DNA from: Actinomycetota bacterium
GTDB lineage: Bacteria > Actinomycetota > CADDZG01 > WHSQ01
Length of the DNA stretch: 38,412 bases
Direction: 5' to 3'
Assembly: GCA_050694015.1 (NCBI GenBank)
Contig: JBOGWY010000297.1
Span: 1 to 38,412, forward strand
Position 1 is the first letter of the stretch. Each line of letters starts with the position of its first letter. A program made the translations under genes and the position numbers. The notes below the pieces were generated by a model. The model had not been told where the DNA came from. It saw nothing but the letters and a program-made list of their open reading frames with translations, and searched no databases. Shown piece after piece: positions 1 to 38,412 of this stretch.

Positions 1-500
1 GTATCAAGACGGGCATCGCGGTGTTGACCGACAACCCTCGTGAGGTCGGCGCGGACCGCATCGCGAACGCGGTAGCGGCGCACGCGATGTACGAGGGCGA
101 GGCGATCGTGATCGTCGACTTCGGAACCGCGATCACCGTCGACGCCGTGTCGGCCAACGGCGAATACCTCGGTGGCGCGATAGCGCCCGGCATCGACACC
201 GCCGCGACCGCTCTGTTCTCATCGACGGCGCAGATCAAGCGGGTCGAGTTGGTGGCGCCCCCGGACGTGATCGGGAAGAGCACGGTGATGGCCGTGCAGT
301 CCGGGATCATCTACGGCACCGCGGCGATGGTCGACGGCCTCGTCGGTTCCGTGATGAAGGAGTTGGGGGGTGACGCCCGGGTCGTGGCGACCGGGGGGCT
401 GGGCCCGACCGTGATCCAGCACTGTCACCGCATCGAGACGTTTGAGCCGATGCTTACGCTGCGGGGCCTGAAGATCATCTTCGAGAGGAACGTCCCATAG
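1..500 (+). CDS. coaX: Type III pantothenate kinase (CoaX), C-terminal part; 5' end lies outside the window
   Basis: Frame open from the window edge. Translation (IVDFGTAITVDAVS...GGAIAPG...VVATGG...) matches the CoaX/Bvg accessory factor family. TAG at 498-500. Conserved position upstream of lysS. Confidence 0.85.
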   Translation, partial: IKTGIAVLTDNPREVGADRIANAVAAHAMYEGEAIVIVDFGTAITVDAVSANGEYLGGAIAPGIDTAATALFSSTAQIKRVELVAPPDVIGKSTVMAVQSGIIYGTAAMVDGLVGSVMKELGGDARVVATGGLGPTVIQHCHRIETFEPMLTLRGLKIIFERNVP

Positions 501-598
501 CCAGCCACTACCCGTACCGGTACGAGCGCACGGCGACCATCTCGGAACTCCAAGAACGTTACGAGCAGCTCGAGGCGGGAACTGAGACCGGGAACCAG

Positions 599-1918
599 GT
601 GCGCGTCGCCGGACGTCTTATGACCATCAGATCCCAGGGGAAGGTCGCGTTCGCCGATCTACAAGACGCCACCGGGCGCATCCAACTCTTCGCGCAGCAA
701 GCCGTCCTCGGAGACGACGGGATGAAGTCGTTCACCGACCTCGGAGTGGGCGACATCGTGGGGGCCGAGGGCGAGGTGATGCGAACCCGCCGCGGCGAGC
801 TGTCCGTCAGAGTCGCGGATGTAACGCTGCTGGCGGAGTGCCTGCGTCCGATGCCGGACAACTGGCACGGCGTGACCGACGTCGAAGCGCGGTATCGCCA
901 GCGCTACCTCGATCTGCTGTTCAACGAGGCGCCGCAACGCGCGCTCCGGGCCCGGGCCGCGGCCAACGCCGCGATCCGGCGCTTCTTCGACGAGCGAGGC
1001 TTCATCGAGGTCGAGACGCCTCTGTTCCAACCGATAGCGGGAGGAGCGGTGGCGCGACCGTTCGTCACCCACCACAACACCCTCGATATCGATCTGTACT
1101 TAAGGATCGCTCCCGAGCTGTACCTGAAGCGTCTATTGATCGGCGGCCTCGAGCGCGTCTACGAGCTCAACCGGAGCTTCCGGAACGAAGGTCTGTCGAC
1201 GCGCCATCAGGCAGAGTTCACGATGCTCGAGGCCTACGAGGCCTACGTCGACTACAACGACACGATGACTCTGGTCGAAGAGCTCGTGCGTGAGATCGCG
1301 CGCGCCGTCAACGGCACCACCGCGGTCGATTACGACGGCCGCAACGTAGACCTCGAGAAACCGTTCAAGCGGATGACGATGTTCGAGGTGATCGTCGAAG
1401 CGACGGGACGCGACCTCACCGATCTGTGGTCGCAACAGGACATCGGTGCGTTGCAGGCGGCGGCACGCGATCTCGACGTGCGGATCGATCCGAAGTGGCC
1501 GATCGGCAAGCTGATGATGGAGATCTTCGAGCAAACGACCGAGAAGCAACTCGTCGAGCCCACCTACGTCGCCGGCATGCCCAAAGACGTCTCTCCTCTC
1601 GCGAAGGACCACCGGAGCATCCCGGGGTTCACGGAGCACGCCGATCTCGTGATCTGTGGGGTCGAGCTTGCTCCGGTGTACTCGGAGCTGAACGATCCCG
1701 AGGAGCAACGGCGTCGACTCGAACAACAAGCGCGCGCCCGTGCCGCCGGCGACGAGGAGGCCCACCTCCAGGACGAGGATTTCCTCACCGCGCTCAGTTA
1801 CGGCATGCCTCCCGCGGGCGGGTTCGGCCTCGGTCTCGATCGTCTCCTCGTGTTGCTGCTCGGCGAGACGACGTGGAGAGAGGTCGTGTTGTTCCCCACG
1901 CTCAAGCCGGAGGCATAG
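599..1918 (+). CDS. lysS: Lysine--tRNA ligase, class II (LysS). Coordinates run from the first canonical start (GTG 599), but LysRS-like sequence continues upstream in frame to about 503 (see findings).
   Basis: OB-fold N-domain (VAGRLMTIRSQGKVAFADLQD) plus class II catalytic motifs (FRNEG..., GGFGLGLDRLLVLL). TAG at 1916-1918. Confidence 0.9.
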   Translation: MRVAGRLMTIRSQGKVAFADLQDATGRIQLFAQQAVLGDDGMKSFTDLGVGDIVGAEGEVMRTRRGELSVRVADVTLLAECLRPMPDNWHGVTDVEARYRQRYLDLLFNEAPQRALRARAAANAAIRRFFDERGFIEVETPLFQPIAGGAVARPFVTHHNTLDIDLYLRIAPELYLKRLLIGGLERVYELNRSFRNEGLSTRHQAEFTMLEAYEAYVDYNDTMTLVEELVREIARAVNGTTAVDYDGRNVDLEKPFKRMTMFEVIVEATGRDLTDLWSQQDIGALQAAARDLDVRIDPKWPIGKLMMEIFEQTTEKQLVEPTYVAGMPKDVSPLAKDHRSIPGFTEHADLVICGVELAPVYSELNDPEEQRRRLEQQARARAAGDEEAHLQDEDFLTALSYGMPPAGGFGLGLDRLLVLLLGETTWREVVLFPTLKPEA

Positions 1919-3330
1919 CAACGCGTCGCGCTACAGCCCTCGGGCTGGCCGTCGCCGTCGCGGTCGGCGTTGCGTGTCAACCCGACGAGCCCCGTCCGCT
2001 GCGACCCGAGGTTCCGGTCGCAAGCGCTACGAGTACCAAGACCAGGGTCATAGGGCTCGTCGCCTCGATGACGGGCGAGAACTCGTGGCGCGGCGATGAA
2101 GCGTACGAGGGCGCGAGCGCGGCGATACAGGTTCTGAACCGATCGCTCGAGGACAACGAACCTCGTTTCGAGCTGGTCACGCGCGATGACGGGGGCGACC
2201 CGGAGCAGGCGCGTGCTCTGATCGAAGAGTTCGCGGGTTCGGTGCAGACGGTGGGGTTGCTGTTCGCGGGGCCCCCGCAGGTCCTACCGCAAGCAGAGAA
2301 CACACTCGCCGCCGCGCGCATCCCGGCTCTCTTGACCGCCGGTGATCTCTACAGCGCGCAGCTGCTGACGCCACATGTGTTCCAGGTCAGTCCGCCCTAC
2401 CTGTGGCAGGCGCGGTCGATCGCGCGCTACCTGTTGCTCGACCGGGGTTATCGACGGATAGGGCTCGTCTCCGAGGACGCGATCTCGGGTGAGGCGGCGC
2501 GCCGCTCACTGACGACGGCACTGTCCGAGCTGGGAGGCCGCCTGGCCACCTCGAGCTTGTTCCCGACGGAGCAGGGGGGCATCCAACCCGCCTTGCGACC
2601 CATGGAACGACGTCGTGTCCAGGCCGTGGTGGTCCAGGGACCGCCCGCGACGTTCGAGCAGGTCCTGGACCACCAGCGCAACACGGGGGCGCGGTACGCG
2701 TCGACGCGCGCCGCCGCGAGGAGGCGCGCTCGGTGGGCGCCCCAGATCGTCGGCTTCGACGCCGCCATCAGTCCCGACATCGACAGGAGCCTCCTGACGC
2801 CGGGGACCGTTGCCAGCGACTCCTATGCCCGCGGCGCCTATTACCTGCCGATCCCGAGCTTCGTCCGCTTCCGGGATCGGTTCGCCGCATGGTGGGACTC
2901 GCCTCCCCTCGGCAACGAACGGCGCGCCTACGAGGCCGTGCAGATGATCGGCTGGGCCGCGCGTCGGATCCCGACTGGGAGGAACACCGATGTGGCGACC
3001 GTGCTGGAGAAGCTCCGCGACGAACGGCTCGGCGGTCTGCCGGTCACCTTCGGCCCCGACGATCACACCTCGGTGGACCAGACCTCGGTCGGCCTGTGGG
3101 TCATCCCGCGGCTCGGGATCGACGTGCGTGAAGCGGGGTCCGCCCGCGCCGGCTTGTTGCCGTGGGTTCCGTTGCACCGCGGCTTCTCGATCGACGGCGA
3201 GCGGACCAGCATCTTCCCGGAGGACTGGAAGTGGATGTTCCGCAACGCGCCGCCGAAGAACGGCCCCGCCCCCAAGATCCCCACGGCCAGATTCGGGGTC
3301 ACCACCGGCCGCCGCGACCCGGTCCATTAG
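1873..3330 (+). CDS. Periplasmic-binding-protein type 1 (LivK/branched-chain amino acid binding-like) putative lipoprotein, solitary (no permease or ATPase nearby)
   Basis: The long ORF 1426-3330 overlaps lysS, so the plausible start is GTG 1873. Signal-like TRRATALGLAVAVAVGVAC with Cys, then an SBP-like body (VIGLVASMTG...EAYEGA...LVTRDDGGDP...VGLLFAGP). The start is uncertain. Confidence 0.6.
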   Translation: MERGRVVPHAQAGGIATRRATALGLAVAVAVGVACQPDEPRPLRPEVPVASATSTKTRVIGLVASMTGENSWRGDEAYEGASAAIQVLNRSLEDNEPRFELVTRDDGGDPEQARALIEEFAGSVQTVGLLFAGPPQVLPQAENTLAAARIPALLTAGDLYSAQLLTPHVFQVSPPYLWQARSIARYLLLDRGYRRIGLVSEDAISGEAARRSLTTALSELGGRLATSSLFPTEQGGIQPALRPMERRRVQAVVVQGPPATFEQVLDHQRNTGARYASTRAAARRRARWAPQIVGFDAAISPDIDRSLLTPGTVASDSYARGAYYLPIPSFVRFRDRFAAWWDSPPLGNERRAYEAVQMIGWAARRIPTGRNTDVATVLEKLRDERLGGLPVTFGPDDHTSVDQTSVGLWVIPRLGIDVREAGSARAGLLPWVPLHRGFSIDGERTSIFPEDWKWMFRNAPPKNGPAPKIPTARFGVTTGRRDPVH

Positions 3331-3549
3331 GTAGCTCGCCCCGCTTCACGAGGGAACAATTCCCACTTACTTGGGGTCTTTACTGTGCCGATGCTCTGAA
3401 GAGAGCTTCGGGGGAACGAAAAGGGGTACCCGAGCGTTCTTAGGTAGCAAGGCAGTAACTGGGGGTAAGAGATACGCCTCCATATAATCGAAACAGCCAT
3501 CCGGGGCGGGTCACACCTCGCACCGGAACGACGACGAAGGAGGGCCTAG

Positions 3550-6075
3550 GTGTTCGAAAGGTTTACCGACCGGGCCCGCAGGGTGGTCGTCCTCGCCCAG
3601 GAAGAGGCGAGGCTCCTCAACCACAACTACATCGGTACCGAGCACATCCTGCTCGGTCTGATCCATGAAGGCGAGGGCGTCGCCGCCAAGGCGCTCGAAT
3701 CACTGGGCATCTCGCTCGAGAAGGTGCGCCAGCAGGTTGAAGAGATCATCGGTGCGGGTCAGTCCCCGCCATCGGGGCACATCCCGTTCACTCCGCGAGC
3801 CAAGAAAGTCCTCGAGCTGTCGTTGCGCGAAGCACTGCAGCTCGGCCACAACTACATCGGTACCGAGCACATCCTGCTCGGCCTCATCCGCGAGGGCGAA
3901 GGTGTCGCCGCGCAGGTGCTGGTCAAGCTGGGCGCCGACCTCGGTCGCGTGCGCCAGCAGGTCATCCAGCTCCTCTCCGGCTACTCCGGCGCGAAGGAAT
4001 CTCCGGGTGGCGGCGGGGCCGAGGCTCCGTCCGGCTCGCTGGTCCTCGACCAGTTCGGTCGCAACCTGACGCAGCTCGCACGCGAGAACACCCTCGACCC
4101 GGTGATCGGGCGCGAGAAGGAGATCGAGCGTGTGATGCAGGTCCTGTCGCGGCGCACGAAGAACAACCCGGTCCTCATCGGCGAGCCCGGCGTCGGCAAG
4201 ACGGCGATCGTCGAGGGCCTCGCGCAGGCGATCGTGAAGGGCGAGGTGCCCGAGACGATCACCGGCAAGCAGCTCTACACCCTCGACCTCGGTGCCTTGG
4301 TTGCCGGCTCCCGGTACCGCGGTGATTTCGAGGAGCGCCTCAAGAAGGTCCTCAAGGAGATCAAGACGCGCGGCGACATCATCCTGTTCATCGACGAGCT
4401 GCACACGCTCGTCGGCGCCGGTGCCGCGGAAGGCGCGATCGACGCCGCGAGCATCCTCAAGCCGATGCTGGCGCGCGGCGAGCTGCAGACGATCGGTGCG
4501 ACGACGCTCGACGAGTACCGCAAGCACCTCGAGAAGGACGCGGCCCTCGAGCGCCGGTTCCAGCCGATCAAGGTTCCGGAGCCGACCGTCGCTCACACGA
4601 TCGACATCCTCAAGGGACTGCGCGATCGCTACGAGGCACACCACCGCGTGCAGATCACCGACCAGGGGCTGGTCGCCGCGGCGAACCTTGCCGACCGCTA
4701 CATCTCGGACCGCTATCTGCCGGACAAGGCGATCGACCTCATCGACGAGGCGGGCTCGCGTCTCCGTATCCGTCGCATGAGCGCGCCGCCCGATTACCGC
4801 GAGCTCGAAGAGCGCATCTCCGACGTGCGTCGCAAGAAGGAAGAGGCCATCGAGGCACAGGACTTCGAGCGGGCAGCGTCGTTCCGCGACGAGGAGAAGC
4901 GACTGACCGCCGAGCGCGACGCCCGTGAGGACGAGTGGCGCGCGGCCGAGGGCTCGACCTTCGCCGAGGTGAACGAAGAGGAGATCGCCGAGGTCCTGTC
5001 TAGCTGGACCGGCATCCCCGTCACGTCGCTCACCGAGGAAGAGACCGCGAAGCTGCTGCGCATGGAGGACGAGCTCCACAAGCGCATCGTGGGTCAGCAG
5101 GACGCGATCGGTGCGGTGTCTCGCTCGATCCGTCGTACGCGTGCTGGTCTTAAGGACCCGAAACGTCCCGCAGGTTCGTTCATCTTCCTGGGCCCGTCCG
5201 GTGTCGGTAAAACCGAGACCGCGAAGACCCTTGCCGAGTTCCTTTTCGGTGACGAGGACGCGCTGATCCAGCTCGACATGTCCGAGTACATGGAGAAGCA
5301 CACGGTCAGCCGTCTGGTCGGCTCGCCTCCGGGCTACGTCGGCTACGAAGAGGGTGGCCAGCTCACCGAGGCCGTGCGGCGTCGTCCTTACTCGGTCGTC
5401 CTCCTGGACGAGATCGAGAAGGCGCACCCGGACGTCTTCAACACACTGCTGCAGATCCTCGAAGACGGACGTCTGACCGACGCGCAGGGCAAGACGGTGG
5501 ACTTCAAGAACACCGTGATCATCATGACGTCGAACCTCGGTACGCAGGGTCTCCGTAAGCCCGCCATGGGCTTCGGCCAGGCCACCGGCGACCTGACCTA
5601 CGAGAAGATGAAGGAGCGTGTGCAGGAAGAGCTGAAGCGTGGCTTCCGGCCCGAGTTCCTGAACCGCATCGACGAGGTCATCGTGTTCCACGAGCTCAGC
5701 CGGGACGAGGTCAAGAACATCGTCGACCTGATGATCCGCAGGGTGGCCGAGCAGCTCGAGAGCCAGGACGTCGGCATCGAGCTGACCGATGCGGCGAAGA
5801 ACCACCTCGCTGCGGTCGGTTACGACCCGTCGCTCGGTGCACGGCCTCTGCGGCGCGCGATCCAGCGCCTCGTCGAGGACCCGCTGTCCGAGAAGATCCT
5901 GTGGAAGGAGTTCGACGCCGGCGAGCTGATCATCGTCGATCTCGGCAAGGACGAGGTGGGCGAGGACAAGATCGTCTTCAAGAAGGTGAGCCGTGCTCCC
6001 GACGCACCTCCGGTCGAGGTCGAACTCGCAGGAGTAGGCGACGGCGAAGGCGAAGCGCCCGCAGCCAACGAGTAG
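3550..6075 (+). CDS. clpC: ATP-dependent Clp protease ATP-binding subunit ClpC (ClpC1-type AAA+ chaperone)
   Basis: [21 protein letters not shown]..., two Clp_N repeats, two Walker A motifs ([16 protein letters not shown]), a UVR-like linker. SD GAAGGAGG lies 5 nt upstream of GTG 3550. Confidence 0.96.
3621..3881 (+). repeat. 36-nt perfect direct repeat (3621-3656 and 3846-3881) inside clpC, encoding the [12 protein letters not shown] core of the two Clp_N repeats
   Basis: The string ccacaactacatcggtaccgagcacatcctgctcgg reads identically at both positions. Confidence 0.9.
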
Positions 6076-6135
6076 GTAACAAACTGTTTTGTGAGCACAT
6101 AGCCGCGTTTTCACGGCTGTAGTAGCAGAACAAAA

Positions 6136-6166
6136 GGGCCCGGTCGCAAGACCGGGCCCTTCTCTT
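6136..6166 (+). terminator. Intrinsic terminator downstream of clpC
   Basis: 10-bp perfect GC-rich stem gggcccggtc / gaccgggccc with loop gcaa, followed by ttctctt. Confidence 0.7.
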
Positions 6167-6280
6167 CCCCGGATTTCGCTCTCAGAGCGTGTCGATAAGA
6201 ACGCTCTCGGTCGGTTCCTACGGTCCCTTCTAGTCTGAATTTCCCCGCGTATTGCGCGGAAAAAGACGACTAGAAGGAAG

Positions 6281-6952
6281 TTAGTCGGGGAGTTTCGACT
6301 CTAGGCCCGCGATGATCACGTCTAGCGCGAATTCGAATTCCTTGTCGTGGTCGGCCGTCGCCATGTGCGGCGCGACCTCCATGAGGCGAGGGAACTCCTC
6401 CGGGCTCAGAGCGTCGGGCGTCAGCTGTCCCTCTCCTCTGACCTCGCCGAAGAACGCGCCGCTCTCGGCGAGGGAGTAACCCGTGGTGAATGCCGCGATC
6501 GTGCGGAAGGCATAGAGCGAGGTCTCCGGGTCGAACCCGGCCTTCTTGAAGACCTCGAACGCGAACTCGACGGGACGCAACGATGCGATCGTGTTGAACG
6601 GCCGCGTCGCGACGAGCGCCACGGCATTGGGGTGCCTGAGGCCGACGCTCCGGCTCGACCGCGACGATTCCCGGAACAATTCCTTCCAGTCGGTGATGTC
6701 GTCGGGAAGTTCGATCTCACTAAGGACGAGCTCGACGACCCCATCGAGCACGGCGGCCTTGTTGGGCACGTAGTTATAGAGCGACATCGCCTCGACGCCG
6801 AGTTCGGCCCCCAGGCGGCGCATGCTGAGGTTCTCGACGCCCTCGCGGTCGACGATCGCCAACGCCGCCCGTAGGACCCGCTCGCGCGACAGCGGCTCTC
6901 GGGCATCCGGCGTCCCCTTCGCCGGGCCCGCGGGCTCCGGAGGTCTACTCAT
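6281..6952 (-). CDS. TetR/AcrR family transcriptional regulator
   Basis: N-terminal HTH (RVLRAALAIVDREGVENLSMRRLGAELGVEAMSLYNYVPNKAAVL) and a TetR-type C-terminal domain. Divergent from the ABC exporter operon. Confidence 0.9.
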   Translation of the reverse strand: MSRPPEPAGPAKGTPDAREPLSRERVLRAALAIVDREGVENLSMRRLGAELGVEAMSLYNYVPNKAAVLDGVVELVLSEIELPDDITDWKELFRESSRSSRSVGLRHPNAVALVATRPFNTIASLRPVEFAFEVFKKAGFDPETSLYAFRTIAAFTTGYSLAESGAFFGEVRGEGQLTPDALSPEEFPRLMEVAPHMATADHDKEFEFALDVIIAGLESKLPD

Positions 6953-7022
6953 ATCTACTCATTCTGCCCGAATCGCCCACGAGTTAGCCCCGAAACGTCC
7001 TCGGAGATAACGCGGTTCCCAC

Positions 7023-7063
7023 TTGACAGCTTACGGCGTAATCGTGCGATTCTTACGGCGTAA
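7023..7063 (+). promoter_or_regulatory. Putative promoter/operator of the ABC exporter: TTGACA (7023-7028), TG-extended -10-like gtgcGATTCT (7044-7053) and two copies of the palindrome TTACGGCGTAA (7031-7041, 7053-7063)
   Basis: The exact 12-mer cttacggcgtaa occurs twice, 22 bp apart. Its core TACGnCGTA is self-complementary. It lies in the TetR/ABC divergent intergenic region. Confidence 0.55.
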
Positions 7064-7166
7064 GCCTCGCGCCCTCCGCTCCCTGTCCCCCCGGGGAGCG
7101 GAGGTAGCGCCCATCTTCTGTGTTCCGGTCCCCGGAAAGACCCGCGATGGTCCAATCTGTGCCTCC

Positions 7167-7907
7167 ATGGACGACGACGTAGCGACGCCCTCGGCCCCCA
7201 TCCTGACCGCTTCCGCCGTCCGCAAGCTTTATCGCACGGGGGCGGAGACGGTGGAAGCTCTTCGCGACCTCTCCGTCGACATCCAGCGCGGCGAGTTCCT
7301 CGCGGTCATGGGCCCGTCCGGTTCCGGCAAGACCACCTTCCTCAACTGTCTATCGGGGCTCGACGACATCGACGGTGGCACGGTCGTGATCGAGGGACGC
7401 GACATACACGCGTTGTCCGATCAAGATCGCACGCGCTACCGCGCCGAGAAGATGGGATTCATCTTCCAGGCCTTCAACCTGATCCCCGTGTTCACCTCGG
7501 TCGAGAACGTTGAACTGCCGCTGCTACTCGCCGGCGCCGGCCCATCGAAAGCGCGCCGGCGCGCCGAGGAGACCATGGAGCGCGTCGGCCTCGGCCATCG
7601 CAAGAACCACCGCCCGAACGAACTATCCGGTGGGGAACAGCAGCGCGTGACGATCGCTCGCGCTCTCGCCGGTGATCCCGCCATCGTCTGGGCGGACGAG
7701 CCTACCGGCAACCTCGACACCGAGACCGCAGGCCAGGTCATGGACCTGCTCCGCGAGTTGAACGGCGAAGGTCTGACGCTCGTGCTCGTCACGCACGACC
7801 CCGCGATCGGCGGGACTGCGAGTCGGCTCATCCGGATGCGGGACGGAACGATCGAATCGTCGGACGCGCGTCGAACCGGCATGTCGTCTCTACAGCAAGG
7901 GAACTGA
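7167..7907 (+). CDS. ABC transporter ATP-binding protein (MacB/LolD/FtsE-like)
   Basis: Walker A GPSGSGKTT, signature LSGGEQQRV, Walker B IVWADEPTGNLD. ATG 7167 is preferred over the longer ORF start at 7023, which would run through the operator region. Confidence 0.9.
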   Translation: MDDDVATPSAPILTASAVRKLYRTGAETVEALRDLSVDIQRGEFLAVMGPSGSGKTTFLNCLSGLDDIDGGTVVIEGRDIHALSDQDRTRYRAEKMGFIFQAFNLIPVFTSVENVELPLLLAGAGPSKARRRAEETMERVGLGHRKNHRPNELSGGEQQRVTIARALAGDPAIVWADEPTGNLDTETAGQVMDLLRELNGEGLTLVLVTHDPAIGGTASRLIRMRDGTIESSDARRTGMSSLQQGN

Positions 7908-7908
7908 C

Positions 7909-10776
7909 GTGCTCCTCCCAGTCATCTTCGCGACGTGTCTCTTGCTCGTCGCGGTCCAAGCGATCCGGCGCCCGATGCTGCGCCGCCTTGCGATCCGCGA
8001 CGCGGTTCGTCGTCCGGGCGAGACGGCTCTCGTCATCGCCGGCAGCCTCCTCGGGACCGCGCTGATCACCGGAAGCTTCATCGTCGGCGACACACTCGAT
8101 TCCTCCATCAAAGCGACCGCGTACACGAAGCTGGGCCCCGTCGACGAGGTCGTGACCACGCCGACGGAGAGGATCGCGGCGCGTATCGTCGAGAACCTGC
8201 GCGCCGTCGATGATCCCGATATCGACGGAGTCACCTCGCTCGTGACGGCGGACGGCGCGTTCACGTCGAAGGCATCGGGCAAGAGACGAGCCGAGCCGGA
8301 CGGGCAGATCATCGAGCTCGACTTCGACGCGGCCGAGGAGTTCGGGAGCGATCCGGCGGTCGGCGGCATCCGTGGTGCCACCCCCGACGAGGGCGAGGTG
8401 GTCATCACGCAGGATCTGGCCGACGAGATCCGCGTGGCGGCCGGAGACGACCTCACCGCCTTCCTCTATGGGGACAAACTAGAACTCCGGGTCGACCGCG
8501 TGATCCCGACCGTCGGCGTGGCCGGCTTCTCTCTGGACTTCGGCACTCGCTCGCCCAACGGGTTCGTCGCTCCGGGCACCCTGGATGCGCTTGATACCAA
8601 GGAGCTACCTCCCGGAGTCGTTCCGCCCAGCTCGATCGTGATCGTGTCGAACCGCGGCGGCGTGGAAGAAGGCGCCGCCCTCACCGATGACGTCACCGAT
8701 GTGATCGAAGAAGCGTTCCCCGAAGGCGCGGCGCTGCGCGTGGAAGAGGTCAAGAAGGACACACTCGATGCGGCTGAGGTCCAGGGCGACGCGTTCTCCG
8801 AGATCTTCGTCAGTATCGGTGCGTTCGCGATCATCGCCGGCGTCCTCTTGCTCGTGAACATCTTCGTGATGCTCTCCGAGGAGCGGAAATCACAGCTCGG
8901 CATGCTGCGTGCCGTGGGGATGCGGCGGGGTTACCTCGTCCGGACCTTCGTCATCGAAGGCGCGATGTATTCGTTGATCTCGAGTGCACTCGGCGCGGTG
9001 CTCGGCATCGGCGTCGGGTGGGCGATCGTGAAGCTGGCGGCCCCCATCTTCGCCGGCTTCGGCGATTTCTCCCTCGACCTCCTCTTCGACTTCGAGTCGG
9101 ACAGCATCGTGACCGGCTTCTGCGCCGGGGGCCTCATCTCGTTGTTGACCGTCTTCTTTACGAGCTTCCGGATCAGCAGGGTGAACATCATCCGCGCCAT
9201 CCGCGATCTGCCCGAGCCGCGCGCCGAACGGGCTCGGTTGGCCACCGTTCTCCTGGGCGCGGGCTTCTCATTGTCCTCGCTTGCGGCCTTCATCGTCACG
9301 CTCGGCAACGAGGACGCGTGGGTGGTCGCGATCCTCGGCCCACCCTTCGCGCTACTGGGTCTGTTGCCGCTCGCCAGTCGTTTCGTGCCTCGTCGGACCG
9401 CGGTCCTGTTCGTGGCCGCGCTGTCGTTGTTCTGGGGGATCTTCGGCAACGGCATCCTCGACGAGCAGTTCTTCGAGGGCGGCGAGATCTTCGCCTTCGT
9501 GGTCCAGGGGGTCCTGCTGACTTTCTCCGCGGTGATGCTCTTGACGCAGGCGCAGGAAACTCTCGAGGGTGGTATCCGGCGCGTCGCAGCTCGGCGCCTA
9601 CCGCTCCGTTTGAGCATCGCCTATCCACTCGCGCACCGCTTCCGAACCGGTCTGACGCTCGGGATGTTCGCGCTCGTCATCTTCACGATGACCTTTATCG
9701 CCACGCTTTCGAACGTCTTCGGGGGTCAGGTAGAGACCGCTGCGGCCAAGGAAGGCGGTTTCGAGATCCTCGTGACGTCGAACACAACGAACCCCCCACC
9801 GCCGAACGAACTTGCGGAGATCGACGGCGTCGAGTCGGTGACGACGTTGCTATCAGGTTTCGCGCTGTTCACGGCCGAGGAGTTCCCGGAACCCGAGCCA
9901 TGGCCGGCGAGCGGCGTCGACGCCTCGTTCGTCGAGGGTGGCCCTCCGAGTCTCGGAGAACGTGCGGAGGAGTACGAGTCCGATCGGGCCGTCTGGGAGG
10001 CGCTCGTCGACGACCCCACCAAGGTCGTCATCCCGTCGTTCCTCTTCCAGGAGGGCGGCGGTCCTCCCAGTGCCCTGATCGAGCCCGGCGACGAGCTGAA
10101 CGTGACCAACCCCGTCTCGGGCGAGCGCGTGACCCGGACCGTCGCGGGCGTCGTCGAGAACGACGTCGCGTTCTCCGGGGTCTACATGCCGAAGTCCGCC
10201 ATGAGGGAAGTGGTCGGTCGGCGCGCGGCAGCGGCTCGCTTCTACGTAGAGACCTCGGAGGATCCGCGCGAGGCGAGCCGCGTCGCGGACGATATCCAGG
10301 CACGTTTCGTCGCGAACGGCGTCGAGGCGCGGACGTTCCGATCGCTCGTGGAGGAGAACCAGCAGATATCGCTCCAATTCTTCCGACTTATGCAGGGATA
10401 TCTGGCGTTGGGACTCCTCATCGGGATCGCGGGTCTCGGAGTCGTCATGGTGCGAGCGGTGCGCGAGCGACGGCGTGAGGTCGGTGTCCTGCGCTCACTG
10501 GGGTTCATGGTCAGACAGATCCGCCGCGCGTTCGTCCTCGAGTCGGGGTTCGTGGCCTTCGAGGGCATCCTGATCGGAGCGGCTCTCGCCCTTGTAACCG
10601 CGGCGCAGCTGATCGCTACCGGGGAGTTCGGCGAGAACATCGCGTTCATCATCCCGTGGCCGAACCTGTCGATCCTCACGCTCGGCTCGCTCGTCGCCTC
10701 GCTCCTCGCGACTGCCTGGCCGGCCCAGCAGGCATCCCAGATCCCACCCGCGGCCGCCCTCCGGATAGCGGACTAA
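7909..10776 (+). CDS. ABC transporter permease, FtsX/MacB-like with two FtsX-type membrane domains and large extracytoplasmic regions
   Basis: 955 aa with repeated hydrophobic 4-helix blocks (around the 8800-9500 and 10380-10770 nt regions). GTG starts 1 nt after the ATPase TGA. Confidence 0.85.
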   Translation: MLLPVIFATCLLLVAVQAIRRPMLRRLAIRDAVRRPGETALVIAGSLLGTALITGSFIVGDTLDSSIKATAYTKLGPVDEVVTTPTERIAARIVENLRAVDDPDIDGVTSLVTADGAFTSKASGKRRAEPDGQIIELDFDAAEEFGSDPAVGGIRGATPDEGEVVITQDLADEIRVAAGDDLTAFLYGDKLELRVDRVIPTVGVAGFSLDFGTRSPNGFVAPGTLDALDTKELPPGVVPPSSIVIVSNRGGVEEGAALTDDVTDVIEEAFPEGAALRVEEVKKDTLDAAEVQGDAFSEIFVSIGAFAIIAGVLLLVNIFVMLSEERKSQLGMLRAVGMRRGYLVRTFVIEGAMYSLISSALGAVLGIGVGWAIVKLAAPIFAGFGDFSLDLLFDFESDSIVTGFCAGGLISLLTVFFTSFRISRVNIIRAIRDLPEPRAERARLATVLLGAGFSLSSLAAFIVTLGNEDAWVVAILGPPFALLGLLPLASRFVPRRTAVLFVAALSLFWGIFGNGILDEQFFEGGEIFAFVVQGVLLTFSAVMLLTQAQETLEGGIRRVAARRLPLRLSIAYPLAHRFRTGLTLGMFALVIFTMTFIATLSNVFGGQVETAAAKEGGFEILVTSNTTNPPPPNELAEIDGVESVTTLLSGFALFTAEEFPEPEPWPASGVDASFVEGGPPSLGERAEEYESDRAVWEALVDDPTKVVIPSFLFQEGGGPPSALIEPGDELNVTNPVSGERVTRTVAGVVENDVAFSGVYMPKSAMREVVGRRAAAARFYVETSEDPREASRVADDIQARFVANGVEARTFRSLVEENQQISLQFFRLMQGYLALGLLIGIAGLGVVMVRAVRERRREVGVLRSLGFMVRQIRRAFVLESGFVAFEGILIGAALALVTAAQLIATGEFGENIAFIIPWPNLSILTLGSLVASLLATAWPAQQASQIPPAAALRIAD

Positions 10777-10811
10777 GAAAACCTGTCATACCCCCCACCT
10801 AGCGTGGAGAC

Positions 10812-12176
10812 ATGAAAGCCGAGCGTGCAGAACATCGTTGCGGTGCGTGCGGATACCGGTCCCCCCGGTGGTTCGGACGGTGCCCCGAATGCGACGCGTG
10901 GAGCAGCGCGCAGGACGTCCCCAGGACCAAGCACCCTGCAACGCAACTATCGGTCGTGACCGCACTCGGCGGTGCCGCGCAGACACCGGCACGACTCGCC
11001 ACCGGAGACGGCGAAGTGGATCGCGTCCTCGGCGGCGGCCTGGTGCGCGGCTCGGTCGTGCTCCTCGCCGGCGAGCCCGGCATCGGCAAGTCGACGCTTG
11101 TGCTGCAGATGCTGCACGGCCTCACCTCCGCAGACGCGCGTTGCCTCCTCGTGACCGGCGAGGAATCCCTCGACCAGGTCGCCCTTCGCGCCGATCGCCT
11201 CGGCGTCCCCGTCGGGTCGCTGCGCGCCGCCGCGTCGACGTCGTTGGACGAGATCGTTGCGGCCGCCGCCGCCGAGACGGCCGACGTCCTGGTCGTGGAT
11301 TCGATCCAGACGGTCGAGGACGCCTCACTCGAGCAGGGGGCAGGATCCATCACGCAGGTCCGCGACTGCGCGGCAGCGCTGGTTCGATTCGCGAAGCGGA
11401 CCGGCACGATCGTCGTGATCGTGGGTCACGTGACGAAGGAAGGTTCCGTCGCAGGTCCGAAGACGCTCGAACACATGGTGGACGTCGTACTCGCCCTCGA
11501 AGGCGAACGCAGCGGAACGATGCGCCTGCTACGGAGTTCGAAGAACCGGTTCGGTTCGTGTGACGAGACCGGCGTGTTCACGATGTCCGAGTCCGGTCTC
11601 GAAGACGTCGAAGACCCGTCGGCGCTCCTCCTCGCCGATCGCAACGTAGGCGTCGCAGGATCCATCGTGTTCCCCAGTCTCGAAGGAACGCGTCCCGTGC
11701 TCGTAGAGGTCCAAGCCTTGTTGATCGACGCGAACAACAATCCGCACCCGCGGCGCGTCGCGATCGGTTTCGATCCCAAGCGCCTCGCGCTGATGCTCGG
11801 TGTGTTGTCGAAGCTCGACGCGCGCGTGATGACCCACGACGTCTTCGTCGCGGCCGCCGGGGGGATCGCGGTGCGCGAACCCGCGGCCGACCTTCCTTTG
11901 TGTCTCGCGATCATGTCGGCGCTCTCGAACCACGTGATCGATCCCGGCACGATCGCCGTGGGCGAAGTGGGACTGGGCGGCGAGGTCCGGAGGGTGCCGG
12001 GGATCGCGCGTCGCCTGGCCGAAGCCGAGCGTCTCGGGTTCTCGTCCGCGGTCGTGCCGCACGCGGCGGAGGTGGGCGGCCGGACCATCGACGCGCGACC
12101 CGTGCGCGCGGTGCATGCTGCTGTGGGCGCCGCGCTCGGTACCACCGCCGGCGCGCGCCGGCGTCCGTCGGGGTAG
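10812..12176 (+). CDS. radA: DNA repair protein RadA/Sms
   Basis: N-terminal zinc ribbon CGACGYRSPRWFGRCPECDAW, Walker A GEPGIGKST, KNRFG motif, Lon-like C-terminal domain. Confidence 0.95.
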   Translation: MKAERAEHRCGACGYRSPRWFGRCPECDAWSSAQDVPRTKHPATQLSVVTALGGAAQTPARLATGDGEVDRVLGGGLVRGSVVLLAGEPGIGKSTLVLQMLHGLTSADARCLLVTGEESLDQVALRADRLGVPVGSLRAAASTSLDEIVAAAAAETADVLVVDSIQTVEDASLEQGAGSITQVRDCAAALVRFAKRTGTIVVIVGHVTKEGSVAGPKTLEHMVDVVLALEGERSGTMRLLRSSKNRFGSCDETGVFTMSESGLEDVEDPSALLLADRNVGVAGSIVFPSLEGTRPVLVEVQALLIDANNNPHPRRVAIGFDPKRLALMLGVLSKLDARVMTHDVFVAAAGGIAVREPAADLPLCLAIMSALSNHVIDPGTIAVGEVGLGGEVRRVPGIARRLAEAERLGFSSAVVPHAAEVGGRTIDARPVRAVHAAVGAALGTTAGARRRPSG

Positions 12177-12191
12177 TTACGGAGCTTGCTG

Positions 12192-12200
12192 TGCTAAAAT
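12192..12200 (+). promoter_or_regulatory. Extended -10-like element TGcTAAAAT upstream of carD
   Basis: gtgctaaaat at 12191-12200, in the radA-carD spacer. Confidence 0.35.
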
Positions 12201-12212
12201 CGGTTTCTGAAA

Positions 12213-12236
12213 GGCTTCGTTGAAGCCCCCTTTTTT
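12213..12236 (+). terminator. Terminator-like hairpin with a T6 run between radA and carD
   Basis: ggcttc-gtt-gaagcc followed by ccctttttt, with an A-rich stretch (gaaa) upstream. Confidence 0.45.
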
Positions 12237-12282
12237 CGGCCAAAGTGCCGCTATCGAATCGAGTCGTAGGAGGAACTGCCGG

Positions 12283-12765
12283 GTGAGCTTTCGCGTAGGT
12301 GACAAGGTCGTTTACCCCCACCACGGCGCCGCCGTCATCGAGGGTCTCGAGAACAAGGAACTATTCGGCGAGAAGCGGAAGTACTACATCCTCAAGCTTG
12401 CCTACGGTGAGCTGACGTTGATGGTGCCCGTGGACTCGACCGAAGAGGTCGGCCTCCGCCAGGTGACCCCATCGAAGGAGGTCCCCAAGGTCCTCAAGGT
12501 CCTCAAGAAGCAGGAACCCACGACGAACACCACCAACTGGTCGCGTCGGTTCAAGGCCAACGTCGAGAAGCTCCGTTCGGGCGACATCTATCAGGTCGCC
12601 GACGTCGTTCGCAGCCTCCACCAGCGCGACAAGGAGAAGGGCCTCGCTGCGGGCGAGAAGCGGATGCTCACCAAGGCGCGCCAGATCCTCGTCTCGGAAC
12701 TCACTTTCTCGAAGAACTGCAACGAGGAAGAGGCCGAGAAGATGCTCGACGAGGTACTCGGATAA
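12283..12765 (+). CDS. carD: CarD/CdnL family RNA polymerase-binding transcription factor
   Basis: FRVGDKVVYPHHGAAVIEG...RKYYILKL... SD GTAGGAGGAA lies about 8 nt upstream of GTG 12283, giving the typical 160 aa length. Confidence 0.9.
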   Translation: MSFRVGDKVVYPHHGAAVIEGLENKELFGEKRKYYILKLAYGELTLMVPVDSTEEVGLRQVTPSKEVPKVLKVLKKQEPTTNTTNWSRRFKANVEKLRSGDIYQVADVVRSLHQRDKEKGLAAGEKRMLTKARQILVSELTFSKNCNEEEAEKMLDEVLG

Positions 12766-12857
12766 CGGCACTTCCTCGTGCAACCGCGGCGATAGTCCCC
12801 GCCGCAGGGATCGGAGAGCGCGCTCGAACAAACGAGAGCGATCCACCCAAGCAATTC

Positions 12858-13463
12858 GTGACGCTAGGCGGTCGTCCCATGTTCATGTGGGCCGTCGACG
12901 CGCTCCTCATGGCGGGATGCGATCCGGTCGTCCTCGTTGTGCCTCCGGTCATGATCGACACCGCGCAGGCGCTGACCGAGATGCCCGGCGCGATTCAGTT
13001 CACGGGTGGAGGAGCCACGCGTCAGGAATCCGTCTCGCATGGTCTCGAGCGTGTGACGACGGATGCGGTCGTCGTTCACGACGCCGCGCGGCCGTTCGTC
13101 ACCGGCGACCTCGTGCGGGACGTGATGGCGGCGCTCGAGGACGCAGACGCGGTCGTGGCCGCCGTTCCGATGGATGAGACGCTCAAGCGCGCAACGGTCG
13201 GCGATGCTCCCGTTACCGTGAAGGGAACCGTCGATCGCTCCGATCTGTGGCGCGCGCAAACGCCGGCGGCGTTCCGGACGGAGGTGCTGCGCGATGCCCA
13301 CAGCCGCGCCCGGGCCGAGGGTTTCGTCGGCACCGACGAGTCGTCCCTGGTGGAGAGGTACGGCGGTGTGGTCAGGGTGGTGCTGGGAACGCGTTCGAAC
13401 TTGAAGGTCACCTTCCCCGAGGATTTCGCGGTGGCCGAGGCGATGATGGCGACGCGCAAGTGA
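12858..13463 (+). CDS. ispD: 2-C-methyl-D-erythritol 4-phosphate cytidylyltransferase (IspD). Coordinates run from the first canonical in-frame start, but the conserved N-terminal motif lies upstream in frame from about 12783 (see findings).
   Basis: IspD-like body (VVHDAARPFV..., TLKR..., DRSDLWRAQTPAAF). In-frame upstream translation reads ATAAIVPAAGIGERARTNESDPPKQFVTLGGRP. Confidence 0.85.
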   Translation: MTLGGRPMFMWAVDALLMAGCDPVVLVVPPVMIDTAQALTEMPGAIQFTGGGATRQESVSHGLERVTTDAVVVHDAARPFVTGDLVRDVMAALEDADAVVAAVPMDETLKRATVGDAPVTVKGTVDRSDLWRAQTPAAFRTEVLRDAHSRARAEGFVGTDESSLVERYGGVVRVVLGTRSNLKVTFPEDFAVAEAMMATRK

Positions 13464-13945
13464 CGCGGGTCGGGCTGGGATTCGACGCTCACGCCTTCGA
13501 CGCGAGCCGCAGGCTGGTGCTCGGCGGCGTGCTGATCCCCGACTCGCCGGGCCTCGAGGGGCACTCCGATGCCGACGTGCTGTGCCACAGCATCGCCGAC
13601 GCGCTCCTCGGCGCCGCCGGTCTGGGCGATCTCGGTTCGAGCTTCCCCGACGACGACACGTGGCGGGACGCATCAAGTCTGTTGATCCTGGAGGAGACCG
13701 CACGGATGGTGGCGGCGGCGGGGTGGACGATCTCGAACGTCGACGCGACGGTGGTCGGCGAGGCCCCGCGGCTGGCGCCGTATCGCGACCAGATGACCGG
13801 GGCGATCTCCGAGGCTCTCGGAGTGATCGCCGGGATCGTCTCGGTGAAGGCGACGACGACCGACCGGATGGGCTTCACCGGAAGAAGCGAGGGGATCGCG
13901 GCTATGGCGGTGGCCGCCCTCGAGCGGTCCCGGGAAGGGAACTAA
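13460..13945 (+). CDS. ispF: 2-C-methyl-D-erythritol 2,4-cyclodiphosphate synthase (IspF)
   Basis: VTRVGLGFDAHAF...GHSDADVLCHSIADALLGAAGLGDLGSSFP... GTGA overlap with the ispD stop. Confidence 0.93.
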   Translation: MTRVGLGFDAHAFDASRRLVLGGVLIPDSPGLEGHSDADVLCHSIADALLGAAGLGDLGSSFPDDDTWRDASSLLILEETARMVAAAGWTISNVDATVVGEAPRLAPYRDQMTGAISEALGVIAGIVSVKATTTDRMGFTGRSEGIAAMAVAALERSREGN

Positions 13946-13954
13946 GGTTCCGGC

Positions 13955-15400
13955 ATGGCGATCCAGGTACACGATTCGTTATCCAAGAAGCTGGTGCCGT
14001 TCCACCCGCGCGATGAGGGCCGGGTCACGATGTACGCGTGTGGCCCGACCGTCTACAACTTCATCCACATCGGGAACGCACGCACGCTGTTGTGGTTCGA
14101 CTTCATCCGTCGTTACCTGATCTACCGCGGCTACGACGTCACCTATGTCATGAACTACACCGACGTCGACGACAAGATCATCGAACGCGCCAAGCTCGAG
14201 GGCATCCCGCCGGACGGCATCACTCGCAAGTACACCGATGCGTTCGAGAAGGACATGGAAGGGCTCGGTGTTGAAGCCGCCGACATCGTCGTCCGCGCGA
14301 CCGACCACATCGAAGACATGGTGGCGACGATCCAGGACCTCATCGAGAAGGGATCGGCCTACGAAGCCGACGGAAACGTGTGGTTCGCGGTCGATGCGTT
14401 CGAGGGTTACGGCAAGCTGTCCGGGCGCACTCTCGACGACATGAGGGCCGGCGAACGGATCGAGCCTCATCCCGGTAAACGGCATCCGCTCGACTTCGCG
14501 CTGTGGAAGTCGGCGAAGGAGGGCGAACCGTCGTGGCCGTCGCCGTGGGGGGCCGGGCGGCCCGGGTGGCACATCGAGTGCTCGGTGATGTCGACGAAGT
14601 ACCTCGACATGGGCTTCGACATCCACGGTGGCGCGACCGATCTGATCTTTCCGCACCACGAGAACGAGATCGCGCAGGCGGAGGCCGCGACGGGTACCGA
14701 ACCGTTCGTGCGGCACTGGATGCATGCCGGGCTCGTGCAGATGGAAGCGGAGAAGATGTCGAAGTCGCTCGGCAACTTCGTGCTCGCGAAGGACATCCTC
14801 GCAAACATGCCGGGCGAGGCCGTGCGCTACTGGGCGCTGATAGGCTCGTACCGTAGTCAGGTGACGTTCTCCGACGCGTCGCTGCAGGACGCGGGCCAGA
14901 GCTACGACCGGTGGAAGACGTTCAAAGAGGCGACCGAGCACCTCCTGGGTGACGACATGCCGACGCTGGATGCCATACCTCGCCGGCCTGTGTCCGACGA
15001 TGTGGATGGGCCCTCTGTCGCTCGCTTCATCGCCGCGCTCGACGACGACTTTAATTCCGCCGAGGCGTTCGCCGCGCTGCACGACCTGGTGCGCGAAGGG
15101 AACCGGCAGCTCTCCGCCGGACAGCACGGTGATGAGACGGAACGCAAGGCCCTCATCGGCACCGCCGCAACTTTCCTAGAGCTCACGCACGTACTCGGCT
15201 TCCGTTTCGCGAGTGCCGCGGCGGACTCGCAGCTGACCGCCGGACTCATCGATTACCTCCTCGAGCTTCGTGACCAGGCTCGTGCCGAGAAAGCATTCGA
15301 TCGTGCGGACGCGATCCGGGCCAAGCTGCATGAACTCGGCGTCACGATCGAAGACACGCCCGCCGGCACGCGCCGGCGCACCGTTGGCGCGGCCCACTAA
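13955..15400 (+). CDS. cysS: Cysteine--tRNA ligase
   Basis: HIGN (class I HIGH) and KMSKS motifs, CGPTVYNFIHIGNAR. Confidence 0.96.
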   Translation: MAIQVHDSLSKKLVPFHPRDEGRVTMYACGPTVYNFIHIGNARTLLWFDFIRRYLIYRGYDVTYVMNYTDVDDKIIERAKLEGIPPDGITRKYTDAFEKDMEGLGVEAADIVVRATDHIEDMVATIQDLIEKGSAYEADGNVWFAVDAFEGYGKLSGRTLDDMRAGERIEPHPGKRHPLDFALWKSAKEGEPSWPSPWGAGRPGWHIECSVMSTKYLDMGFDIHGGATDLIFPHHENEIAQAEAATGTEPFVRHWMHAGLVQMEAEKMSKSLGNFVLAKDILANMPGEAVRYWALIGSYRSQVTFSDASLQDAGQSYDRWKTFKEATEHLLGDDMPTLDAIPRRPVSDDVDGPSVARFIAALDDDFNSAEAFAALHDLVREGNRQLSAGQHGDETERKALIGTAATFLELTHVLGFRFASAAADSQLTAGLIDYLLELRDQARAEKAFDRADAIRAKLHELGVTIEDTPAGTRRRTVGAAH

Positions 15401-16157
15401 GGGCCCGCGTTCGTCGGAGGCTCCCTCCGTCGTCTCGGGTCGGAGACCGGTCCTCGAACTCCTCAAGGCGGGCCGTTCCGCCGAGCGGATCCTGATCTCC
15501 CGCGACCTCGCGCCGTCCTCAATCGTGGGGGAGATCCGCAAGCGTGCCGAGGGCGCCGCGATCCCGGTCCGTCTCGTTCCCAAGGAGCAGGTCGACCGGT
15601 CGGCCGGCGGCACGAATCATCAGGGCGTCGTCGCCATCGCCGGCGAGTACCGCTACGAACCTCTCGAGAGGCTCCTCTCGCAGCCGTCACCGTCGTTGCT
15701 GTTCCTCGACGGTTTGACGGACCCCCACAACCTCGGCTCCCTCCTCCGCAGCGCCGACGGCGCCGGCTTCGCAGGCGTCGTGATCCCGGCGCACCGCTCC
15801 GTCGGTGTCACCACTGCCGTCCGTCGGGTGTCGGCCGGGGCGGCCGAGGTTGTGCCGGTGGCCCGGGTCACGAACCTGGGCCGGGCGCTGGACGAGGCGC
15901 AGCGAGCGGGGGTCTGGCTCGTGGGGATGGACGAGAAAGCCGAGCACGACGTCTATACCTCTCCCGCCCTGGAGCCCCCGGTCGGTCTGGTTCTTGGGTC
16001 TGAAGACAGGGGACTGTCGCCGAATGTCAAAAAGAGGTGTGACGACGTGGTGAGGATCCCCTCTCGGGGGCGTATCGCCTCGCTGAATGTGGCAGTCGCC
16101 GGGGCGGTCGCGATGTTTGAGATCGCCCGCCGCCGAGATGCGTCAGCTACTCTGTAG
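15330..16157 (+). CDS. rlmB: 23S rRNA (guanosine-2'-O-)-methyltransferase RlmB (SpoU/TrmH family)
   Basis: SpoU substrate-binding domain (GRRPVLELLKAGRSAERILI) and SpoU methylase domain (LDGLTDPHNLGSLLRSA..., IPSRGRIASLNVAVAGA). The start is uncertain: ATG 15330 or GTG 15270, both inside cysS. There is no canonical start between the cysS stop and the conserved domain. Confidence 0.8.
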   Translation: MNSASRSKTRPPARAGAPLARPTKGPRSSEAPSVVSGRRPVLELLKAGRSAERILISRDLAPSSIVGEIRKRAEGAAIPVRLVPKEQVDRSAGGTNHQGVVAIAGEYRYEPLERLLSQPSPSLLFLDGLTDPHNLGSLLRSADGAGFAGVVIPAHRSVGVTTAVRRVSAGAAEVVPVARVTNLGRALDEAQRAGVWLVGMDEKAEHDVYTSPALEPPVGLVLGSEDRGLSPNVKKRCDDVVRIPSRGRIASLNVAVAGAVAMFEIARRRDASATL

Positions 16158-16223
16158 CGGTCGTCGACGGCGGCGACGGATGTTCGACGCGGGCAGCTGA
16201 GGCGCCCGCGGGGGGAAACAGGG

Positions 16224-16859
16224 ATGCCCGACACTCTGATCGAGGTATCAGACGAGGAACTTGTAGAGCGCGCCCGCGGGGGCAACGAGATTGCGCTCGA
16301 GGGGCTCCTCAATCGATATCGCCACTACGCGCGCGCGAAGGCACGCACCTATTTCCTCGCGGGCGCGGATAAAGAGGACATCGTCCAGGAAGGGATGATC
16401 GGCCTCTTCAAGGCGGTGCGCGATTTCCAGGCCGACAAGAACACCGCGTTCCGCGCCTTCGCCGAGCTCTGCATCACTCGTCAGATCATCACCGCGATCA
16501 AGACGGCGACCCGGCAGAAACACATCCCGCTCAACTCTTACGTCTCGCTCAACAAACCTGCGTCGAACGGAGAGGGTGAGGAGCGTCCTCTCGAAGAAGC
16601 ACTCGTACACAGTTCGCACGACGATCCTGCCGATCTCGTCATCTCTGCCGAAGAGATCGCCAACATCAAAGAATCGATGGGGCGGTTGCTGTCCGATCTC
16701 GAGACCGAGGTGCTGCAGCTCTACATGGACGGCAAGTCGTACCAGGAGATCGCCGACATGCTGGGCCGCCACGTGAAATCGATCGACAATGCACTCCAGC
16801 GCATCAAGCGCAAGCTGGAACAACACCTGGAGACACGCAAGACCGAAGTAGCCGGCTAG
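16224..16859 (+). CDS. sigH: Sigma-70 family sigma factor of the Bacillus Spo0H/SigH type
   Basis: Long near-identical blocks to B. subtilis SigH as I recall it: AKARTYFLAGADKEDIVQEGMIGLFKAVRDF, FAELCITRQIITAIKTATRQKHIPLNSYVSLNKP, SYQEIADMLGRHVKSIDNALQRIKRKLE. Confidence 0.85.
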   Translation: MPDTLIEVSDEELVERARGGNEIALEGLLNRYRHYARAKARTYFLAGADKEDIVQEGMIGLFKAVRDFQADKNTAFRAFAELCITRQIITAIKTATRQKHIPLNSYVSLNKPASNGEGEERPLEEALVHSSHDDPADLVISAEEIANIKESMGRLLSDLETEVLQLYMDGKSYQEIADMLGRHVKSIDNALQRIKRKLEQHLETRKTEVAG

Positions 16860-16912
16860 ACGAGGCTGTCTCGCTCGCGGTTTTTGTCACACCCCCTCAC
16901 TAAGGTGAGGGC

Positions 16913-17407
16913 ATGGCTGCAGACGAAAGACTCTTTCCATTCGGCGGCGAACCGCATCGCGTCACCGTAACGACTGCGGCACGTCCACACACGAAGACGG
17001 TTGGCGACCAGACGGAGGCGATGGTCATGGCACGCCTCCTTCAGGTGTACCCGGCCGTCCTTCTGCCGTTCGGTGAGAATCAGCGCTACGACCTTGTTGT
17101 CGACGACGGAGAAAAGTTCCTGAAGATTCAGTGCAAAACCGGACGACTGCAAGCTGGGGCGATTTCCTTCCCGGTTTGCAGCACGAGCTACCTCACGCGC
17201 GCCGACGGAGCGAGACCACGTCATGTTCCGTACGAGGACGCCGTCGATGCCTTTGGGGTGTACTGCCCTGAAACGGACTCCGTCTACCTAGTTCCTGTTT
17301 CAGAGGTCGGAGCCAGGGCTTGTTCCCTTCGCGTTGATCCGCCGCGGAACAACCAATCCAAAAAGGTACGCTGGGCTTCGGACTTCGAGGTAGTCCCGCC
17401 GGGTTAG
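16913..17407 (+). CDS. PD-(D/E)xK endonuclease-like protein (resembles the PDDEXK_5 / I-Ssp6803I-like family); its 3' end overlaps tRNA-Thr by 10 nt
   Basis: Motif order GDQTE...(V)LLPFGENQRYDLVVDD...KIQCKTG...DAFGVYCPETDSVYLVP...LRVDPPRNNQ. My hand count over 16921-17400 gives about 60% G+C, lower than neighbours. Confidence 0.55.
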   Translation: MAADERLFPFGGEPHRVTVTTAARPHTKTVGDQTEAMVMARLLQVYPAVLLPFGENQRYDLVVDDGEKFLKIQCKTGRLQAGAISFPVCSTSYLTRADGARPRHVPYEDAVDAFGVYCPETDSVYLVPVSEVGARACSLRVDPPRNNQSKKVRWASDFEVVPPG

Positions 17408-17471
17408 CTCAGTTCGGTAGAGCAGCTCACTTGTAATGAGCAGGCCGTCGGTTCGAATCCGACACCCGGCT
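17398..17471 (+). tRNA. tRNA-Thr (anticodon TGT); CCA not encoded
   Basis: Hand-folded cloverleaf: acceptor gccgggt/acccggc, D arm gctc-agttcggta-gagc, anticodon arm gctca-cttgtaa-tgagc, T arm gtcgg-ttcgaat-ccgac. Confidence 0.9.
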
Positions 17472-17503
17472 CGGCAGACGTTGCAAGAGTCAATGGAGAC
17501 GAC

Positions 17504-18790
17504 TTGGACGATCATGTAGACGCAGCAGAAGGGAAACTCGATACCTCGGGCGACTCCGCGTGGGAGACGGCCCTCGCGCAACTCGACGAGTCCGCCGAGC
17601 TCATGGGTCTGGCCCCCGGGGTGCACCAGACCCTCCGCACGCCCAAGCGTTCGTTGATCGTGTCGGTCCCGTTCCGGATGGACGACGGGTCGACCCGCGT
17701 GTACCAGGGCTACCGCGTCCAGCACAACGTCACCCGCGGCCCGGCCAAGGGTGGCATCCGTTACCACCCGAGTGTCGGCCTCGGCGAGGTCAAGGCGCTC
17801 GCGATGTGGATGACGTGGAAATGCGCGATCGCGGGGATCCCGTTCGGCGGGGCCAAGGGCGGTGTCTCGGTCGATCCGAAGGAACTCAGCCTCGCCGAGC
17901 TCGAACGTATGACGCGCCGTTACGCGTCCGAGATCCTGCCGTTGATCGGCCCCGAGCGCGACATCCCGGCTCCCGACATGAACACCAACGAACAGATCAT
18001 GTCGTGGATCATGGACACGTACTCGATCAACAAGGGTTACTCCGTGCCTGGTGTTGTGACGGGAAAACCGGTCGCGATCGGTGGTTCGAAGGGACGCGGG
18101 GGAGCGACCAGCCGCGGCGTGATGTACGTGATCTTTTCGACCCTCAAGGCACTCGGTACCGGCATCGACGAGGTCAGCATCGCGATCCAGGGCTACGGGA
18201 AGGTGGGCGGGTTCGCGGCCCAGCTCCTCCACGACGCCGGATGTCGCGTCGTGGCCGTGTCCGACGCGCACGGCGGGCTCTATCGCGATCGGGGGCTCGA
18301 TCCCGAGGCGATCAACCGGCACGTCCGTGACACAGGAACCGTCGTCGGCTACGAGGGGGCCGAGCAGGTTACGAACGAGGAGCTCCTCGAGATCGATTGC
18401 GATGTCCTCGTGCCCGCCGCGATCGAGGGCGTCATCACGGTCAAGAATGCCGACCGGGTCCGCGCGAAGGTCGTCTGCGAGGCGGCGAACGGCCCGATCA
18501 CGTTCGAGGGCGACAAGATCCTCACGGACCGGGGCATCTTCGTGGTGCCCGACATCCTTGCCAACTCGGGCGGCGTCACGGTCTCGTACTTCGAATGGGT
18601 CCAGGACATCCAGGCGTACTTCTGGAGCGAAGAGGAAGTGAACGACCGGCTCCGCTCGATCATGGAGGGCGCCTTCGACAACGTCTACGAGCTCTCCAAG
18701 GAGAAGGGCTTGTCGATGCGCCAGGCCGCCCACTGGATCGGGGTCGGCCGGGTCGCCGAAGCGCATCTGACCCGGGGCCTCTTCCCGTAA
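17504..18790 (+). CDS. gdh: Glutamate dehydrogenase (Glu/Leu/Phe/Val dehydrogenase family)
   Basis: GYRVQHNVTRGPAKGGIRYHP...WMTWKCAIAGIPFGGAKGG... and an NAD(P) Rossmann motif IQGYGKVGG. TTG 17504 is the only in-frame start upstream of the conserved N-terminal region. Confidence 0.9.
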   Translation: MDDHVDAAEGKLDTSGDSAWETALAQLDESAELMGLAPGVHQTLRTPKRSLIVSVPFRMDDGSTRVYQGYRVQHNVTRGPAKGGIRYHPSVGLGEVKALAMWMTWKCAIAGIPFGGAKGGVSVDPKELSLAELERMTRRYASEILPLIGPERDIPAPDMNTNEQIMSWIMDTYSINKGYSVPGVVTGKPVAIGGSKGRGGATSRGVMYVIFSTLKALGTGIDEVSIAIQGYGKVGGFAAQLLHDAGCRVVAVSDAHGGLYRDRGLDPEAINRHVRDTGTVVGYEGAEQVTNEELLEIDCDVLVPAAIEGVITVKNADRVRAKVVCEAANGPITFEGDKILTDRGIFVVPDILANSGGVTVSYFEWVQDIQAYFWSEEEVNDRLRSIMEGAFDNVYELSKEKGLSMRQAAHWIGVGRVAEAHLTRGLFP

Positions 18791-18865
18791 CCCAGGATCC
18801 CTGAACTAGCGCACGAGCGCGAGAAAATCCACGGGTCCCCACCCGCTCCGGACTAGGCTCGGGTC

Positions 18866-19135
18866 ATGGAAGAACTCACCCAGCGCGATCTCGACATCCT
18901 GGACTTCGAACGCTCGTGGTGGAAGCACGCCGGCGTCAAAGAGCAGGCGATCAAGGAGCGGTTCGAGATGTCTGCGACCCGCTACTACCAACTCCTTAAC
19001 GAGCTGCTCGAGCAGCCCGCCGCGATGGCTCACGATCCGATCCTCGTGAAGCGACTCAAGCGACTCCGCGTCTACCGCCAACGGCAGCGCGTCGCTCGCC
19101 TCCTAGGGGCCGAGTACTCGCCTCAGAAACGGTAG
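18866..19135 (+). CDS. DUF3263 family protein
   Basis: LTQRDLDILDFERSWWKHAGVKEQAIKERFEMSATRYYQLLNELL...DPILVKRLKRLR matches my recollection of the actinobacterial DUF3263 pattern. Confidence 0.65.
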   Translation: MEELTQRDLDILDFERSWWKHAGVKEQAIKERFEMSATRYYQLLNELLEQPAAMAHDPILVKRLKRLRVYRQRQRVARLLGAEYSPQKR

Positions 19136-19144
19136 TAAAGCCGC

Positions 19145-19702
19145 GTGGGGCGGCACTCATCTCCGAATCAGGGCCCGTTCGTTAGGTCGTTCGTCGGCTG
19201 GATCGCGATGTGGGTCGCGATCGCCGCGATCACCGGCGTCGCGGTCTGGTTCGTCGTCAACGCTCTCTATGGGCGGGGCATCGACCAACAACCGGCAGTC
19301 GCGAACGACCGCGAGACGCAAGCACCCGAACCGACGCAAGAGCCCGAATCCGAACCCGTCGTGGCGACTGAATCCCCGGATCCTGTGGAGACCGAGGAAT
19401 CCCCGGATGACGAGGTGAAACTGATCACTCAGGACATCTCGGTTCAGGTTCTGAACGGAACGGTGCAACCGGATGCCGGTCAGAACATGTCGACGCGATT
19501 GACGGACCTGGGTTTCACCGTCGTCGCGATCGAGGAATCGAGTCGCGTCTACAACGAGACCACCGTGTTCTGGTCGACCCCCGAAGCTGAAGACGCCGCC
19601 CGCGCTCTGGCAGAGCGTTTCGGCTGGGTCGCCGAGCCCAAGCCCGAGAATCTCTCGCCGGACGTCTCGTTACACGTGGTGGTCGGCGCCGACGCGCCCT
19701 GA
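19145..19702 (+). CDS. LytR_C domain-containing membrane-anchored protein
   Basis: N-terminal TM helix, acidic/Pro linker, C-terminal ISVQVLNGT...AGQNMSTRLTDLGFTVV...ETTVFW... (LytR C-terminal domain pattern). Confidence 0.7.
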   Translation: MGRHSSPNQGPFVRSFVGWIAMWVAIAAITGVAVWFVVNALYGRGIDQQPAVANDRETQAPEPTQEPESEPVVATESPDPVETEESPDDEVKLITQDISVQVLNGTVQPDAGQNMSTRLTDLGFTVVAIEESSRVYNETTVFWSTPEAEDAARALAERFGWVAEPKPENLSPDVSLHVVVGADAP

Positions 19703-20518
19703 TCAGCGGTCGGTACGGTGCAGTTCGAGTCGTAGCTCCAGCTCGAGCGTCCCCACGATCGGTGCCTCCCGGCCCTCGGGAACGACGCGAGCCTCGAACG
19801 CTCCTTTCGTCGTCGACGAGGCGCGGACGAGCACACCACGGTCGATATCGAGGTCCGCATCGATCGCGACGTCGGTGTTGCCGCGCAGCGCCGCCGCTCC
19901 TTGGGGCAATCGCAGCGTCTGACTCACGGGTCCCTCACCCGAGTAGTCCAGCTCCGCGATGCGATGACCCTCGTCGTTGCGATGCAGACCCTCCAACGTC
20001 CCGATGGTTGCGATCTGTTGGAAGACGGAACCGAGCGCCAGTTGCTGCTCCGCGTCCCACGAGTCGCCGAGAGCGACCGGTTGCAACGGCAGCGGCGGCC
20101 GGTAGGTGCCGATCAGCGCGAGCTCGTCGTCGTCCAGCGCGGTCGCGGGGATCCCGTCGACCTCGAGCACCTCGAGTTTCTCTCCGTTCGGACCTAGTTC
20201 AAGGCGGAACGAGCGCTCCTCCGACCCTGGAGAGAGGAGGCCGTCCTCCTCGACCTCGCTGGGGGTCATCGTGACCGAAACGGTCGCGCCTCCATCCTCG
20301 GTGGGCCGGATCTCTTCCCGAACCTCGAACACGACGAAGTACGAGCCTTCGCCCGGTTCTCCGATGTTCCAGTCGGCGACCGCCCGCGCCTCCATCCGGT
20401 ACGTAACGGTCTCGACAGACGGATCGTCGTACCGGTAGGTCAGGTCGACTTCGTCCGGCGTGCACGCGAGTAACCCGGTTACGAGCAACAACAGGATGGT
20501 TACGCGCGGGATAAGCAT
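19703..20518 (-). CDS. Hypothetical lipoprotein
   Basis: MLIPRVTILLLLVTGLLAC lipobox. Start ATG 20518 is chosen over the longer ORF to 20797, which overlaps otsB. No family recognised. Confidence 0.6.
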   Translation of the reverse strand: MLIPRVTILLLLVTGLLACTPDEVDLTYRYDDPSVETVTYRMEARAVADWNIGEPGEGSYFVVFEVREEIRPTEDGGATVSVTMTPSEVEEDGLLSPGSEERSFRLELGPNGEKLEVLEVDGIPATALDDDELALIGTYRPPLPLQPVALGDSWDAEQQLALGSVFQQIATIGTLEGLHRNDEGHRIAELDYSGEGPVSQTLRLPQGAAALRGNTDVAIDADLDIDRGVLVRASSTTKGAFEARVVPEGREAPIVGTLELELRLELHRTDR

Positions 20519-20554
20519 CCGCCGCAGTGTATTTGCGCGACTAGGCTGCCGCGG

Positions 20555-21334
20555 ATGAACGACGACCTCGTTGATAGTTTCCGACAGAGGGCCTCCGACG
20601 CCGGGATCTTCTCGGACTTCGACGGGACGTTGTCCGAGATCGTCCATGTGCCATCGGCCGCGCGTCCCGTCCCCGGTGTTCCCGAGCTCTTGGCTCGGCT
20701 CGCCGCACGCTACGCGCTGATCGCCATCGTCTCGGGTCGTTCGGCGGGCGAGCTCCTGGAATGGCTCGGTGCGGACGTAGAGATCTGGGGGGTGCACGGC
20801 GCAGAGCGGACCCGCGACGGTCGCGTTGAATTATCCGAGCGCGCGGCCCCCCACGCCGACCTCATGTCGAAGGTACTGGCAGACGCCCGCGAGATGGTCG
20901 ACGCGCTCGGCATCGACGGTCTGATCGTCGAGGACAAGACCGTGATGCTGGGCCTGCACTTCCGCGCCACCGAAGACGTCGAGAAGGCGCGCGTGATGCT
21001 CGACGGCATCGCGGGCGAGCTTGCCGCGCGCTACGGCCTCCTCCGTGCCGGCGGACGCCTGGCGTACGAGTTGCGACCACCCGTCGAGTTCTCGAAGAAG
21101 CAGGTCGTACTGGACCGTGCCCGTGCCGAAGGGCTCGGTGCGGTGATGTTCTTGGGCGACGACCGCGTCGACCTTCCCGCCTTCGACGCGCTGGACGAAC
21201 TCGCGACCGAGGGCCTCGTGACGGTTCGAGTCGGTGTGTCGTCCGCCGAAGCCCCACCCGAGCTGATGGAACGCGCCGATGTGTTGCTGGACGGTCCGTC
21301 TGCCGTCGTCGGTTTCCTCGAGGGCCTCGTTTAG
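20555..21334 (+). CDS. otsB: Trehalose-6-phosphate phosphatase (HAD-IIB, OtsB)
   Basis: DFDGTLSEIV motif I, IVSGRS, FLGDDRVD motif. Convergent with otsA. Confidence 0.8.
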   Translation: MNDDLVDSFRQRASDAGIFSDFDGTLSEIVHVPSAARPVPGVPELLARLAARYALIAIVSGRSAGELLEWLGADVEIWGVHGAERTRDGRVELSERAAPHADLMSKVLADAREMVDALGIDGLIVEDKTVMLGLHFRATEDVEKARVMLDGIAGELAARYGLLRAGGRLAYELRPPVEFSKKQVVLDRARAEGLGAVMFLGDDRVDLPAFDALDELATEGLVTVRVGVSSAEAPPELMERADVLLDGPSAVVGFLEGLV

Positions 21335-21341
21335 TGCTGCA

Positions 21342-22805
21342 CTAGACGACGCCGGTGGGCGCCTCGCCCCGCTTGATCCTCTGCAGATCCTCGAGCTGCG
21401 CGCCGATCCAGCCTTCCGGGGTTCTCGCCTCGACGACGGCGCGGAGCTCCTCGGCCCGGGTCTTCCGTTCGGTGGGATCCATCTCGAGGGCACGCTCCAG
21501 CGCATCGGCGGTGGCGGTGACGTCGAGCGGGTCCCGGATCCCGACCGCGTGCTCACCGAGTTCTTGGTACGCCCCGGCCCCCGTGCTCAGAACCAGCACG
21601 CCGTCGCGCTGGTTGAGCGTCGGACCCTCCTTCGCGACGAGGTTCATCCCGTCCATGATCGGATTGACCAGGAGCACGTCGTAAAGGCTGAGCGCGCCGA
21701 GGGTGCGATCGAAATCGTCCTTCATGAAAAGGTCGATCGAGTCCGGGTGACGGGCGTTCACCTCGTCGACCACGCGCTCGATCGCATCCGCATACCTCTG
21801 GTATTCCGGCATCGACTGGCGTGACGGGTAGAGGCACGCTACGAATCTCGTATCCCGCAGGTCGTCGCGACGGTCGAGCAGAGCGCCGAAGGCTTCGAAA
21901 CCGCGCACGATGTTCTTGGATGGTTCCGTTCGATCGGCGCGCACGATTATGCGACCCGTATGGCGCTCCCGGAATCGTTGTGCCCATCGTGCCGCGGCCT
22001 CATCTGCTCCGCGCTCGCGCAGGTCCGCCGCGTCGATCGGGATCGGGTACTCGCGGACCCACGATCGGCGTCCCTGGTGATGGACGAGACCGGAGTCGCG
22101 ATCGACCTCTGCGCCGATCCGCTCGCAGCAGTCGAGGAAGTTGTCCACCCACGCACGGATGTGGAATCCGATCAGATCCGCTCCAAGCATCCCTTCGATC
22201 ACGTTGCGCGGGATCGGCGACGGGAGACGTTCGAGGCCGGCATCGGGCCCACAGAACGACGAGTGCGTGAAGTGGAAGATCGTGGTGTCCGGTCGCTGCT
22301 GCCGGAGGAACTTCGGCGCCATAGAGAGGTGGTAATCCTGAAACAAAACGATCCACGACTTATCGGTGATCTCGGCGACCGTGTCGGCGAACAGCCGGTT
22401 CACCGGGACGTACGCGTCGTCCCACGCGTCGAGCTCCTCCGTGCCGAAGTCCTTGATCTCGAGCTCGTCCCACAGACAATGGTTCGCGAACCACAGCATG
22501 CGATTGGAGACGACGTCGTAATAGCGGGCGTAGGTGCCCGGCTCGATGTCGAGCATCTTCACCCAGTACCCGAGGGTGTCTCGTAGTCGCCTGTTCTCGC
22601 CAACCGCGACCGCCTTGCGATCCGTCTCCGAGATGGCCGCAGCGATCCATACCGCCCGGTCACCCAGCGCCTCTGCGACGGGGTCGAGAGCACCCGCGAG
22701 GCCGCCCGCGCCGCGCTTGGTCTCGAAGCCGTTTTCCGCGGGCAGGAACGAAACCGGGCCGCGGTTCGAGACCAGAGCAACCTTTAGTTCGTCGTCCATC
22801 TTCAT
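21342..22805 (-). CDS. otsA: Alpha,alpha-trehalose-phosphate synthase (GT20, OtsA)
   Basis: LVSNRGPVSF, GGLAGAL, FQDYHL, GFHIRAW, VRADRTEPSKNIVRGF motifs. Confidence 0.9.
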   Translation of the reverse strand: MKMDDELKVALVSNRGPVSFLPAENGFETKRGAGGLAGALDPVAEALGDRAVWIAAAISETDRKAVAVGENRRLRDTLGYWVKMLDIEPGTYARYYDVVSNRMLWFANHCLWDELEIKDFGTEELDAWDDAYVPVNRLFADTVAEITDKSWIVLFQDYHLSMAPKFLRQQRPDTTIFHFTHSSFCGPDAGLERLPSPIPRNVIEGMLGADLIGFHIRAWVDNFLDCCERIGAEVDRDSGLVHHQGRRSWVREYPIPIDAADLRERGADEAAARWAQRFRERHTGRIIVRADRTEPSKNIVRGFEAFGALLDRRDDLRDTRFVACLYPSRQSMPEYQRYADAIERVVDEVNARHPDSIDLFMKDDFDRTLGALSLYDVLLVNPIMDGMNLVAKEGPTLNQRDGVLVLSTGAGAYQELGEHAVGIRDPLDVTATADALERALEMDPTERKTRAEELRAVVEARTPEGWIGAQLEDLQRIKRGEAPTGVV

Positions 22806-22808
22806 GGC

Positions 22809-24068
22809 ATGTCCGCCGGGTGGTCGGGGATACTCCTAGCTGTGTCTACCCCACCTCCGCACCCGCGCTTGCCCGCGAGCGAAAGACTGCGGCGCGCCGG
22901 TATAGCCGCGTGGTCGATCATCGGGATAGTCATCGTTGCCGGGTTCTTCTTGTGGTTGCTCTTCAAGATCCGCGTGATCTTTCCGCCGTTGGTGCTGGCG
23001 CTGCTGCTCATTTACCTCCTGAACCCCATCGTCGTCCGTCTCGAGGAACGACGCGTTCCCCGCCTCTGGGGGACCATCTTGGCCTACATCGTGGTGGTCG
23101 GAGCCGTCACGCTGATCGTCATCGCCGTGAGTCCCTTCGTTTCGAACCAGCTCGTCGCGTTCAGCGAGGACTGGCCCCAGTTCAGGACCGAGCTCGTGGA
23201 TGTGGCCGAGGACTCGGCCGCGTGGGTCGAGGACCGCACCGGGATCGCCGTAGACCTCACGCAATTCGAATGTCTCTTGGGGGCCGAGGACACACTCGAG
23301 GAAGGTCCGACCGCGGTCCAGTGCGACGAGGTGACGCGGGAGCTGCGCGAGCGGGTGGCGGGGTCCGCCGGAGAGCTCACCGAGTTGGGGTTCAACGTCT
23401 TGGAAGGTTTGCTGGTCTTCATCCTGGCTCCATTGCTCGCGCTGTATCTCCTGATCGATCTGCCCAAGCTGCAGCGCGACCTCCTGAGCCTCGTTCCGCG
23501 ATCCCACCGCGACGAGGTGTCGCAGGTCGGCACCCGTATCGGCAAGACCGTCGGCGGTTTCTTCCGGGGTCAGTTGTTCGTGGCACTGATCGTCGGCGTC
23601 CTGTCATCGATCGGTTTCGCGGTCGTCGGCCTCAAGTTCTGGCTGGTGATCGGAGCGATCGCCGGCTTCACGAACCTCATCCCTCTCGTCGGTCCGTTCA
23701 TCGGTGGCAGCCTCGGCTTCGTGGTCGGAACGGTGACCGACGACATCAAGACGGGACTTCTCGCCGCGCTCGTCGCGGCGATCGTGCAGCAGATCGATAA
23801 CCACGTCATCAGCCCGAACGTCATGAAGCGAACGGTGCAGCTCCATCCCGTCACGGTGATGCTGTCGCTGCTGGCGGGCGGGGCGCTGGCCGGTTTCTGG
23901 GGTGTCCTCCTCGGGGTCCCGGGCGTCGCCGTCGCGAAGCTCCTCGGCAGTCACTTGTGGCGGACCCGAGTCCTGCAGGAGCCGTCGATACTCGAGACGG
24001 AACCGATCGCGGACGCCGAGCCGCCGGCCGAGGATCCACGCGACAAGCCGAGCGGCGACGTGGACTAG
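22809..24068 (+). CDS. AI-2E family transporter (PerM/UPF0118)
   Basis: Multi-TM protein with the family's conserved C-terminal block (NLIPLVGPFIGG..., QQIDNHVISPNVM). The start is uncertain: ATG 22809 is only 3 nt from the otsA start, and GTG 22842 is preceded by GATACT-N7. Confidence 0.8.
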   Translation: MSAGWSGILLAVSTPPPHPRLPASERLRRAGIAAWSIIGIVIVAGFFLWLLFKIRVIFPPLVLALLLIYLLNPIVVRLEERRVPRLWGTILAYIVVVGAVTLIVIAVSPFVSNQLVAFSEDWPQFRTELVDVAEDSAAWVEDRTGIAVDLTQFECLLGAEDTLEEGPTAVQCDEVTRELRERVAGSAGELTELGFNVLEGLLVFILAPLLALYLLIDLPKLQRDLLSLVPRSHRDEVSQVGTRIGKTVGGFFRGQLFVALIVGVLSSIGFAVVGLKFWLVIGAIAGFTNLIPLVGPFIGGSLGFVVGTVTDDIKTGLLAALVAAIVQQIDNHVISPNVMKRTVQLHPVTVMLSLLAGGALAGFWGVLLGVPGVAVAKLLGSHLWRTRVLQEPSILETEPIADAEPPAEDPRDKPSGDVD

Positions 24069-25015
24069 GGCAATGTTGCAAGCGGCGGGCGCTCGATGAC
24101 CCCGAGCGCGTATGTCTCTCGCCGCGGACCATCGGGGCTCGGCCCGAACTGAGCGAATTCCTCGGGCAGATCCTGACCGAGCTTGATGCGTCCCGTCTCC
24201 TCGAAACGCTTGAAGATCGCCTGCATCACCTGGAACGACATGCGTCCGAGTTGCAACGTTGGACGGTTGCGGTGGATGCGGCGGCCGAGATCGACCTGCG
24301 CGATCGCGTCGACGCCATGGTGCTCCGAGATGTCGATCAACAGGCCGATATCGACGGCGTACCCCGTGAAGAAGGGGAGCCGGACCAGCGCGTCTCGATA
24401 TCCCGCGTATTCGCCCGAAAGTGGTTGCACCATTCCCGTGAGCTCCGGATAGAAGAGATGAAGCAGCGGCCGAACCGCGATCTCGGTGAGCCGCGCGCCG
24501 CCGGTAGTGAGCAGACCCTCTTCGTCTTGAAGTGGTCGTTCGTAGAACGCCTTCGTGAGCACGTAGCTCTCGTCGGTCAGCAGCGGTGCAACGAGATCGG
24601 TCACGAATCCGGTGTGCGCGTTGCGGGTGTCGGAATCCAGCCACACGACGATGTCACCGGAGAGCACCGACAGGCTGCGCCACAGCGCATCGCCTTTCCC
24701 TCTCACATCCGGTCCGACCTCGGGGACCAGCTTGCTCGCGCGATGAACGGTGGCACCGGCCTCCCGTGCGCGCCGGGCCGTGGCATCGGTGGAATCCGAA
24801 TCGATCACGACGATCTCGTCCACGAAGGGCGCCTCGTCCATCAGCGCCTCGCGCAGCAACGTACAGATCCCACCGACGGTGTCGGCCTCGTTGAGGGCCG
24901 GCAGGCACACGCTGATCGATAGGTCTCGCGCCCGCTTCAGGGCGATAAGTTCGTCGAGCCCGAGACCCGCAGCCCCGTAGATGTGGCGCCGCAACCGCTC
25001 GGTTGGTGGGCCCAT
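24065..25015 (-). CDS. gpgS: Glucosyl-3-phosphoglycerate synthase (GT81, GpgS)
   Basis: ISVCLPALNE..., VVIDSDSTD, GKGDALW, WLDSD, PLSGEYAG, TGYAVDIGLLID motifs as in mycobacterial GpgS. ATG 25015 gives 316 aa. The upstream ORF extension is antisense to the thrC-like gene. Confidence 0.8.
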   Translation of the reverse strand: MGPPTERLRRHIYGAAGLGLDELIALKRARDLSISVCLPALNEADTVGGICTLLREALMDEAPFVDEIVVIDSDSTDATARRAREAGATVHRASKLVPEVGPDVRGKGDALWRSLSVLSGDIVVWLDSDTRNAHTGFVTDLVAPLLTDESYVLTKAFYERPLQDEEGLLTTGGARLTEIAVRPLLHLFYPELTGMVQPLSGEYAGYRDALVRLPFFTGYAVDIGLLIDISEHHGVDAIAQVDLGRRIHRNRPTLQLGRMSFQVMQAIFKRFEETGRIKLGQDLPEEFAQFGPSPDGPRRETYALGVIERPPLATLP

Positions 25016-25141
25016 ACCAAAGAGGTTAGTCGCGGCGGGCGGGCACGACGACGCGCCTTGGGTCTCGGATGTGCTATCCAATCCTTTCCGCAACGGCGCG
25101 GGATGCCCGGACTGCGATCCGCTACCTAAGAGGTATCTCAG

Positions 25142-26371
25142 ATGAAATACGTCAGCGGGCTCCGGTGTAAGGAATGTGGGAACGCCTACCCGGTAGCCCC
25201 CCAGCACGTGTGCGACATGTGCTTCGGCCCGCTCGAAGTCTTCTACGACTACGAGGCGCTTCGCTCCGAGGTGACGCGGGCGGAGATCGAGTCGGGCCCC
25301 GACTCGATCTGGCGGTACTCGCCATTCCTGCCGACCCCGTCCTCCGGTGCCATCGATATCGGGGCCGGTTGGACGCGTTTCCGAGCGGCTCCCCGCCTCG
25401 CGGCCGAGATCGGTCTCCGCAAGCTCTGGATAAAGACCGACGGCGGTAATCCCACGCATTCGTTCAAGGACCGCGTCGTGACCGTCGCGTTATCGGTCGC
25501 ACGGTCCTTCGGTTACACGGTTGCCGCCTGTGCATCGACGGGCAACCTAGCGAACGCCGTTGCCGCGCATGCCGCTGCTTCCGGGATGGAGAGCGTCGTG
25601 TTCATCCCCTCGGATCTCGAGCGCGGCAAGGTCGCCGGAACGACGATCTATGGCGGCCGTGTCATCGCGATCGACGGCTCGTACGACGACGTGAACCGGT
25701 TGTGCGCCGAGCTGGCCGGAGCGGGCCGCGAGTGGGCGTTCGTGAACGTCAACTTCCGCCCCTTTTATTCGGAGGGTTCCAAGACGATGGGCTTCGAGGT
25801 CGCCGAGCAACTCGGGTGGCGCACGCCGGACGCCATCGTGGTGCCGGTCGCGTCGGGCTCGTTGCTCACCAAGGTGGCGAAGTCGTTCCGCGAGCTACAC
25901 GAGGTCGGGATCCTGGACGATGCACCGCAGACGACCATCCACGGTGCGCAGGCCGAGGGCTGCTCGCCGGTCGCGACCGCCTTCGAAGCGGGCGCGGAGG
26001 ACGTGCGCCCGGTCAAGCCCCAGACGATCGCGAAGTCGCTCGCGATCGGGAACCCCGCCGACGGCTACTACGCGCTCAAAGAGGTCCGCGCCACCGGGGG
26101 CCGCGTGGCGTCCGTTCCGGAGGACGCGGTGGCCGAAGGGATGCGACTCTTGGCGAGAACCGAGGGTCTCTTCACCGAGACGGCCGGTGGCGTGACGATC
26201 GCGACACTCGAGCGACTCGTAAGGGAAGGAGCGATCGCCCCCGACGACGAAACAGTGGTTCTCATCACCGGCGTCGGTCTCAAGACGATCGAGGCCCTGG
26301 GGGAGGTAGCGCCGACCGATCACATCGGGGGGAGCGTCGAAGAGGTAGATCGCATCATGCAGGAGGGTTGA
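25142..26371 (+). CDS. Threonine synthase-like PLP enzyme with an N-terminal 4-Cys zinc ribbon
   Basis: CKECG...CDMCFGPLE ribbon and the PLP lysine motif THSFKDR. ThrC-fold body. Immediately followed by a MoaD/ThiS-like gene. Confidence 0.85.
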   Translation: MKYVSGLRCKECGNAYPVAPQHVCDMCFGPLEVFYDYEALRSEVTRAEIESGPDSIWRYSPFLPTPSSGAIDIGAGWTRFRAAPRLAAEIGLRKLWIKTDGGNPTHSFKDRVVTVALSVARSFGYTVAACASTGNLANAVAAHAAASGMESVVFIPSDLERGKVAGTTIYGGRVIAIDGSYDDVNRLCAELAGAGREWAFVNVNFRPFYSEGSKTMGFEVAEQLGWRTPDAIVVPVASGSLLTKVAKSFRELHEVGILDDAPQTTIHGAQAEGCSPVATAFEAGAEDVRPVKPQTIAKSLAIGNPADGYYALKEVRATGGRVASVPEDAVAEGMRLLARTEGLFTETAGGVTIATLERLVREGAIAPDDETVVLITGVGLKTIEALGEVAPTDHIGGSVEEVDRIMQEG

Positions 26372-26376
26372 GAGTC

Positions 26377-26652
26377 ATGGCAGTGAAGGTGAAGATCCCG
26401 ACGCAACTACGAACGCTCACCAACGGCGAGGGTGAGGTCGAGGCCCAAGCGGGAGTTCTCGTCGATGTCATCGCAGATCTCGAAGCACACCATCCCGGGA
26501 TCAAGGACCGGTTGATGGATGGTTCGGGTGAGCTTCGACGTTTCGTCAACGTCTACCTCGATGACGAGGACGTTCGTTTCCTCGAAGGTCTGTCCACGAA
26601 CGTCCAGGAGGGCGCGCGCCTCTCGATCATCCCGGCGGTCGCCGGGGGTTAG
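26377..26652 (+). CDS. MoaD/ThiS/CysO-like sulfur-carrier protein (C-terminal GG)
   Basis: 91 aa, MAVKVKIPTQLR...RFVNVYLDDEDV...LSIIPAVAGG-stop. SD GGAGGG upstream. 5 nt after the thrC-like stop. Confidence 0.8.
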   Translation: MAVKVKIPTQLRTLTNGEGEVEAQAGVLVDVIADLEAHHPGIKDRLMDGSGELRRFVNVYLDDEDVRFLEGLSTNVQEGARLSIIPAVAGG

Positions 26653-26658
26653 CGGGCA

Positions 26659-27066
26659 CTACATAGCGGCGAGGGCGGTATCCACCTCTGCGGGGTGCGG
26701 GACTTTCCTCCAGCGTTCGATCACGTGACCGCTCGCGGTGATCAGGAACACCGTCGGTATCGCGCGCACGTCGTAGCGCAGCGCGAGGTCCGAACGATCC
26801 ATCGCATCGACGGTGGTCACCTCGGTCAGGCCCGGCCGTTTCTCGGCGGCCGTCTCCACGACGCGCAGCGCGGCCTTGCACGGACGACACGCCGGGGTCG
26901 TGAACACAACGAACGCGCAACATCCGGCCATGAGCTCGAGCCCGAGCTCCTCTATGTCGAGCCGGTCGAGCGCCTTGGCGGCACGACGGCGATAGAGCTG
27001 GAACAGCCCGAGGAGAACGAGTCCTACGAGCGCGGCGATGACGAGCGCCGCCAGACGCCCGCTCAC
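26659..27066 (-). CDS. Membrane-anchored thioredoxin-like protein (CRPC active site)
   Basis: N-terminal TM helix, FTTPACRPCK redox motif, cis-Pro motif IPTVFL. Its GTG start directly follows a TAA that closes the extended DUF4395 frame. Confidence 0.75.
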   Translation of the reverse strand: MSGRLAALVIAALVGLVLLGLFQLYRRRAAKALDRLDIEELGLELMAGCCAFVVFTTPACRPCKAALRVVETAAEKRPGLTEVTTVDAMDRSDLALRYDVRAIPTVFLITASGHVIERWRKVPHPAEVDTALAAM

Positions 27067-27486
27067 TTAAGCCTCTTTCGAGCGCACCCGCTGCACGAGC
27101 AGGTAGACCTCACAGCCAAGTCAGAAATTGGCCGTCGCGGCGAGCGCGGATAGCACGGCCACCATCAACGCGGCCCCCCATCCAACGATCCACCACGGCT
27201 GGGACTCGGACGCGGTCGCGAATAGGGCGATCGAACCGACGGTCAGGAAGACGGCGCCGAGGGTTTGGGCGAATCGCGGGGGTGCCGCGGGCTCCATCTC
27301 GCCCGGTGAGATCGGCAGGGCCTTGTAGAGGTAGGCCAGGAGGTTCCAGCGCGGCCCCCCGAGCGCGGCCAGAACGAGGATCGCGGCCAGGACGACGACC
27401 ACCCAGCGGGCGTCGACCAGGAACGCAACCGCGAGGGCGACGGCCTGCACGCCTTGAGAGAACCGGGGAAGTCGAGAGTCGATCAC
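27067..27486 (-). CDS. DUF4395-family membrane protein with an in-frame TGA (27121-27123), candidate selenocysteine. The conventional ORF would end at 27121.
   Basis: Strong SD (GGAGGAGGAAAGGAG) lies 5 nt before GTG 27486. PRF motifs (SRLPRF, APPRFAQ). After ...ATANF-TGA the frame continues LGCEVYLLVQRVRSKEA-TAA. Confidence 0.55.
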
Positions 27487-27753
27487 CCTTGCTCCTTTCC
27501 TCCTCCGCACAAGCTGCGCTGAAGCGCTGCTTGTCCTACGGAACCTGGGGGGACCCGCTCGCAAGCTTCGCTATCGTCCCCCCAGACCCCCCTGCTCCTT
27601 GAGCGATTTACGGCGTATCCATCGAGGGTACAACCGGTTATCTGTGTACCTCTGAGCCAGACCGGGTGAGCCAGACGCTCAAGTCAAGCCTTTCGCGCAC
27701 CGATTCAAGGGTGGCGACTATCCTTTTGCGATGGTGGCTGAAGGGAGAGGTAG

Positions 27754-28206
27754 ATGGCCCGCATCCTCATAGCCGAGGACAACGCTGAGATCCGCGCGTT
27801 GGTGAGTAGCATCCTGGTCGAAGAGGGCCACAAGGTGAGCGTGGCCCAGAACGGGCAGCAGGCGCTCGACCTCATGCTCGAAGACACTCCCGACGTTCTC
27901 CTGCTCGACATCATGATGCCCCAGATGGACGGCTACACCGTGCTCAAGGAGATCAAGTCGTCGGGCATCCGCGAGTCGATGAAGATCATGATCCTCACGG
28001 CGAAGACGTCGGAATCCGACTGGGTACGCGGTTACAAGTTGGGGGCCGACGCCTACGTGACCAAGCCATTCGATATCGACGAGCTCACCGGGCAGGTCGA
28101 CGAGTTGCTTTCGATGACCAAGGATCAACTCCGCCTCCGGCGCGAGCAAGAGCTCGACAAGGCTCAGCTCCTCTCCCGCCTAGAGTCCATCTTCGACTCG
28201 TCCTAA
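27754..28206 (+). CDS. Stand-alone response regulator receiver (CheY-like) with a C-terminal coiled-coil-like tail
   Basis: ILIAEDN..., LLLDIMMPQMDG (phosphoacceptor Asp), LTAKT, KPF motifs. No output domain and no kinase in the window. Confidence 0.85.
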   Translation: MARILIAEDNAEIRALVSSILVEEGHKVSVAQNGQQALDLMLEDTPDVLLLDIMMPQMDGYTVLKEIKSSGIRESMKIMILTAKTSESDWVRGYKLGADAYVTKPFDIDELTGQVDELLSMTKDQLRLRREQELDKAQLLSRLESIFDSS

Positions 28207-28245
28207 CCCGGGCGTTCTGGTACCACCCCGGTAACCTCGGTAGTC

Positions 28246-28848
28246 GTGAGGCGTCTTAACGATTCCCGAGGCCACGGCTCGAAAGAGTCCGTCTCCGCGG
28301 ATCTGATCGCTCGGTGCAAATCCGGCGACGAGGTCGCGTGGGGCCGGCTCGTCGAGGCGACGCACCGGGACGTTTACACGCTGTGCCTCCGGATCCTTAG
28401 AGATCCCGACGACGCCGCCGAGGCGACGCAGGATGCGTACCTCAAGGTGTGGCGGAACCTCAAGGGGTTCCGGGGGGATTCGATGTTCGAGACGTGGCTG
28501 TATCGCGTAGCGAGCAATGCCGCCATCTCGAAACATCGCAGCCGCAAAAGGAGGCAGTCGCACGAGGCAGGGACGCAGGACGAGTTGCTCGGCCAGATGC
28601 CGGCACCGGGATCGGTGGAGGCTACGGCGGGGGCGAAACTCGATGTCCAAGCTCTCGAGCGTGCGATGGCAACGCTGCCGGAGCACTACCGCGCCGCGGT
28701 GGTGCTGCGGGATGTGTATGGCTTGACGACCGAGGAGATAGCGAAGCAGCTGAAGATCTCGGAGACCGCAGCCAAGGTGCGCGTGCATCGCGGCCGCAAG
28801 CGGTTGAAAGAGATCATGTACGACGAACCGGAGGGGAATGCAACATGA
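28246..28848 (+). CDS. ECF-type sigma-70 family sigma factor
   Basis: Region 2 (DAAEATQDAYLKVWRNLKGFRGDSMFETWLYRVASNAAI) and region 4 (LPEHYRAAVVLRDVYGLTTEEIAKQLKISETAAKVRVHRGRKRL). Confidence 0.85.
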   Translation: MRRLNDSRGHGSKESVSADLIARCKSGDEVAWGRLVEATHRDVYTLCLRILRDPDDAAEATQDAYLKVWRNLKGFRGDSMFETWLYRVASNAAISKHRSRKRRQSHEAGTQDELLGQMPAPGSVEATAGAKLDVQALERAMATLPEHYRAAVVLRDVYGLTTEEIAKQLKISETAAKVRVHRGRKRLKEIMYDEPEGNAT

Positions 28849-29195
28849 AGTGCGCAGAGATCAGAGAGGTCCTACCGGCTTATGCCGACGATCCCGAGAC
28901 GACGCTGGCCGTCCGTCGTCATCTCTCGCGCTGCCCCGATTGCAAGGCGGAGCTCGCGCGCTACGACGAGCTGCTCGACGGCCTTGCCGCGATGCGATCG
29001 GTCGCCGTTGAGCCTCCCCTCGGTCTCGACCGATGGCTCGCCGAGATACCGAACACTCACAACAAGCTCGAGCAGGTGCGCGATCACCTCGCGCGCAACA
29101 AGCGTGCGTACGCGGGGGGCGTCGCGGTCGCGGTGCTCGGTGCCGCGGCAGCCACCCTCTGGCAGACGCGACGCGCTCGTCCCGTCACTGCCTGA
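28845..29195 (+). CDS. Zinc-binding (zf-HC2, ZAS-type) anti-sigma factor with a C-terminal TM helix
   Basis: ATGA overlap with the sigma gene. HLSRCPDC (H-x3-C-x2-C) motif. Hydrophobic AYAGGVAVAVLGAAAATLW segment. Confidence 0.7.
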   Translation: MKCAEIREVLPAYADDPETTLAVRRHLSRCPDCKAELARYDELLDGLAAMRSVAVEPPLGLDRWLAEIPNTHNKLEQVRDHLARNKRAYAGGVAVAVLGAAAATLWQTRRARPVTA

Positions 29196-29216
29196 GCAAT
29201 ACACTGCTACCCGCCC

Positions 29217-29294
29217 AGGGCGGTAGCTCAGTCTGGTCAGAGCGCTGGTCTCCAAAACCAGTGGTCGGGGGTTCGAATCCCTCCCGCCCTGCCA
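29217..29294 (+). tRNA. tRNA-Trp (anticodon CCA), 3' CCA encoded
   Basis: Hand-folded: acceptor agggcgg/ccgccct, anticodon arm ctggt-ctccaaa-accag, T arm ggggg-ttcgaat-ccctc, discriminator g, then cca. Confidence 0.9.
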
Positions 29295-29403
29295 CACCTA
29301 GAAGCAACATGGCGATGACCCAAGGTCCCGAACGACGTCATCGACGGGGCCACGGTGACACTCCCGTAAGGGTGCTATCACACTCCCTCGGAAGGAGGGA
29401 GCG

Positions 29404-30516
29404 ATGGACGACCGACACGAGCCGGAGGGCACCGACCCCGCCGGCAACGGTATCCAACGCGTCATCGCAGGGCTCTGGTACCTCGGCAAGCTGCTCTTCG
29501 CCCTGTTCGTTTTCGTGGGCGCCCTCCAGCTCATGAAGACCGGTGCCGGGAACCTCGACATCCTCAACAGCGGCGGCTTCCTCGTTAAGAACGCGGGCGC
29601 GACGCTGGGCCTCGGCTGGATCGGAGCCCTGTTCGTTCTGTCCGGTTCGCCCATGGCGGCGACCGCCCTGACTCTGGTTGCCGCGAACTCCGTTTCCGAG
29701 ATCGAAGGATTCACGATGCTGACCGGCTCCCGGTTGGGAGCCGCGTTCGTCGTCCTGGTGGTGGCCGTCGTGTACGCACTCCGGGGCGGCGCGGGGGAGC
29801 GCTTCAAGCCGGTATCGACCGCGATCATGGCCCTGTCGACCACCGCCGTGATCTACATCCCGGCATCGCTCATCGGATACGCGATCTTGCGGTGGCCGGC
29901 TTTCCACGACCTCAACCTGCACTTCCCCGGACAGTTCGGCGACCTGATCGATCTCGTCTACGGAGGGCTGCTCGAGCGTGTCGAGACGTGGCCCGCGTGG
30001 GTGGTGTTCCTCGGCGGTCTGGGAGTGCTGCTTCTCTCGTTCAAGTTGATCGACCTGGTGATCCCCGAGCTGAACGAACAGACGCTCGGGGAGCGGCGGC
30101 TCTCGTGGTTGACCAAGAAGTGGCCGATGTTCGCGTTGGGTTGCTTCGTCGCGCTGATCACGATGTCAGTGTCGGTCGCGTTGACGGTGTTGGTCCCGTT
30201 GGTGGCCAAGAAGTACGTCAAGCGCGAGGACATCGTTCCCTACATCCTGGGTGCGAACATCACGACGCTCGGGGACACGATGCTCGCGGCGTTCGCGCTC
30301 GACTCGCCCGCCGCGGTCCGGATCGTATTGGCGGGCATCATCTCGAGCACGGTCCTCAGTGTTCTGGTTCTGGCGTTCCTCTATCCGCAGTTGCGGACGA
30401 TGATCTTCCGGTTCCAGCGGAAGATGTTGAGGAACAAGACTCGTCTGGCCGCCTTCACCGCGGCCTTGTTCGCCGTTCCACTCGCGCTGATCGTGGGATC
30501 GAACCTGCTCGCCTAA
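29404..30516 (+). CDS. Polytopic membrane protein, Na/Pi-cotransporter (PF02690)-like two-repeat architecture (tentative)
   Basis: Two internally similar units (LSGSPMAATALTLVAAN...MLTGSRLGAA and ITMSVSVALTVLVPLVA...ILGANITTLGDT). Strong SD GGAAGGAGGGA. Confidence 0.5.
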   Translation: MDDRHEPEGTDPAGNGIQRVIAGLWYLGKLLFALFVFVGALQLMKTGAGNLDILNSGGFLVKNAGATLGLGWIGALFVLSGSPMAATALTLVAANSVSEIEGFTMLTGSRLGAAFVVLVVAVVYALRGGAGERFKPVSTAIMALSTTAVIYIPASLIGYAILRWPAFHDLNLHFPGQFGDLIDLVYGGLLERVETWPAWVVFLGGLGVLLLSFKLIDLVIPELNEQTLGERRLSWLTKKWPMFALGCFVALITMSVSVALTVLVPLVAKKYVKREDIVPYILGANITTLGDTMLAAFALDSPAAVRIVLAGIISSTVLSVLVLAFLYPQLRTMIFRFQRKMLRNKTRLAAFTAALFAVPLALIVGSNLLA

Positions 30517-30562
30517 GGCAGGGGCCGCAGGAAAGCGAAGGAGCCTCCAGAAATCTAAGGAG

Positions 30563-31768
30563 ATGCGAAGGCTCCTCGTTATCGCCGCATGTGCCGTCGT
30601 CGCTATGGCATCCCTTCCGCCGGGGGAGGCCGCGACGCGGTCGTGTCCGCGGCCGGGGATGCACGCGGCGGAGAAACATGCCTCCCAAGACGGGCACCGG
30701 CGTGAGTGCGGCCTCGAACTCATCGGGAGTATCGAGGTGTCGAAGACAGGGGGCCTCGGCCAGATCGAACGCTATGGGGACCTCATCGCCGTACTCCAGC
30801 GCGACGAAGGCATCGTCGCGCTCGTGAACGTCCGTGACCGGCGCCGGGCGAGGGTCGTCGGCCGCTACGACGACGGCGCGCAGGACTCGCTCGATGGCGA
30901 CCTTGTTTTCTCCGACGATGGACGGTGGCTCTTCTACGCGCGTCAAACCGTGCAGTTCTCACGCGACGGCATCCACGTTCTCGACGTCTCGGATCCGAAA
31001 GAGCCGCGCCTCGCGTCGTATCACCCCGGCGGAGGCTCCTTCCGCGTCGCGTATCACCGCTCCGCAGACGCGGAGTACGTCGCGGTGCTCGACGCGATCG
31101 ACGGTCTTGTGATCTACCGGTTCATCCGGGAAGCGGGAGCGTTGACACGTGTGTTCCAGGACGCCTTACCGGCGCTGAAGGTAGGCGGGCCGTCCTCGGC
31201 CGGCCTCTTCATCGATCCGAAGGATCCGAAGACCGGCGCGCCGCTGATGTACGTCGCGACGGGACGTACCGGCTTGCAGATCTACGACATCTCGACGCCC
31301 GAAGCCCCTGAGATCGCCGGGACATGGAACGAGATCGGTCTTTCCGACGTCGAGGTGCGCGCGACGAAACGCGGGCGCACGGTGTGGGGGGCTACGGAGT
31401 ACTGGTTCGATGCCGGACTCAAGCCCGAGGTGGTGGTTCTCGACGCGACCGATCTCGGAGCGATCAAGCAGACCAACCGTCTCAGCCTCGGTCTGCCGGC
31501 CGAGGACACGTGGCGCGTGCAGGGCATCGCGCGCTCCCGCGGTTCGCTGGTCGCGGCCCATTCGCACGCGGGCGTCGTGGTGTTCCGAGCGGACGGCAGC
31601 GTGCCGGCAGCGGCATCCTCACCGTTCGACCACAACGCCGAGGCGGGTGCAGCGGGTTCGGTCTATGCGATGGACGTCGAGAGCGTGGGCTCGTGGCTCT
31701 TCGTGACCGACGCCTCGACCGGTCGGCTGCACTTCTACGAGCCCCCGCCGATCTACATCGTGGACTGA
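30563..31768 (+). CDS. Secreted LVIVD-repeat beta-propeller-like protein
   Basis: Signal peptide MRRLLVIAACAVVAMASLPPGEA. Repeated G(I/L)x(V/I)xD(V/I)S(D/T)PxxP-type units (GIHVLDVSDPKEPRL, GLQIYDISTPEAPEI, VVVLDATDLGAI). Confidence 0.6.
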   Translation: MRRLLVIAACAVVAMASLPPGEAATRSCPRPGMHAAEKHASQDGHRRECGLELIGSIEVSKTGGLGQIERYGDLIAVLQRDEGIVALVNVRDRRRARVVGRYDDGAQDSLDGDLVFSDDGRWLFYARQTVQFSRDGIHVLDVSDPKEPRLASYHPGGGSFRVAYHRSADAEYVAVLDAIDGLVIYRFIREAGALTRVFQDALPALKVGGPSSAGLFIDPKDPKTGAPLMYVATGRTGLQIYDISTPEAPEIAGTWNEIGLSDVEVRATKRGRTVWGATEYWFDAGLKPEVVVLDATDLGAIKQTNRLSLGLPAEDTWRVQGIARSRGSLVAAHSHAGVVVFRADGSVPAAASSPFDHNAEAGAAGSVYAMDVESVGSWLFVTDASTGRLHFYEPPPIYIVD

Positions 31769-31897
31769 CGCCCTGAGTCCCTCTCATCCCTGAGGCTCAG
31801 GCGCACAAGCGTGCTAATCTGAGCCTTCATCCCCCGCTACTCCGGCCCTTTCGAAACGCGTCTTGAAGGGCGGCGTGGCGCTCGAGTCGGAGAGACT

Positions 31898-32191
31898 ATG
31901 AACCGCCAGCAGAAACGCATGATGAAGAAGGAGGAGGAGCGCAAGAAGGCCGCGCCGCGGCCGGCTCCGAAACCCGCCGGTGCCCCGACCAAACGGGAGC
32001 GGACCAAGCCCCGGCAGTTCGGGCGCGAGGTGGTGGCCGAGCTCCGCAAGGTCGCGTGGCCGACGCGCGAGGAGGTCGTGTCCTACTCGCTCGTGGTCCT
32101 GGTTGCGTCGATAGTCATCGCGGCCCTCATCTTCGGCATGGACTTCTTATTCACCAAAGCGATCCTGTCCCTATTCGGAATCGAGACTTAA
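31898..32191 (+). CDS. secE: Preprotein translocase subunit SecE
   Basis: Basic N-terminal tail, then REVVAELRKVAWPTREEVVSYSLVVLVASIVIAALIFGMD (the SecE signature helix). Directly upstream of nusG. Confidence 0.85.
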   Translation: MNRQQKRMMKKEEERKKAAPRPAPKPAGAPTKRERTKPRQFGREVVAELRKVAWPTREEVVSYSLVVLVASIVIAALIFGMDFLFTKAILSLFGIET

Positions 32192-32194
32192 GAG

Positions 32195-33232
32195 ATGGAA
32201 ACCAACACCGACACCCAGAAGTCCGTCGAGCCGACCGAAGAAGAAGCGACCGAAACGGCGGCGACCGAACAGCCCGACGTCGCCGAGGTCGGCGCCCCGC
32301 AGCCGCAGCCGGATGCCTCCGCGCCCGAGGATGTCGCGGCAACGGATGACGACGAAGACGAGGACACCTCCGAGGACACGTCGGAAGACACGAGCGACGA
32401 CGAAGCCGACGGTGCGGAAGCGGCATCCGAGGCCACCGATGAGGTTGCCGAACCCGCTGCAGAGGCAGACGAGGTCCCCGCGGCGCAGGCCGATGTCACC
32501 GCGACGGCCGTAGGGCCCGCCGCAACCGAGGCCGACATCGCCGAAGCTCCGGCAGCCGAGGCACCCGAAGCCGAAGTCCCGACGGCCGAGGCGACCGAGG
32601 CACCCGAGACGCCCGAGGCCGAAGCTCAGACCGAAGAGGCTGCGGCCGACGAGGATCGTCCGGAAGAGTTCTACGCCGACGACCAGTCGATCCCGCCGAC
32701 CGAGCGGCCCGGCGACTGGTACGTGATCCACACCTATGCCGGTTACGAGAACAAGGTGAAGGCCAACCTGCAGTCCCGTATCTCGTCGATGAACGTCGAG
32801 GACCGCGTCTTCGAGGTCGTCATCCCGATGGAAGACGTGATGGAGATCAAGCAGGGGAAGAAGCAGGTCGTCCAGAAGAAGGTCTTCCCCGGCTACCTCT
32901 TGTGCCGCATGTACCTCGACGACGACTCCTGGTACGTCGTGCGGAACACGCCGGGCGTCACCGGTTTCGTCGGCTCCGGCGCGAAGCCCACGCCTTTGTC
33001 CGACAAAGAGGTCGACCGCATCCTGCAGGTCAAGGCGGATCAGAAGAAGCTCAAGCCCCGTCTGGAATTCGAAGAGCAGGAGAGCGTTCGAGTCACTTCG
33101 GGACCGTTCGCGAACTTCACCGGTTCGATCTCGGAGATCAACGTCGATCAGTCGAAGCTCAAGGTGCTGGTCAATATCTTCGGACGAGAGACGCCGGTCG
33201 AGCTCGGCTTCGACCAGGTCGCCAAGCTTTAG
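32195..33232 (+). CDS. nusG: Transcription termination/antitermination factor NusG with an acidic N-terminal extension of about 165 aa
   Basis: NGN domain [14 protein letters not shown]... and KOW domain [40 protein letters not shown]. Confidence 0.93.
32360..32395 (+). repeat. Three tandem 12-nt units ([12 protein letters not shown]) inside the NusG acidic extension
   Basis: gaggacacctcc / gaggacacgtcg / gaagacacgagc. Confidence 0.8.
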
Positions 33233-33247
33233 TCGAAGGAGTCAGTC

Positions 33248-33694
33248 ATGCGTTCGCAAGGTGGAGGCGGAGGCCGCCGGAAGGTCGCCTCGATCCTGAA
33301 GCTTCAGATCCCCGCGGGCCAGGCCACGCCTGCTCCGCCGGTCGGTCCTGCCCTGGGGCAGGCCGGGATCAACATCATGGAGTTCTGCAAGCAGTACAAC
33401 GCCGCGACCCAGCAGCAGACCGGCACGATCGTGCCCGTCGAGATCACCGTCTTCGAGGACCGCTCGTTCACGTTCATCACGAAAACGCCCCCCGCGGCCG
33501 TGCTCCTGCGCCAGAAGGCCGGCGTCGACAAAGGCTCGAGCGAGCCGAACCGCACCAAGGTCGCGACCGTCACGAAAGACCAGGTGCGCGAGATCGCCGA
33601 GATCAAGATGCCGGACCTGAACGCGAACGACGTCGAAGCGGCGATGAAGATCGTGGAAGGTACCGCTCGCAGCATGGGCATCACCGTTCAATAA
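33248..33694 (+). CDS. rplK: 50S ribosomal protein L11
   Basis: [37 protein letters not shown]... SD GAAGGAG upstream. Confidence 0.96.
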
Positions 33695-33771
33695 GTCGCA
33701 ATAAGTTGAATTACCCCTAGTTCGTGGGAGGTCCGCCACCGAGCCGACCGCTGACCACAAGGAGGAGAAGC

Positions 33772-34497
33772 ATGGGCAAGGCCGGTAAACGCTTCAAAGA
33801 GGCGTACTCCGCCGTCGACCGCGATCATCTCTACTCGCCGCGCGAAGCGATCAAGCTCCTCAAGCAGCTCCCCGAAGCGAAGTTCGACGAGACGATCGAA
33901 CTCTCGATCCGGCTGGGCGTCGATCCCCGCAAGGCCGACCAGATGGTTCGCGGGGCGGTGTCGCTCCCGAAGGGAACCGGTAAGACGATGCGCGTCGCCG
34001 TCTTCGCGAAGGGCGAGAACGCGTCGACGGCCGAAGCCGCGGGCGCAGAGGTCGTCGGTGACGACGATCTCGCCGAGCGCATCCAGGGCGGTTTCCTCGA
34101 CTTCGACGCCGTGATCGCGACCCCCGACATGATGCCGGTGGTCGGCAAGCTCGGCCGCGTGCTCGGCCCTCGCGGTCTCATGCCGAACCCGAAATCCGGC
34201 ACCGTGACCGACGACGTCGCCAAAGCCGTGAACGACATCAAGGGCGGTCGTGTCGAGTACCGCACCGACAAGGTCGGGAACCTTCATCTGATCATCGGCA
34301 AGAAGTCGTTCGGAGAAGCCGATCTGGTCGAGAACTACGCCGCGGTGATCGACGAGGTATACCGCGCCAAGCCGGCGGCGGCGAAAGGTCGCTACCTAAA
34401 GAGCGTCACGATGGCTTCGACGATGGGTCCGGGGATCAAGATCGATCCGCAGAAGTCGAAGGACCTCGCCGAAGAGATGGAAGACGCGCTGACCTGA
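33772..34497 (+). CDS. rplA: 50S ribosomal protein L1
   Basis: [11 protein letters not shown]...[34 protein letters not shown]... SD AAGGAGGAG upstream of ATG 33772. Confidence 0.96.
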
Positions 34498-35066
34498 TGC
34501 AGGACCCCCGCGGCCCGGTGAACCATGCGATCGCCGACGCGGCGGCAACGCTCGGTGTCCTCGCGGACATCGATCGCTTCAAGGTGATCTCTGCGATCGC
34601 GCTCGGAGCCGGTGACATCTCCGCGATCGCGGAGAGTTCCGGGATCCCTATGAGGTCCGTCGAGAAGGCGCTGTCGCGTCTCGTCGCCGCGGACCTCATC
34701 ACCAACGACATCGGCCGTTGGCGGGTTCGTTTCGACGAGTTGCAGCTGCAGGCGCGTGAGGCGGCCGCCGAGCGCGCCGCCGCGGACACCGGCCCGGAGG
34801 GTGCCGCCGACGTCGTGCGACGCTTCTTCAAGCATGGCCGGTTGACGTTCATCCCGGCATCGCATTCCAAGCGAGTCGCGGTGCTCGACCACCTCGTCCA
34901 GGTCTTCGAGCCGGGTCGCGTCTACCCGGAGGGCGAGTTGAACGAGAGGCTCTCTGCGTTCCATGAGGACTACGCGTCTCTGCGTCGCTACATGGTGGAG
35001 GAGGGCCTCCTCGATCGCGCCGATAACAAGTACTGGCGTACGGGAGGGACGTTCGAGGTCGACTGA
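34497..35066 (+). CDS. ArsR-like winged-HTH / DUF2087 domain protein
   Basis: N-terminal HTH (DRFKVISAIALGAGDISAIAESSGIPMRSVEKALSRLV). The C-terminal FFKHGRLTFIPASHSKRVAVLDHLVQVFEPGRVYPEGELNERLSAFHEDYASLRRYMVEEGLLDR matches the DUF2087 pattern. TGATG overlap with the rplA stop. Confidence 0.7.
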   Translation: MQDPRGPVNHAIADAAATLGVLADIDRFKVISAIALGAGDISAIAESSGIPMRSVEKALSRLVAADLITNDIGRWRVRFDELQLQAREAAAERAAADTGPEGAADVVRRFFKHGRLTFIPASHSKRVAVLDHLVQVFEPGRVYPEGELNERLSAFHEDYASLRRYMVEEGLLDRADNKYWRTGGTFEVD

Positions 35067-35214
35067 CGCTGTTATCCTGACCCCGTCACCCGAGACCGCC
35101 GGCATGCGGCTAGTCCGTTAGAAGCCCGGCGCAGGCGACGAGAGCGAGATCTCCTTTTCGCGACCGTCCATGCTCGGGCGGTCGTTTTTCGTTGTGACAG
35201 AGATGAGGAGCAAT
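35067..35214 (+). promoter_or_regulatory. rplJ (L10) leader region containing an attenuator-type terminator hairpin
   Basis: 148-nt untranslated spacer before rplJ. 9-bp stem (35161-35169 / 35176-35184), 6-nt loop, T5 (35185-35189), located 25 nt upstream of ATG 35215. Confidence 0.55.
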
Positions 35215-35949
35215 ATGGCCAGACCAGAAAAGACCGCCGCGGTCGCCGAGATCACGGAGCGTTTCAATGCCTCGGACGCGGTGATCCTTACCGAGTACCG
35301 CGGCTTGCGCGTCGGCGAGATCGCCGATGTGCGTGGAGCGCTGCGCGATGCCGGCACCGACTACAAGGTCCTGAAGAACACACTCACGCGGATCGCCGTG
35401 CGCGAGGTTGGCCTCGAAGAGCTCGTCGCGATGCTCGAAGGACCGACCGCGATCGCGTTCATCAAGGGAGACGCGGTCGAGGCGGCGAAGGCTCTCGACG
35501 ACGCGGCGAAGAAGTACCCCGTGCTCGTCATCAAGGGCGGCGTCATGCAGGGCAAGGTCATCGACGCCGACCAGGCGCGTGCGCTGGCCAAGCTCGAGTC
35601 GCGTGAGGTTCAGCTCGCCAAGATCGTGATGATGGTGAACACGCCGCTGCAGCAGACGGCGAACGTGCTGTCCGCGCTGCTCCGGGACTTCGGCTCGATG
35701 CTGGCACAGGTCGTTGCCAAGAAGGAGTCGGGCGAGGTGCCGGGTGGGACCGGCGAAGCCGCACCCACCGCCGAGACGGGCCCTGCTCCGAAGACCGATG
35801 CAACGCCGGAGTCGACCGACGCGGGCGATGCAACGCAGGAGTCGACCGAAGGCGGGACCGAGGATGCAACTCCCGAAGCGTCGGCGGAGGAAGCCGCACC
35901 AGAAGCGAACGAAGACTCATCCGAAGCGACAGAAGAAGGAAAGGAGTAA
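35215..35949 (+). CDS. rplJ: 50S ribosomal protein L10 with an acidic C-terminal extension of about 70 aa
   Basis: MARPEKTAAVAEITERF...TEYRGLRVGEIADVR... The core ends around ...LAQVVAKKE, followed by a low-complexity E/T/A/P/D tail. Confidence 0.9.
   Translation: MARPEKTAAVAEITERFNASDAVILTEYRGLRVGEIADVRGALRDAGTDYKVLKNTLTRIAVREVGLEELVAMLEGPTAIAFIKGDAVEAAKALDDAAKKYPVLVIKGGVMQGKVIDADQARALAKLESREVQLAKIVMMVNTPLQQTANVLSALLRDFGSMLAQVVAKKESGEVPGGTGEAAPTAETGPAPKTDATPESTDAGDATQESTEGGTEDATPEASAEEAAPEANEDSSEATEEGKE
35797..35856 (+). repeat. Tandem 30-nt duplication (DATPESTDAG / DATQESTEGG) in the L10 acidic tail
   Basis: Units 35797-35826 and 35827-35856 match at 25 of 30 positions by hand alignment (22 of the first 23). 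Confidence 0.8.
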
Positions 35950-35952
35950 CCC

Positions 35953-36345
35953 ATGGCGACCCTGTCCCAGGACGACGTACTCGAGGCGATCGGTAGCTGG
36001 ACGGTTCTCGAACTCTCGGAGTTCGTGAAGGCGTTCGAAGAGAAGTTCGGAGTGACCGCGGCGGCTCCCATGGCCGTTGCCGCAGCCCCCGCCGGTGCCG
36101 GTGGCGGCGATGGTGCCGCAGCAGCCGAGGAGAAGGACGAGTTCGACGTCGTCCTCTCGGCGGCCGGCGACAAGAAGATCCAGGTCATCAAGGAGGTCCG
36201 CTCGCTCACGAGCCTCGGCCTCAAGGAGGCGAAGGATCTCGTCGACTCGGCACCGAAGCCGGTGCTCGAGAACGTGCCGAAGGAGCAGGCCGAAGAAGCC
36301 AAGGCCAAGCTCGAAGGCGCGGGTGCGACCGTCGAACTGAAGTAG
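35953..36345 (+). CDS. rplL: 50S ribosomal protein L7/L12
   Basis: ...[22 protein letters not shown]..., Ala/Gly hinge, [34 protein letters not shown]...[12 protein letters not shown]. Confidence 0.96.
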
Positions 36346-36367
36346 AACTCGATCCAGAAACGGAACT

Positions 36368-36393
36368 GGGGGCGCTCCGGGCGCCCCCTTTTT
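36368..36393 (+). terminator. Intrinsic terminator after rplL
   Basis: 8-bp GC stem gggggcgc / gcgccccc, loop tccgg, followed by ttttt. Confidence 0.8.
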
Positions 36394-36531
36394 CGTGTCG
36401 CAGAGAGGAGATCGCGATGGAATAGTCCTGACGCGGTCTCCGACATATCCGTCCGATATCCGGCCATATAGGGCCGCTGCACGGACAGATCTGTCCGATC
36501 TGCCTGCATAGACCGCAGATAACCTGGACAG

Positions 36532-36996
36532 ATGTCCCAGCGGGTGGGCCTCGACGAGCGTCGCAAGGTGTTTGGCCTTTTCGGCATCCTCGGGTTGGTC
36601 GTCGTGGGACTGATGCACCCGGTCGCCGCTCTGTTCGAGCAGCGCGCGGATCCGGATGTCTTGACCGCCGTCCTCTTAGGGGCGCTCGCCGTCGAGATCC
36701 CGGCGCTCTCCCTCTTCCTCTTCACCCCATCCCAAGGGAGCAAGATGAGAGCACGGCTGGCGGAGCAGGGCCAGACCAACGAGCCCGCCGTGGTACGGGC
36801 CGCGTCCCTCCTCGCTGCCGCTCTAGCGCTGTCGCCGATCGTGGTGGGCATTGTTCTGCTGATCCTCAGTGGGGACCTGTGGCGGCTCTACGCCTTTACG
36901 CTGCTGTCGCTCGCGGGAGCTGCCATATACTGGAACCGCCTCGGAACCGTGTTTGAGGGCACTCTGCCCCCCACCGCCCCGAAACCAGGGGGTTGA
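36532..36996 (+). CDS. Hypothetical small membrane protein (about 4 predicted TM segments)
   Basis: Hydrophobic segments FGLFGILGLVVVGLM, VLLGALAVEIPALSLFLF, LLAAALALSPIVVGIVLLIL, LYAFTLLSLAGAAIYW. No family recognised. Confidence 0.5.
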   Translation: MSQRVGLDERRKVFGLFGILGLVVVGLMHPVAALFEQRADPDVLTAVLLGALAVEIPALSLFLFTPSQGSKMRARLAEQGQTNEPAVVRAASLLAAALALSPIVVGIVLLILSGDLWRLYAFTLLSLAGAAIYWNRLGTVFEGTLPPTAPKPGG

Positions 36997-37189
36997 CGGG
37001 AATAAAAGTCGGGCTTAGTCTGTTCGATTGCTGTGCCCAGCCCCCACTCCGATCGCAACGCACGGTCGCGCGGCTAAGAACCGCCCTGTGCGTACCGGTG
37101 AAGGGGGAAGGTCTTTAAGAGGAAAAAGGGGCCCTCGCTAAGACCCGGATCCGACAAGCCCTCATAGGCAACCACATACAGGAGGCTGA

Positions 37190-38412
37190 GTGTCTAACGC
37201 GCTGCGCGAACGCCGTACTTTTGCCAAGCTTGCCGAAGTCCTCCCGCCCCCGAATCTCATCTCCGTCCAGAAGGAATCATTTGATTGGTTCCTCGACACT
37301 GGGCTGGGCGAGACTCTGCGGGACATCTCTCCGGTCGAGGACTTCACCGGGAATCTAGCGCTGCAGTTCCTTTCGCACCGCTTCGAGGACCCGAAGTTCG
37401 ACGAGGACGAATGCAAAGAGAAGGACATGACCTTCTCCCGTCCGCTCTTCGTCACCGCCGCCTTCATCAACAAGGAGACCGGCGAGATAAAGGAGCAGAC
37501 GGTCTTCATGGGCGACTTCCCGATGATGACCGAGAAGGGCACGTTCATCATCAACGGCACGGAGCGCGTTGTTGTCTCCCAGCTCGTCCGGAGTCCCGGC
37601 GTCTACTTCGACAAGTCGATCGACAAGACGTCGGACAAGGACATCTACGCGTGCAAGATCATCCCCGCACGCGGTGCATGGCTCGAGTTCGAAACCGACA
37701 AGAAGGACATGGTCGGCGTTCGTATCGACCGCAAGCGTCGTCAGAACGTAACCGTCCTGCTGAAGGCACTCGGTTACGGCGATGACCAGGCGATCCTCGA
37801 CATGTTCGACGGTGCCGAGTCGATCGCGGCGACCCTCGAGAAGGATGCGATCCAGACCGAGGAAGACGCGCTGATGGACATCTACCGCAAGCTCCGGCCG
37901 GGTGAGCCTCCGACGGTCGAGAGCGCGCGGGCACTGCTCGAGAACCTGTTCTTCAACTCAAAGCGCTACGACCTCGCGCGCGTGGGTCGTTACAAGGTCA
38001 ACAAGAAGCTCGGCTTCAAGCACGACGAGAAGACGATCCAGGAGTTCGGACCCGTCCTCCGCAAGGAAGACATCGTCGAGACGATCCGCTACCTCGTGAA
38101 CCTGCACGGTCAGGACCACGCGGACCCGCGCTTCCGTCTCGAGGTCGATCCCGACAAGCACTACGAGACCGACGACATCGATCACTTCGGCAACCGTCGC
38201 ATCCGTCCCGTCGGCGAGCTGATCCAGAACCAGATCCGCGTCGGGCTCTCTCGTATGGAGCGCGTCGTGCGCGAGCGCATGACGACCCAAGACGTCGAGG
38301 CGATCACACCGCAGACGCTGATCAACATCCGTCCGGTCGTTGCCTCGATCAAGGAGTTCTTCGGGTCGAGCCAGCTGAGTCAGTTCATGGACCAGACGAA
38401 CCCGCTCGCCGG
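37190..38412 (+). CDS. rpoB: DNA-directed RNA polymerase subunit beta, N-terminal part (runs off the 3' end of the window; not in the supplied ORF track)
   Basis: My translation from GTG 37190: [14 protein letters not shown]...[14 protein letters not shown]...[31 protein letters not shown]...[17 protein letters not shown]... SD CAGGAGG lies 4 nt upstream. Confidence 0.95.

What the first reader, a model, noticed from the sequence alone, without database searches (positions are those of the whole stretch)
27067..27486. In-frame TGA at the first Cys position of the C-terminal CxxC motif of a DUF4395 membrane protein: candidate UxxC selenoprotein
On the minus strand the ORF reads ...SALAATANF-TGA-LGCEVYLLVQRVRSKEA-TAA. 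The TAA (27069-27067) is followed with no gap by the GTG (27066) of the thioredoxin-like gene. As I recall DUF4395 (PF14340) proteins, they end in a conserved ...NAxFxxC-L-G-C-x-x-Y-x-L motif, so the TGA falls exactly on the first Cys of a redox CxxC. The downstream 17 codons still encode the rest of the motif. A TGA aligned to a conserved redox Cys, with preserved downstream coding and a redox partner in the operon, is the classic signature used to find new selenoproteins. I am not aware of DUF4395 being a recognised selenoprotein family. Small GC hairpins follow the TGA (CUGC-UCGU-GCAG at 27102-27091; CUC-GAAA-GAG at 27082-27073), but I cannot call a convincing bacterial SECIS by eye.
Basis: partly seen in the sequence, partly recalled or inferred. 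Interest (0 to 1): 0.85.

Follow-up and report, generated by a model that had tools for sequence, protein, structure and literature searches.

The report
New membrane selenoprotein family (DUF4395)
A small membrane protein of unknown function in uncultured soil actinobacteria carries a stop codon that is almost certainly read as the rare amino acid selenocysteine, which defines a previously unlisted selenoprotein family and pinpoints the protein's redox-active site.

Summary
On the minus strand, a DUF4395 (PF14340) gene (27486-27067) has an in-frame TGA (27123-27121) exactly where homologues have the first Cys of a near-universal C-x-G-C motif. The frame continues for 17 conserved codons to TAA, which abuts the GTG of a thioredoxin-like gene.

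In 26 of 26 DNA loci of the truncated type the codon is TGA, never TAA or TAG. About 82 of the 120 closest protein clusters are called as ending at this point. The extension evolves as coding sequence in that frame.

A conserved hairpin lies 23 nt after the UGA and has an invariant GU in its loop. It meets all four published bacterial SECIS criteria in every TGA locus and in none of ten Cys-type relatives, and one sequence carries a compensatory pair change.

DUF4395 is absent from a 2026 inventory of prokaryotic selenoproteins and matches no NCBIfam model. Recurrent fusions of DUF4395 to thioredoxin domains, the conserved downstream thioredoxin gene and the predicted topology suggest a cytoplasm-facing membrane selenol/thiol oxidoreductase recycled by a tethered thioredoxin.

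The main gap is that I could not check for selA, selB, selC or selD in these genomes.

The parts
27067..27486 (-). Full DUF4395 selenoprotein ORF: GTG start, 121 codons, Sec-UGA, 17 codons, TAA. The product is 139 aa with a U-L-G-C motif at residues 122-125.
   Evidence: PF14340, E 7.3e-30, full-length match across the TGA; alignment with Cys-type homologues of the same length.
27492..27506 (-). Shine-Dalgarno region (GGAGGAGGAAAGGAG). AAGGAG ends 5 nt before the GTG start.
   Evidence: Read directly. The start agrees with the N-termini of homologues.
27121..27123 (-). In-frame TGA, predicted selenocysteine codon (residue 122), aligned to the first Cys of C-x-G-C.
   Evidence: TGA in 26 of 26 truncated-type loci. 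TGC or TGT in all other DUF4395 loci that could be read. TGA is an ordinary stop elsewhere: 6 of 24 window genes and 16 of 25 second stops of this same gene.
27085..27105 (-). Bacterial SECIS stem-loop. 5' arm 27105-27098, apical loop 27097-27093 (CGUGC, with invariant G27096 and U27095), 3' arm 27092-27085. The invariantly paired 6-bp core is 27103-27098 with 27092-27087. The loop starts 23 nt after the UGA.
   Evidence: The core is paired in 21 of 21 distinct sequences, with one compensatory C-G to U-A change (L081) and one U-A to U-G change (L096). Energy is -8.1 to -10.6 kcal/mol in all 26 TGA loci and -3.6 or weaker in 10 of 10 Cys-type loci. All four criteria of the published bSECIS model are met.
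27067..27120 (-). Post-UGA extension LGCEVYLLVQRVRSKEA plus the true TAA stop. It supplies the resolving Cys125 and a C-terminal helix.
   Evidence: pairwise codon differences in frame are 917 synonymous to 371 non-synonymous, against 78:1014 and 168:1016 in the other two frames. Extension length is 15-17 codons in all loci. The AlphaFold model of a Cys-type homologue has helix 123-138.
26659..27066 (-). Membrane-anchored thioredoxin-like partner gene (CRPC active site). Its GTG abuts the TAA of the selenoprotein gene.
   Evidence: Thioredoxin 32.3 bits, cut-off 23.5. It lies immediately downstream wherever the fetched sequence of a close relative reaches that far. Its start overlaps or lies within 16 nt (37 nt in one locus) of the second stop, not the TGA. 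DUF4395-thioredoxin fusions exist.

Best explanation
The gene at 27486-27067 (minus strand) encodes a 139-aa selenoprotein of the DUF4395 family. UGA at 27123-27121 is recoded to selenocysteine by a standard bacterial SECIS hairpin (27105-27085) that lies inside the 17-codon extension. The result is a U-L-G-C redox motif in place of the family's C-x-G-C.

Shown: the Sec/Cys pair, TGA exclusivity, in-frame coding conservation after the TGA, a SECIS that meets published criteria and is present only in TGA forms, and a conserved downstream thioredoxin gene whose start is positioned against the second stop.

Inferred: the protein has four transmembrane helices and is built from an internal duplication, with both ends in the cytoplasm. 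Sec122 sits at the N-cap of a C-terminal interfacial helix, which is the geometry of the attacking Cys in CxxC oxidoreductases. After reacting with a substrate, Sec122 forms a selenenyl-sulfide with Cys125. This bond is reduced by the co-translated thioredoxin, which is tethered to the membrane and faces the cytoplasm. The substrate is unknown. Genomic context across the family points to thiol, sulfane-sulfur or disulfide chemistry at the membrane.
For: Family membership: Pfam DUF4395 matches full-length across the TGA.

Sec/Cys pair: about 82 of the 120 closest 90%-identity clusters are called as ending exactly before the Cys column, and 38 carry F-C-[LV]-G-C.

Stop-codon identity: 26 of 26 truncated-type DNA loci have TGA, while the second stop is TGA in 16, TAG in 8 and TAA in 1.

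Coding signal: Leu, Gly and Cys right after the TGA use 4, 4 and 2 synonymous codons. In-frame synonymous to non-synonymous differences are 917:371, against 78:1014 and 168:1016 off-frame.

SECIS: the 6-bp core is paired in 21 of 21 sequences, loop G and U are invariant, and there is one compensatory change and one wobble change. Sliding the partner columns drops pairing from 92% to 27-52%. The hairpin is -8.1 to -10.6 kcal/mol in all TGA loci and absent in 10 of 10 Cys-type loci. All four bSECIS criteria of PMC13188914 are met. Most of these sequences have the loop tetranucleotide GGUC, as in E. coli fdhF; the window itself has CGUG.

Gene architecture: the thioredoxin start overlaps or abuts the second stop in both Sec and Cys types.

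Function: the thioredoxin partner is conserved. 11 of 150 diverse DUF4395 representatives are fused to thioredoxin-like domains, and the five fusions whose linkers I examined have no TM segment. The AlphaFold model (pLDDT 95) puts residue 122 at a helix break and N-cap. Lys+Arg counts are 7.5 on one face and 1.0 on the other, and the thioredoxin anchor has 1 against 3-5. Neighbours of distant members include rhodanese-ThiF fusions, disulfide reductases and AhpD-like proteins.
Against: No tRNA-Sec, selA, selB or selD was found in the window or in about 640 kb of related loci. The rest of these genomes could not be searched, so Sec-decoding capacity is not demonstrated. There is no experimental evidence such as 75Se labelling or mass spectrometry.

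Covariation in the hairpin is thin: one double change and one wobble change. The stem is nearly invariant and overlaps coding sequence. The shuffle control reached the observed score in 23 of 500 trials. The whole 64-nt segment does not fold better than shuffled sequence (z = 0.14).

The function part rests on context, fusions and the positive-inside rule. No solved structure resembles the model (best Foldseek E 1.7; sequence search).
Confidence: 0.85

Rival explanations
1. The TGA is a genuine stop. This clade makes a 121-aa DUF4395 without the CxxC motif, and the conserved downstream sequence is a non-coding RNA or DNA element, for example a hairpin that controls translation of the thioredoxin gene.
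For: Gene callers in every public source end the protein at 121 aa. A conserved hairpin does lie between that stop and the thioredoxin start.
Against: The downstream stretch shows a strong coding signature in exactly the frame of the TGA: 917:371 synonymous to non-synonymous, against 78:1014 and 168:1016 in the other frames. It encodes the same L-G-C-E-x-Y-L residues as Cys-type homologues. A real stop would be expected to drift among TGA, TAG and TAA as the second stop does, but it is TGA in 26 of 26 loci. The thioredoxin start is positioned against the second stop, with 4-nt GTGA or ATGA overlaps in 8 loci.
Confidence: 0.03
2. The UGA is read through without selenocysteine. This could be near-cognate tRNA-Trp or tRNA-Cys decoding in the leaky UGA-C context, possibly stimulated by the hairpin, and would put an ordinary amino acid at position 122.
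For: Every locus has C after the UGA, which from general knowledge is a weak termination context in bacteria. Sec machinery was not demonstrated for these genomes.
Against: The codon replaces a redox Cys of a CxxC motif, which is the typical site of Sec. The hairpin has the specific features of SelB-binding SECIS elements: a G then U within the first positions of a small apical loop, 23 nt from the UGA. Trp or Gly at this position would destroy the motif conserved in nearly all family members. No precedent known to me exists for a conserved bacterial read-through hairpin of this kind.
Confidence: 0.07
3. The TGA is a sequencing or assembly error (TGC or TGT misread), or the gene is a recent pseudogene.
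For: A single-base change separates TGA from TGC or TGT.
Against: The same TGA occurs in 26 independent assemblies from different studies, and the TGA-type proteins have diverged from one another to about 51% identity. The SECIS hairpin and the extension are maintained throughout.
Confidence: 0.01

Closest known systems
UxxC selenoproteins of the thioredoxin-fold type (Sec-containing thioredoxin, glutaredoxin, thiol:disulfide interchange protein, DsbA-like and DsbG-like forms) listed in PMC13188914
   Same: Sec replaces the N-terminal Cys of a CxxC redox motif. Cys-type homologues are abundant. Decoding uses a coding-region bSECIS just after the UGA. In the model Sec sits at a helix N-cap.
   Different: The protein is not a thioredoxin fold. 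It is a four-helix integral membrane protein with no structural neighbour in the PDB. The motif is at the extreme C-terminus.
E. coli fdhF SECIS (the reference bacterial SECIS)
   Same: A hairpin directly downstream of the UGA in the coding region. The apical loop is GGUC in most of these sequences, and G followed by U is invariant.
   Different: The loop lies 23 nt after the UGA here and 18 nt in fdhF. The helix is shorter (6-9 bp) and has no bulged U. The window's own loop is CGUGC.
[quoted passage not shown]
   Same: These are integral membrane proteins with Sec in a short Cys-containing motif.
   Different: There is no sequence relationship. NCBIfam gave no hit at all, and Pfam MerC scored only E 1.5.
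YgaP-like transmembrane domain (PF11127) of the E. coli membrane rhodanese YgaP
   Same: A two-helix hairpin preceded by an R-x-x-Q motif and ending in a conserved F-C-G motif. It is linked to sulfur-transfer enzymes, as are several DUF4395 genes. 5 of 150 DUF4395 representatives hit the model, best E 5.5e-4.
   Different: The window protein scores only E 0.27 and 11.8 bits against a 25.3-bit cut-off, and hhalign gives 0.24% probability. DUF4395 has two such hairpins and a CxxC rather than a single Cys.
Membrane protein plus thioredoxin-like partner systems (DsbB-DsbA, VKOR-Trx fusions, CcdA/DsbD, MauE-MauD)
   Same: A small polytopic membrane protein with a redox Cys pair, encoded next to or fused with a thioredoxin-fold protein. 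This is a resemblance in how it may work.
   Different: Both redox centres are predicted to face the cytoplasm rather than the periplasm. There is no fold or sequence similarity to DsbB, VKOR or DsbD and no evidence of a quinone link.

Membership tests
Bacterial selenoprotein gene | In-frame UGA aligned with a conserved Cys in homologues (Sec/Cys pair) | tested here: met
   TGA at column 122 against TGC or TGT in close and distant homologues. C-x-x-C is near-universal among 150 representatives.
Bacterial selenoprotein gene | Reading frame continues after the UGA and is conserved as protein | tested here: met
   A 15-17-codon extension L-G-C-E-x-Y-L-L-V-x-R. Synonymous to non-synonymous differences are 917:371 in frame and 78:1014 and 168:1016 off frame.
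Bacterial selenoprotein gene | TGA-containing orthologues in other organisms | tested here: met
   26 DNA loci from separate assemblies. About 82 protein clusters are called as ending at this point.
Bacterial selenoprotein gene | bSECIS by the published model: 3-9 nt apical loop, 4-16 bp upper stem, G in the first two loop positions, 16-37 nt from UGA to loop, energy at or below -7.5 kcal/mol (PMC13188914, Fig. 2) | tested here: met
   The loop is 5 nt, [C/G]GU[G/C/U][C/G], or 3 nt if G-C closes it. The stem is 6-9 bp. The spacing is 23 nt. The energy is -8.1 to -10.6 kcal/mol in all 26 TGA loci.
Bacterial selenoprotein gene | Genome encodes tRNA-Sec (selC), SelA, SelB and SelD | not testable with these tools
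   None were found in the window or in held loci.
Bacterial selenoprotein gene | Selenium incorporation shown experimentally | not testable with these tools
   This needs 75Se labelling or mass spectrometry.
Pfam DUF4395 (PF14340) | Score above the gathering threshold over the whole domain | tested here: met
   104.4 bits against a 24.5-bit cut-off, profile positions 1-130 of 130.
Any selenoprotein family already modelled by NCBIfam or listed in the 2026 inventory | Match to a curated selenoprotein model, or listing of PF14340/DUF4395 | tested here: not met
   No NCBIfam family at E up to 0.01. PF14340 and DUF4395 are absent from the inventory table and from all selenoprotein papers in the library.
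Thioredoxin family (partner gene 27066-26659) | Thioredoxin-fold profile match with a CxxC active site | tested here: met
   PF00085 at 32.3 bits against a 23.5-bit cut-off, with a CRPC motif.
YgaP-like_TM (PF11127) | Score above the gathering threshold | tested here: not met
   11.8 bits against a 25.3-bit cut-off, E 0.27. hhalign probability is 0.24%. Only 5 of 150 family representatives give weak hits, best E 5.5e-4.
DsbB / VKOR / DsbD-type membrane oxidoreductases | Fold or sequence similarity | tested here: not met
   No PDB match with E at or below 0.001, best 1.7. No Pfam hit.

The most novel reading that the evidence does not exclude
DUF4395 together with its dedicated thioredoxin (separate and membrane-tethered, or fused) is a previously unrecognised class of membrane-embedded oxidoreductase that faces the cytoplasm. 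It would be an inward-facing counterpart of DsbB/VKOR-type systems. Its [U/C]xxC at a helix N-cap on the inner membrane face would act on a membrane-associated or lipophilic substrate, or relay sulfane sulfur or selenium. In one abundant soil actinobacterial lineage the attacking residue has been upgraded to selenocysteine.
Probability: 0.35. Interest if true: 0.72.

Novelty: new member of a known kind. Interest (0 to 1): 0.6.

Why it matters
It adds a family to the catalogue of prokaryotic selenoproteins, and one of the few that are integral membrane proteins. The lineage is an uncultured soil Actinomycetota clade whose members are currently annotated with a truncated 121-aa product in every public source I saw.

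Sec almost always marks a catalytic redox residue. The Sec/Cys pair therefore gives the first functional handle on DUF4395, a domain with about 600 clusters at 50% identity and no characterised member. Its C-terminal CxxC is very probably a redox active site, serviced by a thioredoxin.

There is also a practical consequence. Gene callers and annotation pipelines would need a DUF4395 selenoprotein model to stop truncating these genes.

Tried and rejected
- **Sec machinery.** ARAGORN and Rfam found no tRNA-Sec in the window, and ARAGORN found none in 101 loci. tblastn with E. coli SelA, SelB and SelD against all held DNA gave no hits. This is uninformative because only the neighbourhood of this gene was available.
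- **Source contig.** Looking up the window's own contig failed; its proteins are not on record.
- **Taxonomy.** A ClpC search returned only 'Actinomycetota bacterium' MAGs.
The 4-bp hairpin (27102-27091) was rejected because its register cannot form in most relatives (CUGC/CCAG). The second hairpin lies in non-conserved sequence.
- **Global fold.** The 64-nt segment does not fold better than shuffles (z = 0.14). The case rests on conservation, not on energy alone.
- **Structural neighbours.** Foldseek against the PDB (best E 1.7) and an HMM search of PDB sequences (stannin, E 0.18) found nothing.
- **YgaP relationship.** It is suggestive but not significant.
- **Other selenoproteins in the window.** A screen for other TGA-interrupted ORFs gave only shadow-frame artefacts.
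- **Genome-wide TGA reassignment.** It is excluded, because TGA is a normal stop in 6 of 24 window genes.
- **Sec forms elsewhere in DUF4395.** Among the 150 best 50%-identity representatives, only this clade (P0122, P0135) has them. The other sequences without CxxC are fragments.
- **Regulatory signals.** Rfam at relaxed threshold and the promoter/terminator scan around the gene found nothing usable.

Full report
**1. The observation**

The minus strand between 27486 and 27067 reads GTG-IDSRLPRF...SALAATANF, then TGA (27123-27121), then LGCEVYLLVQRVRSKEA and TAA (27069-27067). The next base, 27066, starts a GTG-initiated 135-aa gene with a CRPC motif. An AAGGAG Shine-Dalgarno sequence ends 5 nt before the GTG at 27486.

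With Cys in place of the stop, the 139-aa product matches Pfam DUF4395 (PF14340) at E 7.3e-30. The match covers profile positions 1-130 of 130 and residues 2-133, so the family model runs straight through the TGA. The downstream gene is a thioredoxin-family protein, scoring 32.3 bits against a cut-off of 23.5.

**2. Sec/Cys pair at the protein level**

A search of 5.8 billion proteins returned 518 homologues. Among the best 120 clusters, about 82 are called as ending at ...A-T-T-S-F, the residue before the first Cys. The other 38 are 135-140 aa and continue F-C-[LV]-G-C-E-x-[YF]-L. All public sources that name the short forms, including NCBI, call them ordinary 121-aa DUF4395 proteins.

**3. 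DNA of the relatives**

I fetched 80 loci from GTDB species representatives, 20 from metagenomes and one long JGI contig.

- Every truncated-type locus has TGA at this column: 9 + 15 + 1 + the window = 26 of 26. None has TAA or TAG.
- Every such TGA is followed in frame by L-G-C-E-[IVF]-Y-L-L-V-[QER]-R-[VAI]-[RK] and a second stop 15-17 codons later.
- That second stop is TGA in 16 loci, TAG in 8 and TAA in 1.
- In the window, 6 of 24 confident genes end in TGA. TGA is therefore a normal stop in these organisms, and only this one position is special.
- Close Cys-type relatives and all distant DUF4395 genes (Acidimicrobiia, Chloroflexota and others) have TGC or TGT there.

**4. The extension is translated**

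Among 23 distinct sequences, the Leu, Gly and Cys codons just after the TGA use 4, 4 and 2 synonymous codons with no amino-acid change. Over 13 codons, pairwise codon differences are 917 synonymous to 371 non-synonymous in the frame of the TGA. In the other two frames they are 78:1014 and 168:1016.

The thioredoxin gene's start overlaps the second stop (GTGA or ATGA, 8 loci), abuts it (the window), or follows within 7-16 nt (37 nt in one locus). Cys-type relatives show the same arrangement. The second stop is therefore the real end of the gene.

**5. The SECIS element**

Alignment of 21 distinct 45-nt segments starting at the TGA shows a stem-loop at columns 19-39. In window coordinates, the 5' arm is 27105-27098, the loop is 27097-27093 and the 3' arm is 27092-27085.

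- The 6-bp core (C-G, C-G, U-G, G-C, C-G, U-A) is paired in 21 of 21 sequences.
- L081 has C-G changed to U-A, through a synonymous TAC-to-TAT change together with GTC-to-ATC.
- L096 has U-A changed to U-G.
- The loop is [C/G]-G-U-[G/C/U]-[C/G], with G and U invariant.
- Sliding the 3' partners by 1-3 columns drops pairing from 92% to 27-52%.
- Third-codon positions inside the stem (CTG, CAG, CGG) are frozen. Those in the loop and upstream of the stem vary freely.

The structure scores -8.1 to -10.6 kcal/mol in all 26 TGA loci. In 10 of 10 Cys-type relatives it is -3.6 kcal/mol or weaker, with 2-5 of the 6 core pairs.

The published bSECIS model (PMC13188914, Fig. 2, read) requires a loop of 3-9 nt, a stem of 4-16 bp, a G in the first two loop positions, 16-37 nt from UGA to loop, and an energy of -7.5 kcal/mol or below. 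All four are met; the spacing here is 23 nt. Most sequences share the loop GGUC with E. coli fdhF, where it lies 18 nt after the UGA.

Two caveats apply. Covariation is thin because the stem is nearly invariant (23 of 500 shuffles reach the observed score). The 64-nt segment as a whole folds no better than shuffled sequence.

**6. What could not be tested**

No tRNA-Sec, selA, selB or selD is present in the window or in the roughly 640 kb of held loci. That DNA is only the neighbourhood of this gene. The collection scans were exhausted, and the window's contig is not in the look-up collection.

A ClpC search showed that the organism belongs to an uncultured soil 'Actinomycetota bacterium' clade with no named relatives. 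Sec-decoding capacity is therefore inferred from the gene itself, not shown.

**7. What the protein is**

AlphaFold2 on a Cys-type homologue (66% identical, same length) gives a confident model with pLDDT 95. It has helices at 5-23, 27-47, 49-56, 68-90 and 96-119, a break at 120-122, and a helix at 123-138. Residue 122 (Sec or Cys) is therefore at the N-cap of the C-terminal helix and Cys125 is in its first turn. From general knowledge of thioredoxin-fold enzymes, this is the usual geometry of the attacking Cys in a CxxC motif.

No solved structure resembles the model (best Foldseek E 1.7).

The two halves of the protein are related: LPRFSQ plus a TM hairpin, and PPRFAQ plus a TM hairpin (hhalign probability 79%). 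One subfamily carries a second CxxC at the equivalent point after TM2.

Lys+Arg counts average 7.5 on the face holding the N-terminus, the central loop and the C-terminus. They average 1.0 on the other face. The thioredoxin anchor has 1 basic residue before and 3-5 after its TM segment. By the positive-inside rule, both redox centres face the cytoplasm.

**8. Partner and context**

The thioredoxin gene lies directly downstream in every close relative for which sequence is available, whether Sec-type or Cys-type. Among 150 representatives at 50% identity or less, 11 carry a fused thioredoxin or glutaredoxin-like domain. In the five fusions whose linkers I examined, the linker has no TM segment (P0130, P0134, P0147, P0174, P0177). 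This places the thioredoxin on the same side as the CxxC.

I scanned 122 immediate neighbours of 65 distant DUF4395 genes. They include:

- 8 rhodanese proteins, 7 of them ThiF-rhodanese fusions
- 8 pyridine-nucleotide disulfide oxidoreductases
- 4 AhpD/CMD proteins
- 3 Cys/Met PLP enzymes

In the window, a ThiS-like sulfur carrier and a PALP enzyme converge on the operon. Weak, recurrent hits to the YgaP-like TM domain of a membrane rhodanese fit a sulfur theme but are not significant.

**9. Mechanism proposed**

SelB with Sec-tRNA-Sec decodes the UGA at the SECIS and gives U-L-G-C. Sec122 attacks a substrate at the inner membrane face. The resulting Se-S bond with Cys125 is reduced by the tethered thioredoxin. 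The first step is strongly supported. The catalytic cycle and the substrate are inference.

**10. Novelty and evolution**

DUF4395 and PF14340 appear in only four unrelated papers in the library. They are absent from the 2026 inventory of prokaryotic selenoproteins, and BSepDB's text does not mention them. The protein matches no NCBIfam model, including the curated selenoprotein models.

Sec forms were found only in this clade among the 150 best family representatives. A neighbour-joining tree suggests a Sec-type grade with several nested Cys-type clades and about five state changes. It has no support values.

**Verdict.** This is a new selenoprotein family of the standard bacterial kind, predicted with high confidence. 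It is of moderate to good interest. It is not categorically new.

Noticed in passing
window 25142-26371 (+) and 26377-26652 (+): A PALP enzyme (threonine-synthase-like, with an N-terminal Cys-rich ribbon) is followed directly by a ThiS/MoaD-like sulfur-carrier protein ending in Gly-Gly. Both converge on the thioredoxin gene, and the same synteny is seen in L101. This may be a protein-thiocarboxylate sulfur-transfer pair, which fits the sulfur theme around DUF4395 genes.
   Followed up: partly
window 27754-29195 (+): A divergent operon encodes a stand-alone response-regulator receiver, an ECF sigma factor and a zf-HC2 (HxxxCxxC, ZAS-type) anti-sigma factor. It is conserved next to the DUF4395-thioredoxin pair in relatives. 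It is a candidate thiol-stress regulator of the pair, but I did not test this.
   Followed up: partly
window about 27712-27686 (-); upstream of the DUF4395 start in L001-L013, L087-L101: A conserved intergenic motif ATCGG-N17-TTGAG lies between the response-regulator gene and DUF4395 in most Sec-type and Cys-type relatives. It resembles no sigma-70 consensus and may be an ECF-type promoter or an operator.
   Followed up: no
window 27487-27685 (-): The window has about 190 nt of extra leader between that motif and the start codon, including a GGGGGGAC...GTCCCCCC hairpin near 27585-27535. Relatives have only 20-70 nt here. There was no Rfam match; the best was a spurious hit at E 0.12.
   Followed up: partly
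P0167, P0174, P0188, P0190, P0198, P0205, P0237, P0251 (DUF4395 representatives): One DUF4395 subfamily has a second CxxC (CLPC, CLAC or CLTC) right after TM2. This is the position equivalent to the C-terminal CxxC in the other half of the protein. It supports an internal duplication (hhalign 79% between halves) and a possible two-centre relay.
   Followed up: partly
P0130, P0134, P0147, P0174, P0177 and others (11 of 150 representatives): These are natural fusions of DUF4395 to a C-terminal thioredoxin or glutaredoxin-like domain. In the five named here, whose linkers I examined, the hydrophilic linker has no TM segment.
   Followed up: yes
L016, L017, L018, L019, L020, L028, L080 (Acidimicrobiia loci), about 1700-2900 (+): A rhodanese-ThiF (MoeZ-like) adenylyltransferase/sulfurtransferase gene lies immediately upstream of the Cys-type DUF4395 gene. 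In L016 a cysteine-synthase-like PALP gene lies a further 1 kb downstream. In L072 (Streptosporangiaceae) the order is thioredoxin, DUF4395, two-domain rhodanese.
   Followed up: partly
partner thioredoxin, window about 26926-26921 (-) and homologues: A conserved Gly-Cys-Cys (L-E-L-M-x-G-C-C-A-F) lies 11 residues before the CRPC active site in nearly all partner thioredoxins. This extra vicinal Cys pair has no known role.
   Followed up: no
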